Origin: Candidatus Altiarchaeota archaeon
Lineage (GTDB): Archaea > Altiarchaeota > Altiarchaeia > IMC4 > SCGC-AAA252-I15
NCBI GenBank assembly: GCA_043813075.1
Contig: JBDRLL010000010.1
Location: forward strand, 64,001 to 128,000
Length of the DNA: 64,000 nt
Direction: 5' to 3'
Shown here: piece by piece, positions 1 to 64,000 of the stretch
Numbering within the stretch: position 1 is the first letter of the stretch
How the letters are laid out: each line of letters opens with the position of its first letter
Made by a program: the position numbers and the translations under genes
The notes under the pieces: model-generated
The model's database searches: none
Seen by the model: the letters and a program-made list of their open reading frames with translations, nothing else
Told to the model about the DNA's origin: nothing

Positions 1-941
1 ACATCCCCTGAGGCGGCTTCAAAGCCCTTGCGCACGGCATCAGCCTTGCCTTCACCATCCTGTCTCATGCACGATATCCTCCTGGACTCGTTCTCCCCCG
101 CAACCCTTTCAATCTCCTCCCAAGTGCCGTCACTGGAACCACCCTCAACAAATATGAGTTCAGTCCACAAGCCCATGTCAGGCACGGACTCGACTATCCT
201 GGATATGTTCCCCCTCTCATTCCTAGCGGGGACGACCACCGAAACGCTCATATCAGAGACAGGCTCAACGCCAAGAGGTCTGGCTATGACGTACTGCATA
301 AGGCACAGCCCCCCGACTACCGGCAGCCTAGCGACAAACCTGTTCACAAAGCCAGAGACTATAGGAATCCTCTTAGGGGCGAGTATCTCCCCACCCCCCC
401 TTATAGTCTCATAGCCCTCGAGGTAAAGGAGGTTCATTATGTCGTCCGCGGAAAGCCAGTTCTTAACAGGCTCCCACATCTTCAACCCGACTGCCTCACC
501 AGCCTTTAGGACAGGCTCCCACAGGAAGTTGTGCGTCGTTATCATCACCCTGGTCCTGCTAGTGCAGTTCTGCTTGATGTTCCTCAAAACCTCCTGCACG
601 TCACCAAACAATCCGACGGTATCTGATATTATTATGTAATCGAACTTCTCGTCCAGGACATAGTCTTCAGCATCCGCTTTCACAAAACTCAAGTGCGGGT
701 ACTTTGACGACGCTATCCTGATCATCTCCCCACTGAAGTCCACTCCAACACCCCTGGACGGCTTAAGAGCGTCAAGCAGAAACCCTGTGCCACACCCGAT
801 TTCGAGTATGCTCGCCCCCTCCCGCGTGTGAAACCTGTAGAAGTCTACCACCAGCTTGTTGTAGTACCTGTTCCTCCCTATCCACTCATCCCTACAGCCT
901 GCCTTAGAATCGAAGAAGACAGACAAATCCCCGTCACTCAC
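1..941 (-). CDS. Class I SAM methyltransferase + family 2 glycosyltransferase fusion (runs off the window start)
   Basis: Not in the ORF track. My translation from GTG at 941 gives MSDGDLSVFF...ILEIGCGTG (SAM motif I)...VSVVVPARNERGNI...IFVEGGSSDGT...GKADAVRKGF (GT2 N-terminus). Confidence 0.85.
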   Translation of the reverse strand, partial: MSDGDLSVFFDSKAGCRDEWIGRNRYYNKLVVDFYRFHTREGASILEIGCGTGFLLDALKPSRGVGVDFSGEMIRIASSKYPHLSFVKADAEDYVLDEKFDYIIISDTVGLFGDVQEVLRNIKQNCTSRTRVMITTHNFLWEPVLKAGEAVGLKMWEPVKNWLSADDIMNLLYLEGYETIRGGGEILAPKRIPIVSGFVNRFVARLPVVGGLCLMQYVIARPLGVEPVSDMSVSVVVPARNERGNISRIVESVPDMGLWTELIFVEGGSSDGTWEEIERVAGENESRRISCMRQDGEGKADAVRKGFEAASGD

Positions 942-1087
942 GATAAACCCACCATAACAACTAAAATATCACACCCAATATTTAATAGCAAGCCAACATG
1001 AAAACAAACCAGCCGGGGCGTTCATAATCCCGCCCACAAAAGGATATGGCTTCTGCTGTTATGACAAAATACTGTGGTGAAGTGCAT

Positions 1088-1135
1088 GAGCCCCCGTAGG
1101 GGGCTCTATTCGCTGCGCGTGTCCACGGAGCGAGC
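1088..1135. repeat. tRNA-downstream two-hairpin element, copy 1
   Basis: GAGCCCCC-GTA-GGGGGCTC hairpin followed by ATTCGCTGCGCGTGTCCACGGAGCGAGC (1108-1135), which is 25/28 identical to 35045-35072. Confidence 0.8.
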
Positions 1136-1137
1136 CC

Positions 1138-1224
1138 TGGTTACGGACCCGCTGGGACACTCAAAATCGCTTTGCGATTTTGGTGCGTCGGCAAGCTTTG
1201 CTTGCCGAGCGTTCGAACCCAGGT
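1138..1224 (-). repeat. Duplicated 3' end of tRNA-Arg, interrupted in the T-loop by a 54-nt double-hairpin insert
   Basis: 1138-1157 equals 1227-1246 and 1212-1224 equals 1247-1259. The insert (1158-1211) contains CAAAATCGC-TTT-GCGATTTTG and TCGGCAAGC-TTT-GCTTGCCGA. Confidence 0.9.
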
Positions 1225-1232
1225 TTTGGTTA

Positions 1233-1392
1233 CGGACCCGCTGGGATTCGAACCCAGGTCCGGGGATCTCTCCGAATCAATTTATCGACTTCACCGGGCC
1301 ATCGAGGCTTATGCCGAAGATGGCCCATTTGATGAATCTTTTTTAAAGATTCGCCGAAGTCCCCTAGGATGTCCAGACTACCCTACGGGCCC
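1233..1392 (-). tRNA. tRNA-Arg(TCG) with an 86-nt intron at canonical position 37/38 (intron 1268-1353)
   Basis: Acceptor stem GGGCCCG/CGGGTCC, anticodon arm GGGGA-CT-TCG-G^...^A-TCCCC, T-arm CTGGG-TTCGAAT-CCCAG. BHB motif: central helix CTTC/GGAG, bulges GG^C and AG^A, outer helix GAATC/GATTC. Confidence 0.92.
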
Positions 1393-1436
1393 GTAGGTAT
1401 TATTTTGTGTATTACTTGTATATGAATCTTTAGTTT

Positions 1437-1856
1437 TTATGAGCGCCTCCTCAGGATGCCGTCTTCCAGCTGGCCTATGTCTAACGCCCTGCCCTCGTTC
1501 TTCACCAGCACACGGCCGGAGAGCTCGGATTCCAGGCTTACTGGTTTTTTGTCTATGAAGTCCTCCGCCTGCTTTCGGTCTAGGTTAACAGCTCTCTTCC
1601 ATGCGTTATTGAAGAACAGCTGGATGCAGTGTATGGTGGGCTCCTTCTTTTTTTCATCAGCTATCGGTATGCCGAGGGAGCTCACAGGAAGGCTCCGGAG
1701 GTTCTCGACGCAATCCCGTCCCGCAGCCCACACGAAACCCTCCCCTATGAGTAGGACCATGTCCTTCAATTCCGCCTCATCCAGTCCGTATCTTACTCCA
1801 ATCTCCTTGATCGTCTTCCTCTTCTCCCTGGAGTTCAGTATGAACAGTCCCTTCAC
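1437..1856 (-). CDS. Putative NIP7/PUA-like (RsmF C-terminal-like) RNA-binding protein
   Basis: 139 aa, overlaps the stop of the RsmB/NOP gene. Its C-terminus (VNLDRKQAEDFIDKKPV...GRVLVKNEGRALDIG) resembles a PUA-like domain. Confidence 0.5.
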   Translation of the reverse strand: MKGLFILNSREKRKTIKEIGVRYGLDEAELKDMVLLIGEGFVWAAGRDCVENLRSLPVSSLGIPIADEKKKEPTIHCIQLFFNNAWKRAVNLDRKQAEDFIDKKPVSLESELSGRVLVKNEGRALDIGQLEDGILRRRS

Positions 1857-2767
1857 TTCTTCACCATCTTGGCTGTGAAAAACCCTATCGACTCGTTGAT
1901 GAAAGGATATACCCTAACACACTTTGACACGGATTCGTCGAACACCTTCCCCTCCCATTCAACGATTCCCGGCCGCGTCTCCAGACCATCCAGCCTGAAT
2001 TCCTCGACAGTCAAACCCAAGTCTATCGCCGTATCCACTACCGCCTCGTTCTCTTCGGGGGCGTAAGTGCATGTGCTGTACACTAGTGCGCCGCCTTCAG
2101 CCAGCAGTCTCACCGTGTTTTCCATGATCTTCTTCTGTGTCATGGAGTTGCGGCGTATCTTACCAGCACTCCACTGCATCACCGACTCCCGGCTAACCCC
2201 GAACATGCCTTCACCCGAGCATGGGGCGTCCAAGAGTATCTTGTCGAACAACATCCCTGCCTCAATGCTCTCCCTCGCGTCAATGCCGGTTACTACCGCG
2301 TTAAGTATCCCATACTTGCTTAGGTTAAACCTTAATGCGCCAATCCTCCTGTGATTCCCCTCGTTCGCGACAAGAAGGCCCCTGTTGCCCATCAGGGCTG
2401 CCATGTGGGTTGTCTTACCTCCCGGGGATGCGGTCAAGTCCAAGGCGAGTTCCCCTGGCCTGGGTTTTAAGGCTTCCGGGGGGATCATGGAGGCCGCGTC
2501 CTGGATGTAGTAGTGCCCCAGGAAATACTCTAGGGTGCTTGAGAGGCCATCCCCCTCCATGTAAAAACCGGTGCCACACCAAGGCACCCGCTCCAGAGTG
2601 AAACCCGGTTCAAGAGCCTTCAGACAGGCTTTAACGCTTGTTTTGAGGGTGTTCACCCTTATTGACTGTCTCGGCGGGTTAACGCAGGATTCCATCAGCA
2701 ATCCTGCCTCAGAGCCTGTGAGCCTGCTTATCCTATCCTTGAATTCACTGTGAAGTCCTTTAAACAC
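1853..2767 (-). CDS. RsmB/NOP2 (NSUN) family RNA m5C methyltransferase
   Basis: Motifs IRVNTLK, YIQDAASM, ASPGGKT, LLDAPCSG and YSTCT..PEENE. Confidence 0.95.
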   Translation of the reverse strand: MFKGLHSEFKDRISRLTGSEAGLLMESCVNPPRQSIRVNTLKTSVKACLKALEPGFTLERVPWCGTGFYMEGDGLSSTLEYFLGHYYIQDAASMIPPEALKPRPGELALDLTASPGGKTTHMAALMGNRGLLVANEGNHRRIGALRFNLSKYGILNAVVTGIDARESIEAGMLFDKILLDAPCSGEGMFGVSRESVMQWSAGKIRRNSMTQKKIMENTVRLLAEGGALVYSTCTYAPEENEAVVDTAIDLGLTVEEFRLDGLETRPGIVEWEGKVFDESVSKCVRVYPFINESIGFFTAKMVKK

Positions 2768-2839
2768 GTTAATACTTTATTTTTATTGCTATAAGGTGAA
2801 TTAGTAAAACCAATTTTATAGTCAATATTTGTGATAAAC

Positions 2840-3292
2840 ATGGAGTATAAGGTAGTTGTATCAGACCCTAAGACAGGGAAGAGTTATCAGATAGAGTTGA
2901 AGGATGAGAATGCGAAGAGAATCAGGCATAGGAAGATAGGCGACTCTATCGAGGGGGCGTTACTCGGGCTGGCAGGATATACTCTCGAGATCACGGGTGG
3001 TTCAGACAAGGGCGGCTTCGCCATGAAGAAAGGCCTACACGACCAGAAGGCTCAGTACGTTTTGGCAAAGGAAGGCATCGGATACAATCCCAAGAGGGAT
3101 GTGCGGGTGAGGAAGCGTATGCGCGGTGAAATCATAAGCGAGGATGTCGTGCAGGTGAACACCAAGATAACGGGGTACGGGCGGAAGACCATCGAAGAGC
3201 TTTTAGGATTGTCTGGGAGTGATGCTTCCGCTGAAGGCGGGGGATCTGCTGGCGAAGGAGAAGCCTCTGAACCAAAGGAAGGGGATGCGTAG
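2840..3292 (+). CDS. rps6e: 30S ribosomal protein S6e
   Basis: Motifs [25 protein letters not shown] and RKRMRG. First gene of the conserved archaeal superoperon. ATG at 2840 preferred. Confidence 0.95.
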
Positions 3293-3318
3293 AATACACG
3301 GGAGGCCTAGTTCATATC

Positions 3319-4515
3319 ATGCAGTCTGAGGTTAACATAGGGTTGGTTGGGCACGTAGACCATGGGAAGACGACCTTAACTAAGGCTTTGTCTGGCGTCT
3401 GGACCGACAGGCACAGTGAGGAGATCAAGCGTGGCATATCCATAAGACTGGGTTACGCTGACTGCGACTTCTATAAGTGCCAGAAATGCGTTGAACCAGA
3501 CTGCTATTCAACCCAGGAGACTTGCAAGCACTGCGGCAGCAAGGCGGATTTCCTGAGGCGGGTCTCTTTTGTTGATTCTCCAGGTCACGAGACTCTGATG
3601 GCTACAATGCTTTCGGGGGCTGCGCTCATGGATGGTGCGGTGCTTGTGATTGCTGCCAACGAGGAATGCCCTCAGCCCCAGACTGCAGAGCATCTCATAG
3701 CACTTGATAGTCTGGGTGTTAAGAAGGTTGTCATAGCCCAGAACAAGATAGATGTTGTTGACCGGCAGAAGGCGGTTGAAAACTACCGGCAGATACTGGA
3801 ATTCGTTAAGGGCACTTGCGCGGAGAAAGCCCCTATAATCCCTTTGGCTGCTCATTATAACGCTAACGTGGACCTGCTCATCCAGGCCATACAGGACGTC
3901 ATAATAACCCCTGAAAGGGATTTGACCAAGCCGGCTAGGATGAATGTCGCAAGGTCTTTTGACGTGAACCGTCCCGGATCCCCCCTAAAGGATTTGAAGG
4001 GAGGGGTTATAGGCGGGTCCTTGATTCAGGGACAGATAAAGGTGGGTGATGAGATTGAGATACTGCCTGGAGTCAAGAAGAAGAACAACTACAATTCAGT
4101 GACAACAAGGATAACCAGCATAAGCGTTGGAAGCGAGTCACTGGAGACTGCTGAGCCCGGGGGTCTGATAGCGTTCGGCACTGAACTGGACCCTTTCCTC
4201 ACCAAGTCGGACAGTCTGTCTGGTAGTGTGGCTGGCAAGCCTGCTACGCTGCCTCCAGTCAGGGACTCTCTTAGCATCGACGTCACGATGATAGAGCGGC
4301 TGGTGGGTGTGGACGGCAAGGTGCAGCCTCTGGTTAAGGGGGAGCCTCTGATGGTGTCTTCTGGTAGTGCGGTCACCGTCGGGATGGTAGTTAACCCCAA
4401 GGGCGAGTTAAACCTAAAGCTCCCCATATGCGTTGATTCCGGCAGCAAGATAGCGTTAAGCAGGCGTATAGGCGCTAGGTGGCATCTAATCGGCTATGGC
4501 ATCGTTAAAGACTGA
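3319..4515 (+). CDS. eif2g: Translation initiation factor aIF2 gamma
   Basis: [18 protein letters not shown], Zn ribbon CxxC...CxxC, DSPGHE, NKID. Confidence 0.98.
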
Positions 4516-4518
4516 AGA

Positions 4519-4905
4519 ATGGTGTTGACTATCCTACTTGACACGAATTTCCTCATGACTCCAGTCCAGAATGGGATAGACGTGTTCGCCGAGCTTCCAA
4601 TACTGATTGAGGAAGACTCCCGGCTATGCGTCCCGAAGGCGGTGGTCAGGGAGCTGGAAGGCCTGGCAAAATCGAATAAAGCCGACTCGCCGGCAGCCCG
4701 TGTTGCCTTAAGGCTTATAGAGTCCAATAATCTTGTTCTACTGGATTCCGAGGGCGGGGCTGACGAGTGGATAAAGCAATACTCCCTGGAAAACCGGGGT
4801 AAGGTGCTTGTATGCACAAATGACCGGGAATTAAGGTCTTTCCTTTGTTCTAACGGGGTCGGGGTGGTGTCCACGCGCGGTAAAGGCCGTTTAACACGTT
4901 TTTAA
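4519..4905 (+). CDS. PIN domain nuclease (Fcf1/Utp24-like)
   Basis: LLDTNFL...VVRELE...ADE...CTNDREL, in the conserved position after aIF2gamma. Confidence 0.9.
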   Translation: MVLTILLDTNFLMTPVQNGIDVFAELPILIEEDSRLCVPKAVVRELEGLAKSNKADSPAARVALRLIESNNLVLLDSEGGADEWIKQYSLENRGKVLVCTNDRELRSFLCSNGVGVVSTRGKGRLTRF

Positions 4906-4971
4906 CCTCGTTTTCCCTAATTCAATACTCATTTTTATTCGATAAATCGAATGTATTGTGAGTGTGTTTGA

Positions 4972-5574
4972 ATGAACAGGATTGTCGCAGCTGAAGACAC
5001 GGTAAGGGTGCCTCCAAGATACTTCAATGAAGTCCTTGAGGATGTGGTTACTCGCGAGCTTGAGGCCATGGTGACAGGCAAGATAAACAAGAAGATAGGT
5101 CTTGTGTTGGCTGTCAACAAGATAATTGATGTTAGTGAGGGGAAGATAATCCACGGTGACGGGGCGATATACTATGACGTCAACTTCGAGGTCCTCGCAT
5201 ACAAGCCTGAAGTTCACGAGGTTGTGGAGGGTTCAGTCACGGAAGTCACGGAATTCGGGGTCTTCGTTAATTTCGGGCCTATCGACGGTCTCATACACGT
5301 GTCTCAGATAACCGAGGACTTCATGAGCTATGATCAGAAGAATTCGATGTTCATCGGGAAAGAGTCAAACAAGTCCTTAAAGCAGGGCGATATGGTTAGG
5401 GCTAGGATTGTTACCGTCAGCATGAAGAACCGTGCTCCAGACTCTAAGATAGGGTTGACGATGAGGCAGCCTTACTTGGGCAAGTTGGAGTGGATTGAGG
5501 ACGATAAGAAGCAGCAGTTAAAGCCTAAGGATGAGAAGCCGCCGTCTAAGGGAAAGAAGGGTGATGCCAAGTGA
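4972..5574 (+). CDS. rpoE1: DNA-directed RNA polymerase subunit E' (Rpo7)
   Basis: DTVRVPP, GKIIHGDGA, S1 domain FGPIDGLIHVSQI, KIGLTMRQPYLGKLEWI. Confidence 0.97.
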   Translation: MNRIVAAEDTVRVPPRYFNEVLEDVVTRELEAMVTGKINKKIGLVLAVNKIIDVSEGKIIHGDGAIYYDVNFEVLAYKPEVHEVVEGSVTEVTEFGVFVNFGPIDGLIHVSQITEDFMSYDQKNSMFIGKESNKSLKQGDMVRARIVTVSMKNRAPDSKIGLTMRQPYLGKLEWIEDDKKQQLKPKDEKPPSKGKKGDAK

Positions 5575-5747
5575 GGGCGTGTAAGTCGTGCATGCGTCTC
5601 GTCGAGGAGGAGACGTGTCCAGTGTGTAAGACTTCGACGACCCAATACTGGAGCGGATACCTTGCGGTCTTAAGCCCTGAGAAGAGCGAGATATCCAAGA
5701 AGATGGAGATTAAGACTCCCGGCCAGTACGCCCTAAAGGTGAGGTAA
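5571..5747 (+). CDS. spt4: Transcription elongation factor Spt4 (RpoE'')
   Basis: Below the ORF track cut-off. 58 aa: MRACKSCMRLVEEETCPVCKTSTTQYWSGYLAVLSPEKSEISKKMEIKTPGQYALKVR. Overlaps both neighbours. Confidence 0.95.
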   Translation: MRACKSCMRLVEEETCPVCKTSTTQYWSGYLAVLSPEKSEISKKMEIKTPGQYALKVR

Positions 5748-6235
5748 TGAATTTACCCCCCAGCCTAAGGCCGGCGCTTAAGAAGCCGTTAGGCAGGCTT
5801 GTTAGCGGATTAGACTCATTAAGCAAGGAAGACGTCCTTATCACTGTCGGCGATGAGGCCAGTAAGGCGGTGTTAAGCGATGGCTTCAAACCAAAGATTG
5901 TCGTCTACGACGGCAAGACGGCTAGACAGCCGATTGACGTGCCAGAGTCTCTTGAAGGCTATGGCGATAAGAGCGTCACTGTCGAAAATCCTCCGGGAAC
6001 CCTCCAGAAGCGGGTTTTCCAGGTGATTCGCCAGGCGTTGGATTATGAGGGCAGTACAACAGTCTTTGTTGAAGGGGAGGAGGATTTGACTGCGTTGGCT
6101 GCGATCATGGAGGCGCCTAACGGCACGGTAGTCGTCTACGGCCAGCCGGGTGAAGGCATGGTATTGGTTGACGTGAATGAGGTTATTAAGAAGAAGGTAT
6201 CTAAAATAATCGGTGAAATGGAAGATGGATGTTGA
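5747..6235 (+). CDS. GTP-dependent dephospho-CoA kinase (DUF359)
   Basis: LKKPLG, TVGD, DGKTAR, NPPG, VEGEEDL, YGQPGEG, in the conserved position. Confidence 0.93.
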   Translation: MNLPPSLRPALKKPLGRLVSGLDSLSKEDVLITVGDEASKAVLSDGFKPKIVVYDGKTARQPIDVPESLEGYGDKSVTVENPPGTLQKRVFQVIRQALDYEGSTTVFVEGEEDLTALAAIMEAPNGTVVVYGQPGEGMVLVDVNEVIKKKVSKIIGEMEDGC

Positions 6236-6629
6236 GATCATAGAAGACAAGGTAAATCCCCTGATGGGGCGTAGGGAGGTTAAGTTCATCCTTAAGTATG
6301 AGGGCGCTACTCCTAAGCGGCCTGAGGCGCGCAAGAAAATAGTGTCTGTCTTGAAGTCTGATGACTCGCTGACTGTGCTTGACAAGCTTGACCCTTCGTT
6401 CGGGACGATGAAGGCGTCCGGATACGTTAAGGTATATGACAGTCAGGAGGCAATGAAGATAGAGCCTGAATACAGGCTAAAGAAGAATTTCCCGCCAGCT
6501 GAAGCCAAGCCGGAAGGCGAGCCTTCAGGAGATGCTCCTTCCGCTGGTGCTGACGCAGGTCAGGGTGAGCCTGCCGCTGAAGCCAAGCATGGGGAAGCCG
6601 CTGAGCCAGAAGTAAAGGGGGGTGAGTGA
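6225..6629 (+). CDS. rps24e: 30S ribosomal protein S24e (acidic C-terminal extension)
   Basis: NPLMGRREV...ATPKRPE...FG...GYVKVY. ATG at 6225 preferred. Confidence 0.93.
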
Positions 6630-6829
6630 TGGCTAAGCCTAAGGAAAAAACCGGGAAGAACACGAGCAAGAAGTGGAAGTTATACAAGGTTGGCGACAAG
6701 TTAGAGAGGACTAGAAAATCCTGCCCGAAATGCGGTGAGGGAGTCTTCTTGGCGAAGCACACTGACCGGGAGTCGTGCGGTAAGTGCGGTTACACTGAGT
6801 TTCAGAAGAAGGATCATAAAAAAGAATAG
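6629..6829 (+). CDS. rps27ae: 30S ribosomal protein S27ae
   Basis: [25 protein letters not shown] zinc ribbon. Confidence 0.96.
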
Positions 6830-6860
6830 TTCCTTCCTCCTTTGATGGTGTTGTTGAACA

Positions 6861-7412
6861 ATGAGGGTTGCGGGACTCGACTTAGCTGGAAGCCCTAAGA
6901 ACGAGAGCGGCCTATGCGTTCTTGAGGTTGAATCTGATGTTAAGAGCGTGTCCACCAGCATACTTTACTCTGACGAGGATATAGTCGGCAGACTCCTTGA
7001 TGTTAAGCCAAAGCTTGTTGCCGTTGACGCCCCGATGGTGTATAACGGTGAAAACAGGGGTTGTGACGCGTTACTGCACGATTATGGTGCGCTGCCAGTG
7101 ACCCTTAAGGGTATGGAGATGCTGGCTATCCGGGGGGTGGGCATTGCAAGACAGTTAAGGGAGAATAGCATGGAGTACGTGGAAGTGTACTCCAAGGCTA
7201 CCGCGAGGATACTTGGCCTATACAGTAAAGACGACTTCAGGATGCAGAAGAACATGGTCTCGCTCAACCTTGAGGGGGACATAAACTCTAGACTACTGTC
7301 CAGGGACGAGTTGGACGCCATACTCGCGGCCATTACCGGATACCTCTACATTGAAGGCCAGACGAGGTCTGTCGGCGGTGAGGATGGTGTGGTCCAGATT
7401 CCAGAGGTATAA
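6861..7412 (+). CDS. DUF429 family RNase H-fold protein
   Basis: GLDLAG, VAVDAP, R.CD, VEVY, DELDA..AA.T. Confidence 0.8.
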   Translation: MRVAGLDLAGSPKNESGLCVLEVESDVKSVSTSILYSDEDIVGRLLDVKPKLVAVDAPMVYNGENRGCDALLHDYGALPVTLKGMEMLAIRGVGIARQLRENSMEYVEVYSKATARILGLYSKDDFRMQKNMVSLNLEGDINSRLLSRDELDAILAAITGYLYIEGQTRSVGGEDGVVQIPEV

Positions 7413-7413
7413 T

Positions 7414-7578
7414 CTAGAATAACGCGTACACGAATGGTGATACTGTCGAGGATTGGGCGAATATTATGAGCGTCCCGACGATCAATAGCATGATTATTAT
7501 TGGCGTTAGCCACCACTTCTTCCTGACCTTCAGGAAATCCCAGACTTCGAAAATAAAAGACTTGTTTCCCGTCATCAT
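7414..7578 (-). CDS. Small membrane protein, SxtK/DUF5989-like
   Basis: Not in the ORF track. 54 aa: MMTGNKSFIFEVWDFLKVRKKWWLTPIIIMLLIVGTLIIFAQSSTVSPFVYALF, with the RKKWWL.PII...PF.Y.LF signature. Directly downstream of the carbamoyltransferase. Confidence 0.85.
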   Translation of the reverse strand: MMTGNKSFIFEVWDFLKVRKKWWLTPIIIMLLIVGTLIIFAQSSTVSPFVYALF

Positions 7579-7602
7579 AACGTATTATACATTCTAATAT
7601 AT

Positions 7603-9342
7603 TTAACCGTAGAGTCTCCTGCTGTCCCACTCGTCCCTCATGTTGTCTTTCTTCATTATGAGGAACCTGTCCATAACCAGCGCGTCTATTCCCGTCCCCA
7701 TCATACACCTGTAAGCGTCGTAGGGGCTGCATACTATCGGCTCGCCCCTGACGTTGAACGACGTGTTTATTATTATCGGTACTCCCGACAGCTTTTCAAA
7801 CTCCTTTATCACACCCCAGTAGAGTGGGCTCTTCTCCTTCCTTACCGTCTGGAGTCTGCCGCTCCCGTCAACGTGGGTGACTGACGGGATAAGCCCCCTC
7901 TTATCCTCCCTGACTGGGTACACCAGGAGCATGAAATCCGTTGATATCGGCAGATTTTCATCGCACTCGAAGTACTCTACCGCATCCTCTATGGGGACTG
8001 CGGGCGCGAACGGCCTGAAGCCCTCCCTATGCTTCACCCTGGCGTTTATTATGTCCTTCATGTCAGGGTTGCATGGGTTGGCGAGTATGCTACGCGAACC
8101 CAGGGCTCTCGGACCCCACTCCATCCTGCCCTGAAACCATCCCACAATCTTATCCTCAAAGATCATCCCAGCAGTGTCTTTCATCAGATTCTCGTCGCTT
8201 TCGAACTCACTGTAGGTTATGTCGTTTCCCTCGAGGAATGACTTCACGTGTCCTGTGCTGTATCCTGGTCCAAGGTAGGAGTGGTCCAGCACAGTCTTCC
8301 TATCCTCCCCGAGCACCCCATTGTAGGCGTATACTGCTGCCCCCATGCTGGTGCCTCCGTCCCCCGCCGCCGACTGTATGTACATCTGCTTGAACGGGGT
8401 GTTCTTCATTATCTTGCCGTTCGCAACGCTGTTCAACGCGACCCCACCCGCGATGCACAGGTTGTCCGTATCCAGGGTGTCGTGCAGGTGGTTTAGCATC
8501 CTGAATATCACATCCTCAGTTATCTTCTGGAGTGTTGCCGCGATATCCTTGTGTTCCTGGGTTATCCTACCCCCCCTCTCCCTTACCTCGCAGAGTTCGT
8601 CAATCATCTTTCTCCCAGGCATCCTCATGTTGTAATGGTACTCGAAGTAGGACATGTCAAGCATGTAGCTTCCATCATCCTTAACGTCCATGAACTTGAG
8701 GAAGCTGTCGTAGTACTTCGGTTTCCCGTATGGTGAGAGGCCCATCACCTTGTACTCGTCGTTGTTTGCCTTGAATCCGAGCAGCGTTGTTATGGTGCTG
8801 TACAATAGCCCTATCGAGTGCGGGAATTCTATGGCCTTCACGAGCCTTATGTCCTTGTCTTTCCCGTATCCGAGTGTCGTGGTGTCCCATTCTCCGACGC
8901 CGTCTATCGTCATTATGGCCGCCTCCTTGAATGGGGAGAGGAAGAAGGATGATGCTGCGTGGGCTAGGTGGTGTTCGATGTAGAACACGTCTTTCCTGTA
9001 TTTCAGCCTCTTTCTTATGGTTGACTGGACCCGCATCTTCTCGTTTATCCAGCTTGGCATGGTCTTCAGGAATGTGGTGTAGCTCTTCGGGAATGTCTCG
9101 GTGTGTTGGGACATCATCCTCTCGAACTTGAGGAGCGGCTTCTCGTAGAATGCCACGTAGTCTACTTCGTCGATGTTTATTCCCGCCTCCTGCAGGCACC
9201 ATTCCGCGGATTTTATGGGGAAGCTTGTGTCGTGTTTCTTCCTTGTGAATCGCTCCTCCTCTGCTGCTGCTATCACCTCGCCGTCTCTGATGAGGCATGA
9301 TGACGCGTCATGGTAGTAGCATGAGAGTCCTAGTATGTTCAT
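7603..9342 (-). CDS. O-carbamoyltransferase (NodU/CmcH/SxtI family)
   Basis: YHDAS, EEERFTRKKH, EHHLAHA, DGVGE, EYKVMGL, GGVALN, EWGPRALG.RSILA, RPFAP, NTSFN. Confidence 0.96.
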   Translation of the reverse strand: MNILGLSCYYHDASSCLIRDGEVIAAAEEERFTRKKHDTSFPIKSAEWCLQEAGINIDEVDYVAFYEKPLLKFERMMSQHTETFPKSYTTFLKTMPSWINEKMRVQSTIRKRLKYRKDVFYIEHHLAHAASSFFLSPFKEAAIMTIDGVGEWDTTTLGYGKDKDIRLVKAIEFPHSIGLLYSTITTLLGFKANNDEYKVMGLSPYGKPKYYDSFLKFMDVKDDGSYMLDMSYFEYHYNMRMPGRKMIDELCEVRERGGRITQEHKDIAATLQKITEDVIFRMLNHLHDTLDTDNLCIAGGVALNSVANGKIMKNTPFKQMYIQSAAGDGGTSMGAAVYAYNGVLGEDRKTVLDHSYLGPGYSTGHVKSFLEGNDITYSEFESDENLMKDTAGMIFEDKIVGWFQGRMEWGPRALGSRSILANPCNPDMKDIINARVKHREGFRPFAPAVPIEDAVEYFECDENLPISTDFMLLVYPVREDKRGLIPSVTHVDGSGRLQTVRKEKSPLYWGVIKEFEKLSGVPIIINTSFNVRGEPIVCSPYDAYRCMMGTGIDALVMDRFLIMKKDNMRDEWDSRRLYG

Positions 9343-9353
9343 GTTGTCTCCCC

Positions 9354-9590
9354 CTAGAATTGGCGGTAGTATTCCTCCCGCTTTCCCTCACCTGTTTTTC
9401 GTTCCACATAGTATGTGCCGTCCCTCTTTTTCATGTCCAGGAAGTGTCTGCCTGATATCCTGTATGCTAGGGACACTGGCCCGACACCCAGGACGTATAC
9501 GATTGTCAGTAGTATGGAGTTCACGGCTCCTGTCGCATGTTTTCCGAATCCCTCAAATCCTTTCCTGAATCCTCTTAGAAAATCGTTCAT
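9354..9590 (-). CDS. SxtJ-like small membrane protein (C-terminal-type portion)
   Basis: G.VNSILL.IVY.L.V.P.S...R..G...L...Y.RQF pattern, immediately upstream of the carbamoyltransferase. Confidence 0.7.
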   Translation of the reverse strand: MNDFLRGFRKGFEGFGKHATGAVNSILLTIVYVLGVGPVSLAYRISGRHFLDMKKRDGTYYVERKTGEGKREEYYRQF

Positions 9591-9802
9591 CCTAGCTTCC
9601 TCAGGGACTTGAATGTCATGAACGCTGCTCCAGTGAAAAACAATGCGGCAATGATGGTCGCGTACGTCCCCGGCTCTATGCCGTGCAGCCCAGCCCTTCC
9701 TGTGATGTAGTATGCTATCGACAGGAATATGGTTAGTGCGGTGCAGTATCCCACTGACTCGCCGACAATCGATGTCTTGCTCTGTCTCCTATAGAATTCC
9801 AT
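9587..9802 (-). CDS. Small two-TM membrane protein
   Basis: 71 aa from ATG at 9802 (MEFYRRQSK...), two hydrophobic segments, 4-nt overlap with the SxtJ-like gene. Confidence 0.6.
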   Translation of the reverse strand: MEFYRRQSKTSIVGESVGYCTALTIFLSIAYYITGRAGLHGIEPGTYATIIAALFFTGAAFMTFKSLRKLG

Positions 9803-9915
9803 TTTTGAGTTTGATTTAAGAATTAAAACCAAATACTTATAAAATACAAAAAAATTTATAATATACAAAAATATTTTATCATATATAAAAAGGTTTTTGA
9901 ATATATTCAACAATA
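9803..9915. promoter_or_regulatory. AT-rich divergent promoter region
   Basis: Very AT-rich interval with several TTATA/TATAA boxes between divergent genes. Confidence 0.55.
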
Positions 9916-11262
9916 ATGGCTGACTACAACACCATAATAGTCGGTGCAGGACCATCCGGGCTGTTCGCGGCACTCACACTCGCAGGAAGACAGGATAAGA
10001 TACTGGTCGTGGAGGAGGGCAAGGACATAAGCGACCGGACTGGAGGGCCAGAGGACATAATGTCGGGCGTCGGCGGCGCGGGACTATACTCTGACGGCAT
10101 GCTGAACCTTAACCCGGACATAGGCGGAAGCCTCTCCGAGTTCTGCAAGACCGATGAAGAAGCGGACAATCTGGTGCGTCGAGTTGACGAAGAGTACTTA
10201 CGGTGCGGTGCGCCTGATAAGACGCTCGGAGACGACGAGGAAAAAGTCCGGAAGCTGCGGGAAAAAGCCAGCTCCACAGGCATAAACTTCATACCCATAA
10301 TACAAAGACACATCGGCACAGACAACGCGCCCAAAGTAATCTCCCGCATGAAGGAATACCTATCAGAGAAAGGCGTTGAATTCCTGGTTAACACCAGGGT
10401 GGAGGACATACTAGTCAAAGACGGATGCTGTGGGGGAGTCATGATACGGGGCCGTGAGATAACCTCAGACAGCGTGATACTCGCCCCCGGCCGCGTCGGA
10501 GCGGACTGGGGGGACATGATAGTCCACAAGCACAGGATAAGCTCCATGTTCCGGCCCATAGACGTCGGAGTCCGCGTTGAAGTTGGCTCCGCCATAATGG
10601 ACGATGTCGCGTCAGTCAGCAGAGACCCTAAATTCCACATACACACTAGCACTTACAATGATTTCGTCCGCACGTTCTGCACAAACCACCAGGGATACGT
10701 TGTCGAGGAAAAGTATGACGGATTCACTGGCGTGAACGGTCACACGCTCACAGACACAAAATCGGAAAACACGAACTTCGCCTTCCTGGTCAGGATAGCT
10801 CTGACCGAGCCGGTTGAAGACACCATACAGTACGGGGAGAAGATAGCCATGCTCGCCACAATGATCGGCGGCGGGAGGCCTATAATACAGCGTTTAGGGA
10901 ACCTTAGGGAGGGTCGCCGCTCCCACCCCCGTGACATACGGGATAATGGAGTCCGCAACACACTCAAGAACGTTACTCCCGGGGATGTGGGGATGGCGCT
11001 GCCACACCGCATAGTAACGGACATACTGGAGGGCCTTGAGAAGCTCGGCAAAGTCATTCCCGGAGTCGACAGCGACTCCACGCTACTATACGCCCCTGAA
11101 ATAAAGTACTACAGCATGCGTGCCGTCGTGGACGGTGACATGATGACCAGCATGAATGGGCTGTATGCTGCTGGAGACGGGATGGGTTTGAGCAGGGACA
11201 TAGTGAACGCCTCTGCCACCGGAATATTAGCTGCTGAAGGTGTTTTGAGGAATGAATGTTGA
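9916..11262 (+). CDS. NAD(P)/FAD-dependent oxidoreductase (uncharacterised FAD-dependent dehydrogenase family)
   Basis: IIVGAGPSG, GGAGLYSDG, RHIGTD, RTFCTN, YAPEIKYY, AAGDG. Confidence 0.88.
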   Translation: MADYNTIIVGAGPSGLFAALTLAGRQDKILVVEEGKDISDRTGGPEDIMSGVGGAGLYSDGMLNLNPDIGGSLSEFCKTDEEADNLVRRVDEEYLRCGAPDKTLGDDEEKVRKLREKASSTGINFIPIIQRHIGTDNAPKVISRMKEYLSEKGVEFLVNTRVEDILVKDGCCGGVMIRGREITSDSVILAPGRVGADWGDMIVHKHRISSMFRPIDVGVRVEVGSAIMDDVASVSRDPKFHIHTSTYNDFVRTFCTNHQGYVVEEKYDGFTGVNGHTLTDTKSENTNFAFLVRIALTEPVEDTIQYGEKIAMLATMIGGGRPIIQRLGNLREGRRSHPRDIRDNGVRNTLKNVTPGDVGMALPHRIVTDILEGLEKLGKVIPGVDSDSTLLYAPEIKYYSMRAVVDGDMMTSMNGLYAAGDGMGLSRDIVNASATGILAAEGVLRNEC

Positions 11263-11761
11263 AGTGCTCCGCCTGGGCCACAGGTTCTCGAGGGACAAGA
11301 GGCTTACCACCCATGTGGCGTTGACTGCCAGAGCCTTCGGGGCCGGCAGGCTGATTCTGGATTCCAAGGATTCGCATCTAATGGAGAGTGTGGAGTCTGT
11401 TGTGGATAACTGGGGTGGTGGGTTCAGGATAGACTACACCGACAACTGGAAGAACACGATACGCGATTTCAAGGGCGTGAGAATACACCTCACCATGTAC
11501 GGCATCAACGTTGACGACGCGTTAAGCCGGCTGGACGACGACAGGGACAAGCTCATAGTCATCGGCGGTCAGAAGGTCCCGCCTGAAGTATACGAGCTGG
11601 TTGACTACAACATTGCGGTAGGCAACCAGCCGCACAGCGAAGTCGCGGCCCTGGCCATACTAATGGACCGGCTGTTCAAGGGAACGCAGTTCAATATCGA
11701 CTTCAAGGGGAAGAGGACGGTGGTTCCACAGGAGAGGGGCAAGATGGTTGTGCAGGAATAG
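11252..11761 (+). CDS. trm56: tRNA (cytidine(56)-2'-O)-methyltransferase aTrm56 (SPOUT)
   Basis: LRLGHR..RDKRLTTHV.LTARAFGA, HLTMYG, GNQPHSEVAALA. Confidence 0.96.
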   Translation: MNVEVLRLGHRFSRDKRLTTHVALTARAFGAGRLILDSKDSHLMESVESVVDNWGGGFRIDYTDNWKNTIRDFKGVRIHLTMYGINVDDALSRLDDDRDKLIVIGGQKVPPEVYELVDYNIAVGNQPHSEVAALAILMDRLFKGTQFNIDFKGKRTVVPQERGKMVVQE

Positions 11762-11762
11762 C

Positions 11763-12494
11763 CTATCTCTTGACTGCGATAAAGAGGGTCTTGAATGCCC
11801 TGCCTACTGGAATTATCCTCTCGATTCCCGCAGCCTTCATAAGCAGTCTCTCGAACCTTAATAGCCGTCGGTCGGACTTCCACAGGGTTTTCCTCTTGTA
11901 CGCCGAGTACGCGGTGTACCTCACGTACATGTAGAGTATCAGCCTTGAGAGCAGCCTCATGTAGCCTCTTTTCCCAGTGACATGGAATCCATTCGATTCC
12001 AGCATACCCGTGAACTCTTCCTCGCTGTACGTCCTCCTGTACTTCCACAGGCCCTGGAGGTCTTTTGTCAGCTGTTTCCTGAATGGGAGTATGTCCACTC
12101 CCCTTATGGTCGTTGATATGAAGAGCCTGCCTCCCGGCTTTAGTATCCTATTCATCTCGCGTATAAGGCTGACGTCCCCCACCAGTACTTCGATGAGGTC
12201 CATGCATATGACTGAGTCGAAGAAGTTCTTCTGGAAGTCGGTCCTGCCTGGCGTCTGAACGCTGAAGTTTACGCCAGGATAGTCCCTCTTAGCGTGTGTT
12301 ATCATCTCGTCGCTGGATTCTATCCCATAACGCTCTACAGCATTGATGTTGCCTATGACAAAGCCTTGGAAGCATTTGGCGTCGAGCACCCGGCCCCCAA
12401 GGGGCTCTCCAGAAAATTCGAGCTGCCTTAGCCTAACCCCTCCGGCACTGTACTCCATATTCCACTTAACGTCCCTACCGTAGGCAGTCATCAT
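11763..12494 (-). CDS. Class I SAM-dependent methyltransferase-like protein (degenerate motif I)
   Basis: VLDAKCFQG, FDSVIC.D.IE, RILKPGGRL. Confidence 0.7.
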   Translation of the reverse strand: MMTAYGRDVKWNMEYSAGGVRLRQLEFSGEPLGGRVLDAKCFQGFVIGNINAVERYGIESSDEMITHAKRDYPGVNFSVQTPGRTDFQKNFFDSVICMDLIEVLVGDVSLIREMNRILKPGGRLFISTTIRGVDILPFRKQLTKDLQGLWKYRRTYSEEEFTGMLESNGFHVTGKRGYMRLLSRLILYMYVRYTAYSAYKRKTLWKSDRRLLRFERLLMKAAGIERIIPVGRAFKTLFIAVKR

Positions 12495-12533
12495 TATGAA
12501 TTGAAATGGTTTTTAATAAACCAATTTAACGTT

Positions 12534-13949
12534 CTATGGCGTGTTCCCGACGAATTCCTCTGTTTTGCGCTTCCTCTGCTCGTGGCTTGCTTTCACCAGT
12601 TCCCTGTGCCTATCGACTAGATAATCCCAGCTTATGCCGTCGTCGGTGAACGTCCTGCTGTAGTACCTGTAGTAGTCGTCGATGCTCTGGGTTATTATCC
12701 TGCCCTGTTTCTCCAGCGTCTCGTAGGCGGGCGTCCCATGATATGGTTTGAACACCTCGATATTGTATTCGACGTCCATGTCTGACACAAGCTTTTCAGT
12801 CTGCTCCAGCGTCTCCCTTGTTTCGCCGGGATATCCCATCATAAAGCACGCCCTCACGTAGACTCCAAGACCCTTCAACGTCTCTACAGCCTTCCTCACC
12901 CCCTCCACATCAGCCTTCTTGTTCATCCTGTCGAGCATTCGCTGGCTGCCGGACTCCACGCCTATCGCCACGTTCACGAGCCCGACGTCCTGCATCCGCC
13001 CTATAACATCCTTGTTCACGTTCTCGCTCCTGACCAGGCAGTTCCATATTATCCGCAAGTCCCTCGCCTCGATAAGGTCGCACATCCTCATAACCCTCTT
13101 TTCGTCAACGTTGAATGTGTCGTCAAGGAAGTTTATCTGCCTTGTACCATACCTGTAGTACACCATCTCTATCTCGTCGACAACGTTCTCCGGGCTCCTG
13201 AGCCGGTGGCTGCCGCTCCACACGACCCTGCTGGCGCAGAAGCTGCAGTTGAACGGGCATCCCCTCCCCGTTATCATCCTGCCCAGCGAGTCCGCCTCAT
13301 ACCTGCCGAACTCGACGAGCGATTCCCTGTCAGGGAAGGGTATCAAATCAAGGTCATCAATAAGCCCCCTATCCTGGTTTTCCACAATACTCCCGCCCTC
13401 CGTGAATGAGACCCCTTTAACCGAGTGCACGTCACCGCCTGAAGACAGAGTGTCCAGCAGCTCTCTGAGCGTCACCTCACCCTCGCCCCTCACGACATAG
13501 TCGAATCCGCCGTCAGCCAGTATCTCACCCGGCCTCAGTGTGGCGTCTACACCCCCGCCTATCAACACTGTCGAGTCTTTTATCCCCTTAGCTATCTCAG
13601 CGACCCGCCTGCCTGAAGTGTAAGTCATGGTGAGGAGCTCTACTCCAACATAGTCCGGCTTGTATTCCTCAATCACCCTCCTCATCTTCACCCACGAGTG
13701 GTGCATGTCATCGCGGAGGCTCCTACCGTACTCGTCGTAGTCCAATTCCGAAGCATGCTTCTCCGGGCTCTTGAAGAAGCCTGAATGCAGGTCCGCATTA
13801 TAAACCCGCACGTCGTAACCGTCCTTCAGCACGGACGCTAGATACAGTAGGCCTAACGGCATGTACTGTGACCTGTCTATGTTGAACAGCGTGTCGTACG
13901 GTGGGCTGACTAAAAGCACCCTGCCCCTCCCGCCAGATTCTTCGGGCAT
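12534..13949 (-). CDS. B12-binding domain radical SAM protein
   Basis: PLGLLYLAS, GG...T, VRGEGE, RGCPFNCSFC, GVESGSQ. Confidence 0.93.
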   Translation of the reverse strand: MPEESGGRGRVLLVSPPYDTLFNIDRSQYMPLGLLYLASVLKDGYDVRVYNADLHSGFFKSPEKHASELDYDEYGRSLRDDMHHSWVKMRRVIEEYKPDYVGVELLTMTYTSGRRVAEIAKGIKDSTVLIGGGVDATLRPGEILADGGFDYVVRGEGEVTLRELLDTLSSGGDVHSVKGVSFTEGGSIVENQDRGLIDDLDLIPFPDRESLVEFGRYEADSLGRMITGRGCPFNCSFCASRVVWSGSHRLRSPENVVDEIEMVYYRYGTRQINFLDDTFNVDEKRVMRMCDLIEARDLRIIWNCLVRSENVNKDVIGRMQDVGLVNVAIGVESGSQRMLDRMNKKADVEGVRKAVETLKGLGVYVRACFMMGYPGETRETLEQTEKLVSDMDVEYNIEVFKPYHGTPAYETLEKQGRIITQSIDDYYRYYSRTFTDDGISWDYLVDRHRELVKASHEQRKRKTEEFVGNTP

Positions 13950-13984
13950 GTAATATATTTACGGCGCCAGGTAATTATTACCCT

Positions 13985-14551
13985 ATGATAATCGTCGTAG
14001 ACTACGGCGGCCAGTACGTCCACAGGATATGGCGTAGCCTAAAGTATCTGGGCGTCGAATCGAAGGTGGTTGGCAGGGACACTCCGATCGAGGAAATGAT
14101 GTCCATGAATCCTGAGGGATTCATAATGAGCGGCGGCCCATCATCGGTCTACGAGGATTCGGACAAGCTGGGGGACTATAAGGGCATACTGGATTCAGGG
14201 CTGCCGGTGCTTGGCATATGCCTCGGCCACCAGATAATGGCCCACGCGCTGGGTGGAGTCGTCAGGAAGGGTGAGAGCGGGGAGTACGCTGCCGTCGACA
14301 TACGTGTTCTCGAGGAGGATGACTTGTTCAAGGGACTTGAATCGACATTGACTGTGTGGGAGTCGCACCGTGATGAGGTGGTGGAGTTGCCGCCAGGCTT
14401 CGTATGCCTTGCGGAGTCTGACATATGCTCGATAGAGGCGATGAAGCACGAGTCAAAGAGGCTCTACGCCGTGCAATTCCATCCTGAAGTCAACCACACC
14501 CCCCATGGCGCTGAGATACTAAAGAACTATATGCGAGTCTGCGGGCTATAA
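13985..14551 (+). CDS. guaAA: GMP synthase glutamine amidotransferase subunit A
   Basis: DYGGQY.HRI.R, SGGP, GICLGHQ, QFHPEV.HT. Confidence 0.96.
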   Translation: MIIVVDYGGQYVHRIWRSLKYLGVESKVVGRDTPIEEMMSMNPEGFIMSGGPSSVYEDSDKLGDYKGILDSGLPVLGICLGHQIMAHALGGVVRKGESGEYAAVDIRVLEEDDLFKGLESTLTVWESHRDEVVELPPGFVCLAESDICSIEAMKHESKRLYAVQFHPEVNHTPHGAEILKNYMRVCGL

Positions 14552-14557
14552 CCCCCT

Positions 14558-17500
14558 CTATTGTCCGCCTTCCTCTCCTTCGCCTGCCACATTATCCTCA
14601 AGCCATTTGCCGACGCTCTCCTTCTGCGGCCTCCTGCGGCTTCCCCTGTAAAGCATCTCGTGCTTCACGTTGCTTAGCCTTCTTTCCCTGGCCCTCGGAT
14701 CCTCCTCGCCTTCTCCGCCGGCCCCCTCCTTGCTAGGCTCCTTCGCGGTGCCCGGAGTCTCGGTGCTGGTGTCCTTCGAGCCAGCGCCGGCTGCGGCCGC
14801 TCCTGCGGCAGGCTTGGCTGCCGGCTGTTCGTAGCTTCCCTTCGATGGGTCGTAAGTCTCCTGCCTCTGAGCCTCCTTCATGGTAGCGTCGCCCACGGTG
14901 TTGCCGCTGGCTTTCTCGTAGTTGGCTTTCGCCGCATCCCAGCGTGCGCCATCATCCTTGTAGTCATCAGCCTTCAGCTTCCCGTACTCGTCTCTGACAC
15001 CCTTCGCCTGTCCAAGGTCAGATCCTCTCACTGACGTCCCACGCACCTCATCCTGGTTGCCGTACAACGGATTGCTGGCGTAGGTCTCCTGCCTCCTCGC
15101 CTCTCCTATTGACGCGTCGCTTATCTTGTCCCTGTCTACCCCGCTGCTGCTGGCGTAGCTGTCTGCAGCAGCACCCCAGCGCTCATCATCGTTCTTGAAC
15201 TTGGAGGCATCCTGCTTGCCATACTCATCCCGTACACCCTTAGCGTGGTCTGCATTCGCGCCTTCCACCGGCCTGCTGATGTGGTCTGGCATGTCCCTCC
15301 CAGTCTTGCTGTAGTGCATGTCGTTCGCATGCTGCCTCTTCTGGTCCGGGTTCAAGTCATCCCACTTCTTGCCTGGATTATCATGCTCGTACTTGCCCTT
15401 CGCATCCCTGTATGCCTGCTTTGAATCGTATCCCGCCTCAGTGTTGCGCCTCCAACCCATCTCCTGCTTGATGAGCCCCTTCCTCTGGTCTGGGCTGAGA
15501 TACCTGCCCTTCCTGTCTGCCGCATCAAGGTCCCCCCATTTTTTACCCTTGTTCTCGCCCTCGTACTTCTTCTTGGCAGCCGCCTCATCCCATGCGGGTC
15601 CTGTCTTCCCGTCACCCTGCTCATACCTCCTCCTGGCAGCCCACTTGACCTCCCCCATGCTCATGTGGTCCGGCCTGCCGACCCTCGTAGCGTCCTTCCC
15701 GAATACCGCGGACCTGGCGGTCTGCCCTGAGACCGCGCCTGCCTGCCTTCTCACGGTATCCTCGTTGAGGCCGTGCTTGCCTAGTATCGCCTGCACCGGA
15801 GCCCTCCTGTCTTCAGGCCCGTTAAGACGGTCGTGGAGTTCGCTCGCGTTGCTGACGCCAATACCCTTCAAGTCCTGCTGCGCCTGCGTGTTGCCACGCA
15901 AGGCTCCGACCCTGTTCAAGTCGCTCTGACCCCTGTATCCGTCCATGCCGGCACGCCAAGCCTCCCTCACCTGCCCGACCGCGCCGATGAGGCCTCCCGG
16001 CCTGCTGACGATGTCACCCAACTTGACGTTCTTGTCTATGAATGGTATGCGCCTTAGGAATGGGGTGTCTCCGACCTTCCTGTTGGCGAGCGACGTCCCA
16101 TGCACTATCGCTCTCCCCGTGTTGGCTATCCCCCTGCCCACACCCCGCATGGCCCTGAATGGGACGTTCAGGCCGCCGGTTGCGACGGTCTCGCCCACCA
16201 GCATAGGGGCATACCTCATGGAAGTCCTCACGTACGCTCCCGCGCCGCTTAAGCCCACGCCAACAGCCTTCCCTGCCATGTATGCTCCCATGGAGCCTAC
16301 CATCTGTCCTGTAGTCATCTTCCCGCTCTTGCTGCTTCCCGCTATCCCGCCCATGCTCGCGGCGGTCCCTACCATGCCTTCGCGAGACACGCCCTGGAAG
16401 AACGACCTGCCGACCCTTGTCTTAGTCCCAACATCCTGTATGCCCTTGCCGATACCCAACTGCTTACCTATCTTAGCCCCCGCGTAAGCGTATCCGAGGG
16501 CAGGCAATACAGTGGAGCCTGTGATAATACCCGCACTCGAAGTCAACCCAACCACCAGGCCAGCCTTCATCCAGTCGCCTCCAACAGACATCATCCCCTT
16601 CCCCACTCTCGCAGCTCCGGTCACCGTCTTCTCCGCGCCAGTACCCTTCGTGAAGTGGTGGCCGAACTTCTTGTACGCGTATCCTGCCGCAAGAGCGCCG
16701 CCAATATGGCCTCCAATCAATGACTGGCCGACGCCGTACGCAAGTGCCATGGTGGCTACCCCCTTCATCCCCAATGACCTGCCCCCCATCTTATGGGCAA
16801 CGTACATTCCAGCCAAAGCCATTCCCCCTAACGGCCCGAAGCCAAGCATTGATGCGCCAATCATGTATGCGCCAAAGGTCTTGAGTAGGCCGCCCTTGCC
16901 TAGCGAGCTGCCGAGGTTGGCTTTACCCCCCCTGTTGCTGAACATCTTGGCCGCGCCTATGCCTGCGAACGCTCCGCCAACGGCAGCCCCCACTGGGGCG
17001 CCGAACGCTGCGAGGGCGAGCGTCGCGCCTACGCCCACACCCAGCCCGACTAGGGCTCCTTTCCCTGATATGCCCGAGGCCTGCGACATCCCGCTGAATA
17101 GCGTGCTGAATACCCCCTGGTTCGGGAGTGCCTGGCTGCCTGGAGCGCCGCCAGTCCCGGTCCTGCCGTCTCCTGTCGGAGCGCTTCCAGATTTAGGGCC
17201 ACTAGGCCCAGTACCGCTTGGGGCAGGGCCGGTGCCAGTAGCATCCCCGCCGCCAGTAGTCCCCGGTCCAGTACCGCTTGGGGCAGGGCCTCCTGCTGGT
17301 CCGGTACCTCCCACTGGCGCTGTCTGGGTCTTGGCTTGTGTTGTCGGAGTGCTGCCAGTCTTGCTTGACGAGTCTCCAGGAGCCTTGACTCCGGAGGACT
17401 TGGTTCCAGCTGACGTCTTGGTCTTGCCTCCAGTATCCGTCTGGGCGGCACCCTTCTTTTTGCCTTTGGCAGACATTAGAGTGTCTCCTGCGATTCCCTT

Positions 17501-19768
17501 CGCAGCGTCAACAGCCTTGCCTGCGAGCGGGTCTCTGCCAACCTTCTCTCCTGTGTCGGCGTCCACGTTCTTGCCCATCTGTCCGCCCATCGCTTCCTGC
17601 GCCGCCTCCACACCCTTATCCTTCACGATTCCCGCACCCTTCTTAGCCCCCTTGTAGGTCCCCTTGAGCGCCCTCTGCGGCACCTTCTGTTCCATCAGCT
17701 TATTGCCGACGCTCTTTCCCATCCCCTTGATGCCGCCGGTCTTGTAGCCTTCACGGGCTGCTGAAACCAGGTCCCTGCCGCCGGTTATGCTCCGCCCGAG
17801 CGGCGATTTCTTGGCGAAGTCCGCTACCCTCCCTGGCATGTTCCTTATGCCCTGAAGCGCCCTCCCCGGCAGGTTCTTTATTCCCTCCAGCATCCTGCCT
17901 GGAGCCGCCCTGATGTTGGTCCCTAGCTTGCCTACTGAGTCTGATATGCCTTTCTTGAGGGAGACATCGGCTGCCTTGCCTGTCGCACTCATCCCTCTGA
18001 CCCCTTCCCTGCCGCCCATCTTGTATGCTGCCTTGAACGCGCCCTTCTGCATACCCTTCTCCAAACCCTTGCCAAATCCTTCCCTGAATGCTCCGCCAAC
18101 GCCCTTGCCCGCGCTCCTGGCTTTGCCAGCACTCCTCATGCCCTGTTTGAAACCGTGCCTCATGCTCCTCGGGATCACGGATTTCCCTATACTCTTCATA
18201 GCACCCTTCACAGCCTGGCCGAAACCCTTTTTAACGCCCTGTTTGACTGCTTCAGTGCCGACTTTAGCGACCACGTCTCCCGCGCCCTTGACTGCCGCGC
18301 TAGCGCCCTGTGTTACCGCCGTCGTGCCTGCCTGTATGCCTGCGGCAGTCGCCTCTCCTGCTGCGGTGCCGACTGCAACACCGGCACTCCCCCCAGTACC
18401 GCCTCCAGCACCAGCTCCCGGAGCGGCTCCGACACCAAATCCTATGGCGCCGACTCCCGCCCCAATCGCGGCTCCTATTGACGCGCCCACTGAAGTCCCA
18501 ACCAAAGCTGAAGTCAGGCTGAGCGCCTGTCCTGCGGCAGTGCTCATCGCCTGCACGCTACCCATAGCGGAATCCATGCCAGCCTGAGTGACGTCTGCCG
18601 CGGCTTTCGCACTACCCCCACCGCTCTTGCCGACGTCCAGCTCCCCGACCCCGGACTCCGAAGTCATCCCGAACTTGCTGAGCGCGGAACGCATGTCTAT
18701 CCCCGCGTTAATGTTGGCCGCCTGCTTTATCCCCGCGGCGACTACCGCTTCCGCTCCCTGCCCCTGCATTATCTCGCCTGCTGTGACAAGCCCGACGCCC
18801 GCGACGCTCGGCATCAGCTGTCCTATGGAAGTCACGATGTTGCCCAACGCGCTCAGGACTCCTGTCACCATCAAAGGCGATGCGACGATCATCGTGGTGG
18901 TCGCCAGATACAGCCATACCGCGGTCTCAGCGTTCGCCTCGCTCATCGGAGTCAGCATGAACGCCGCTGAAACGCAGAGCCATGCTGCCATGATGACTGG
19001 CGTGAATATCCATCCGATAGTCTGCTTCAGCATGTTCCTGCCCACACTCTTGGTGAAGTCGAACATGTACATCATTATGGTGAGCGGGAATATCGCGGAG
19101 TAGATGTTGACGAGTATGTACCTGAGGAACACTGTCACGAATGCAAGGATGCTTATGGTGCCTGAACACGTCATCACGTAGATGGATCCTGTGCCTGAGA
19201 ATGATGAGAACACCTTCGTCATAAGCGCGCCGTACTCCTCGGCGCCCATTATCTGCCTGTATGGGCTGCCGCTGCCCACCAGCAGCGCCTTCGTCAGGCT
19301 GTAGTTCACGTCTATCATCAGCTGCATCAATGCCGGCGCAAGCGACATCAGGATGAGTGCGACAAGCATGTTCTTCAACTGCTGTTTGGCCTTGAATCTC
19401 TCCCCCGGATTGAGCGATGATACTATGAGCTTCAGGGCAGAGTACACTATCATCAGCATGACTACTGGCAGCGCAGCCTGCATGACGACTCCGGTCAGCT
19501 GGAGCGTGTGGCCCTGGTCCACTGTCGGCTTTATCATGACTTCGGAGACAAGGATCGGGTATAAGAGTCTGTACATGTTCTCGTTGTCGAACGCCATTAT
19601 CTCCAGGGTGAATATGATGAAGAACCTCATCATGTCCATAACCCATCCGGCAAGCATCCTCGCGGTCGTGGATGCTGTGGCGTTGGTTGAAACTAGGATT
19701 ACTAGGAACAGCAGTAGCAAGGCTGCCTTTAATCTTCTGCTTACTCTGTTTATGGGAATTATTTCCAT
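14558..19768 (-). CDS. 1736-aa TrbL/VirB6-like polytopic membrane protein with long Gly/Ala-rich and repeat-containing C-terminal region
   Basis: The first ~330 aa have multiple TM helices, including ...SSLNPGERFKAKQQLKNMLVALIL...MQLMIDVN and FLRYILVNIYSAIFPL..MYMF.FTKS.G......FTPVIMA, which resemble VirB6/TrbL/CedA cores. These are followed by glycine-zipper, Lys/Gly-rich, Pro/Gly/Thr linker and charged repeat segments. Confidence 0.7.
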   Translation of the reverse strand: MEIIPINRVSRRLKAALLLLFLVILVSTNATASTTARMLAGWVMDMMRFFIIFTLEIMAFDNENMYRLLYPILVSEVMIKPTVDQGHTLQLTGVVMQAALPVVMLMIVYSALKLIVSSLNPGERFKAKQQLKNMLVALILMSLAPALMQLMIDVNYSLTKALLVGSGSPYRQIMGAEEYGALMTKVFSSFSGTGSIYVMTCSGTISILAFVTVFLRYILVNIYSAIFPLTIMMYMFDFTKSVGRNMLKQTIGWIFTPVIMAAWLCVSAAFMLTPMSEANAETAVWLYLATTTMIVASPLMVTGVLSALGNIVTSIGQLMPSVAGVGLVTAGEIMQGQGAEAVVAAGIKQAANINAGIDMRSALSKFGMTSESGVGELDVGKSGGGSAKAAADVTQAGMDSAMGSVQAMSTAAGQALSLTSALVGTSVGASIGAAIGAGVGAIGFGVGAAPGAGAGGGTGGSAGVAVGTAAGEATAAGIQAGTTAVTQGASAAVKGAGDVVAKVGTEAVKQGVKKGFGQAVKGAMKSIGKSVIPRSMRHGFKQGMRSAGKARSAGKGVGGAFREGFGKGLEKGMQKGAFKAAYKMGGREGVRGMSATGKAADVSLKKGISDSVGKLGTNIRAAPGRMLEGIKNLPGRALQGIRNMPGRVADFAKKSPLGRSITGGRDLVSAAREGYKTGGIKGMGKSVGNKLMEQKVPQRALKGTYKGAKKGAGIVKDKGVEAAQEAMGGQMGKNVDADTGEKVGRDPLAGKAVDAAKGIAGDTLMSAKGKKKGAAQTDTGGKTKTSAGTKSSGVKAPGDSSSKTGSTPTTQAKTQTAPVGGTGPAGGPAPSGTGPGTTGGGDATGTGPAPSGTGPSGPKSGSAPTGDGRTGTGGAPGSQALPNQGVFSTLFSGMSQASGISGKGALVGLGVGVGATLALAAFGAPVGAAVGGAFAGIGAAKMFSNRGGKANLGSSLGKGGLLKTFGAYMIGASMLGFGPLGGMALAGMYVAHKMGGRSLGMKGVATMALAYGVGQSLIGGHIGGALAAGYAYKKFGHHFTKGTGAEKTVTGAARVGKGMMSVGGDWMKAGLVVGLTSSAGIITGSTVLPALGYAYAGAKIGKQLGIGKGIQDVGTKTRVGRSFFQGVSREGMVGTAASMGGIAGSSKSGKMTTGQMVGSMGAYMAGKAVGVGLSGAGAYVRTSMRYAPMLVGETVATGGLNVPFRAMRGVGRGIANTGRAIVHGTSLANRKVGDTPFLRRIPFIDKNVKLGDIVSRPGGLIGAVGQVREAWRAGMDGYRGQSDLNRVGALRGNTQAQQDLKGIGVSNASELHDRLNGPEDRRAPVQAILGKHGLNEDTVRRQAGAVSGQTARSAVFGKDATRVGRPDHMSMGEVKWAARRRYEQGDGKTGPAWDEAAAKKKYEGENKGKKWGDLDAADRKGRYLSPDQRKGLIKQEMGWRRNTEAGYDSKQAYRDAKGKYEHDNPGKKWDDLNPDQKRQHANDMHYSKTGRDMPDHISRPVEGANADHAKGVRDEYGKQDASKFKNDDERWGAAADSYASSSGVDRDKISDASIGEARRQETYASNPLYGNQDEVRGTSVRGSDLGQAKGVRDEYGKLKADDYKDDGARWDAAKANYEKASGNTVGDATMKEAQRQETYDPSKGSYEQPAAKPAAGAAAAGAGSKDTSTETPGTAKEPSKEGAGGEGEEDPRARERRLSNVKHEMLYRGSRRRPQKESVGKWLEDNVAGEGEEGGQ
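14852..15580 (-). repeat. Internal protein repeats in the tail of the 1736-aa protein
   Basis: AKGVRDEYGK...D..RW.AA...Y...SG...DA...EA.RQETY occurs twice (15080-15244 and 14852-15007). AK.KYE..N.GKKW.DL also occurs twice. Confidence 0.85.
17208..17290. repeat. 23-bp direct repeat encoding GPAPSGTG
   Basis: CCAGTACCGCTTGGGGCAGGGCC at 17208-17230 and 17268-17290, 60 bp apart. Confidence 0.9.
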
Positions 19769-19796
19769 GTTATGGGCATTTCAGCGGATGGCCGAC

Positions 19797-19840
19797 ATAT
19801 ACTGGTTATAATATATATGATAATATATTATATAGCATTG
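19797..19840 (-). promoter_or_regulatory. Probable TATA-containing promoter of the 1736-aa gene
   Basis: Nearly pure AT tract (CTATATAATATATTATCATATATATTATAA on the minus strand) in otherwise GC-rich DNA. Confidence 0.5.
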
Positions 19841-19847
19841 GTTAGGC

Positions 19848-20273
19848 CTATTTCTTGCCCATGAGCTCGTCCCAGGCGTCCTGGAAGTCCATTGCCCTTC
19901 CGCTGAAGAACCTGTATGCCATCAGCGCTGCTAATGCCACCAGGAAGACCCATGCGTTGTTGCAGCAGTAGTCTGTGGTTAGCGTGTTGGTCACCGGTAT
20001 GACGTACCAGTATATCAGGGACTCGTATGCTCCGCTGTCTGAGTCGAGCTTCAGCGACAGTGTGATGTCCATGCCCAAGTCCCTCTCCAATTCTATCTCA
20101 CTTCCTATGGGATACCATCCGCTCTTGTTGGAGTATGGCGCCTCGAATTTGACGTAGACGTAGTATGGGGGGGTGGGTGCTGTGGCGTGGACGCTGTCGA
20201 TGACCTCCAGTATCATGAATGCGGCGAACACTAGCGCCACCATCCTAATCATCTTTTGTCCGTCTTTCATCAT
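19848..20273 (-). CDS. Small exported membrane-anchored protein
   Basis: ATGA overlap with the stop of the 1502-aa gene. N-terminal signal-like helix (..VHA) and a C-terminal TM after YCC. Confidence 0.7.
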   Translation of the reverse strand: MMKDGQKMIRMVALVFAAFMILEVIDSVHATAPTPPYYVYVKFEAPYSNKSGWYPIGSEIELERDLGMDITLSLKLDSDSGAYESLIYWYVIPVTNTLTTDYCCNNAWVFLVALAALMAYRFFSGRAMDFQDAWDELMGKK

Positions 20274-23200
20274 CCGTACTCCGTCCCGTCGCACAGGTCT
20301 TCAGCCTTTATCTTCACCTTTATTTTAGTGCCCGAACTAGTTACCTCTGGCTTGGGCTTCAGCTCATGCACCTTCTTGACGAAGCATTGCACTCCGCCCT
20401 TGCTGCAGTCGACGTCGTCCTCGCATTCCTTCTCCTGCGGGTCTGACATGAACGGCTGCAGCTTCACGTTCCTCATGTTGGTGTGTATGGTCAGTGTTGC
20501 GTTGTCGATGTCCATGGGGTCGATCTCCCCGCTGTCGAATATCAGCGTGTAGGACTGGGGTTGTATGTCCTTGGGCTGGCACTCCTTGATGGTCTCTACA
20601 ACGCATTTATTGTTCTGCCAGTAGTATTTGACTTGGAATGTGTCCCACCAGTAAGCCTTGTATATCCCGTTCTCGCAGTAGCTCTTGTACCTGCTCGGGC
20701 TCTTCTCGCAGTTCAGGAAGTCCAGTTTTGACACGGTGGGGTCCACCACGTCCCTGCATTTGTCCTCGCTTATGGGCCATCCATCCTTCCATTTGCACAC
20801 CACACCGCCGGACGGCAATACAGTCCTCGTGCTCGTCTCGTCATTGCACTTGTTCTTCTCTTCCTCGCTGATCTGCTGGTGGTCGCAGTATGGCGCGTAT
20901 TTCACGAACGCCACCTTGAATTGGCATCCTACGCAGGACTCCTCCTGCTCCACGTTCATCACAGCGTGCGGCTGGTTCAGGAAGTGCCTTCCGAACTCCT
21001 CTGAAGGCCTCGGGTGCATTGTTATGGCCTCGAAGTCCCACGTCCTCTTCTCGTCGTACCTGTAGTTCCTGTATAGTCTGAGGTTGTACCACCAGTCTTG
21101 TATGAAGTAGATGCACTCCGGGTCTGCCTTGTCCACGGCGAGTACGTCCCTAGCCCACGTGTACGTGGAGGTGAGCGCGTTGAACTGGTCGTAGTAGAGG
21201 AGGTACTCCCTGTGGGGGTTGTAGTTGCCTATATAGTATACTGGGTCTTGGGCGGTGCTCTCCCCACCGAACCCGAGGAAGCCCCACGTGTTTATCTTTG
21301 TCGTGTCTTTAACGCACTTCTTCTCGTCGTAGCTGTCCCCCCTTATGAACCCGTGGAATTCGGCGAGCCTATGGCCTGAACCCTTTGGTATCAGGTCGTA
21401 GTCCCATCTCATGGCGCTTTCCAGTCCTGTCAGCTCGTGTATCAGCGGGAGGTTGCTTTTTGTGAATGCTAGTCTCGTCCTCTCTGGGACATCGAGCTCG
21501 AACCCGTTCAGCAGGTCTATGTATTCGTCGTCCAACGCCTGTATCGTCAGGTATCCTATGGCCCTGGTGTAGTTTATCGTATAATCGTCGGAAGCCGCCT
21601 TTTCCGGAGTCTTGTACCTTATCTCCCCGTAGACTTTCACGTCCACGTGCGGTGCCTGCACTGTCAGCGGCCTCGCTATCTCCAGGTGGCTTCCGTAGGG
21701 TTCCGCGGTGACGACTGATATGTCCTCCATCTCCTCGTACGCTATGCACTCGTCTCTCTGGCATTCCTCAGGGTATGCAGGACCCTCGTAGTCAGGCCCC
21801 TTTTCCGGAGGCATCCTGGCGTTATCGTCATTCCTGTCGTATGTGGCAGGGTAGTAGTCGTCAAGGCCCCTGTGGTGCCAGCATCCCCAGCAGTGCTCGT
21901 GGCAGTAGCATTCATCGTACATCTCACACCATATCTCCTCGTCTGAACCGCAGTATTCGCCTGAACACAGGCACTCCTGGTTGTTCGCATCGCACTTGTT
22001 GTTCTGCCTCCAGCAGCAGCACGGTCTGATGCATGTGTTCTTGTATACTCCGCCCAGGTTAACATTGTATATCTTGCCGTCGTCTTCCCCGCCGACCTTC
22101 CTGCACGTCTTGTAGCCGTGCCTTATGAACCATGAGTCGACTTCCAGCCTGCTGCACCCGTGCCACATGCATTGTTCCACGTAAGCCCTCCTGTTCATGT
22201 AGTTGCGTATCGTGAATGTGGTCGTCACCTCCAGGCTCTTGGCTCTCGTGCATATCTCTGTCCCCAGTATCTCATAGTTCAGCACGGTCCAAGGGTCTGT
22301 CGGCTGGGGCAGGTCGTTCTCGTGCTCTGGTCTGTCTCTCGGGTTTGTTATGGCATTGCATGGGTTGGGGTTTATGCTGTACGTGAACCATGATTCAGGA
22401 GCCTTCTCGCTCGGGTCGGTGACCGGGTCCTTATTGACTGGATACGGGTAGTAATCCACCTGCTTCATCTTCAAGGCCCCGCAAGACTGGGGAATCAAGT
22501 CCGTGTTCACGTCGACTATCCCAGGCTCGACGTACGAGTCGTGGTCGTCATAGCCTCCCTTGCAGTTGGGAGGCCTCTGGCCCTTCGGGCATTTGCTGCA
22601 CTTGGGCGTCCAGCAGTCGGAGTCCTGGTTGCCTGGCCAGTAGTCTGTCGCCCCGCAGCAGCCGTATTCAGCCAGCGGCGGCCCCTTCTCGCATGAAGTT
22701 ATGTGCCCTGAGACGTATGGGTCAGGCGTCATGCCGTTCGGCTGGTCCAGGTCCCTGTAGCAGTTGCAGTCGTAGTCGGCGCAGGCGTCCTTGCAGTTGT
22801 TTCCGTGCCTGCACCCGCACTTCCTGTTTTTGTCTGACTTCGGCTTCGCGGTGACCGGGTCAGCCCAGCCCTTCACAACACAGTAGGCCTCCTGGCCGCT
22901 GTAGCACCATGCGCCGTTGCCGCAGTACTTGTGCGTGGAGTCGCTTGTATAACTGTTTCCTATGTTCCTGGTCTCAGCCCATATGGGGCTCGGGTTCTCT
23001 ATGTATGGCCACGCGTACATGCAGTCCTTGCATTCCGGGCATGGGTCCGGATACTTCTTCCCGCCCGGGCTCCTGTCCCGCACTATGTTCGGGTCTGTCC
23101 TGCAGGCGGCCTCCCACCAGTCAGGTATCATGCCTCCCCCAGCCATGTATATCGAAATCGGGCCTCCCCCGTCGCCTGGCTCGGCTTCCGCAGTCCTGGT

Positions 23201-24778
23201 CCAAGACTTCATCCACGGGAACTTGGTTATGTCAGTGGCTGTCCCTGGCGCAGTAACCTTAGTGCACGTCTTCCCGTCCCACAGGTATCCTGCCTCGCTC
23301 TCAGGGCACTGGCCCATCAGCTGGTCGCTTATGTCCGGGCAGCAGGCGGAGTCGTTCAGGTTCGTGTATATGTTGTCCAGGCACTTGTATCCTGTCATGC
23401 ATTCGCTGTCGTCCTTGCAATGGCCTTCCTCAAATATGCACTTCACACCCCACCTGGCTATCTTCTTCTTGCAGTAGTCCTGGTCAGTCCTCTTCGCGTC
23501 GTTGACTCCGTTCGCCATGCAGCATTCCCTGGTGAGGTCGTATTCAGTACCCCTCGGACAGCAGTGGCCGAAGTTCTTTTTATCAGAGTCTATGGAACAG
23601 TACCTTGAGTTGCAGTCAGAGTCCTCCCTGCACGGGCCTTCCGCTATGCCCAGGAGGTATGTCCCGTCGTCCTGTAGGGCGGGGCCTGTCGGGGGCACGC
23701 ATTGTACCTCGTAGACGGAGTCTATGAATGACTCGTCCTCCACCCGGATGTAGTGTTCTCCTGTGACCGGCATGTTGACTTCAGGGCTTATCTTGAATAT
23801 GTTGGCCCACACGGTGTTTATGTTGAACATCCGGTAGTATCTCAGGTCGTAGTTGAAGCATAGGGCCGGGCATGTGTTGTGCCTTCTGCACGCCTCGCAC
23901 GGCTGGTGCTGGAGGCTCTTTGGCCTGCAGTAGTGGTCTCTCGGGTTCTCGCAGCCTGGAAGCTCCACCTGGTCGCAGTTGATTACGCCGTATCCAGCGC
24001 CTCCCGCAAGGCCTGACAGGTCTCCAAGGTATGAGGACCCGTAGTCGAAGTCTGTGGTGTGCAGTTCGTCGTCCACGTCCTCGAAGTCCCACCCGTATCC
24101 CGGCCGCGTGCCGTCGACGTGGGACATCCAGGCTGGGTTGTAGTCTGTGGGAGTTATCTCCCAGTACCTGTCTTTGACGGAGTCGGAGAGTATTATGGTG
24201 GGTCTAGTCGGGCTGGGGTCGTCGTAGTCCTTCACCCTGTCCTGGAGTATTCCGGTTCCACCCACTTTGTCTGCTCCAACACCTCCGCCGTAGATGTTCA
24301 GGGGGTCGCATCCGTAGGGGTACGTGTGGTCGTCGTTCACGTCCGACGACTTGTCCGGCTTGCCTGTGTTTGGTGTCGCATCCCTGTACAGCGGGTATCC
24401 GTCGTACAGCATCGCGTTCTCCCAGCACTGGGGTATGGGCGGCAGGGTCGTCGTTGATATGGTTATGGTCGTTAGGGTGCATATTGTGTCGTGGTAGCAG
24501 CATTCCGGGTGTGGGGTTCCTCCAGCATCCTCGCAGCAGCCGCTGTTCCTGCACATCGGGCTGGCGCACCCAAGGTGGCTGCAGTTGTCCTTCGCGGAAA
24601 GAGGCGGAGACCAGAAGGAGCACCCGTAATGGTAGCAGCATCCAACCACGTCCTCCGGGGTTATCACGACTAATGCCAGCACGAGGATTACTCCAATCAA
24701 GATGGGTATCCTATAGTCTAGGGTAATCCTCCGCCAGCCATGTTTCCTCCCCGCCATATCGCTTAAGCTATTAGTCAT
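20270..24778 (-). CDS. 1502-aa Cys-rich secreted or membrane-anchored protein of unknown function
   Basis: N-terminal hydrophobic segment IPILIGVILVLALVVI, a Thr-rich linker, dozens of Cys including CC and CCC, and recurrent C-x2-D-S-[DE]-C...CCP modules. Confidence 0.85.
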   Translation of the reverse strand: MTNSLSDMAGRKHGWRRITLDYRIPILIGVILVLALVVITPEDVVGCCYHYGCSFWSPPLSAKDNCSHLGCASPMCRNSGCCEDAGGTPHPECCYHDTICTLTTITISTTTLPPIPQCWENAMLYDGYPLYRDATPNTGKPDKSSDVNDDHTYPYGCDPLNIYGGGVGADKVGGTGILQDRVKDYDDPSPTRPTIILSDSVKDRYWEITPTDYNPAWMSHVDGTRPGYGWDFEDVDDELHTTDFDYGSSYLGDLSGLAGGAGYGVINCDQVELPGCENPRDHYCRPKSLQHQPCEACRRHNTCPALCFNYDLRYYRMFNINTVWANIFKISPEVNMPVTGEHYIRVEDESFIDSVYEVQCVPPTGPALQDDGTYLLGIAEGPCREDSDCNSRYCSIDSDKKNFGHCCPRGTEYDLTRECCMANGVNDAKRTDQDYCKKKIARWGVKCIFEEGHCKDDSECMTGYKCLDNIYTNLNDSACCPDISDQLMGQCPESEAGYLWDGKTCTKVTAPGTATDITKFPWMKSWTRTAEAEPGDGGGPISIYMAGGGMIPDWWEAACRTDPNIVRDRSPGGKKYPDPCPECKDCMYAWPYIENPSPIWAETRNIGNSYTSDSTHKYCGNGAWCYSGQEAYCVVKGWADPVTAKPKSDKNRKCGCRHGNNCKDACADYDCNCYRDLDQPNGMTPDPYVSGHITSCEKGPPLAEYGCCGATDYWPGNQDSDCWTPKCSKCPKGQRPPNCKGGYDDHDSYVEPGIVDVNTDLIPQSCGALKMKQVDYYPYPVNKDPVTDPSEKAPESWFTYSINPNPCNAITNPRDRPEHENDLPQPTDPWTVLNYEILGTEICTRAKSLEVTTTFTIRNYMNRRAYVEQCMWHGCSRLEVDSWFIRHGYKTCRKVGGEDDGKIYNVNLGGVYKNTCIRPCCCWRQNNKCDANNQECLCSGEYCGSDEEIWCEMYDECYCHEHCWGCWHHRGLDDYYPATYDRNDDNARMPPEKGPDYEGPAYPEECQRDECIAYEEMEDISVVTAEPYGSHLEIARPLTVQAPHVDVKVYGEIRYKTPEKAASDDYTINYTRAIGYLTIQALDDEYIDLLNGFELDVPERTRLAFTKSNLPLIHELTGLESAMRWDYDLIPKGSGHRLAEFHGFIRGDSYDEKKCVKDTTKINTWGFLGFGGESTAQDPVYYIGNYNPHREYLLYYDQFNALTSTYTWARDVLAVDKADPECIYFIQDWWYNLRLYRNYRYDEKRTWDFEAITMHPRPSEEFGRHFLNQPHAVMNVEQEESCVGCQFKVAFVKYAPYCDHQQISEEEKNKCNDETSTRTVLPSGGVVCKWKDGWPISEDKCRDVVDPTVSKLDFLNCEKSPSRYKSYCENGIYKAYWWDTFQVKYYWQNNKCVVETIKECQPKDIQPQSYTLIFDSGEIDPMDIDNATLTIHTNMRNVKLQPFMSDPQEKECEDDVDCSKGGVQCFVKKVHELKPKPEVTSSGTKIKVKIKAEDLCDGTEYG

Positions 24779-24781
24779 GCT

Positions 24782-25546
24782 CTACCAAAACCTCTCCTCA
24801 TCCCGATTATAGTATATCCTGCACCCGTACCAGTCCTTTGTCGCGCAGTCCACGCACAAGTCCCTCTTCCACGCAACATCCGGCCCGCCAACTATGCCGT
24901 CACAGTACGACTCATCCCTGTTGACCATGGCCTTGCAGTAGTATCCTAACCCCTCCTCACCCATCCTATCGCATAATCCGAGGGCTTCCTCCATGTTGTC
25001 CTGCCCGTGCGTGAGTATGTTGTTCATCAGGCACATGCTCCTCAAGTACAGCGGCTCATAGTCCTCTAGCCTTTCGCACAGGTCAGTGACTTCATCAATG
25101 CTTATGTTCCTCTTGCTCATCACGTCCTTGTAGCATTCATACGCCCTCGTAGTATCATTCTTGAACAGGGAGCATCCCTCAGGATACTGGACTGAGTAGT
25201 GTCTGACGCAGGCGTCGTAGGACGCCATCTCGGTTAGCGCGCTGCATACGTTGACGTTCCCCTCCCTTATGGCGAGCTCGGTGTAGCAGTCCAACGCTTC
25301 GAAGCCTGATATGCTGTTGCATGACTCGTGTGATATCTCATACCTCCTGTCTATGCTGGACGCGTACGCCTGCGTGTAGTAACTCAACGTAGTGCTGGTC
25401 TCGGAAACCGCACCTGAAGCCACCTTGCCCAACGTCTTCTCAGACCCTGACTTGTCTGACCTAACGAACATGAAGACCACGAGTATCACTGTGAACAACG
25501 CCAGTAAGGCGATGCTCCCCACACTCGTCTTCCCCCTGTTTGACAT
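24782..25546 (-). CDS. Membrane-anchored Cys-repeat protein
   Basis: ATG at 25546 follows a GAGGAGGT SD. Single N-terminal TM, then repeated helical Cys-pair units (CNSISGFEALDCYTELA...CSALTEMASYDAC...). Confidence 0.75.
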   Translation of the reverse strand: MSNRGKTSVGSIALLALFTVILVVFMFVRSDKSGSEKTLGKVASGAVSETSTTLSYYTQAYASSIDRRYEISHESCNSISGFEALDCYTELAIREGNVNVCSALTEMASYDACVRHYSVQYPEGCSLFKNDTTRAYECYKDVMSKRNISIDEVTDLCERLEDYEPLYLRSMCLMNNILTHGQDNMEEALGLCDRMGEEGLGYYCKAMVNRDESYCDGIVGGPDVAWKRDLCVDCATKDWYGCRIYYNRDEERFW

Positions 25547-25562
25547 CACATACCTCCTCATC

Positions 25563-28178
25563 CTATTGCAGATCCGCGTCATCGTTCGGCTCGTTAAGGC
25601 TCTTGTACGGGCAATTGTTCGGCGGGACTCTCAGCGGATAACCGCAGGTGTCCGGGCACAACGGCCCCTGCTGCACTGCAGGCCATACCTCCGGCGTCTC
25701 CACCTTAACACCCTCGTCCCGATACATCTCAACGAAGTTCCCGCCCATGAAGTAGGGCCAGTCCTCCGGGTAATAGGCGAGCACTGTCGAACGCTTGTGC
25801 TCGTCGTCGACCTTCACCCCTCCCCAGCAGCAGAAGTCGCCGCATTCCTCTCCCGTGCCACCGTCCTGTGCGGAGCATTTATAGCAGTCCCTTATTATGG
25901 TGCCGTGGCCGCTGCACGGGTAGATGGTGTTCGGCGCCGTCCACCAGTCGCTTCCGCTGCCCGGGCATTTGGCGCACCAGTCCAAGTTGTTGTTGCGGCA
26001 TACCCTGGATTGGGTCCTGTTCTTGCATGTTATCTCAGTCGGCTCCCACCTGCACGTCCACGGCGCGTTCTCGTCGCAGGGCATGAGCCATATCTGCCAG
26101 TCTATGTCATCCCCTCCCTCATCATACAAGTGTACTTTGTGGGCCGGGCTCTTCCACGTCACCTTTGTCACGAAGTGCGCCCACACCCTCGTCTTTATGG
26201 AGAATATGGACCTGTTCACATAATCCTTGTCAGGCATCCCGCTCTCCTTGTCGTACTTCCCGTCCTGTATACTATCATAGTCCTGGAATTTAGGGTTCTC
26301 GCTGTGCCTGTTCTCCTGCCTGTCGTCGAACCCGAAGTAGTCTGCAGCATGCTCGCTCCAGTAGCCGTAACCCCTCTCGTATCTGCTCAACTCCATGCAC
26401 GACCCCGGCTCCCACACGCCCACTTCCGGATAGTATGGTGGGGTTCCAGTCTCCCCTATGAAGCCCAGGTAGCCTGGTGTTGAAGACCCGAGCGTGCAAC
26501 TCAGGTCGCCTTCATTGCATAGGTCGTGGCCTTGGAGCCTTTCCGCTGAAATGCTGTTCCACCAGTGCATGAGGTCGTATGTTCCTTCATTGAACCTTTC
26601 CACATCCTCCAGGTCTGTTATGGTCTCCGTTAGCTTTAATCCGGTGTCCGCCATCATCCTCGAGGACTCGTAGGCCTTCGTGTATACGTCGGGCGTGTCG
26701 TAGTATTTCCCTGCGTCGAAGAGGTTCCACTCGCAGTAGGTGTACTCCCCCTTCTTTATGTGGTCCTCATAGTCCATTGACCTGTTCAGCGCCCTCAGCC
26801 TCTTGTCCTTGCAGAGCCTGGTTATCTTCGTCCTCCCGCCGACGTCACAGCTCCTAGCCAGCACGTAGACCAGCTCGTAGGTGTTCGCGTAGGGGCGGAA
26901 GCTGGGGTTTGAAGTCAAATCCATCTTGTCCACGTGGTCTTCCTCGTCCACGCCCAGCATGACGTATTCGGAGCCTACGAACAGCTTCTTGTTCTCGTTC
27001 TCCCCCGCGAAATCCAGCCTGAACATGAGGTCTGTGAGCGCGAGGCTCTTGTCGAAGACCCCGTCCTCCACCATCAGGCTGAGTATGTCCTTGCAGTTGT
27101 TGGTGTTGTATTGTACGTTGGTGCCCACGACCTTCCCGCACTTGAGCTCACCCTTGTTGTTCACCTTGATTATCTTTATGAAATCGTTTATAGCGGACTT
27201 GTCGTTCTTGGTGGTGACCCTGTCGCCGTTATAATCGTACACCTCACTGCCCTCCACATCCAGCTTCCCGTAATCAGTGATGTTTACCTTAGCATACCAC
27301 TTCTTGTCCCTGGTATTATCGTCAGAACTGTAGCACCCAGGTCCTGAAGTGTAGCTGGGCCACTGGCAGTCGTCCCTCTTCCAGTTGCATATGGGCTTGC
27401 ACTCACTAACGCCTGATGCCCCTGGCGGCTCTGTGGGGTCGCATATCCTCCCCTCCTCATTTGTCTTGTTGGTGTACCAGTACCTGCAGCTGTCCGGCAT
27501 GCAGGAGAATATGTCCACAGCCTTGCCCTCGGAGCGCGTGCTCACCGGACTGGTGGTGCCCTTGGTCCTCACCTCGAAGTAGAGTCTTGGGCTTGGGCTG
27601 CTGCCCCTGCATTTCTCGTCAGGCTGCCCTCCACCAGAGTATCCTAGGGTGTCGCCCTTAACAGCTTCAAACCCGTTAGGCGCCCTCCCGTCATCAAGCA
27701 AGTGGCAGTAGAATATGGTGTATACTATGTTGTTCGGTGGCACGGGTTCTGTGACGAACCGTATCCCGCACCCGCACTGGTATGACCCCGCAGGCTCGCC
27801 CCCAGTCGCGCCCAAGTCATAGCGGTATGCCTTGCCCTCCCACACGGCCCTGACAATGTCGCCGTCCTTCTGTATCAAGTCCACCCCCTGATGGCCTATA
27901 TTATCTGAATCTCGCTGGCAGCTGTAGCAGCTGGAGTTGATGACGTTCACCGGCGTGGTCAGGGAGTCCACCGGCCAGTGGAAGTAGAATGGGCCTGGGC
28001 ACATGAAGCAGTCCAAGTCTGCCCTGCACTCCTCGCAATACGGGTCTGACTGCGGGTTCGGGTTTGTGCTAAGGTCGGCGTTGAACTCGCATACTACTGC
28101 CTCCGCAGTGTTGGAGAACAGGATAGCTAACGATAGCAGAAGAATGGTCTTTTTAAGTAAAAAATGATTGACTCTCAT
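25563..28178 (-). CDS. Secreted Cys-rich protein with a degenerate peptidase M23 (LytM) domain
   Basis: Signal peptide ending AEA. FHWPV...HQGVDL...VRAVWEG...YCHL...KGDTLGYSG...SPSPRLYFEVR...VD; the canonical GPHLHFEVR is replaced by SPRLYFEVR. Confidence 0.82.
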   Translation of the reverse strand: MRVNHFLLKKTILLLSLAILFSNTAEAVVCEFNADLSTNPNPQSDPYCEECRADLDCFMCPGPFYFHWPVDSLTTPVNVINSSCYSCQRDSDNIGHQGVDLIQKDGDIVRAVWEGKAYRYDLGATGGEPAGSYQCGCGIRFVTEPVPPNNIVYTIFYCHLLDDGRAPNGFEAVKGDTLGYSGGGQPDEKCRGSSPSPRLYFEVRTKGTTSPVSTRSEGKAVDIFSCMPDSCRYWYTNKTNEEGRICDPTEPPGASGVSECKPICNWKRDDCQWPSYTSGPGCYSSDDNTRDKKWYAKVNITDYGKLDVEGSEVYDYNGDRVTTKNDKSAINDFIKIIKVNNKGELKCGKVVGTNVQYNTNNCKDILSLMVEDGVFDKSLALTDLMFRLDFAGENENKKLFVGSEYVMLGVDEEDHVDKMDLTSNPSFRPYANTYELVYVLARSCDVGGRTKITRLCKDKRLRALNRSMDYEDHIKKGEYTYCEWNLFDAGKYYDTPDVYTKAYESSRMMADTGLKLTETITDLEDVERFNEGTYDLMHWWNSISAERLQGHDLCNEGDLSCTLGSSTPGYLGFIGETGTPPYYPEVGVWEPGSCMELSRYERGYGYWSEHAADYFGFDDRQENRHSENPKFQDYDSIQDGKYDKESGMPDKDYVNRSIFSIKTRVWAHFVTKVTWKSPAHKVHLYDEGGDDIDWQIWLMPCDENAPWTCRWEPTEITCKNRTQSRVCRNNNLDWCAKCPGSGSDWWTAPNTIYPCSGHGTIIRDCYKCSAQDGGTGEECGDFCCWGGVKVDDEHKRSTVLAYYPEDWPYFMGGNFVEMYRDEGVKVETPEVWPAVQQGPLCPDTCGYPLRVPPNNCPYKSLNEPNDDADLQ

Positions 28179-28222
28179 CTATGTTTAATTATGTCATATC
28201 TATTATATATAGCTTAAATCCC
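28179..28222 (-). promoter_or_regulatory. Probable promoter of the 871-aa gene cluster
   Basis: AT-rich tract with CTATATATAATA on the minus strand, about 25-35 nt upstream of the ATG. Confidence 0.5.
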
Positions 28223-28228
28223 GTGTTT

Positions 28229-29323
28229 TCACCGGTTAAGAGCATCACCGAAAACCCTGTGCATTGTGCCGTAAAAACTGGTCGCCCTGCTGAATGATTC
28301 AGGCGTTATCAAACCCACCAGCCTGCCGGATTCTGTCACAAGAACCAGGTCGCTGGTGAGCAGAACCCTAAGGTTCTCCTCAACACCATCAGAGGCGTCA
28401 AGTACCGCATATTCTCTGCTAACATAATCCGACACCCTACCCCCAATGTCACCACCACCAACACCCCTCACAGCCTCCATGTCGAGCACGCCCCTCATCA
28501 CGCCATTATAGTCTATCACAGGGTAGAACCGCTGGCCCGGCCTGGCGACAAGCCTGAAGAACTCGCCCACACTGATGGTCGAGTTGACGTAATCAACGTC
28601 CCTGACCGCCATTTCCCCCACCTTAACGCCCCTAACCGCCTTACGCAAGCCCACGAACTTCAGCTCGTTAGGGCCTACAGTGAACAGGAAGAGGCCTATC
28701 ACAATCCACCATATGTTCCCCCAGATTATGCCTGCCGCTACGAACAACAGGAATATGCCCTGCCCTACCGCCAAGGCGATCCGTGTGGCGGTGAAGTACT
28801 CCACCCACAATGCTATCACAGACCTGAATACCCTCCCCCCGTCCATGGGGAATGCTGGCATCATGTTGAAGGCTCCCAGCAGAAGGTTGATCCACACGAG
28901 TAGGCTGAATATGTGCTGGAAGTTCATCACCAGGGAACCCTCCTCAAGGCTCGACACCATGGAGCCGTAGCTCACCAAATCCACTCCTGAAGCAGCTATT
29001 ACCGAGAACGCGACGCCTGCCATGAAGAAGTTGAATAAAGGCCCTGCTATCGAAATCTTAAGCTCTAGGACAGGGTTTTCAGGGAGTTCTATGGTCGCCA
29101 GACCGCCTATGGGCAGTAGGGTTATCTTTGGGACCGGTATGCCCGAGAGCTTCGCTGTTATGGAGTGAACTAGTTCATGGGCTAGGACTATGCTGAATAT
29201 GAGGAAGATGAAGATGAAGTTTGACAGTCCAGCCATGAGGAACAGGAGGAAGAAGAGTATGAACGTCAAATGGAGTTCGACGGAAATACCCATTACCCTG
29301 AAAACCGGGTACGACCAACGCAT
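28229..29323 (-). CDS. Site-2 protease family (M50) intramembrane metalloprotease with CBS pair
   Basis: HELVH (HExxH), LLPIGGLA, IAGP, FNMMPAFPMDGGR, and C-terminal CBS-like repeats. Confidence 0.93.
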   Translation of the reverse strand: MRWSYPVFRVMGISVELHLTFILFFLLFLMAGLSNFIFIFLIFSIVLAHELVHSITAKLSGIPVPKITLLPIGGLATIELPENPVLELKISIAGPLFNFFMAGVAFSVIAASGVDLVSYGSMVSSLEEGSLVMNFQHIFSLLVWINLLLGAFNMMPAFPMDGGRVFRSVIALWVEYFTATRIALAVGQGIFLLFVAAGIIWGNIWWIVIGLFLFTVGPNELKFVGLRKAVRGVKVGEMAVRDVDYVNSTISVGEFFRLVARPGQRFYPVIDYNGVMRGVLDMEAVRGVGGGDIGGRVSDYVSREYAVLDASDGVEENLRVLLTSDLVLVTESGRLVGLITPESFSRATSFYGTMHRVFGDALNR

Positions 29324-29330
29324 TTTAAGC

Positions 29331-29816
29331 CTATCCCCTCTGTATGGCCGTCACACCAGTCCTCGCGACCTCTTTAATGCCCAGCTGCCTCATGAGGCTG
29401 ATGAACGCCTCAATCTTCTTCGTATCCCCTATTATCTCGACAGAAATGCTCTTAGAGCTCACGTCAACGACGTTGCCCCTGAATACTTCAGTATATCTTA
29501 TTATCTGGCTTTTATGGGTTTCGTCAGGGGCGTTGACTTTTATTATGCACAACTCCCTTGCGACGGCATTGTCCCTGTCTATGTCAGAGACTTTTATCAC
29601 GTTCACAAGCTTGTTCATCTGCTTGGTCACCTGCTCCAGTATCTTGTCGTCACCCCTGGTGACTATGGTCATCCGGGCGACGTCAGGATGGTCTGTGGAG
29701 CCGACTGTGATGCTGTCTATGTTGAACTTCCTCCTGGCGAAAAGCGATGCTATCTTCTGCAGTACCCCCGGCTTGTGCTCGACGAGCGCCGTTATTATGT
29801 GCGTTTCCTCAGCCAT
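29331..29816 (-). CDS. ilvH: Acetolactate synthase small (regulatory) subunit
   Basis: [40 protein letters not shown]. Confidence 0.95.
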
Positions 29817-29872
29817 TGTATAATATACAAACCGTTCATTTAAAAAAGCCTAAATACTATCTATTACTCCAA

Positions 29873-30667
29873 ATGAGTCGAGACGATTATCCTGAGAAGG
29901 GGGAGCTGGTTTTAGGGTCTGTGAAGAGCATATTCAAGCAGGGGGCGTTCATAGAGCTTGAGGAATACGGCAACAAGAACGGGATGCTCCACCTGTCTGA
30001 GATATCCCTCAAGTGGGTTAGGAACATAAGAGACTATGTGAAGGAAGGCCAGAAGGTCGTCCTCATGGTATTGAGGATCGACCCGTCAAGGGGGCACATA
30101 GACTTGTCCCTCAGAAGGGTCTCTGACGCCGCGAGAAAGCAGAAGCTGCAGGACGTCAAGCAGAGGCAGAGGTCCCTCAAGTTCATGGAGATACTATCGT
30201 CAGAACTTAACGTGAAGCCTGAGACAGTCTCAAAGAAGGTCGGCTCCAAGCTGGAGAAGGAGTACGGCAGCGTCTACGCAGGGCTTGAGGCGATATCAGC
30301 GGATCATGATGTGGCTGACGGGCTCGGCCTGGATGAGAAATGGAGGAAGGCTCTGGTAGCCCTCGTCTCCAAGAGCATAAAATCACCTCTTGTTGAGATA
30401 ACAGGATACGTTGAATTAAAATCATACGAGTCTGAGGGCGTTAACATAATCAAGGACTCGCTGGCCGAGATATCAAAACACTCGTCCAAAAACTGCGATG
30501 TGTCAGTCTCCTATGTCTCAGCCCCATTCTACTCTGTTAAGGTAGTCGCCCCAGACTACAAGACCGCTGAACGCACCATGAAGACCACCGTCGAGCAGGG
30601 CATAAAGCACTTGAGCAGCAAGGGCGGTGAAGGCACATTCTACCGTGAGATACCGAAGAAGAAGTAA
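29873..30667 (+). CDS. eif2a: Translation initiation factor aIF2 alpha
   Basis: YPEKGELVLG, S1 domain LHLSEISLKWVRNIRDYVKEGQ, GHIDLSLRRV, APDYK.AE. ATG at 29873. Confidence 0.96.
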   Translation: MSRDDYPEKGELVLGSVKSIFKQGAFIELEEYGNKNGMLHLSEISLKWVRNIRDYVKEGQKVVLMVLRIDPSRGHIDLSLRRVSDAARKQKLQDVKQRQRSLKFMEILSSELNVKPETVSKKVGSKLEKEYGSVYAGLEAISADHDVADGLGLDEKWRKALVALVSKSIKSPLVEITGYVELKSYESEGVNIIKDSLAEISKHSSKNCDVSVSYVSAPFYSVKVVAPDYKTAERTMKTTVEQGIKHLSSKGGEGTFYREIPKKK

Positions 30668-30669
30668 GC

Positions 30670-31596
30670 CTACTTCCCTAATATCCTGACTGGATTGTCG
30701 ACCACCATCCTCCTGAACTCGCTTAAACCCAGGTCATGGTCCTTCAGCAGATTCATGTACTGCATAATGCTGTCGCTGGAACCCGGATTCCTCACCTGAC
30801 CCGCGTCAGACGTCAGTATGCACTGGTCCACTCCAATCTCCCTGATGCAGCGGGACTGCTCCTCAAGCGGATAGTCCCCCGGATTATCCCTGTCCAAGTA
30901 CATGATGTAGCAGTACTCTATGAACGCGCCCTTACCGGCAAGCCTCTCCTGCACTTCAAGCGGCATTGAAATGTCCCTCTGCATGGGATGCGTCACAATA
31001 ACCTTGATGCCCCTGTCAATCGCCTCAAGGCTCAGCCTCTCAGCCTCCCTCCAGTTGACATGACCCGTAGCTAGCACGCACCCCATCTCCTGCATGGTAT
31101 CCAACACCAACTCAGCCTTCCTTATGAGCCTGCCAGCCCAATTAGTCACCCTAATGGCCTTCAAATCCGCCTTCGGCCTGGGCTTGAATGACGGGTCCTT
31201 AATCCATTCCGGTGGTATCTCATACTCGCTCTTATTGGATATCAGATGGTTTTCAGCGTGTATTGTAGGGAACCATACTATCAGCGGATACTTCTTCGAC
31301 ATCATGGCGGAAGCGTACACTGCCGAAGGATTGAAGCCGCCCATAAAATAGTTCAGCGTTATGGAGCCTATCAGCTTAAGACCATTCACGCTCTCGTGAG
31401 CAGCTTGTATGTAAGTCATCGTCGGGAAGCTGTGGGCCTTCAAGGCTATCCCCCCTATCCTGCCCTTCTCCTCCTTTATCAGCTCGTCCACGTCATCGTA
31501 CTTCCTCGGCAGTATGTCAGGTCCCACATGGAAGTGCATGTCGTACGCTTCCTTAACCAGTTTTTTAATGTCCTTATCGTCAGTCAAGTTCATCAC
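30670..31596 (-). CDS. Amidohydrolase-superfamily TIM-barrel protein (DUF6282-like)
   Basis: DMHFHVGPD..PRK, LKAH, ATGH, THP, TSDAGQ. Confidence 0.75.
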   Translation of the reverse strand: MMNLTDDKDIKKLVKEAYDMHFHVGPDILPRKYDDVDELIKEEKGRIGGIALKAHSFPTMTYIQAAHESVNGLKLIGSITLNYFMGGFNPSAVYASAMMSKKYPLIVWFPTIHAENHLISNKSEYEIPPEWIKDPSFKPRPKADLKAIRVTNWAGRLIRKAELVLDTMQEMGCVLATGHVNWREAERLSLEAIDRGIKVIVTHPMQRDISMPLEVQERLAGKGAFIEYCYIMYLDRDNPGDYPLEEQSRCIREIGVDQCILTSDAGQVRNPGSSDSIMQYMNLLKDHDLGLSEFRRMVVDNPVRILGK

Positions 31597-32848
31597 CGTT
31601 TATAGTGTTCCTCATGCTGTTCTCAGACACGACCCGCCCGCCGTTTACCACATACCTTACGTGCGGGATTCCGTTCAACGCCCTGCTAGTGCTCTCATAG
31701 TTCAACACAATCAGGTCTGCGAGGGAACCCTCCTTGACGCCGTATCCCAAACCCATTATCCTCGCGCCATTCACGGACGCCATGTCAAACAACAGACTAT
31801 CATCCCCGCTCCCAGTCATCCTCGTCGCGGAAGCAAGGACATGCATCTCGCGTAGCATGCTCCCGTTCCCGAGAGGATAGAACACGTCCCTGATGTTGTC
31901 AGTCCCCACCGCAACGTTCACCCCAGCATCCAGGAGCTCCCTAACCCTCGTGATGCTGTTCGAAGGCCTCGCGTGCACTCCGTCAGGAACATTATGTCTT
32001 GTTATCATGTTGGCGCTCGGCGTGACTATCACGTTCATGCCAGCCTCCTTCACCAGTCTTATGGTCTCGCCCGCTATACCGTCGTCCACTGCTGAAAGGG
32101 ATATGCAGTGGGTTGCTGAAACCCTCCCCTGCCATTTATTCTCAATCGTCTTCTCAGCAAGCAATGGCAGCATGAAGTCCTGCGGGTTGTTGGACTCGTC
32201 GACTTGGACCTCCAGGTCGCAGCCGTGCCTAACCGCGATTTCGAACAAAACATCCAGGTGCTGCTCCTGCTCCTCCCTCGTCTTCTCCACCAGCGGGAGG
32301 CCTCCCATCAAGTCTGCTCCTGATTCGAGGGCCTGGTTGATGAGGTCCTCGCACCCCTTCTTCAAAACCCCCTCCTGCGGGAAGGCGCACAACTGTATTC
32401 TAACCGTGTTCTTGAACTCCTCCTTAAGTCTGGTGAGGGCTTCAACACCCTTAAGGCCTGCCGTCGTGTCTACGTCCACCTGCGTCCTTATGGCGGTAGT
32501 CCCCTGGACCACCATCTCCCCCACTATTTTCCCCGCCCTTCCCATCACTTCGTTGACGGTGTAATCCCTCTTGAACTTCTTAAGCAGCTCCCTGTTCTCC
32601 TCCAGGCTCTTCCCGAAGTCCCCCGGCTTCATGCGGGAGAGCAGTCCCGCCTTGTCCAGGTGGGTGTGGATGTTCACGAACCCTGGGACAGTCATCATGC
32701 CGGCCGCGTCTATGCTCCGCGTGCGGTCTGACGCCTTGCCTACCGCGCGTATAAGCCCGTCTTTTATGCAGATGTCTGATGTTTTTAAAGAACCAGGTGT
32801 ATTTGCGTCTAGTATCGCCAGATCTAGGACCTTACCCTCAACCACCAT
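31580..32848 (-). CDS. Cytosine deaminase-like amidohydrolase (CodA family)
   Basis: PGFVNIHTHLDK, GTT.IRT.VDV, AFPQEG, V.A.HC, GTDN.RD.FYPLG. Confidence 0.85.
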   Translation of the reverse strand: MVVEGKVLDLAILDANTPGSLKTSDICIKDGLIRAVGKASDRTRSIDAAGMMTVPGFVNIHTHLDKAGLLSRMKPGDFGKSLEENRELLKKFKRDYTVNEVMGRAGKIVGEMVVQGTTAIRTQVDVDTTAGLKGVEALTRLKEEFKNTVRIQLCAFPQEGVLKKGCEDLINQALESGADLMGGLPLVEKTREEQEQHLDVLFEIAVRHGCDLEVQVDESNNPQDFMLPLLAEKTIENKWQGRVSATHCISLSAVDDGIAGETIRLVKEAGMNVIVTPSANMITRHNVPDGVHARPSNSITRVRELLDAGVNVAVGTDNIRDVFYPLGNGSMLREMHVLASATRMTGSGDDSLLFDMASVNGARIMGLGYGVKEGSLADLIVLNYESTSRALNGIPHVRYVVNGGRVVSENSMRNTINGDELD

Positions 32849-32923
32849 CCTAGGTAATGTATTGGACAGACTTCATATAAATAGATTCATACATCAATTA
32901 TGATATCATAGTCGGGTGCTGGA

Positions 32924-33895
32924 ATGGTTTTGATAAGGCTTATGGCGTTAACCGCCCTGATGTTGGCGGTTTCCGGGTGCATGTGCTGTGAGACGTTCAC
33001 TGGAGGAGGTTCCACCACAACCACCATGGAGGAGCCCTACTGCTCGGACCCCTACATACTCGTCGGCAGGCGGTGCTGTCTGGACGTTGACAGGAACATG
33101 GTGTGCGACTCCGACGAGCAGACAACAACGACGGTCAAGGCTACGACCACAGTCAAGGTGACTACCACTGTGAAGGCGGTCCAGCCTACTGTGACTCTGC
33201 CGCCACAGCCCCAGCAGACTTCCACTACGCTGGCGCCAGCCACGACTTCCGCGCCCTCATGCACCGACGGCGTGAAGAACCAGAATGAGGAGTACGCGGA
33301 CTGCGGGGGCGTCTGCGTGCAGGCTTGCGAGGTAATGTCCCTCTCAAGCAGCTGGAAGGATTTCACCAGATTCAACATAACATACAGGTTCCGGCTGGAC
33401 GACGTCAAAGTCGGCGACAAGCAGACCGACTACTACATCCAGGTCAAGACCAATGACGGCATGACCGCTGAAGACTTGTACTTGAATACGGGCGAGAGCT
33501 TCGTCGACCACCTCCGCTTCAAGGTGGTGAACTATCCTGACGCGTCGCCGAAGATAGCCGTCCGCCTCAACATCGAGGACTTGTCTGCGATGCCAAGCGA
33601 CGCTACAATGCTGACTATAGGCGGCACTGGCTGTCCGACATACCTGTCCCCCAACGTGCCCTCCAAGCCCGAGGACCTGTGCTGCAGGAACTACAACGGC
33701 TACGACATCTGCCTCCGTTCGAGGTCTGAGAAGAAGGTGTTCGTCCAGGACCCTGACGGACTCAAGTACACTGGCACAGAACTGGCTGACAAACAGTACC
33801 GCTACTTCGGAAACCTCCAGTTGAGCGGCCTTTTTGACAGGGAGCATTTCATTAACGGCGGCTACATCCTGATATACGCGAGAATGAAGGGGTAG
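32924..33895 (+). CDS. Predicted lipoprotein with Thr-rich linkers and Cys-rich modules
   Basis: Lipobox-like VSGC, C..PY...G..CCLD...N.VCD.DE module, (V/A)TTTVK repeats, and a CTDGVKNQNEE..DCGG.C module. Confidence 0.75.
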   Translation: MVLIRLMALTALMLAVSGCMCCETFTGGGSTTTTMEEPYCSDPYILVGRRCCLDVDRNMVCDSDEQTTTTVKATTTVKVTTTVKAVQPTVTLPPQPQQTSTTLAPATTSAPSCTDGVKNQNEEYADCGGVCVQACEVMSLSSSWKDFTRFNITYRFRLDDVKVGDKQTDYYIQVKTNDGMTAEDLYLNTGESFVDHLRFKVVNYPDASPKIAVRLNIEDLSAMPSDATMLTIGGTGCPTYLSPNVPSKPEDLCCRNYNGYDICLRSRSEKKVFVQDPDGLKYTGTELADKQYRYFGNLQLSGLFDREHFINGGYILIYARMKG

Positions 33896-33899
33896 GTCC

Positions 33900-34232
33900 A
33901 TGCCCAAGCCTGTTCCACCCACGTTGAGGGAGCGCAACCGCTACCTGGTTTTTGAAGCCATATCCGACTCCCAGTTCGACAGGAAGGCTGTCGTCAACTC
34001 GCTGTGGAACTCCATGCTGCGCCTCTACGGGGAGGTGGGGGCTTCTGAGACCTCCATATGGATTATGGACTGGGATGAGGGCAAGTCCAGGGGCATAGTG
34101 AAGGTGAACCACAAAGCCATTGACAGGGCCAGGGCTGCGATAGGCCTGGTGGGGGATATCGGCGGTAAAAGCGTCATATTGCGGGTTATAACGGTCTCAG
34201 GCACCCTCAAGAAGGCAAGAGAAAACCTGTAA
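33900..34232 (+). CDS. rnp2: Ribonuclease P protein component 2 (Pop5/Rpp14)
   Basis: PPTLRERNRYLVFE...LYGE.G...GIVKV...VSGTLKKAR. Confidence 0.95.
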   Translation: MPKPVPPTLRERNRYLVFEAISDSQFDRKAVVNSLWNSMLRLYGEVGASETSIWIMDWDEGKSRGIVKVNHKAIDRARAAIGLVGDIGGKSVILRVITVSGTLKKARENL

Positions 34233-34260
34233 AACACAAAAATATCTTATATTATACAAA

Positions 34261-34935
34261 CTATTTTAGGTATGTCTGGTTGCACTCAGCCTCCAAAGCC
34301 CCATCCGCTATGAGCATGCACAACTGGGGGTTTATGGAACCCTCCCCTATATGCTGCAGTATGCACTCATCCTTAAGGGACACGTTCCTTATGCCCAGAC
34401 ACTCCAACGGGTTGGATTTCTTGTCCCTCAGGTAGTTGAACACACACCTGTCCTTGGTCTGCTGGTCGAATATGAGCTTGCAGTAGTCTACCCTCTTCCA
34501 CCTGAAGGCCATCATCCAGTAGCAGTAGTCCTTCTCCTCCAGCACGTCCACGCCATTGCAGAACTCCACCCGCTCCTCCACATGGGCCTTGCACTTGAGC
34601 ATAATGTTCCTCGAGGAAATCATGTCGCACAACCCAGAATCACCAGCCCTGCCGGCCAGTTCGTAGATGCAGTCATCCCTCTGCCCCACTTCAGCGAGCA
34701 TGGTGCAGTTACCAGTATCCACAAGAACAGGAGCCAGAGTCGTTTCGACATCAAAGTCCTCCAGCGTCGTGCTGGTCGAGCCAACGACAGGCGCCAGGGT
34801 TGTGGACGTGGACACGGTGGTCTCCGCAGGGCCGAGAGTGGTTGTGACCTGAACTTCATACTGCACAGTCTCCGTGCCGCCCATGCAGCCTGCCGCCAAC
34901 ACAACCAAAACCAAAAACAATACGGAATACTTCAC
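34261..34935 (-). CDS. Predicted lipoprotein with Cys-pair repeats
   Basis: LAAGC lipobox, Thr-rich linker, and about five C-x2-[ILV]-x5-[KR]D-x-C units. Confidence 0.8.
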   Translation of the reverse strand: MKYSVLFLVLVVLAAGCMGGTETVQYEVQVTTTLGPAETTVSTSTTLAPVVGSTSTTLEDFDVETTLAPVLVDTGNCTMLAEVGQRDDCIYELAGRAGDSGLCDMISSRNIMLKCKAHVEERVEFCNGVDVLEEKDYCYWMMAFRWKRVDYCKLIFDQQTKDRCVFNYLRDKKSNPLECLGIRNVSLKDECILQHIGEGSINPQLCMLIADGALEAECNQTYLK

Positions 34936-35024
34936 GACTATTGATTAAAGAAAACGGATTAAAAAGCACGCTAATATGGTGGGGCATCGTGTTTCAGGAT
35001 TTACCTATTTTTGGGCTGGTGTAT

Positions 35025-35072
35025 GCGGGGTCGAAGACCCCGCCATTCGCTCCGCGTGTGAACGGAGCGAGC
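35025..35072. repeat. tRNA-downstream two-hairpin element, copy 2
   Basis: GCGGGGTC-GAA-GACCCCGC followed by ATTCGCTCCGCGTGTGAACGGAGCGAGC. Same architecture as 1088-1135. Confidence 0.8.
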
Positions 35073-35079
35073 AGTTCAA

Positions 35080-35099
35080 TGGTCCCGTCGAGATTTGAA
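35080..35099 (-). repeat. 20-bp duplication of the tRNA-Ile 3' end (att-like)
   Basis: TGGTCCCGTCGAGATTTGAA is identical to 35311-35330. Confidence 0.9.
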
Positions 35100-35310
35100 T
35101 ATCAGAACCTACGGTTCCGATACCTCCCTGCCGACTTGCTGACGCAAGTCGGAGGCTTCGCTTGGTTCAGTTATTTCGTCAACATCATGCTGTAACCAAC
35201 CGACTCCAGTTCTTCTTTCTTTTAGTAAACGTTTCCAAATCCCCTTCGGGGATGGGCGCCAGAAAGCTCTGCTTTCTATGGGTCTTTCTTTCGTAAAGAA
35301 AGAAAAGGTT
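35100..35310. other. Hairpin-dense non-coding insert between tRNA-Ile and its duplicated 3' end
   Basis: Hairpins TATCAGAACC-TAC-GGTTCCGATA, CCGACTTGC-TGAC-GCAAGTCGG, ATCCCC-TTC-GGGGAT, AGAAAGC-TCT-GCTTTCT and TCTTTCTTT-CGT-AAAGAAAGA. Confidence 0.7.
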
Positions 35311-35385
35311 TGGTCCCGTCGAGATTTGAACTCGAGACCTTCCGATTATCAGTCGGACGCTCTAACCAACCTGAGCCACGGGACC
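35311..35385 (-). tRNA. tRNA-Ile(GAT)
   Basis: Acceptor GGTCCCG/CGGGACC-A, anticodon arm TCCGA-CT-GAT-AA-TCGGA, T-arm TCGAG-TTCAAAT-CTCGA. Confidence 0.97.
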
Positions 35386-35568
35386 GGATTATTCTGTTTG
35401 TCTGGTTTGTTTTTCTTCCCAAGGGGATTATCTTGGTGCATGTGCGTGCGACCGTAAGGTTGCACTCGCGGCACGCGTCAACTGAGTGAGCGGTTGATGG
35501 GATTCTATTATAATGATTATTATTAAAAAAGTGTTTTAACATGGTGTGTCTGGGGTGTTTAAGGTATG

Positions 35569-37239
35569 TTAGTACGGGTTGTTGGGTCGTACAGCCTCCC
35601 AATCTTCGTTTATATCTGCCTTGAGTTTCTCCCGGATTAGTTGGGCTTCCAGCATGGATTCTATGGCCGGGTGTTGGTTTATCACGTTGTGTTCTTCCTC
35701 AGGGTCTGCGTGCAGGTCGTAGAGTTCCTTGTATCTTGACTTGAATACTATGAGCTTCCAGTCTCCCCTGCGGATGTAGTCTCCCTTGTATGATTTACCG
35801 TATATGAATTCCCTGTCGTAGCTGCCGTTTTTTATGAGTGGCGTTAGGCTGGTGCCGGATGCGCCTTCCACCGGTTTGATTCCGAGCATGTCGTATATCG
35901 TCGGCGTCAGGTCCACAAGGGACACTGGATCCTTGATTCTTACCTGCCTTTCCACTCGCGGATGCAGTATCATCAGCGGCACGTGGATGCACGACTTGTA
36001 TGATATCCCGTGCTCGAAGTTCTTCTTGTCTGTCAAAGCCTCACCATGGTTGGAGTAGAAGACTATTATCGTGTTGTTCAGGAATTCGTTGTCAAGCAGG
36101 GTAAACAATGGCTTCAGCTCTGAGTCCACGTAACCCAGCCTGTGGCCGTAGAGTTCTCTGATGGTCTCGCGGTTTGAGTATGTGACGTTCTTTTCTTTAC
36201 CCGGCATCTCCCATACCGTGTAGAGTGCGTCGTTCTCTTCAGTCTTCTCGTATGGCCCGCCTATCACCCTCGTCTGGTATGTTATGGGTATCTCATATGT
36301 TAAGGTCATCCTCCACGGATTCTTGTTCTTCGTTTGTATGAACACGTTGATGAACGGGTCCTCGTATGCTAGGCTGTCGAAGTGCTCCCAGTATCGCATT
36401 GGATAGACGTAGGGGTAGTGCATTTCCATCTCGTGGAATAGTATGAAAAATGGACGGTCCTCCTCTCGGGCGGATCCTATCTTTTCTAATAGGATGCCTA
36501 CTGAATCGTTCATCAGCACATAGCCTTCAACCTCTGTCTGGTCTGTGAATCCCTTCTCCATGTTCGCTTCTTTCCCTGTGCTGTCCCCCTCGTTCACGTT
36601 TATGGTGGAGTATCCCTGTTTGACCAGGACTTCGGCGATGCTCTCGGATGGCGTGTACTCGTCTTTATACGTTAGGTCTGGTATGCCGAATGCCTCCTGG
36701 CTTGTCAGCACCGCCGTATTGCTTGTGTACGTCTGTCCTGCTGGTGCCTGGGCTTGCTCGAAGATTACGCTTTTCTCGAAGAACCTGTCTATGTTTGGCG
36801 TGTGGTTTCCAGCCGGGTTGAGGAGTCCAATGTAGTCTGCGCGGAGTAGGTCGATGTTGATGAAGAGGACGTTGCATCCCCTGCAGGATAGGTCCAGTCC
36901 CTGCCGGTAGTCGTCTGTCCCGTACCCTGATTTTTCAGGGGTCTCGTTGGCGTCGGCCGGTTGAATGTCATGTCCCACGTAATCCTCGGGTTGTCCGTCA
37001 GGCATGCCGTCTATGTCGTTGCATCCCTTGCACCAGAGCAGTCCGTCCCTGTATTCGTTGTCTTCCTCCAGCCAGTATCCGGAACTCTTCTCTTCATTAT
37101 CGCGTGTTTCTCCAGTTTTTACGCCTTCCCCCTGGTGTTGTGTGTCCACGCTTTTCCATGATGTGATGGTGAAGTATGCTCCGATGGTTATGATGTACAT
37201 TATCGCCGCGATTAGGATTATCCTCCCTGTTTTTATCAT
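35569..37239 (-). CDS. Membrane-anchored sulfatase-like (AlkP superfamily) hydrolase/transferase
   Basis: N-terminal TM, NVLFINIDLLRAD, TPNID, H.PY, SNHGE, HVPL.I, DL.PT, ELYDL..DPEE. The nucleophile position is Thr (AGQTYTS). Confidence 0.88.
   Translation of the reverse strand: MIKTGRIILIAAIMYIITIGAYFTITSWKSVDTQHQGEGVKTGETRDNEEKSSGYWLEEDNEYRDGLLWCKGCNDIDGMPDGQPEDYVGHDIQPADANETPEKSGYGTDDYRQGLDLSCRGCNVLFINIDLLRADYIGLLNPAGNHTPNIDRFFEKSVIFEQAQAPAGQTYTSNTAVLTSQEAFGIPDLTYKDEYTPSESIAEVLVKQGYSTINVNEGDSTGKEANMEKGFTDQTEVEGYVLMNDSVGILLEKIGSAREEDRPFFILFHEMEMHYPYVYPMRYWEHFDSLAYEDPFINVFIQTKNKNPWRMTLTYEIPITYQTRVIGGPYEKTEENDALYTVWEMPGKEKNVTYSNRETIRELYGHRLGYVDSELKPLFTLLDNEFLNNTIIVFYSNHGEALTDKKNFEHGISYKSCIHVPLMILHPRVERQVRIKDPVSLVDLTPTIYDMLGIKPVEGASGTSLTPLIKNGSYDREFIYGKSYKGDYIRRGDWKLIVFKSRYKELYDLHADPEEEHNVINQHPAIESMLEAQLIREKLKADINEDWEAVRPNNPY
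36736..36924. repeat. 189-bp near-identical block shared with 38373-38561
   Basis: 5 mismatches in 189 bp by my alignment; the flanking parts of the two paralogues are far more diverged. Confidence 0.9.
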
Positions 37240-38738
37240 GTGCCTATCCCCCCCATCTCTCCCTGACTGATGGAACTCATTTTCTCCCTGCTTAGTTCAG
37301 CGTCCAGTAGTGCTGCTATCTCCTGGTGTTGGGCGATTATGTTGTACTGTTCTTTGGGGTCTGTGCGCATGTTGTACAGTTCTTTTCCTCTTTGGGTTGA
37401 GGTGATTAGCTTCCAGTCTCCGCGGAGGATGTATTCGTCCTTGTAGGACTTCCCGTATATGAATTCCCTGTCGTACTCGTCATCCTTTATCACAGATATC
37501 AAGCTGAAGCTAGAGATGTTGCCCTGGTATATTCCCAGCATTTCATAGATGGTGGGGGCCAAGTCTATGAGGGAGACGGGGCGTTTCACCCTCACCTGCT
37601 CCTTCACTTTCGGGTGTTTTATCATTAACGGCACGTGCACGCAGGACTGGTAGGAGACTCCATGCTGGAACTGCTTGTTGTCTGACAGTGATTCACCGTG
37701 GTTGGCGTACAAGACCACTATCGTGTCGTTGCCGAGTTCATCATCAATGAACTTGAGCAGCGGAGCCAGCTCCCCGTCAGTGTACTCCACCTTGAGGGAG
37801 TAATACCTGAACATTGACTCGCGGTTTCTGTACGTGAAGTTTATCCTGCGGTTGTATTCGTCCTGGAATACCACGTAAAGGATGCTGTCTTCATCGATTT
37901 TCTCTAACGGACCCTCAATCACTTTGCTGGAGTATTCCTTTGGCACGGCGAAGCCAATCCATAGTTTGTCTCTCCTGAATTCGTAGAACGTGCTTATGAA
38001 TTGGTCGTCCATGTCTATTCTTTCTAGATAGTTCCTCGGGAAGTCATAAGGGTGGTGTAGTGTGTCCGGATGGTATAGTGTAAAGAAGGGTTTTCTAGCC
38101 TCGCTCCTGATTTTTTCTATCATCAGCGCCACTGAATCGTTGGGTGGGGCGCGGTCTTCAATCTGCACGTATCCCTCGAACCCGACGTCCATCCTAGTCG
38201 CCCTGCCGGAGTAGTCTCCCTGATTGAGGTTTAGCGTATAGTATCCGCCATCCGCCAGTTTTTCCTGTATTGTGGCAGGCTGGTATTTGTAGGACGGGTC
38301 GAAGTATCTTGTCTCCAAGATATCCACCACTTCGCTAGCAGTCAATACTGCTATATTGCTGCTGTAAGTGTCTCCTGCTGGTGCCTGGGCTTGCTCGAAG
38401 ATTATGCTTTTCTCGAAGAACCTGTCTATGTTTGGCGTGTGGTTTCCAGCCGGGTTGAGGAGTCCCACCTGGTCTGCGCGGAGTAGGTCGATGTTGATGA
38501 AGAGGACGTTGCATCCCCTGCAGGATAGGTCCAGTCCCTGCCGGTAGTCGTCTGTCCCGTAATCAAGATCACCCATCCTCTTGAGGGTATCCTCCTGTGC
38601 GGCGACTACGGGGTTTCCACGGTTTTTTCCAATCGTCCCGGACCCGCCGGTTAGTATGGCTTCTATCGTGAAGTATGCTGCGAGGGTGAGTACGTACATT
38701 ACTGCCGCGATTAGGATGGTCTTCCTCGCCTTTATCAT
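37236..38738 (-). CDS. Membrane-anchored sulfatase-like (AlkP superfamily) protein, tandem paralogue
   Basis: Same motifs as 35569-37239, with AGDTYSS at the nucleophile position. Confidence 0.88.
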   Translation of the reverse strand: MIKARKTILIAAVMYVLTLAAYFTIEAILTGGSGTIGKNRGNPVVAAQEDTLKRMGDLDYGTDDYRQGLDLSCRGCNVLFINIDLLRADQVGLLNPAGNHTPNIDRFFEKSIIFEQAQAPAGDTYSSNIAVLTASEVVDILETRYFDPSYKYQPATIQEKLADGGYYTLNLNQGDYSGRATRMDVGFEGYVQIEDRAPPNDSVALMIEKIRSEARKPFFTLYHPDTLHHPYDFPRNYLERIDMDDQFISTFYEFRRDKLWIGFAVPKEYSSKVIEGPLEKIDEDSILYVVFQDEYNRRINFTYRNRESMFRYYSLKVEYTDGELAPLLKFIDDELGNDTIVVLYANHGESLSDNKQFQHGVSYQSCVHVPLMIKHPKVKEQVRVKRPVSLIDLAPTIYEMLGIYQGNISSFSLISVIKDDEYDREFIYGKSYKDEYILRGDWKLITSTQRGKELYNMRTDPKEQYNIIAQHQEIAALLDAELSREKMSSISQGEMGGIGT

Positions 38739-38747
38739 ATCATATAC

Positions 38748-39302
38748 TTAGCATCGGATTTTTTTAATGAAGTCCTCTATCTCCTGCGAGTCTTTGGGCG
38801 TGAAAAAGTCTATCTCAAAGAGTGTCTTCTCTCCGGGGCAGTAGGCGAATCCGTTCATGGATCTGAATGCTATCAGGTCTTCCGAGCATGCTCCAGCAAC
38901 GTAATTCTGGTTGGCGTAGCCGATGTAGTAGCCGAGTCTCCCCCCGTCGACCTCTTTTTCACGGTACTCTGGCTTGTACTTGGTGGGGCATTCTATGCTC
39001 CTAGTCAGCTGTCCCGGATAGCCGCTTCTCCGCTCATTGAAGACGGACTCGAGCATGAGCAGGCTGTCTGAAACGTATCTGTCCGCATTCTCCTGGCTTA
39101 AGCCCCTGATGACCTTCAAGTCAACCCTCGTGCCGTTGGAATCGTGTCTGAGTACGGTTATGTCCTCTTTCTCATATGTTTTTCTGAACTTGAGGCCCCA
39201 GAAAACATCCTCTTGCGTGTGGCTGGTGTTTTTATCTTTGACGTCCAGGCATCCTGGCGTTAGCATTACCAGGATTACTATGGCGGCAATCAGTTTTTTC
39301 AT
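38748..39302 (-). CDS. Predicted lipoprotein of unknown function
   Basis: MKKLIAAIVILVMLTPGC lipobox; operonic with the AlkP-family genes. Confidence 0.7.
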   Translation of the reverse strand: MKKLIAAIVILVMLTPGCLDVKDKNTSHTQEDVFWGLKFRKTYEKEDITVLRHDSNGTRVDLKVIRGLSQENADRYVSDSLLMLESVFNERRSGYPGQLTRSIECPTKYKPEYREKEVDGGRLGYYIGYANQNYVAGACSEDLIAFRSMNGFAYCPGEKTLFEIDFFTPKDSQEIEDFIKKIRC

Positions 39303-41260
39303 TCTAGTATCCCAGTCAGCACCCTGCCTTGAACGTGGTCAGGGATTTCCAATCCCATGCAGTGCATTATCGTCGGGAACTGGTCCACCATCTCTATCGG
39401 ATCTTCTATCCTGTTGTTCTCCTTCACTCCAGGGCCGGATATTATGAATGGAGTCCACATTGCGGGCGTTTCTCTGGCGTGTATCGCCTGCTTGTATCCT
39501 GTCTTCAGCGGGTTCTCGTCGAACACTTTCCCGTCCTCTGTTATCTCCTCGTTGAACCCGTATCCCGGAGTGTTGGCTATCACCAGGTCGCCGACCCTGT
39601 CTTCCGGGAGGTCTAGGAATTCCCTGACGTCCTCCCACCGGTAGGCCTCTATTATCTGGGAGTCCTCGTCTGACTCGTGCCTCAGGCTGGTTAGTGTGTC
39701 TACGACCTCCTGTCTTAGCTTCTCGTATTCCTCTCCTGAACCCCTCTTCCAGTTGCCTCCGAGGCCTTCGGGGTTGACGTATACGTTGTCCATCTTAAGG
39801 TATATCACTTTAGTGTTCTCCCAGTCTATCACCGGCTCACCTGTCTCAGGGTTTATCGTGTGTTTCAGCCATCCTTTCTCGGCGAACAGGTTGTTCAGCC
39901 TGACCCACCTGTCTAGGGGTGCAGCCCCGTGATCTGAACTTAGGACTATTAGCGTGTCTTCATCAGCGTTCTCCAGAGCCTTGCCCACGATGGTGTCGAG
40001 CTGCTTGTACATGTCCATCACCTCCCCCCAGAGCTCCTCCCTCTCCTCTTCTGTGACGTCGTCGTATCTCCTGCTCTTCGGGTCCACGTACCCCATCCAC
40101 CACCTGCTTGTGAGCATCTGGTTGGGGCTGTATATGTCGTGTATGAAGACATCTGGGTCATAGCGGTTGTATACGGCGTCTACAGCCCTGATGTGCCAGT
40201 CAAAGGACATGTCCATCTCGTCTATGAACGCTTTCCTGTCCTCGTCATAGTAGACTAGCTGTGGCGGGAAGTTGTCGACGAAGTCTACCATGGGCCCGAC
40301 GTCGCTAATCAGCTCGTCTGAAACCTCTGACGGCTCGACGATGTACCTGTTCAGGTTGTTGACTATGCACCTAACCCTGAAGAATCCGTCTTCCTCGAGT
40401 TTGATTACCCCTAGTTTCACGTGTGATTCGACTTCCCTGCCATTCCAGTCTAGTGTGACCGGAATCCAGTCGCTCCACTCGCCCTCCTTTAGAGTTGCCA
40501 CATCATCAGCATTGTTTTTCGAGAACTGCATCGTGTCTCCAGAGACTCGCGCATATATCCTCGCTCCGTGTGCGTCAAGCTGATAGTCCCATCCGTCGGA
40601 TCCTGTCGGCTCCACGAACCTGGTCAGCTCGTATCCCAGGTAGAAGAGTCTCGAGCCCCTGCCCATTGATTCACGACGTCCGAGAGTCTTTCTCTCGAAT
40701 ATGAGGGAATAGTAGTCTGCCCCCCATCCACCCCACCTTCCTCTTATGGTAATCCCATTCCTCTTCAGTTCAGGTGGAGTGGATCCTGGCATGGATAATA
40801 GTACGACGTCCATCCCCTCATCCTCGAGCAGCGACCATATGGCAGGCACCTTCCTTGCTGAAGAGCTGAAGCCCGCTACCGATGGCTTTGCCAGTGGCTG
40901 TCCTTCCACGTGCATTGGGCCGTCGGCCACTCCGTGTTTTTCAGGGTATGTTCCCGTCAGGAGGCTCGCGAAGTTTGTTGGCGTGTGGGATGGGAATGTG
41001 GGTATCGAGTACCCGTATGATCCCCTGTCCATGAGTTTTTTTATGTTCGGCAGCTTACCCTCTTCAGCCCACTCGTATACGTTGAATGTCTCCGGGTCTG
41101 CGCGCATGCCGTCCGGGATGAACCAGTGGAGTTTCACAGTCTTGGCGTCATGTTCCTTTAACGTGGTAGTCACTACAACGTCTTCTGCGGATTGTTTGAT
41201 GCATCCTGAGGCTATCAACAGTATGGCTACTGTTGTTAATAGAAGTCTCTGCATGTCCAT
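39299..41260 (-). CDS. Alkaline phosphatase superfamily lipoprotein (type I phosphodiesterase/NPP-like)
   Basis: IASGC lipobox, IPDGMR, LPNIKKLM..G, PSHTPTNFASLLTG..P..HG, LSSDHG. Confidence 0.88.
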   Translation of the reverse strand: MDMQRLLLTTVAILLIASGCIKQSAEDVVVTTTLKEHDAKTVKLHWFIPDGMRADPETFNVYEWAEEGKLPNIKKLMDRGSYGYSIPTFPSHTPTNFASLLTGTYPEKHGVADGPMHVEGQPLAKPSVAGFSSSARKVPAIWSLLEDEGMDVVLLSMPGSTPPELKRNGITIRGRWGGWGADYYSLIFERKTLGRRESMGRGSRLFYLGYELTRFVEPTGSDGWDYQLDAHGARIYARVSGDTMQFSKNNADDVATLKEGEWSDWIPVTLDWNGREVESHVKLGVIKLEEDGFFRVRCIVNNLNRYIVEPSEVSDELISDVGPMVDFVDNFPPQLVYYDEDRKAFIDEMDMSFDWHIRAVDAVYNRYDPDVFIHDIYSPNQMLTSRWWMGYVDPKSRRYDDVTEEEREELWGEVMDMYKQLDTIVGKALENADEDTLIVLSSDHGAAPLDRWVRLNNLFAEKGWLKHTINPETGEPVIDWENTKVIYLKMDNVYVNPEGLGGNWKRGSGEEYEKLRQEVVDTLTSLRHESDEDSQIIEAYRWEDVREFLDLPEDRVGDLVIANTPGYGFNEEITEDGKVFDENPLKTGYKQAIHARETPAMWTPFIISGPGVKENNRIEDPIEMVDQFPTIMHCMGLEIPDHVQGRVLTGILE

Positions 41261-41295
41261 GGTAATCTACTGAAATAATTGGACGGTCATCGTTT

Positions 41296-41958
41296 TTAAT
41301 CCTCCCTCAGGGATATCCTCTTTGGGTTGAACGTGTTGTCTATTGTTATCCTCCCGTCCTCAAGGCTTATCGGTATGGTCTGGAAGGATTTCGCCCTGCT
41401 TCTCGTAGCCTTGAATGGTTTTAGGAATTCCTCCCTGCTGGGGTAGTATTCGCTTAGCCTGCATGCGAGCAGCCTCTCGTTCAATGCGGCAGCATGCTCC
41501 CCAGTCTTCCTGTATACTCTCGTTATCCTGCCACCGTCCTTCAGGTGTTTTAGCAGTGCGTAGGTGTCTTCAGGGGTGTCGTATATCCGTCGCGTGGGGT
41601 GTTCGTCGAACTTGAAGCCCATGGATATGCGGGGGTTGTCTATGAGTCCTGGAGTGTTGTACGGGTCTGAGAATATCCTCGCTATCACGCTGCTGTAGTT
41701 GGTGTCTTCCATGCTGGCTAAGGCGATTAATTCTTCGCCAGGCCTCTCAAACAGGTTTAGGCTTGTGCTCGAGTGCTGGCTTCCCTCGTCATTCAGTGGG
41801 ACTTGCACTCCCTTCTGGTGTGTGGCAATCAGTATGGTGTGTTCGCCTGTTTTTTCGACGTATGAGTCGTGGACTCCGGTGGCGTGTTCGATGCTTTTCC
41901 TTATCTCTGAAACCCAGTCTCCGGATATGAGACCAAGTGATAGTATGTACTCCATCAC
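41296..41958 (-). CDS. Truncated, catalytically eroded homologue of the class V FBP aldolase/phosphatase
   Basis: Segments D.YV...G....LI.TH.KG, ERP.E, FSDPYNTPGL...P....GFKF, TPED.Y.LL and VYRK.GE.AA follow the FBPA/P order. It is only 220 aa and has no YVGKDDP or GWMRGSH. Confidence 0.6.
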   Translation of the reverse strand: MMEYILSLGLISGDWVSEIRKSIEHATGVHDSYVEKTGEHTILIATHQKGVQVPLNDEGSQHSSTSLNLFERPGEELIALASMEDTNYSSVIARIFSDPYNTPGLIDNPRISMGFKFDEHPTRRIYDTPEDTYALLKHLKDGGRITRVYRKTGEHAAALNERLLACRLSEYYPSREEFLKPFKATRSRAKSFQTIPISLEDGRITIDNTFNPKRISLRED

Positions 41959-41964
41959 AGACCT

Positions 41965-43080
41965 TTATTTCTCCAAGTAATCTTTCACCCTGCTGCCGGT
42001 GCCCCCGGCGTTGAATGCGTTGAAGAACGCTATCGCACTCTCCTTGGTGGCGGAGTCTATCCTCTCGATTGCGTCAGCAGGCAGCGAGTCTATCTCATGC
42101 TTGAATTCCTTGATGCTGTGCTTTATGTTCTTGCCTATGAGCTCTCCCCTGCTGATGTCCGGCTTCTTGGCCTTCGTCTTCTCAGCGTGCTTGCTTGATA
42201 GGGTCCACTCCTCCATCCTCTTCACAAGGCCTTTTGGCATGGTTTCGAGCGCTATGTTCTGCCAGTTAGTGCCCACGTTGCCCTTGAACACGCCTGCTTC
42301 TATCAGGAGGTGCATCAGGTTCAGTGGGGTGCCGGTGATTCCGTGCTGGGCCACGTACACTCCGTGGGGTGCTATGGCGTCTGCTATCGCCTTTGTCCTT
42401 TCCATGTCTATGCCCACCTGTTCCACTATGTTCCCGTCCTTGTCGTAGATGTTGCCGTGTGTCGTGCCGTTGTTGGTGGCCAGGAGGTTTGGGCTGAATC
42501 CCGCGTCTCTTATGGCATTGATGAATGTCTCAGCCTCCTGGACGGTGGTGAGGGCTTGTTTCCCAGTCTTAGGGTCTTTCTTGCCGACTTCACCAACCTC
42601 TACTTCAAGCCCTGCAGTCTCTGGTATGAGCCCCGCAAGCCTTGTGGTTATCTCTATGTTGTCCTTCAGCTGCTCCTTGACAGTGGATGCTTCGATGTTG
42701 AAGTTGTGGCTTGCGTCTATGGCGAATGACGTGAAGCCTGCTGCTATCTCGTCTTTTATCAGCTGTTCGCCAGCCCCCACAGACTCTGGGGTGTTCTCTT
42801 TGATGGTGATGTGGTCGCCGTGTATGGCGTAGGGGATGTCGAACTCCAGTTCTTCAGCAGTCTTGACTATCATGTCAACGAACATTTTCGGGGTCTGGGC
42901 GGTGTATCCTATCTCGCTTTTGGCTATCTCGAACATTACTGTCGCGTCAAGCTCTTTGGCGGCCATCATTATCCCGCGCGTGGAGTGTATCACCCTGATG
43001 TTCGCCGCCATTACAATGCATTTCTCGCCCGCTAGGGCGTTAACCAGGTCCTGGCCTTGAACGGGTTTTGCGTAGTCCAT
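41965..43080 (-). CDS. fba: Class II (Zn-dependent) fructose-bisphosphate aldolase family protein
   Basis: IHGDH, GFTSFAIDASH, LEVEVGEVG, NGTTHG, AQHGITG, K.NVGT. Confidence 0.88.
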   Translation of the reverse strand: MDYAKPVQGQDLVNALAGEKCIVMAANIRVIHSTRGIMMAAKELDATVMFEIAKSEIGYTAQTPKMFVDMIVKTAEELEFDIPYAIHGDHITIKENTPESVGAGEQLIKDEIAAGFTSFAIDASHNFNIEASTVKEQLKDNIEITTRLAGLIPETAGLEVEVGEVGKKDPKTGKQALTTVQEAETFINAIRDAGFSPNLLATNNGTTHGNIYDKDGNIVEQVGIDMERTKAIADAIAPHGVYVAQHGITGTPLNLMHLLIEAGVFKGNVGTNWQNIALETMPKGLVKRMEEWTLSSKHAEKTKAKKPDISRGELIGKNIKHSIKEFKHEIDSLPADAIERIDSATKESAIAFFNAFNAGGTGSRVKDYLEK

Positions 43081-43140
43081 GAGAATACATTATGAGTTAT
43101 GTTTTAAAACCAGATGCCAATTATATGTTCTTAAAGCTAA

Positions 43141-44475
43141 TTGTTTGTAAGGATGCGTTTGTATAGGATAGCGGTAATGGTGTTGTTTGCCTACCTGGTT
43201 CTCGTATACTCCGCCTACATATCGTTTCCAAGTATTCCTGCGAACGCGTCTTCCGCGCGCGAGGATGTCACTGATGCCGCGCCTGTTCACGGCCCCGCCT
43301 CTATTGAAGGGGGGTTCTACGGGTACAACATCCTTCTCATAATCGTGGACACGCTCAGGGCCGACCGTCTTGGAGTCTATGGCTATGATAAGAACATCAC
43401 TCCGAATATGGACCTGCTTGCCGCATCGTCGTCAGTGTTCATGAACGCCCACAGCCATGCTCCCTGGACCAACCCCTCTTTATCATCGATACACACTGCG
43501 CTTCACCCGCTAGAGCATGGTGTGACAAAGTGGAACCATCATATCAGTGATAATCTCACCACACTGGCTGAAGTCCTTAATTCGAGCGGATATCATACTG
43601 AAGCCTATGTGAGCATGAGCCTCCTCAAGGAGAAGTACGGTTACATCCAGGGTTTCGACTACTATGACGACTCCATACTGGACGGCTCCTCCATCTACCA
43701 CACGTCATCCTCCCACACGGTGACCGACAACATAATAGGACGGCTTGGCGGCATGCAGCAGCCATTCTTCATATGGGCCCACTACTTCGACCCCCACTTT
43801 AGGTATCAGAAGCATCCTGAATTCGATTTCGGCGACTCTGCGGTCGAAAGATATGATAGTGAGGTGGCGCACACCGACTACCATATAGGTCTTTTGTTGG
43901 ATGATCTTAAGCGGAGGGGTTTGTATGACAAGACGATAATCGTTGTAATAGCGGATCATGGTGAGGAGTTCAGGGAGCACGGGGGCACGCAGCACAGCAA
44001 TACGCTGTATGAGGAGCTGCTTCACGTGCCGTTGATAATACGTGTGCCCGGATTCGAGCATGAAGTCCACGACGAGTATGTCGCATCGTCGGATGTGGCT
44101 CCCACGCTGTTGGGTTTGCTGGGACTGTCATTTCCGGGGGATGTTCATGGCGTTCCGGTGAAGTATGATGGGGGTGGGTTCCACCCGGAGTCCAGGATAA
44201 TCTTGTCTGAAACCCATCGCAAGGCAAATCTCATAAGCATCCTTGACGGGGGGTATAAGCTTATAGTGGATACGGATACTCGGGGCATGGAATTGTATGA
44301 CCTAGTCCAAGACCCTGGTGAAAAAACCAACCTGGTGGATAAGAACAAGAGGAAGAGGGTGTTCCTAAGGCGTAAGCTGATGCAGTTCTACCGGAACCCG
44401 GGGCTGGAGGTCGAGGAATTCGAGCTGACTGAAAGCCAGCTGGAGACCCTCCGCAAGCTCGGATACGTCGACTAG
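43141..44475 (+). CDS. Membrane-anchored sulfatase-like protein
   Basis: TM, NILLIIVDTLRAD, APWTNPS (Thr nucleophile), HYFDPH, ADHGEEF.EHG, DPGE, LRKLGY. Confidence 0.9.
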   Translation: MFVRMRLYRIAVMVLFAYLVLVYSAYISFPSIPANASSAREDVTDAAPVHGPASIEGGFYGYNILLIIVDTLRADRLGVYGYDKNITPNMDLLAASSSVFMNAHSHAPWTNPSLSSIHTALHPLEHGVTKWNHHISDNLTTLAEVLNSSGYHTEAYVSMSLLKEKYGYIQGFDYYDDSILDGSSIYHTSSSHTVTDNIIGRLGGMQQPFFIWAHYFDPHFRYQKHPEFDFGDSAVERYDSEVAHTDYHIGLLLDDLKRRGLYDKTIIVVIADHGEEFREHGGTQHSNTLYEELLHVPLIIRVPGFEHEVHDEYVASSDVAPTLLGLLGLSFPGDVHGVPVKYDGGGFHPESRIILSETHRKANLISILDGGYKLIVDTDTRGMELYDLVQDPGEKTNLVDKNKRKRVFLRRKLMQFYRNPGLEVEEFELTESQLETLRKLGYVD

Positions 44476-44506
44476 TTTTTTAGCCGGCACTCAATATTCT
44501 ATCAGG

Positions 44507-45814
44507 ATGAATTCGAGGAACATTTTACTGTTTTTCATTCTAGTACTGTTTGCGGTCTCAGCATACTCCCTAACCACCCGAATCAAAGTCCGGGAAGAAA
44601 CGCCTTTTAACGGTGTTGGCTTGGGTGGGGATGGTGCCGGCAGCTACCATGGAGCCAACATACTGTTGATAAGCGTTGACTGCATGCGGAAGGATCACAT
44701 TGGCTTTTACGGTTATGCCCGGAACACGACTCCCGTTATAGACGAGCTCGCCGAGTCGTCGACCGTCTTCATGAGGGCCTATAGCCATGCCCCCTGGACA
44801 CACCCCTCCCTGTCCTCACTGCATACTGGACTGCACCCCCTGCAGCATGGTGTCACCGGGTGGAACCATGTACTCAGCGAGAATTTGACTACTCTGGCTG
44901 AAGTGCTCCAGTCGAACGGCTACCATACCGAGGCTTATGTAAGCCATCTGCTCCTCGAGAGCAGGTACGGGTACCCTCAGGGATTTGACTATTACGACGA
45001 GTCGGTCATGGAGATAGGCCACCCTCATCATGTCTCCACGTCAAGGGAGCTGACGGATACGGTGATTAACCGTTCATCCGGGTGGGGGAGTCCCTTCTTC
45101 GTGTGGGTGCACTATTTTGATCCGCACTTCAGGTACATGCGGCATGAAGAATTCGATTACGGTAGGGCTAGTATAGACAGGTATGACAGCGAGATATCGT
45201 ACACCGACTATCATATCGGGCGTCTGCTCGACAATCTTAGGGATATGGGTCTGTATGACAAGACAATCATCATCGTCATGGCGGATCATGGGGAGGAGTT
45301 CGGGGAGCATGGCGGTAACTTGCACAAGAAGCTTTATAACGAGATAATAAACATCCCGTTGATTATGCGTGTCCCAGGGGTCGAGCACAAGGTCGTTGAT
45401 GAGTCTGTTGTTGAGAGCGACTTGATGCCGACGCTCATAAAGCTTGTTGGAGCGAACGCTTCTCTCGACTTATATGGTGTCGCGATGCCTCTCACGGATG
45501 GTGGTTTTGTGCCTGAAGGCAGGGCCGTGTACTCTGAGACCAGGCGATACATTGACTCGATGAGCATAATAGACGGTGAGAGCAAGCTGGTTATAAACAA
45601 TACCCGGAGGGGGACTTCACTGGAGCTGTTTAACCTGACTGCGGATCCGGGTGAACTCAGCAACATAGCATCCAGGAGGGATTCGAGGGCGTTGGCTGAA
45701 AGGCTTCAGCAGAAACTCATCGACTTCTACTCTGAACCTGCTGGTGACGTGGTGTCTCTTGAGCTTAGCAAACAGCAATTGAAGATGCTGAAGGACCTTG
45801 GCTATGTTGACTGA
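44507..45814 (+). CDS. Membrane-anchored sulfatase-like protein, tandem paralogue
   Basis: APWTHPS, HYFDPH, ADHGEEFGEHG, LKDLGY. Confidence 0.9.
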   Translation: MNSRNILLFFILVLFAVSAYSLTTRIKVREETPFNGVGLGGDGAGSYHGANILLISVDCMRKDHIGFYGYARNTTPVIDELAESSTVFMRAYSHAPWTHPSLSSLHTGLHPLQHGVTGWNHVLSENLTTLAEVLQSNGYHTEAYVSHLLLESRYGYPQGFDYYDESVMEIGHPHHVSTSRELTDTVINRSSGWGSPFFVWVHYFDPHFRYMRHEEFDYGRASIDRYDSEISYTDYHIGRLLDNLRDMGLYDKTIIIVMADHGEEFGEHGGNLHKKLYNEIINIPLIMRVPGVEHKVVDESVVESDLMPTLIKLVGANASLDLYGVAMPLTDGGFVPEGRAVYSETRRYIDSMSIIDGESKLVINNTRRGTSLELFNLTADPGELSNIASRRDSRALAERLQQKLIDFYSEPAGDVVSLELSKQQLKMLKDLGYVD

Positions 45815-45817
45815 TCG

Positions 45818-47005
45818 TTAGCCGGTCAATTGTTCCATTACTTCAGCCAGCTTATCCTTAGTCATGCCGCCTCCGAAACCCATCCTAAAGTGCTTTAGTA
45901 TGTGTTCGAATCCGCTGAATTTCCCGCCGAAGCTGGAGCCTGGCACAAAACCCGTCTTCTTTTCCGACGCCGTCTTGCGTACGAATTCCTCCGCATCGCC
46001 ACCGTCAGGGGTCGTGGGGAATATCATGTAAGTGCCCGCGGGCTTGTAGGGGAATTCGCACCCCCATTCTGTGAGATAATCCTGCGCCAACCTGCTTTTC
46101 TCCCTGTATCCGTCTACCACAGGCTTCAGGAATGAGAGCTTCGGGTCGTCATCAAGTATTGCGTTTATGCCTGCCTGTATGCCCCTGCTAGCCCCTGCAC
46201 TAAGGTTCCTGAAGTAGAAGCCGACCATCTCGTGTGCCGCGAGTATCTCAGGGGATACTCTTATGAACCCCATCCTCACGTCAGGCTTGATTATCTTCGA
46301 GAATGATGACACAAGACTGACCTTGCTGTTTATCTCCTCGCCAAGGCTTGCTGGAGAAGTGTATGGCGTCCTGTCCCTGTCGAATATGATGTACTTGTAT
46401 GGCTCGTCAGTGATTATCTGGAGGTCGTTGGAGACAGCCCAACCGCACATCTTCCTCAACTCCGACTCTTCCACGAGAGATCCCGTCGGATTTGCGGGAA
46501 GGTTTATGTAGACTCCAGCAGTCTTGTCGGTCAATGCGTTGGAGGCGTTTTCCTCGATGAACCTGCCGTCCTCAAAGAGTGATACTGGCACTCCATTGTT
46601 CCCCGAGTGGGCTATCATGTTGTGTATCGTGCCCCAGCACGGCGTCATGACGAGTATGTCGCTGCCCTGCTTGAATATCGAGAAGATGAACTGAAGCGCC
46701 TGTGAGGCCCCTATGGTGACGTACATCCTGTTGACGTCCTCCTCTGTCAGTATGGCTCCGAAGTTGGATTCCATCTCAACTATGCTCTTCCTCAAGTATT
46801 CTTCGCCGACGAAGGGCGGGTAGCCTGGCAGGCCCTTAACCTCCTGCTCGTAGACTGCTTTAGCGTATTTCTCAAGGATATCCTTTGGTATGGGGTCTGG
46901 TATCCCTATCGTCATCATGTTAACAGCTCCTGACTCTTTCGCCACATTCACCCAGTACCTGATCGGGTCTGGCACAATCCTCCCTAAGTTGTCAGTCAAA
47001 TCCAT
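45818..47005 (-). CDS. PLP-dependent aminotransferase, class I/II
   Basis: G.PD, P.NPTG, DEPY, SFSK (PLP lysine), RMG. ATG at 47005 after a GAGGGGT SD. Confidence 0.88.
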   Translation of the reverse strand: MDLTDNLGRIVPDPIRYWVNVAKESGAVNMMTIGIPDPIPKDILEKYAKAVYEQEVKGLPGYPPFVGEEYLRKSIVEMESNFGAILTEEDVNRMYVTIGASQALQFIFSIFKQGSDILVMTPCWGTIHNMIAHSGNNGVPVSLFEDGRFIEENASNALTDKTAGVYINLPANPTGSLVEESELRKMCGWAVSNDLQIITDEPYKYIIFDRDRTPYTSPASLGEEINSKVSLVSSFSKIIKPDVRMGFIRVSPEILAAHEMVGFYFRNLSAGASRGIQAGINAILDDDPKLSFLKPVVDGYREKSRLAQDYLTEWGCEFPYKPAGTYMIFPTTPDGGDAEEFVRKTASEKKTGFVPGSSFGGKFSGFEHILKHFRMGFGGGMTKDKLAEVMEQLTG

Positions 47006-47018
47006 TTTACCCCTCATT

Positions 47019-48041
47019 CTAGCCGAAGAACTTCTCCGCCAGCTCATACCAGTAGTCGTCGACGCGTTTTTCCTTAACCGCATCCTTCAGGGGGACGGTG
47101 ACTATCTCATCGCATTTCAAGCCCACCATGAGTCCGAACTTCCCTTCAGAGACTAGTTCAACCGCCTTAACGCCGAATCTTGTCGCGAGTATCCTGTCAG
47201 ACACCGTAGGGATCCCACCCCTCTGGGTGTGTCCGAGTATTATAGCCCTAGTGTCGAACCCTGTTATCCTCCTTATCTCGTTTTTCAGCCAGTATCCCAC
47301 TCCCCCGAGAGTATGGTATCCGAAAGCATCCTCCTCCTCCTCTTTTGTTATCGCCTCCTTCCCTTTCTCGTGGGCGCCTTCCGCGACAACCATTATCGTG
47401 AAGTTCCTCCTCTCGTGCCTCTTCCGTATTATCCCGCATACCTCGTTGATGTCAAACGGCTTCTCTGGGATAAGTATTATGTCCGCGCCACCGGCGATGC
47501 CTGACATTACTGCGATCCATCCTGCGTTACGCCCCATGACTTCCACTATCATGACTCTGTGGTGGGATTCTGCTGTAGTGTGGACCCTGTCTATAGCCTC
47601 GACGGCCACGTGGAGTGCGGTGTCGAATCCTATGGTCCTCTCGGTGCCCACTATGTCATTGTCTATGGTCTTGGGTATCCCGACGATGTTGGCTCCAGCC
47701 TCGCTCATGTCGTTTGCGGCACTGAGAGTGCAGTCGCCGCCGATGACAATCAATGCGTCAAGACCAAGCCGTTCATATCCTCCCACAAGGTCTCTGGTCT
47801 TAATGTCCCTCTTGAACACGTTGGACGGCGTGGAACCCAGTATCGTACCTCCCTTCACTATCAGGCCCCCCATGCAGTCCCTGTCCAAGGGCATGGTGTC
47901 GCCGTCTATAAGGCCCTTCCAACCGTCTCTTATGCCTATGAACTCCATGCAGTGCTCGTTTATCCCTGTCCTCACTACCGCTCGTATCGCTGCGTTGAGT
48001 CCTGGGCAGTCTCCCCCGCCTGTTAGCACTCCAACCTTCAT
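47019..48041 (-). CDS. pfkA: 6-phosphofructokinase, PfkA family (atypical active site)
   Basis: TGGGDCPGLNA, GGTILGS, GGD, PKTIDND, EVMGR.AGWIA, LGHTQRGG. Confidence 0.92.
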   Translation of the reverse strand: MKVGVLTGGGDCPGLNAAIRAVVRTGINEHCMEFIGIRDGWKGLIDGDTMPLDRDCMGGLIVKGGTILGSTPSNVFKRDIKTRDLVGGYERLGLDALIVIGGDCTLSAANDMSEAGANIVGIPKTIDNDIVGTERTIGFDTALHVAVEAIDRVHTTAESHHRVMIVEVMGRNAGWIAVMSGIAGGADIILIPEKPFDINEVCGIIRKRHERRNFTIMVVAEGAHEKGKEAITKEEEEDAFGYHTLGGVGYWLKNEIRRITGFDTRAIILGHTQRGGIPTVSDRILATRFGVKAVELVSEGKFGLMVGLKCDEIVTVPLKDAVKEKRVDDYWYELAEKFFG

Positions 48042-48048
48042 CCTAAGT

Positions 48049-48984
48049 CTAAAATTCCTCCCTCGCGTCCTTCGCTGTCTTGAATATCTCCTCGAGGTTG
48101 TCTATAAGCTCATCGTTGCCGATGTATATGGGCGTCCTCTGGTCGAGTTTCTTGGGCTTGACGTCGAGGAGCGACTGGCTGCCGTTGCTGGATTTACCCC
48201 CAGCGTTCTCAGCTATCAACGCCATCGGACTGCCCTCGAACACGAGCCTTAGCTTGCCTGAGGGTTTGTTCATGAATGACGGGTATCCGAAGAAGCCGCC
48301 GTGGTGTAGTATCTGGTTGAAGTCGCCGACAAAGGAGCCGCCGTACCTCAGTTTGAGGCCTTCGCTCCTAAGCAGCCTGACGAAGAACTCGAATTCAGGA
48401 ATCCACTTGTCCGGGTTACCGCCCACCCCGTATATCTTCGCTTCAGGCATCTTCATGTCCTCGTGGAGCAGCATGAAGTTCTGATGGCATTTGCTGCATT
48501 TCACGAACTCGTAGACCTTGCCGTCAAACGTCAGGACCAGGCTGGTGAGCGGTCCGTATAGCTTGTACAATGCGGCAACCTGTTTTCTCCCTTCCACCGG
48601 AAGTTTAACGTCCTTGTATATCCCCACTATGGTGCCGAACAGGTTGTTGCTCTTCACGTTCGAGGAGCCGTCCAACGGGTCCATGGTGACTACGAAGGAT
48701 CCGGTGCCGTCTTCCGAGTCGACCGGGCCGTCCAGTTCCTCTGAGGCTACCGTCTTCACGACGCCTGTCTTGAACAATTCTTCCATAAGGAAGTCGTTGG
48801 TCCAGACGTCCAGCGCCTTCTGGTCTTCACCGTAAATGTTCTTGGTCCCAGCGTCGCCGAGCCTGTGTGGGAACTCGTTGCTGACGTGTATCGACAGGTT
48901 GCTGAAGTCTAAAATCAGTTTGCCTAATTCCTCGTCATCGCAGTTTTCCGATAGAAAATCCTCAAGTTTTACTTCTCCATGCAT
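48049..48984 (-). CDS. fbp: Class I fructose-1,6-bisphosphatase
   Basis: N..GE.QK.LDV, ASEE, DPLDGSSN, RYGGS.VGD, KLRL.FE..PMA...E.AGG. Confidence 0.95.
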   Translation of the reverse strand: MHGEVKLEDFLSENCDDEELGKLILDFSNLSIHVSNEFPHRLGDAGTKNIYGEDQKALDVWTNDFLMEELFKTGVVKTVASEELDGPVDSEDGTGSFVVTMDPLDGSSNVKSNNLFGTIVGIYKDVKLPVEGRKQVAALYKLYGPLTSLVLTFDGKVYEFVKCSKCHQNFMLLHEDMKMPEAKIYGVGGNPDKWIPEFEFFVRLLRSEGLKLRYGGSFVGDFNQILHHGGFFGYPSFMNKPSGKLRLVFEGSPMALIAENAGGKSSNGSQSLLDVKPKKLDQRTPIYIGNDELIDNLEEIFKTAKDAREEF

Positions 48985-49046
48985 GTTAACACCAGTGGTT
49001 TAACTATATGTAGTGTAATTTAAATCCATCCTTCGTGTATTATTAC

Positions 49047-49604
49047 ATGCCAACGACTACTGACAGTAAGGACGGTTCTTTCCAGCGTGTTAAGCGTATT
49101 CTCGACGAGCGGTCTGGTGATGCGGCGACTCGCGCTAGGGTGGAGGAGGCCGCGAGCTCTGGGAATATAAAGGGTATAGACACTTCTTCCATGGTCATGA
49201 AGGGCGGTATACTGGTCCCCAAGCAGGCTGTCGGGAGGCTTCCTTTGAAGCAGCAGTGGGAGGAGGAGGCTCGGGCAGAGCTTAGGTCAGGCAACACCCT
49301 TGTTGAGGGTTTTGACGGCAGCGTCGAAGGCGGTGTCGGATACTGGGCTAGCGGTAACGAGTTGTTCCAGGCTCAGGTGAGGCAGGAGCCTGCTGGGGGT
49401 GCGAAAGTCACTATCTCCACTAAAGACCCGCGTTTCGACGGTTTTGTTGGGGAGGTATCGTGGGGTGATGAGAGCCGGTATGCATTCTTCAGCAAGTTCG
49501 CTGGCGTGTCGTCGTGCACTGTGGACATGCCGCCAGATTTATTCACTAAAGGCGAGAGGCATAACCTCCTGTTCTCAGACGTCCGCAAGCCTGGGACGAA
49601 GTAG
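49047..49604 (+). CDS. Hypothetical protein
   Basis: About 185-aa ORF filling the gap between flanking genes; no recognisable motif. Confidence 0.55.
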   Translation: MPTTTDSKDGSFQRVKRILDERSGDAATRARVEEAASSGNIKGIDTSSMVMKGGILVPKQAVGRLPLKQQWEEEARAELRSGNTLVEGFDGSVEGGVGYWASGNELFQAQVRQEPAGGAKVTISTKDPRFDGFVGEVSWGDESRYAFFSKFAGVSSCTVDMPPDLFTKGERHNLLFSDVRKPGTK

Positions 49605-49621
49605 CATGCAACACTATTCTG

Positions 49622-51046
49622 TTACGGCAATCTTGTGGTCTTAGCGGCCATATCTGTGCGTGCGGTATTCTCTACGATATCGCATAATCTCTCCATCTTG
49701 CCGGCGTTCCTGAACAATTCTCTCTCGCAGAAGGATGCGTGTTTTCCTGAAGGGAGATTCGCGTGTAGTGTGCATGTGGAGACGAGGCCCAGGTCGATGT
49801 TATCCAGCTCGTGGAACCTGCCTATGAGTATGCTGAATATGCCCGGGAATTTGAGTTTCATAGGGCGTCTTCTTACTACAGAGCGTATCACGTCAATGCT
49901 TGAACTCAATAGCACCCTCCTTAAGATCATGTCCTTGATAATCCCCCGTAGGAATTCCATGTAGGGGGCGTTTGCTATGAGTCTGATGGTGTTGAGTGTT
50001 TTTGACTGGCCCATGTTCCTGTTTATGTCATCCAGTCTCTTATTTATCGCATGTAGGTCCAGTGTTTTTCCCAGGGCCTTCATCTCCCTGCCGTTTGTCA
50101 GTACGTAGCACCTGATCTCGCATTCAGGGACTCTGAGGCCTTTTCTCCCAGATATTTTTCGGATGATCTCAAAGAAGTTGTAGGCGAAGACTGTGGATTC
50201 TATGAAGTCATCGTCTGTTAGGTCAGATGCTTTCTGGATTTCCTCGATTATCTCTGCTTGCGTTAGGGTGTTGTCTTGCGGGCGTCTCCCTATGTTCCAC
50301 ACGCTATTGAAGTCTAGGACGCACACGTCCTTGTAATTGGATGACGAGAATTTTATGAAATCGCCTATCTGATCGTCGTTTAGCCCCTTTATCACGAGGA
50401 CAAATGGCATTATCGGTATCCTTTGTTTTTTCAGGTTTTCGACAGCATGGTTTTTAACGTCCAGCAGGTCTTCACCCCTTATCTGGATGCATTGTTGCCT
50501 GGAGAATGAGTCGAACTGTAGTATGACCATGTCTAAACCTGCTTTTTTCAGAGTCTCGACGTAATGCATGTCCTCAAGTTTCTTCCCGTTTGTGAACAGT
50601 ATGGCGTCAAATCCCCTTTTTTTGATCTCTTTTATTATCTCTGCGAGATCGTCTCTGACAGTGGGTTCGCCGCCTATGAGATAGATCCGTGAGCCCTTGA
50701 ATCCGTCAAGCATCTGGATTATCCCATCATACGTTAGTTCATCCTGACATGCATTCTCATCCGATTCTGCGAAGCAGTACGGGCATTTCTGGTTGCACCT
50801 GTATGTGATGAAGAGTTCCAAGGCTTCAGGGTAGGAGCTATGCCTGGACTCCCTGAAAAGGTTTCTAAGCGCATGATAGTGTTTTGGCTTCTCCCACATG
50901 TGCAGTGCTTTGAAATCACCATGCTTATCACATTTCTTTGCAATAAAAACCCTCCCCGACTCTTCAACGACTATCGCATCTATGATTTCTAAGCATTCCG
51001 GACAGTAACTTTTCGTATCATCCAACTTCTTCATAATGCAACCCAT
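49622..51046 (-). CDS. Radical SAM protein, MJ0619/Tes (tetraether synthase)-like family
   Basis: N-terminal T.SYCPEC...KKCDKHG.F, RCNQKCPYC, GGEPTVR, LQFD, and C-terminal PEC...CTLH...SFC. Confidence 0.75.
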   Translation of the reverse strand: MGCIMKKLDDTKSYCPECLEIIDAIVVEESGRVFIAKKCDKHGDFKALHMWEKPKHYHALRNLFRESRHSSYPEALELFITYRCNQKCPYCFAESDENACQDELTYDGIIQMLDGFKGSRIYLIGGEPTVRDDLAEIIKEIKKRGFDAILFTNGKKLEDMHYVETLKKAGLDMVILQFDSFSRQQCIQIRGEDLLDVKNHAVENLKKQRIPIMPFVLVIKGLNDDQIGDFIKFSSSNYKDVCVLDFNSVWNIGRRPQDNTLTQAEIIEEIQKASDLTDDDFIESTVFAYNFFEIIRKISGRKGLRVPECEIRCYVLTNGREMKALGKTLDLHAINKRLDDINRNMGQSKTLNTIRLIANAPYMEFLRGIIKDMILRRVLLSSSIDVIRSVVRRRPMKLKFPGIFSILIGRFHELDNIDLGLVSTCTLHANLPSGKHASFCERELFRNAGKMERLCDIVENTARTDMAAKTTRLP

Positions 51047-51093
51047 ATAGTATTATAGCGAAATATTTAACTATCATCTTTCCTGTTGATTCC

Positions 51094-52201
51094 ATGAAAG
51101 TGCTTGTTTTTGTGGGTGGGGGCGGAGGCCTTGGGACAGCAAGCAGGTCTATTGCTCTCGGCGAAAAATTCATCGGCCAGGGTTTTGACGTGGTCTTCGG
51201 TTCTTTCGGGAGATCACTCGATTTTATCAGGCGCCAGGGATTCGATGCCGGCCGGGTTTCAGCTGAAATGGGTTTTGTGTTGTCTGATGGGCATCTATCC
51301 GAAAGAGACTCCACCCTCCAGTATGTGAGGAACATGTTGTTGTTCAAGATGCGTTCACTGGCTAAATTCATCGCCAGGGAAAACCCTGATCTTATAGTGT
51401 CCGACTCCTATCTGCCTGGTGCGGTGGCCTCAGTGTTGAATGGCAAGCCCACATACCCTTTGATGAACATACTCCACAGGGAAGTATACGCGTCACGTGA
51501 GAACGGTTTCAATGTGGGGTGGCAGACTGGTGTGGGCTGTATGGGACCTTGTGTTTTCAAGGTCTGTGAACGTGTTAATCCCTGACTTTCCCCCTCCAAA
51601 CACGATATGCGGGGAAAATCTTGTGTGCACTCCAAAGTTGGCTGCAAAACTCTTGTATACCGGACCATTGATACGCGCCAGCAATGAGGACAGCAATGAT
51701 TCCCCGGCGTGTGATGTGCTTCTTGTTTTGAACACCGGATTCTCCAGTTCGTTGATGCGTGAAATAATCGAGACGATGGATGATGCGCCTGACCTAACAT
51801 GCCATGTGGTCGGCTCTCAAGCCGGAGATTGGCCTAATTCCGGAAGTTTTCAGAACATTGGCCTAACGGATAACGTCCTCCAGCATATAGTCAATTCTAA
51901 GGTTGTGGTTTCGACTGGCGGGCATACCACCATTTGCGAGTCAGTCTGCAGTGGAAAACCGATTATGTGCTCTCCAATATCGAACCATAATGAGCAGGAA
52001 AACAATATCCGATTTCTTGAGGTGAAGAAACTCGGCATTAGACTGTCTCAGGATGCGTCCCACCAGGTAGTATCTGATGGGATACGATGTCTTTTGGAGG
52101 GTGGGGAGTACAGGCTTAATTGCGGTAAATTCAGGGGTGAATACCGTCAAAACGCGGGCACATACTTTTCACGGTTGTTGAAGTCCATTAATTCATTATA
52201 G
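51094..52201 (+). pseudogene. GT-B glycosyltransferase (MJ1255/GT28-like) split by a +1 frameshift
   Basis: ORF 51094-51585 has the N-terminal part (GGGLG..SR, PDLIVSD). Overlapping ORF 51497-52201 has IPDFPPP.TIC..NL, TGP, GGHTT..E...GKP, EQ.NN. Confidence 0.75.
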
Positions 52202-53594
52202 CCTTTACTGCCCCGAACCTGCCGGCATACCTTTTCACGTCCACCCATCCTCTAATCTGCCTTAGATTTCGGAAGATGGTCTTAGGCCTTAGGAAGAATT
52301 CTCTGTAGAACTCTTTCCTGCGTTTTATCAGGTATTCCCTTGTCAGGCCTTCTGGTATGAACACCGGTTGCCATGAGTTTAATTGCGTCAGATCTGTGTT
52401 GTCGAAGGTCCCGTATCTCTTGTATGTCTCGTATAGTCTTGTGTTTGGGAGTGGTGTCATCATTAATACTGATAGTTCTGTCAGTGGGAGCGATTTCGCA
52501 AATCTTATCGTCTCCTCTATTGACTCGTGTGTTTCGGAGGGGTTGTTTATCATGAAGCATGCTTGCGTGTATAGTCCCGCCTGGTCGCTCCATTCGATGG
52601 CTTTTCTCGTATCATCTAGGGTGAATCCTTTTTTTAGCGTATCAAGTATCCTCTGGCATCCGCTTTCTGCCCCATAGAATATGTGCCACATGCCAGCGTC
52701 CTTCATCTTCACTAAAAGGTCTTTTGTCACAAGGTCTGACCTGGTGCAGCACCTCCATGCCAAGTCGATTCCCCTCTCATTAATCAGTTCACATATCTGC
52801 CCTATCCTTTTATTGTCTAACGTAAACGTGTCTTCTGTGAAGAAAATCTCCCTTGCTCCATAGTCTCTAGCCAATGATTCCATCTCATCCACCACCCTCT
52901 CGGCGCTGTTCTGCCGGTATTTGCGTCCAAACACGCTTTGGTCGCAGTATATGCAGTTGTACGGGCATCCCCTGCTGGTGACCATTGTCGTGGAAGGTAG
53001 CCTACGGTAGTTCTTAGATTCTGGTATGTACCTCCTGATGTCTGGAAGCAGGTGTCTTGCTGGAAATGGCAGGGAATCCAGGTCCTCGATAATCCTCCTT
53101 GCGTGTGTCTTCACCACATTCCCGTTTTCCCTGAATAATATGCCATCCACCCGCCTCAAGTCACCGTTCCCCTCAATAGCGTCCACTAGTTCCAGCATCG
53201 TTTCTTCTCCCTCGCCTATCACTCCAAAGTCAAAACATTCGTTGGATATGACTTCCTCAGGATTTGCTGATATGAACGGGCCGCCAATAATGATTTTTAT
53301 GTCGTCATCCGATTCTCTAATGCTTTTCGCAATCTCTAGCGTGGTGTAAAATGTCGCCGCCACGCATGTCAGCCCAACAATGTCCGTATTGTGTTTAACC
53401 ACATGGGATGTGATCTCTCCAGTGTTCAGTCCTTCAAATTCAGCATCGATTATCCTGACATCATTCCCGTCTTCCTCGAGGACTGCGGCGAGATAGCATA
53501 GTCCCAGTGGCGGTTGCTCGCCCCTGCTGCCCAAGTATCCTGTGCCATAAAGCCTCTCCAAGTCTACTGGTGGGTTTATGAACGTTACGTTCAT
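52188..53594 (-). CDS. B12-binding domain radical SAM protein
   Basis: Start MNVTFINPP at 53594; PPLGLCYLAA, GGP, GEGE, SRGCPYNCIYC, GAESG. Confidence 0.93.
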   Translation of the reverse strand: MNVTFINPPVDLERLYGTGYLGSRGEQPPLGLCYLAAVLEEDGNDVRIIDAEFEGLNTGEITSHVVKHNTDIVGLTCVAATFYTTLEIAKSIRESDDDIKIIIGGPFISANPEEVISNECFDFGVIGEGEETMLELVDAIEGNGDLRRVDGILFRENGNVVKTHARRIIEDLDSLPFPARHLLPDIRRYIPESKNYRRLPSTTMVTSRGCPYNCIYCDQSVFGRKYRQNSAERVVDEMESLARDYGAREIFFTEDTFTLDNKRIGQICELINERGIDLAWRCCTRSDLVTKDLLVKMKDAGMWHIFYGAESGCQRILDTLKKGFTLDDTRKAIEWSDQAGLYTQACFMINNPSETHESIEETIRFAKSLPLTELSVLMMTPLPNTRLYETYKRYGTFDNTDLTQLNSWQPVFIPEGLTREYLIKRRKEFYREFFLRPKTIFRNLRQIRGWVDVKRYAGRFGAVKAIMN

Positions 53595-53634
53595 GGATAT
53601 ATCTTTCGAAATCGTCTTATAATACTCTTGTTGA

Positions 53635-55455
53635 ATGATGAAATTCCGCCGGTTTATCGAGTTAATGAACCCATTCAGCCTCTCTTCTAGGCTAACCTCA
53701 TCAGACAGCATTCCCGTCTTGTTTATGGCATTACTAGCATTATTGTTGGTAGTATCCCAGATTACTGAAAAACCAGTTGACATGACGTATGCCTTTTTTT
53801 GCTGGTTTAGCGGTTTTCTTGATGACTTCTTCCGGCAGTTTACCGGCTGGTCTGCTGGTAGCATCTGCACCGGGAAAGAGGGGTTGGTTAAGGGCGCATC
53901 ATTCTTCGTGTGGGCTGTCGGATTCCTATTGTGCGTGATCACTGCAAATGGGCTTAGGAAAAACGGCCTCCCAAGAAATTCGTTTGTTAACCTGCTTACT
54001 GTCGTATTAATCGCCGTCTTTATTGCCCGCGTGTTCGGGCTTTATCTGACGACCTCCCACTCGGACGGTTATGGCGATGAATACTTCTGGATTCACGGGG
54101 CATACTTCTACAACCTGTTTTTCGTAAAAAACGATTTTTTCAACGAGGACTGGCACAATTTCATATCCTATGAGGCTCCTCCTGTGAGCAGATATGTTAT
54201 CGGTTTCGCACTGGATCGCATAAACCACAGGATAGTTGAGACTGGTGGCGGCCTGACCCTCTTCCAAAAGGCTTGTTTTGATGTTATGTGCGGTAATCTA
54301 CGTGATAGCGCAATGGGTTATCCGGGGGATGCTAGGTTGATGGGTTACTGTGATTCTGTTCTACTGCAGTTGAAGGAGCCTGTTGTCCAGCGTCTTGATA
54401 AGGTGGACTATGATGTGGCTAGGCGGGTGATGTTACTGTTTGGCGTCTCAACTTCTTTGTTGTTGACTCTATTGTGTTCCCACTATCTTAACCGTGTTTT
54501 TTCGGGTTTGCTTGCGGCAACGGTGTTTCTCAGCAACGGGATTACCATACCTACGTTCCAGCTTGTTCTCCTTGACGCGATGTGCTGCTTCTTCATCCTC
54601 CTCTCCTTGATTTCGTTAATAGAGTTATCCGGCAAGCTAAGGAGATATTGTACTACCAATTCCTCCAGTAGTCTGGGTGGTAAGCGGTTGTGGGAAGTGG
54701 CTGTTTTATCCATAGTAACTGGTTTCCTATTGTCTTTGGCTGTTGGGACGAAATTTATCTCCGCTTACCTGGTCGTTACCGTCGTTGTGGTTTTTATCGT
54801 AAAAATGTTTTTTGAACATGGGATGGTTGGGCCGGGCCATGGAGAGCATAATCGTTTGCTGAGGATGGCCTCTCTTATGGGCGTTTTTGTCTTGGTCTTC
54901 ACGTCCGCTTTCGCATTCTTTGTGCTGATGAATCCCTTCATTTACCCCAGTCCTATAGGTAATACCCTGAAGTTGTTCAATAATCGGCTTGATTCAATGG
55001 CACTCCAGGAGAGGGTGGTGGGCGAGGTTAGCATGCCCCACATGATATTGTTTGGTGAATTGGAGACAAAGCAGATAATAAAGGATGTGAGGATACGGTC
55101 GTTATCACATAGGCTGCGGCTGCTCTATTCGAAGGGGCTGTTGCTTAACCACAGGTTTCAGGTTCCATTCTACGAGTTGATTTATGTGTTCCTGATTCTT
55201 GCGGGATTATCCCACATAATCAGAGAATCGTGTGGTGAGCTATCTGAGGGCTTTTTCGGGAATCACTCGGTAGTGACCGCATTCATCATCTTAACATTCC
55301 TTGTGAACGGGACGTTTATGAACTCTGACTGGGACCGGTATTACACTTATTTTGCCGTATGCACCTGCATGATGCTCGCATTTGGGGTTGAGGTTGTGTT
55401 GCGTTCAGCGGACGTTTATCTTCATAAAATCGTAATCAGCATGTGGGAAGAATAA
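53635..55455 (+). CDS. GT-C (GT39/PMT-like) polytopic membrane protein
   Basis: Multiple TMs, DE..W, DWH....YE.PP, AR, K in TM loop, NP..Y..P, W.RYY. Paralogous to 61449-62993. Confidence 0.7.
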   Translation: MMKFRRFIELMNPFSLSSRLTSSDSIPVLFMALLALLLVVSQITEKPVDMTYAFFCWFSGFLDDFFRQFTGWSAGSICTGKEGLVKGASFFVWAVGFLLCVITANGLRKNGLPRNSFVNLLTVVLIAVFIARVFGLYLTTSHSDGYGDEYFWIHGAYFYNLFFVKNDFFNEDWHNFISYEAPPVSRYVIGFALDRINHRIVETGGGLTLFQKACFDVMCGNLRDSAMGYPGDARLMGYCDSVLLQLKEPVVQRLDKVDYDVARRVMLLFGVSTSLLLTLLCSHYLNRVFSGLLAATVFLSNGITIPTFQLVLLDAMCCFFILLSLISLIELSGKLRRYCTTNSSSSLGGKRLWEVAVLSIVTGFLLSLAVGTKFISAYLVVTVVVVFIVKMFFEHGMVGPGHGEHNRLLRMASLMGVFVLVFTSAFAFFVLMNPFIYPSPIGNTLKLFNNRLDSMALQERVVGEVSMPHMILFGELETKQIIKDVRIRSLSHRLRLLYSKGLLLNHRFQVPFYELIYVFLILAGLSHIIRESCGELSEGFFGNHSVVTAFIILTFLVNGTFMNSDWDRYYTYFAVCTCMMLAFGVEVVLRSADVYLHKIVISMWEE

Positions 55456-56877
55456 ATGAAAATCACGCTTCTTTATCCGAAAAAATCCGATGAATACGTG
55501 GGATACCTGCCCTCCCCTCCTTATGGTCTGCTATGCCTTGCGGGAGTCTTACTCCGGGAAGGCCATTCTCCAAATGTTGTTGACTTGAACTTTGTGGGTG
55601 AGTCGGAGGCTATTGGTCGTATTAACGGCTCTGATGCGGTAGGCATCTACGCATCAATCGACGTATACTGGGAGGCGTTAAGGCTGGCTAAGGTGTCGAA
55701 AGGCTGCCGCAAGTTCGTTATCCTTGGCGGGCCGCAGGTCACTGCCTTCCCTGGGATGGCTCTTGATTGCCCTGACGTTGATGTTGTTGTTCTGGGCGAG
55801 GGTGAGGCGACGATAATTGATTTAATCGGCTGTTTGGTTGAGGGCGGGGATTTGTCGGTGGTTGATGGCATCGGTTTCAAACGGGATGGTGCTAAGGTTT
55901 TCACCCGGAAAAGGGGTTTTATCAGTGATATTGATGCGTTGCCTCTCCCCCCGTTCCACCTGCTTCCCATACAGGATTACTTGGCTTATTGGCGTAAAAA
56001 CTATGGGTACACTGCCATCAACATTGTCACCAGCAGGGGATGCCCGTACAACTGCATATACTGTTCCAAACAGACATTCGGGGGTTTATACCGTGCCAGA
56101 TCGCCAATCAGTGTCGTGGACGAGATGGAGCATATCAATGGAGCTTATCATCCTAGCGTTATCGTTATCCAGGACGACCTCTTTCTCCTCGACAGGAGGC
56201 GGGTCATCGGCATTTCCAAGGAGTTGATTGCCAGGGGACTGGCGGTGAGTTGGGTTTGCACTGCAAGAGTTGATATGGTTGATGGGGAAGTTTTGGGGTG
56301 GATGAGGAAGGCTGGTTGTGTTATGATAAACTATGGTGTTGAGTCTGGCTCTGAAAGGATGCTGGAGTATCTCGGCAAGGGCACACATAGGTCTCAGATA
56401 GTTTCCGCGTTCAAGCTGACAAAGGATGTTGGAATAAAAGCTGGCGCGTTCATAATGATCGGGATACCCGGTGAGACTGTTGAGGATATCGGGGAGACGG
56501 AGTCTCTGATACGGGAGATACGCCCTGACTGGATGAACGTCACGTTCTTCACGCCCATACCCGGTAGTCGTGCTTGGTCTGAGCTGGTTGGCGGCGAGGA
56601 CTTTGGTGGGGAATTTGTGGTGGATTTTAACTTCAGGACGTTCAGTCAGAGATACAATTTTTCGAATATGAGCGAATCAGAATTGAATAATGCTCGGGCA
56701 AGGATTAGGAGGGATCATTTCCTCAGGTCCGTATTATACCGGGTGATTAATGCCATCCGAAGGCCCAGTATCATGTTCTCCTATCTCAGGAAGCTTATGG
56801 TCTTCCTGTCTTCGGGTGGTGGGTTCCGATTGAACACGTTTGTAAAGAGTAATCTTACCTGGTTTTACAAGGATTGA
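55456..56877 (+). CDS. B12-binding domain radical SAM protein
   Basis: PPYGLLCLAG, GGP, GEGE, SRGCPYNCIYC, GVESGS. Confidence 0.93.
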   Translation: MKITLLYPKKSDEYVGYLPSPPYGLLCLAGVLLREGHSPNVVDLNFVGESEAIGRINGSDAVGIYASIDVYWEALRLAKVSKGCRKFVILGGPQVTAFPGMALDCPDVDVVVLGEGEATIIDLIGCLVEGGDLSVVDGIGFKRDGAKVFTRKRGFISDIDALPLPPFHLLPIQDYLAYWRKNYGYTAINIVTSRGCPYNCIYCSKQTFGGLYRARSPISVVDEMEHINGAYHPSVIVIQDDLFLLDRRRVIGISKELIARGLAVSWVCTARVDMVDGEVLGWMRKAGCVMINYGVESGSERMLEYLGKGTHRSQIVSAFKLTKDVGIKAGAFIMIGIPGETVEDIGETESLIREIRPDWMNVTFFTPIPGSRAWSELVGGEDFGGEFVVDFNFRTFSQRYNFSNMSESELNNARARIRRDHFLRSVLYRVINAIRRPSIMFSYLRKLMVFLSSGGGFRLNTFVKSNLTWFYKD

Positions 56878-56894
56878 GTGCGTTGATTCTCGAT

Positions 56895-57629
56895 CTACCC
56901 TACCTTTAATCTTTCGGTCGGAGGGTATCTGGTCAGAAAATCTTCTATGAAAAGCTTATACTCCTCCGTCAACTCTCCGGAGGATATCCGTATTAACGTA
57001 TCCCCATGCCACCATCCGTAGTAATGCATTATGTAGGGGTCTTTGCCTTTAATCATCGAGGATCCTTCTTCTGTCTCACCTATTACGTCGTCATTCGTGT
57101 AGAGTGATTCGTAATATTCCTTCTCTCTAGTGCCTAATATGACTCCAATGCGGTCATCCTTGCCTTTTTTATAGATTATGTGGATCCACTCATTCCCGTC
57201 TGACGTATTCACGATGCTGACAAATTCAAATGAGTATCCTAACGTCAAGTTGTCTTTGACTATGTATCTGCTGATTTTTTCATTGAATGTCTGATTCGGT
57301 TCGAATGCGCCTAAGTAGGTTATATTATCCGCGTCATTGTAGTATCTATTCCACCTTACTGCCCCTGGTCTGATGGTTGTTGTGACCAGCTTCTCGATTT
57401 TTATGAACTCACTGCTAGGCAACACAATCTTTATCGTTGTTGTGGTTGTTGCTTCTGGCTCTACTTGTGTGGGGCTTAGATAGTAGTATGCTATCAGTAT
57501 GGCGGCTGCGAGTAATACTATGATCACTGTTCTACTATCGGTTTTTCTGTCTTTTGGCCTAACCCCCTCCACTATCACTGGGCTTCCCTGACCTTCATCA
57601 CCCCAGAATTCTTCCTGGTCGCTCATCAT
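56895..57629 (-). CDS. Membrane-anchored hypothetical protein
   Basis: Single TM (VIIVLLAAAILIAYYYL) followed by a Thr linker and a globular domain. Confidence 0.7.
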   Translation of the reverse strand: MMSDQEEFWGDEGQGSPVIVEGVRPKDRKTDSRTVIIVLLAAAILIAYYYLSPTQVEPEATTTTTIKIVLPSSEFIKIEKLVTTTIRPGAVRWNRYYNDADNITYLGAFEPNQTFNEKISRYIVKDNLTLGYSFEFVSIVNTSDGNEWIHIIYKKGKDDRIGVILGTREKEYYESLYTNDDVIGETEEGSSMIKGKDPYIMHYYGWWHGDTLIRISSGELTEEYKLFIEDFLTRYPPTERLKVG

Positions 57630-57681
57630 AACCTGTTTACTATCTTTCCCTCCACTGCTTATATACCCTGCTCCTCGTTTG

Positions 57682-59889
57682 TCATGTTGTTGTTTTGGTT
57701 ATGTTGTATATCCATATTGAGTATCCTATATTGTCCATTGGCTCGTGTTTTCTAAGCCATTCATAGCAGTAGGGGTCTCCGAATTGCCCTGTCCTACTGG
57801 TGGTGCTGACAGCCAGCAAGCCTTCTACAGGGCCGCATTCAATCCCTGATTTTTTCTGTGCTGACATTACGTCCTGGTTGTTCGGCATTGACGTGTACCT
57901 TATCCCGTGTTCTTCTATTCTTGCGGTGCCGAAGTATGCTAGTTTTATCTCCTTGATATCGTTCTCATCCATGTACCTTTTGAGTCCAGGCAGGTCTTGG
58001 CCCCAGTCGATATTGGAGTCTGAAGCGTATTTGTAGCCGTTCTCCGGACCTCCTATCGCCTGGTTAAAGTATGATATGTAGTGCGGGTGGTATATTAGTG
58101 TTGGGAGTATGGATAATGCGACAATCAGGTATGCGAATCTCCTTGATGTCCGGCTCTTATTTAATAGCGCTTTCAATGGTTCTGCTAATAGCAGGTATAT
58201 CAACGGGAAGATGAATAACACAAGTCTTATCCCCGTCAGTATTGTCGAGGAAATGATTATCATGCATGCGATAATGATGTTCAGTATAAGGTAAATCCTG
58301 AACGAGGATAATTCCTGGTTGGTTGCCCCCCTTTTTTTTTGCTTAGAGAAAAAGTAGAATATCGACAAGAAGGACAGTATTATAACGCCTTCCGGCGTTT
58401 TTATCAATAGTGTGGTTGCCCAATAATCCAATCTATCCCTGATGCTGACGGGCTCCCTTTTCTTTATTGCCTCGTCTTTCACCAAGCCCGGTTTTATAGC
58501 CCCTATTACGCTATTCGATAGTAATGCATTCTTTATATAGCCTGCGTGCCCCACGTCCATGTGGATCTTTGTTCCGAATAACATGTACAGGTAATAGTCC
58601 GATAATGGGACCTTGAGTTTGACGATATTATCCCTCAATCCATTATCCAACCTCTCATCCTGGAAGAAGCGGACATCCTTTATTATGTATTCCCCCCAGT
58701 TATGGAGCCAGTCATAATTCATCTCATTGAAAAAATATCCTGCGTTCACAGTCGTCCCAGCGAATAAGACAATCATCACGTACGGCATGAGGCGCCTTAA
58801 TAACGGCAAAAACCAAGATGCAGTCCTGAAGAAAACCTTTTTTCTCGTGTCAGAGTATAGAATCCAGGATAACGTCAGCAATGAAGCGTAGGCTATTATC
58901 CTCTTGTCACCGCCATTGTATACTGCCACGCAACTAAGGGCGATAAAAACCAGGAGGCTGATAAGCAGAATCAAATCCCTGGCTCGGATCTCCTTAAATG
59001 CCCCTGCTCTAATGGCTGGCCTGGATTTACCAATCTTCCTGGGAAGAACAAGGAGTCTACTGACGGCATTAACAGACCTTCTAAGACCCCATATACCGAA
59101 TCTCACGGCTATTATCGAGGAATACAGTATGACCAGGTATATGCTGGATACCTTGCTGAGTAGCGCTAGTCCCAGTGTGACTCCCGTAATAACGCCCGCG
59201 AGCACGCTCTTCTTCTCCATGAACCTGGTGAAATAGTAGAAGGATATCAGGTTGAAACATACGGGGGCAATATCAGTTGTGGCTAGCCTGGCGTGAGCCA
59301 ATATGTTCGGGTTTAACGAGAATAGTGTTGTTATCAAACAGGCCGTCTCGAATCCGTAATACCTTTTTGCGAATATGAACAGGTATGTGCTGCATAATAT
59401 CAGTAGCAAGAGCGTTGAATATCTGGAATAGTACAAAAGGTTGTAGGGCCTGTATTCCTCTGCGTATAGGAATTTTTGGCTGAATTTTTCTGGATATTCC
59501 CTCCTCAATTCCTCTATGCCGTATAATCCTCTTGGGGGGTAGACTGTCAGATTTTCTTCATCCACCTCAAACAGTTCTTTTCCAGGGAAATCTCCTGTTA
59601 AATCATAAATGTAGAATGGTATGCTGCTAACGTAATATGATAGTGGAGGGTGCACTACTACCGGGATGAAGCTGGTGTAGTTAATCCAGGGTTTGTCCCA
59701 CTGCTTAACCATGTAATAACCCGTCCCAATATAATACGCCTCATCCCACACCGCTGATTTTTCCCTTATGCTTGTAGTGCCAATCAGCAGGATGACCATG
59801 GATAGCGAGGTTAAGAATATGAAATCCCTTCTGACTCCACTACTCTTCTTTATATCTGACGTAGTCCTTCTTCTGGAGGCCATGATCAT
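57682..59889 (-). CDS. GT-C glycosyltransferase (GT39/ArnT-like)
   Basis: S..WDE..Y..G, HPPL, PN.LAH.RLATTD, LLSK.S, KTP, YFN..GGP..G....DSN.DWGQDL. Confidence 0.88.
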   Translation of the reverse strand: MIMASRRRTTSDIKKSSGVRRDFIFLTSLSMVILLIGTTSIREKSAVWDEAYYIGTGYYMVKQWDKPWINYTSFIPVVVHPPLSYYVSSIPFYIYDLTGDFPGKELFEVDEENLTVYPPRGLYGIEELRREYPEKFSQKFLYAEEYRPYNLLYYSRYSTLLLLILCSTYLFIFAKRYYGFETACLITTLFSLNPNILAHARLATTDIAPVCFNLISFYYFTRFMEKKSVLAGVITGVTLGLALLSKVSSIYLVILYSSIIAVRFGIWGLRRSVNAVSRLLVLPRKIGKSRPAIRAGAFKEIRARDLILLISLLVFIALSCVAVYNGGDKRIIAYASLLTLSWILYSDTRKKVFFRTASWFLPLLRRLMPYVMIVLFAGTTVNAGYFFNEMNYDWLHNWGEYIIKDVRFFQDERLDNGLRDNIVKLKVPLSDYYLYMLFGTKIHMDVGHAGYIKNALLSNSVIGAIKPGLVKDEAIKKREPVSIRDRLDYWATTLLIKTPEGVIILSFLSIFYFFSKQKKRGATNQELSSFRIYLILNIIIACMIIISSTILTGIRLVLFIFPLIYLLLAEPLKALLNKSRTSRRFAYLIVALSILPTLIYHPHYISYFNQAIGGPENGYKYASDSNIDWGQDLPGLKRYMDENDIKEIKLAYFGTARIEEHGIRYTSMPNNQDVMSAQKKSGIECGPVEGLLAVSTTSRTGQFGDPYCYEWLRKHEPMDNIGYSIWIYNITKTTT

Positions 59890-60125
59890 GTTATGTCCTT
59901 AATTTAGGAGACTTCCGGGAAATATTAGCTTACTGCGGGTGGTATGCTCGATGGAATGTCAGATAATCCATCTGGAACCTGGACTTCCAGACATTCATCA
60001 GCGTCCGCTTTGATGCCGGCCTGATGGGATCAGAAGTCCTAAGCCATGGTAAAGAATAATCTAACCCTGTTATAAGCATTTCACCCAATGTTTTAATATC
60101 ATAAGGCCATAATATTACCCTCAAA

Positions 60126-61052
60126 ATGTTTGACGCTAAGAAGTTCATCGAGGAGAGTGTCGGGGAGATACGCGGTCAGATTGGGGGTCGTAAGACTGTT
60201 ATAGGATTGTCTGGCGGTGTCGACAGCAGTGTGGCGGCCGTACTCGTGCATAAGGCTATCGGGGATAATCTCGTCTCCATCTACGTTGACACGGGTTTCA
60301 TGCGTAAGGGCGAGTCTGATGAGGTCAGCGGGATATTCGCAGGCCAACTGCATCTTAACTTCCGGCTGGTTGACGCCGGCAAGGAGTTCATAAAGGAATT
60401 GAATGGCGTCTCAGACCCAGAGGAGAAGAGGAGGATTATAGGCCACAAGTTCATAGAAGTCTTCGAGCGGGAGGCTAAATCTGAGAAGGCGGTGGTGCTT
60501 GTTCAGGGCACGATAGCCCCAGACTGGATTGAGACGCAGGGCAAGATAAAGAGCCATCACAACCTGACCCTCCCCGGCGGGATGACTCTGGATTTGTGCG
60601 AGCCTTTAAGGGACTTGTACAAGGATGAAGTCAGGATTGTCGCCCGCGAGCTCGGCCTGCCTGAGAGCATAAGCGAGAGGGAGCCTTTCCCAGGGCCAGC
60701 GCTCGCCGTCAGGATTGTGGGGGAGATAACCCCTGAAAGGCTGCGTGTTGTGAGGGATGCGGATGCGATAGTCCGTGAGGAAGTTAGGAAGGGTGGTGTC
60801 GAATGCTGGCAAGGTTTCGCAGCCCTGCTTGAGGGGCGTGTGACTGGCGTTAAGGGTGACAGCAGGGACTACGGGTACATGATTGCGGTGCGTGTCGTGG
60901 AAAGCCTAGACGCGATGACCGCGAACGCTAAGGAAGTTGACTGGAGTGTTTTGAGGCGGATAGCGGACCGGATACCCCGCGAGATACCTGAGGTGACCCG
61001 CGTCCTGTACGACCTCACTAATAAGCCTCCGGCCACAATAGAGTTTGAGTGA
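60126..61052 (+). CDS. guaAB: GMP synthase ATP pyrophosphatase subunit B
   Basis: LSGGVDSS, DPEEKR..IG, QGTIAPDWIE, IKSHHN, PFPGP.LA.R, KPPATIEFE. Confidence 0.97.
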   Translation: MFDAKKFIEESVGEIRGQIGGRKTVIGLSGGVDSSVAAVLVHKAIGDNLVSIYVDTGFMRKGESDEVSGIFAGQLHLNFRLVDAGKEFIKELNGVSDPEEKRRIIGHKFIEVFEREAKSEKAVVLVQGTIAPDWIETQGKIKSHHNLTLPGGMTLDLCEPLRDLYKDEVRIVARELGLPESISEREPFPGPALAVRIVGEITPERLRVVRDADAIVREEVRKGGVECWQGFAALLEGRVTGVKGDSRDYGYMIAVRVVESLDAMTANAKEVDWSVLRRIADRIPREIPEVTRVLYDLTNKPPATIEFE

Positions 61053-61057
61053 TAATA

Positions 61058-61264
61058 ATGGGCAACGGAAACAGGGAGCTGATTACCGGCGGAGTCATAG
61101 GCGGGCTAGTTTTCGGCGGTAAGGTGATAACAGGGATGTTGTCTCCAATATGCCTCGCCGGTTCTGCGATGTTTCTGACTGTTGGCGGTGTCAAGAAACT
61201 GTATCCTGACAAGAGCCTTTCGCTTAGAAAGCGTGTTAAACTAAGGTTTGCTGAGAATGGGTAA
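61058..61264 (+). CDS. Small hydrophobic Gly-rich protein (paralogue 1)
   Basis: MGNGNRELITGGVIGGLVFGGKVITGMLSPICLAGSAMFLTVGGVKK..., alignable with the next ORF. Confidence 0.65.
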   Translation: MGNGNRELITGGVIGGLVFGGKVITGMLSPICLAGSAMFLTVGGVKKLYPDKSLSLRKRVKLRFAENG

Positions 61265-61445
61265 GGGCGATACTGAACTCGCGGTTGGAGGGGCTCTGGG
61301 CGGTCTGGCTGTTGGTGAAGTCCTGGTTCTGGGTGTCGCATGCCCTCTTTGTGTTGTCGGCGCAGCAGTGCTCCTGGCTGCCGGCGGCCTGAAGAAGGTC
61401 CGGACAAAGGTCGGGAAATCATGCGGCAGTCGCAAGATTAAGTGA
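61257..61445 (+). CDS. Small hydrophobic Gly-rich protein with CPxC (paralogue 2)
   Basis: MGKGDTELAVGGALGGLAVGEVLVLGVACPLCVVGAAVLLAAGGLKK...; overlaps the previous stop. Confidence 0.7.
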   Translation: MGKGDTELAVGGALGGLAVGEVLVLGVACPLCVVGAAVLLAAGGLKKVRTKVGKSCGSRKIK

Positions 61446-61448
61446 GCA

Positions 61449-62993
61449 TCACCTCCCTATCCTGTCCCTGAACCACAGGTATTCCTTCACCACCCTCTCA
61501 ATGCCTAGTGATATGAGTACTGGTATGAACATCGCGAAAGGCAGGTAGTATCTAATCCAGTCTATGTGAAATACTGAGCCTACTGTCAGTAGGACTATGA
61601 GTATCAGCATCCCAAGTATGCTGTAGTCTCCCACAAACCCGCCGGCAACCTCGGTTCTAATGCCCCTGAAAAGTCTCAATGCCCCGAAGTACACGAAGAG
61701 CAGGTGGAATGCGTAATAGGCGGGGGGTGTTGGAAAATAGTCTGAGTCAAGCAGTATGCCCCTGAAAAACAGGTAGAATACCCTCTTAACCAAAAAGTCT
61801 ATCCTGGTGGGCTCAGGCTCTATGTTGTGTTGCATCCTGATTAGCCTGACTCTATGCAATATCATGTTGTAGGTGTTTCCAACCGGGTCGGAGTAGAGGT
61901 ACGGGTTGAGGCAGACGAAGGCGAATGCAAAGGATGATGACACCAGCAGCCCGATTATTGCCGTGTTGATTATCCTGGCTTGGGGGAGGCGTCTGCCTGC
62001 GGCCAACGCTTTTATGCTGCCGATTAACGCATACCATGCAAGGAGGGTGAAGATTGTCATGATCATGAAAGCCGCGCTGAATTTCACGCTCAAAGCCAAT
62101 CCTGTTGAGACGCCGATCATAGAGGAGATTAATGCTGCTTTAAGGGTTACTCTTCCCTCCTCCTGGGTGGCCCTCATTTTTTCAAAAAGTTTGAATGCGA
62201 GTATCACTGTTATGAGGGAGAAAAAGCAGTATATCATGTCCGGCAGGACCATCTGTGATGTGGGGGTTGTTATCCCGTTAACCAGGAATATCTCGCCGCC
62301 TATGAACGATGCTATCCTGCTTTGGTGGATCATGTGGCAGATTATCATGACGAGAACTGCTGAAATCACCGAGAACGCGAATATTGTCTTTCGTGCCGTG
62401 ATATAGTCTTCATAGCTTATCCGGGTTATTTCTGTTCCCTTCACGTAATCCATCATGTACTCAAGGTACTTTATGTCGTCGTCTACCTCAGAGTAACCCC
62501 TTTTTCCCGTCTCATTCGAGATGCCCTTGAGTGTCGGGAAATAATACAGCATTGTTGAACTGTTATGCCATGATATCATCCCGCCGCTGGAGTTGACGAC
62601 CTTGTGGTTGAAGACGTCCAAAGAGAATCCGAGCACGAACTTGCCTAGGTTCGGCTGGTCGTATACCAATGGACTATGCCAATCCTCGTGGGAAAGGTCT
62701 CTCTTCTTGAAAAACAGGTAGTACATGTACGTGTTGTGCATCCAGGATATCTCATCGATATGCCGTATCCTGTATGCCGGAAATTCGAACAGTTCCCTGG
62801 TGTTCTCCACGAAGCCTATATTCTTGAGGTAGAATCCATGATCCTCCCAGTAAACGCCATCGCTTATGTGAAATACTGTCGCTAGGAATAGGATTACGAG
62901 AATCACGTCGATGAGCCTGTCATTGAGCCTTCTATGCGTATCTGTCTTGTCTTCCACGATACATCTTATTAGTCCATAAAAATTAATATTCAC
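61449..62993 (-). CDS. GT-C (GT39/PMT-like) polytopic membrane protein
   Basis: DE.SW, DWH....YDQP, DY..AR, NGIT.PT.Q.VL.D, VKF, NPYLY.DP.GNT, W.RYY. Start codon uncertain. Confidence 0.72.
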   Translation of the reverse strand: MNINFYGLIRCIVEDKTDTHRRLNDRLIDVILVILFLATVFHISDGVYWEDHGFYLKNIGFVENTRELFEFPAYRIRHIDEISWMHNTYMYYLFFKKRDLSHEDWHSPLVYDQPNLGKFVLGFSLDVFNHKVVNSSGGMISWHNSSTMLYYFPTLKGISNETGKRGYSEVDDDIKYLEYMMDYVKGTEITRISYEDYITARKTIFAFSVISAVLVMIICHMIHQSRIASFIGGEIFLVNGITTPTSQMVLPDMIYCFFSLITVILAFKLFEKMRATQEEGRVTLKAALISSMIGVSTGLALSVKFSAAFMIMTIFTLLAWYALIGSIKALAAGRRLPQARIINTAIIGLLVSSSFAFAFVCLNPYLYSDPVGNTYNMILHRVRLIRMQHNIEPEPTRIDFLVKRVFYLFFRGILLDSDYFPTPPAYYAFHLLFVYFGALRLFRGIRTEVAGGFVGDYSILGMLILIVLLTVGSVFHIDWIRYYLPFAMFIPVLISLGIERVVKEYLWFRDRIGR

Positions 62994-62997
62994 CTAG

Positions 62998-64000
62998 ATG
63001 ATGTTGCACGCCACAAATTCCAGATCATTCTCCGTCTTGCTCTGCATTATACTCTCATTTAACCTCATCAACTCCATGTTCCACGTCTTAAACGCCGAAT
63101 TCGATCACGACGAATTCCAGCACATGCACATAGCCTGGAACATACTGGCTGGTAAAGTCGTGTACCGGGATTTCTTCGACCACCATGGCCCCCTATTCTC
63201 AATGCTTAACGGATTCTTCCTCAGGCTGCTGGGCATTGAAGCATCAGTATCCACTCTCTTTTACCTCAGGGCAACCAGCCTCCTGTACATGTCACTGACA
63301 CTGTATCTTACGTTTAGGATAGCCTCCGAAGCCTTAGAGTCAAGGCAGGCAGGCCTTTTGTCGGCGGCAATACTCTCCGGGCTGCTCGTATTCCAACTCA
63401 AGTCAACCGAGTTTCGGCCTGACGTCCTCCAGTCTGTCCTATGGCTTTCAGGACTGTATGTCGTTCTGATGGATTCTGGTGGGGGCTGGAGGAGTCGCCT
63501 CTTCCTGGCGGGGATTCTGTTTGGTGGCGTGGTGATGACCACAATGAAGGGTGTTGTCGGCGTCGCATCAGTCATACTCTACTACCTCGTAGTTTGTCTA
63601 AGGGGTGTCCAAGAATGTGGGCAGTGCACCCGGAATATCCTGTCACTGATTTCAGGCATGCTCGTAGTGTTCCTACTGTTATGCATATACTTCCTCTCTT
63701 ACGGCGCTCTAAGCGAATTCATCTACTATAACACATGGTTTAACCTTCATGCGTTCATGAACCATAATAACGATAATTTCTCGAGCATCATGTTATTCCT
63801 CATGGAAACCCAGCCCCTCTTCGTGGCCGCCGGCCTTGGAGGCCTTTTGATGTTGGGTTGGGGACTTATTATCCCAGGCTCCCGCGGTCCTGGCTATTCG
63901 AGGAGGCTGTTGCTGTTCACGTCCTCCCTGGTTGCTGTTTTTTCCGCGCCACTTGGATTGTATCCGCAGCATTACCTCCTCATACTGCCCCTGTTGTCTG
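62998..64000 (+). CDS. GT-C (ArnT-like) membrane glycosyltransferase, runs off the window end
   Basis: Not in the ORF track. My translation gives ...FDHDEFQHMHIAWNILAGKVVYRDFFDHHGPL...KSTEFRPD plus multiple TMs. Confidence 0.82.
   Translation, partial: MMLHATNSRSFSVLLCIILSFNLINSMFHVLNAEFDHDEFQHMHIAWNILAGKVVYRDFFDHHGPLFSMLNGFFLRLLGIEASVSTLFYLRATSLLYMSLTLYLTFRIASEALESRQAGLLSAAILSGLLVFQLKSTEFRPDVLQSVLWLSGLYVVLMDSGGGWRSRLFLAGILFGGVVMTTMKGVVGVASVILYYLVVCLRGVQECGQCTRNILSLISGMLVVFLLLCIYFLSYGALSEFIYYNTWFNLHAFMNHNNDNFSSIMLFLMETQPLFVAAGLGGLLMLGWGLIIPGSRGPGYSRRLLLFTSSLVAVFSAPLGLYPQHYLLILPLLS

Follow-up and report, generated by a model that had tools for sequence, protein, structure and literature searches.

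Hairpin-headed small insertion modules, probably mobile at the DNA level, beside tRNA genes of Altiarchaeota and one DPANN order

Prokaryotic elements of the MITE, REP and PATE types are short, non-coding, structured, multi-copy and non-autonomous, and both IS200/IS605 and REP elements insert without duplicating their target.

Among archaeal tRNA introns, related sequences have been described at different tRNA positions in Thermoproteales, where the consulted passages of a review call the mechanism of transposition unknown (PMC4090602). The transposed bulge-helix-bulge (BHB) introns of Fujishima et al. (2010), as reviewed in those passages, are near-identical short sequences found in different tRNA genes and at different positions, and the spread of introns in Thermoproteales is thought there to have occurred at the DNA level (PMC4090602). 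Integrase-mediated intron gain was proposed by Sugahara (2012), with tRNA-Thr of Caldiarchaeum as a model, in the part of that paper considered here (PMC3293823). For the tRNA introns of Asgard archaea, a 2026 preprint put copying, mobile elements and reverse transcription to the test and concluded that the route ‘remains open’ (10.64898/2026.10.13.758758). Short direct repeats in the vicinity of introns from every class, four archaeal introns among them, are reported in PMC11782384. Full-text searches of the openly accessible literature listed no description of the sequence head reported below or of free-standing copies with target duplications.

In this work, a window of 64,000 nt (the whole stretch of DNA analyzed) from an Altiarchaeota metagenome-assembled genome (MAG; G000, 1.8 Mb in 41 contigs, 89% complete) was examined around two similar structured sequences, s1 and s2. 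Taken together, the evidence makes it probable that s1 and s2 are copies of a conserved head shared by a family of small non-coding modules, and that these modules insert and move at the DNA level in Altiarchaeota and one DPANN order.

Structure and distribution of the conserved head

On the plus strand, positions 1082-1135 read GTGCAT, an 8-bp stem (GAGCCCCC/GGGGGCTC) with a 3-nt loop and a 28-nt block, and positions 35019-35072 read GTGTAT, an 8-bp GC stem (GCGGGGTC/GACCCCGC), again with a 3-nt loop, and a 28-nt block. These stretches were as the original prediction had described them, with GC stems that differ in sequence but stay paired and a core identical at 25 of 28 positions; a degenerate version of the 28-mer, allowing up to three mismatches, had 2 matches in the window against 0.00 expected (100 dinucleotide shuffles, none matching). 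Each sequence folds as two hairpins on either strand, with z-scores of -3.7 (s1) and -5.0 (s2) for the minus-strand RNA.

A relaxed search of G000 turned up additional copies, each beside fragments of other genes. A covariance model (R1) built from 26 copies recovered the further copies that had been anticipated: 12 matches in G000 at E ≤ 1e-4, in addition to a weak third copy in the window, and 82 matches in 77 collected loci, the head being present in 21 of the 49 genomes of the order. No R1 match came from the phylum's two other families (f8 and f9; 12 genomes). In a sample of 61 genomes from a DPANN order, six had matches (10 in total, five of them in a single genome), including copies in a tRNA-Leu 37/38 intron and at a tRNA-Val 3' end, and a MAG of this order, labelled ‘Candidatus Iainarchaeum’, contained one repeat-flanked copy. 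All of these genomes are MAGs, and for some copies a mis-binned contig is possible. A contig scan with the pattern AACGG-N6-7-CCGTTCACAC gave, among the matches listed, three useful archaeal loci and otherwise mostly chance bacterial ones, because only 15 bases were specified. Consistent with the expectation of an element outside the described RNA families, the Rfam gathering scan of the window reported tRNA-Ile only, a scan at E ≤ 1 of eight loci with copies returned nothing on the module, and no Rfam 15 family matched it.

Read on the tRNA strand (minus in the window), all copies share AACGG, 6-7 nt, CCGTTCACAC and a short complement of the six bases, a unit referred to hereafter as A' or the head. 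The element starts with a 7-bp hairpin, P1 (X-N-ACGG, a 6-7-nt loop and CCGT-N'-X'), after which come ACAC, a second, shorter helix (P2), a sequence-variable hairpin and (A/C)(G/U)CAC; the 3' end is not fixed. The core of the module measures 53-65 nt, and longer forms add hairpins, a promoter-like tail or a cargo ORF. Across 82 copies (81 distinct), P1 (N-ACGG/CCGT-N') was paired in 89.6% of cells, its inner four pairs being fixed in sequence and its outer two covarying. Pair 1-18, the end pair of P1 in the model, was AU in 48 copies, CG in 22 and GC in 4, and the three inner pairs of P2 showed 8, 6 and 10 double changes. None of 500 shuffles reached the observed covariation score, part of which can come from shared descent among related copies, in agreement with the proposal of a repeated structured motif with covariation. 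The base preceding the model start (X) had its Watson-Crick partner immediately after CCGT-N' in 77 of 79 copies, with all four pair types represented, whereas the next four outward offsets paired in just 11-28 of 79; the element therefore begins with a 7-bp hairpin. Since a 4-nt linker across a 7-bp stem looks too short for a pseudoknot, P1 and P2 may be alternative helices. After the head, a stem of at least 6 bp was found in 44 of 80 copies versus 335 of 1600 shuffled controls, very diverse in sequence and often followed by GCAC, and other subfamilies carried other tails.

These boundaries modify the first description of s1 and s2. The stretches 1082-1135 and 35019-35072 are indeed present, but towards the tRNA the element extends 5 nt beyond them, to the start of P1 at 1140 and 35077. 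There, X at 1140 forms a C:G pair with X' at 1123 in s1, and X at 35077 pairs with 35060 in s2; each copy has one internal P1 mismatch. Their R1 scores in the genome search were 37.2 bits (E 2.8e-7) and 45.4 bits (E 9.4e-10), respectively. The hairpin TCGCTCCG/CGGAGCGA, originally regarded as the conserved part, dominates the predicted folds of s1 and s2 because of their P1 mismatches, but in the family as a whole it was paired in 68.6% of cells compared with 66.5% in shuffles (81 distinct copies), far from the value for P1; it is a subfamily feature. The suggested likeness to a Val anticodon loop did not survive, as UUCACAC consists of the 3' strand of P1 plus the conserved ACAC and does not form a 7-nt loop closed by a conserved stem. 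The pairing analysis of P1 likewise led us to reject a tRNA-like or anticodon-loop element.

Target sites and the insertion signature

For 61 of the 82 copies, ARAGORN called a tRNA gene no more than ~320 nt away (58 copies in sense and 3 in antisense orientation), upholding the predicted tRNA linkage; tRNA genes with such flanks occupy ~1.5% of the genome, as estimated from 34-36 genes. Within or near tRNA genes, copies had landed in the D-loop, in the anticodon loop (37/38), in the T-loop, and either at the discriminator or within a few nucleotides downstream of it. The 5' part of the tRNA was duplicated by 22 copies, mostly ending after nt 12-13 or 18-20 (D-arm), while in 13 copies X coincided with the discriminator (6) or lay 1-3 nt downstream (6) or 1 nt upstream (1) of it. 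Among the 21 copies without a called tRNA, two were located at 5S rRNA gene ends (L203 in G015:C129 and L213 in G020:C304; one in sense, one in antisense with a 45-nt duplication) and one near the 3' end of a 23S rRNA gene (L202 in G018:C161); the junction between trpE and trpG was a further target. Duplication of a tRNA 3' end, proposed from the window, thus holds for s1 and s2 but is not a rule of the family, given the copies in D-loops and anticodon loops, at 5S and 23S ends and at trpE/trpG.

The sequence upstream of the element was repeated 52-311 nt downstream in 40 of 80 copies. In 20 of these 40 the identity ended exactly before X; in nine it extended 1-4 bases past X, about what chance sharing gives, and in 11 it fell a few bases short. 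Duplications were 11-63 nt long and the enclosed elements 53-289 nt, the shortest (53-65 nt) consisting of the head, hairpin 2 and GCAC only, with 3' ends that were not conserved. Therefore, one boundary of the element is precise and the other is not. Between 0 and 3 bases were shared at the junctions, and both ends of the duplication lay in unpaired parts of the tRNA cloverleaf. Because the target is directly duplicated, the interrupted gene stays whole.

The trpE/trpG junction allowed filled and empty sites to be compared. In 11 family genomes trpE directly precedes trpG; six of the junctions were empty, with an uninterrupted ATGA overlap, and five were filled, at three nucleotides and with different tails. 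In G000, G012 and G002 the copy sat at the same nucleotide, yet the duplication lengths differed and the G012 copy had a different tail, and in G020 and G018 copies were found at two other nucleotides (that of G018 was recognized by eye). These differences in site, duplication and tail indicate a hot spot with repeated insertions rather than one inherited insertion.

Some copies were associated with a cargo ORF starting 8-12 nt after the module. After tRNA-Met in G001, an element of ~640 nt comprised the head, an ORF of 166 aa encoding a multi-pass membrane protein, the tail GGGAGGTATCGGAACCGTAGGTTCTGA and a 14-nt tRNA-end repeat. A similar element after tRNA-Ser in G008 had a 175-aa membrane ORF, a GAACCG..CGGTTC hairpin and a 21-nt repeat. 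The two ORFs were unrelated to each other (BLASTP E = 17), and neither matched a Pfam family.

The head was also found inside introns. Four copies in four genomes (L020, L154, L166 and L207) were placed at nt 2 of canonical 37/38 introns, without target duplication; the hosts were tRNA-Arg(GCG) and a tRNA called Arg(cct) by ARAGORN, which we read as Trp(CCA). In two G000 introns inspected by eye (tRNA-Arg(GCG) on contig C22 and, on C11, the tRNA called Arg(cct) and read as Trp(CCA)), GAAC(G) of the head pairs with (C)GTTC near the 3' end of the intron and is followed by four bases complementary to anticodon-loop positions 32-35, so that the junctions read as helix, 3-nt bulge, 4 bp and 3-nt bulge, an arrangement suggestive of a bulge-helix-bulge. 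Inspection by eye of repeat-flanked copies revealed no such motif. About two thirds of the ARAGORN tRNA calls in G000 were intron-bearing, many with introns of 49-171 nt, and modules were shared between introns and flanks.

At the genome level, a copy of at least 11 nt of its own end was present within 450 nt of 15 of the 34 tRNA genes of G000. Terminal duplications comprised the 5' end upstream in 8 of 34 genes and the 3' end downstream in 8 of 34, tRNA-Val(UAC) having both. The module accounts for the stray end copies beside close to half of the G000 tRNA genes, though not all of them have an A' head, and such copies can mislead the annotation of tRNAs and islands in MAGs.

Organization of the window copies

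The features identified around s1 and s2 are listed in Table 1. Both displaced tRNA 3' ends, whose presence beside the two copies had been predicted, proved to be exact 20-nt repeats. Positions 1138-1157 are identical to 1227-1246, span from the end of the T-loop to 6 nt past the discriminator and share bases with the first 3 nt of s1; positions 35080-35099 are identical to 35311-35330. The parent tRNA gene lies 70 nt (s1) or 211 nt (s2) beyond each displaced copy. All three module copies of the window lie outside the mature tRNA sequence, unlike archaeal BHB introns. The third scored 21.2 bits with R1 (E 0.018 genome-wide, 0.0014 among loci) and sits between a TATA-like box and the tRNA-Ile gene.

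Table 1. Module copies, tRNA genes and associated inserts in the 64,000-nt window.
Feature	Positions	Strand	Basis
Module copy s1 (head P1/P2, variable hairpin 2, ATGCAC)	1082..1140	-	Sequence, model R1, fold
Displaced 20-nt copy of tRNA-Arg 3' end	1138..1157	-	BLAST self-hits and exact pattern search
54-nt two-hairpin insert in T-loop of dead tRNA 3' copy	1158..1211	-	Sequence, comparison with L219 and L167
Duplicated T-arm 5' half (ttcgaacccagg) and 4-nt spacer, completing the dead 3' fragment	1212..1227	-	Sequence
Intron-containing tRNA gene	1233..1392	-	ARAGORN with introns
Module copy s2	35019..35077	-	Sequence, model R1, pairing, fold
Displaced 20-nt copy of tRNA-Ile 3' end (T-loop to discriminator)	35080..35099	-	BLAST self-hits and exact search
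211-nt insert without A' head	35100..35310	-	Sequence; tail shared with relatives
tRNA-Ile(GAU), no intron	35311..35385	-	ARAGORN; Rfam RF00005, 70.3 bits
Third, degenerate module copy in tRNA-Ile 5' leader	35435..35496	-	R1 match (35454-35495) and sequence

For the intron-containing gene next to s1 the most likely identity is tRNA-Arg(UCG), its 86-nt intron lying at 37/38 or close by; ARAGORN returned SeC(tca) by default, and the anticodon call moves with 1-nt changes in the placement of the intron. A sequence in this intron, GGGCCATCTTCGG..CCTCGATGGCCC (~1290-1330), reappears as the tail of A'-headed elements. Between the gene and its displaced end, the 54-nt insert is composed of CG, a hairpin, ACGCACC, a second hairpin (AAAATCGC/GCGATTTT) and GAGTG, and the same architecture was found in the relatives G018 and G008, also inside the T-loop of dead tRNA 3' copies. 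At locus L219 (G018:C93), after tRNA-Val, the trailer, T-arm 5' half, 54-nt T-loop insert and remaining tRNA 3' end form two tandem units of ~101 nt each ahead of an A' copy.

At s2, the 211-nt insert opens on its tRNA side with a hairpin (CTTTCTTTC/GAAAGAAAG; ~35283-35307) and closes with the tail module GGGAGGTATCGGAACCGTAGGTTCTGA (35100-35128), a tail that also closes A'-headed elements in relatives (L007 and L163; family genomes). A stretch of 98 nt by tRNA-Ile (35214-35311) is 91% identical to G000:C32:8276-8373 beside tRNA-Cys and represents a flank module without A' head. On the same strand as s2 and starting 84 nt after it, an ORF of 224 aa (34261-34935) with a signal/lipoprotein-like N-terminus is convergent with the RNase P Rpp14/Pop5 gene (33900-34232); no family was found for it in a Pfam search, and it could be cargo or an ordinary neighbour.

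On the far side of s1 and s2, a genome-wide search for a third tRNA 3'-end copy (up to four mismatches) found no repeat, and within 1.5 kb of them no 10-mer repeat was detected. DNA of the same-genus genome is too divergent to show empty s1 and s2 sites; the loci retrieved were those of tRNA-Met and tRNA-Phe. Given the lack of a far-side repeat, it is by analogy with the other copies that s1 and s2 are taken to have arisen by insertion. They would be older insertions at tRNA 3' ends, displaced outward by the later arrival of a second module that duplicated the same end once more. The head would now follow a displaced fragment instead of the gene because the later module pushed the old junction outward.

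Candidate mechanisms and relation to known systems

The module behaves like a non-autonomous mobile element, as originally proposed, and DNA-level mobile insertion is the probable explanation of its copies. The companion proposal of a link to a GIY-YIG, HUH/Y1 or tyrosine recombinase gene found no counterpart in G000. In this 89%-complete genome there was no match to the reverse transcriptase family RVT_1 (PF00078), to Y1_Tnp (PF01797) or to the TnpB-type domain (PF07282), and no GIY-YIG domain was found; Phage_integrase (PF00589) had no match in G000 (12 copies) or in G008 (7 copies). Even a XerA-type recombinase thus went undetected in the G000 assembly. G012 has two tyrosine recombinase genes (L241 and L243; 396 and 405 aa) that terminate 22 nt away from tRNA-Asp and tRNA-Glu, on the 3' side of these tRNAs, a layout suggestive of ordinary integrated elements; further recombinase genes of this type occur in G001, G002 and G015. 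No head was present between the tRNA-adjacent G012 integrase genes and their tRNAs or in the examined island-side flank, and the search around the integrase genes of the relatives returned only the known 5'-side copy at G012 tRNA-Glu.

Those recombinase genes bear on an alternative in which the copies are scars of integrase-mediated integration, left by viruses or plasmids with tRNA-carrying attP sites that were later deleted down to attL/attR and an arm (the head). Partial duplication of tRNA 5' or 3' parts is the classical att signature in the section of Sugahara (2012) considered here (PMC3293823), and tRNA-end direct repeats are present at both window sites (20 nt) and in 40 of 80 copies; for a recombinase, the other hallmark of an att site, there was no match in the two copy-rich genomes G000 and G008, and the tRNA-adjacent integrases of G012 have no head between them and the tRNA or in the examined island-side flank. 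Moreover, whole elements of just 53-65 nt keep both repeats intact, which would require many deletions that each stopped precisely at attR; the targets and the lengths of the repeats vary greatly; and the same head opens 37/38 introns that lack repeats, all of which makes this reading unlikely. It is also quite unlikely that the head is a functional RNA signal of the tRNA transcript (processing, stabilizing or protein-binding) kept by selection and not a parasite. Such a role would agree with the tRNA sense of 58 of the 61 tRNA-linked copies, with a covarying structure conserved across two phyla, with cargo ORFs that begin 8-12 nt after the module as after a 5' UTR, and with the TATA-like tails that end the long forms immediately 5' of the restored tRNA. 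However, copies are antisense to the trp mRNA at all five filled junctions, and others are antisense to one 5S rRNA gene, one 23S rRNA gene and three tRNA genes, which also weakens the original suggestion of a small RNA co-transcribed with tRNAs; presence is patchy (21 of 49 genomes) and the tRNAs hit differ between genomes; copies decay, as seen in the P1 mismatches of s1 and s2 and the 21 bits of the third window copy; and the flanking target duplications are an insertion signature.

An end hairpin with sequence-specific inner pairs, one precise and one variable end, and duplication lengths that vary as in target-primed reverse transcription would also be shared by a miniature of a single-stranded DNA transposon (a PATE of IS200/IS605, or REP/RAYT) or of a retroelement using target-primed reverse transcription. 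This origin is nevertheless very improbable, as IS200/IS605 and REP make no target duplication, G000 encodes no detected Y1 transposase, TnpB-type domain or reverse transcriptase, and the A-rich tails are most simply duplicated tRNA leaders. Taken singly, an IS200/IS605 miniature or REP/RAYT element was ruled against by duplications of 11-63 nt together with zero matches to PF01797 and PF07282, and a SINE-like target-primed retroelement, for which variable duplications are present, by zero PF00078 matches in G000. For a classical MITE, which like a REP-like element had been among the kinds first proposed, the variable duplication (11-63 nt) and the unconserved 3' end argue against the assignment; as for terminal inverted repeats, the head and the tail hairpins GAACCG..CGGTTC showed a loose likeness only. 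The variable duplications likewise speak against the REP-like assignment.

Returning to DNA-level insertion, how a module would move can be outlined tentatively. It is conceivable that the module spreads by copy-and-paste through a single-stranded intermediate, of RNA or DNA, whose 5' end is the foot of the hairpin; the precise start at the hairpin foot, the loose 3' end, the 0-3 shared bases and the variable duplications would fit such a route. A trans-acting factor would recognize the head, and the intermediate would be joined at staggered breaks or by template switching. A more far-reaching reading, which we regard as possible though doubtful, is that the head marks a mobile unit that gives birth to BHB introns, with host-encoded joining (template switching or a structure-specific joining enzyme) into unpaired sites of stable RNA genes, buffered by the target duplication. 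At 37/38, the first bases of the head would re-pair with the 3' GTTC to form the outer helix of the bulge-helix-bulge. Duplication-buffered insertion would then be a route by which archaeal tRNA introns originate.

The same module is found in both states: it heads canonical introns, and it also forms free insertions that look recent, with exactly defined boundaries, target duplications, hot spots and both occupied and unoccupied sites. It may thus show how archaeal introns arrive. If true, this would be the first concrete and testable route of arrival, common to two phyla. Defined sequences and junctions are now available for work with read data and in vitro.

Compared with described systems, the module resembles MITE, REP and PATE-type elements in being short, non-coding, structured, multi-copy and non-autonomous. 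It differs from them in having no fixed-length duplication, no clear terminal inverted repeat and one precise end only, in that no partner transposase was found, and in its strong targeting of stable RNA genes. With att duplications (those of the SSV1 and pNOB8 types and the Caldiarchaeum model) it shares a tRNA-end repeat that flanks the insert, a restored gene and a displaced fragment left behind; in contrast, the inserts measure 53-290 nt (~640 nt with cargo) with no integrase inside them or in G000, both the length of the repeat and the target are highly variable, and some targets are not tRNA genes. The likeness to the BHB introns of Thermoproteales is that the module also heads canonical introns (in tRNA-Trp, tRNA-Arg and DPANN tRNA-Leu). 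For the Thermoproteales introns, the passages of the review considered here mention no free-standing copies or target duplications (PMC4090602), whereas most copies of the present module are free-standing beside tRNA, rRNA and protein genes, with an 11-63 nt duplication, a precise hairpin 5' end and sometimes a cargo ORF, in hosts belonging to Altiarchaeota and DPANN.
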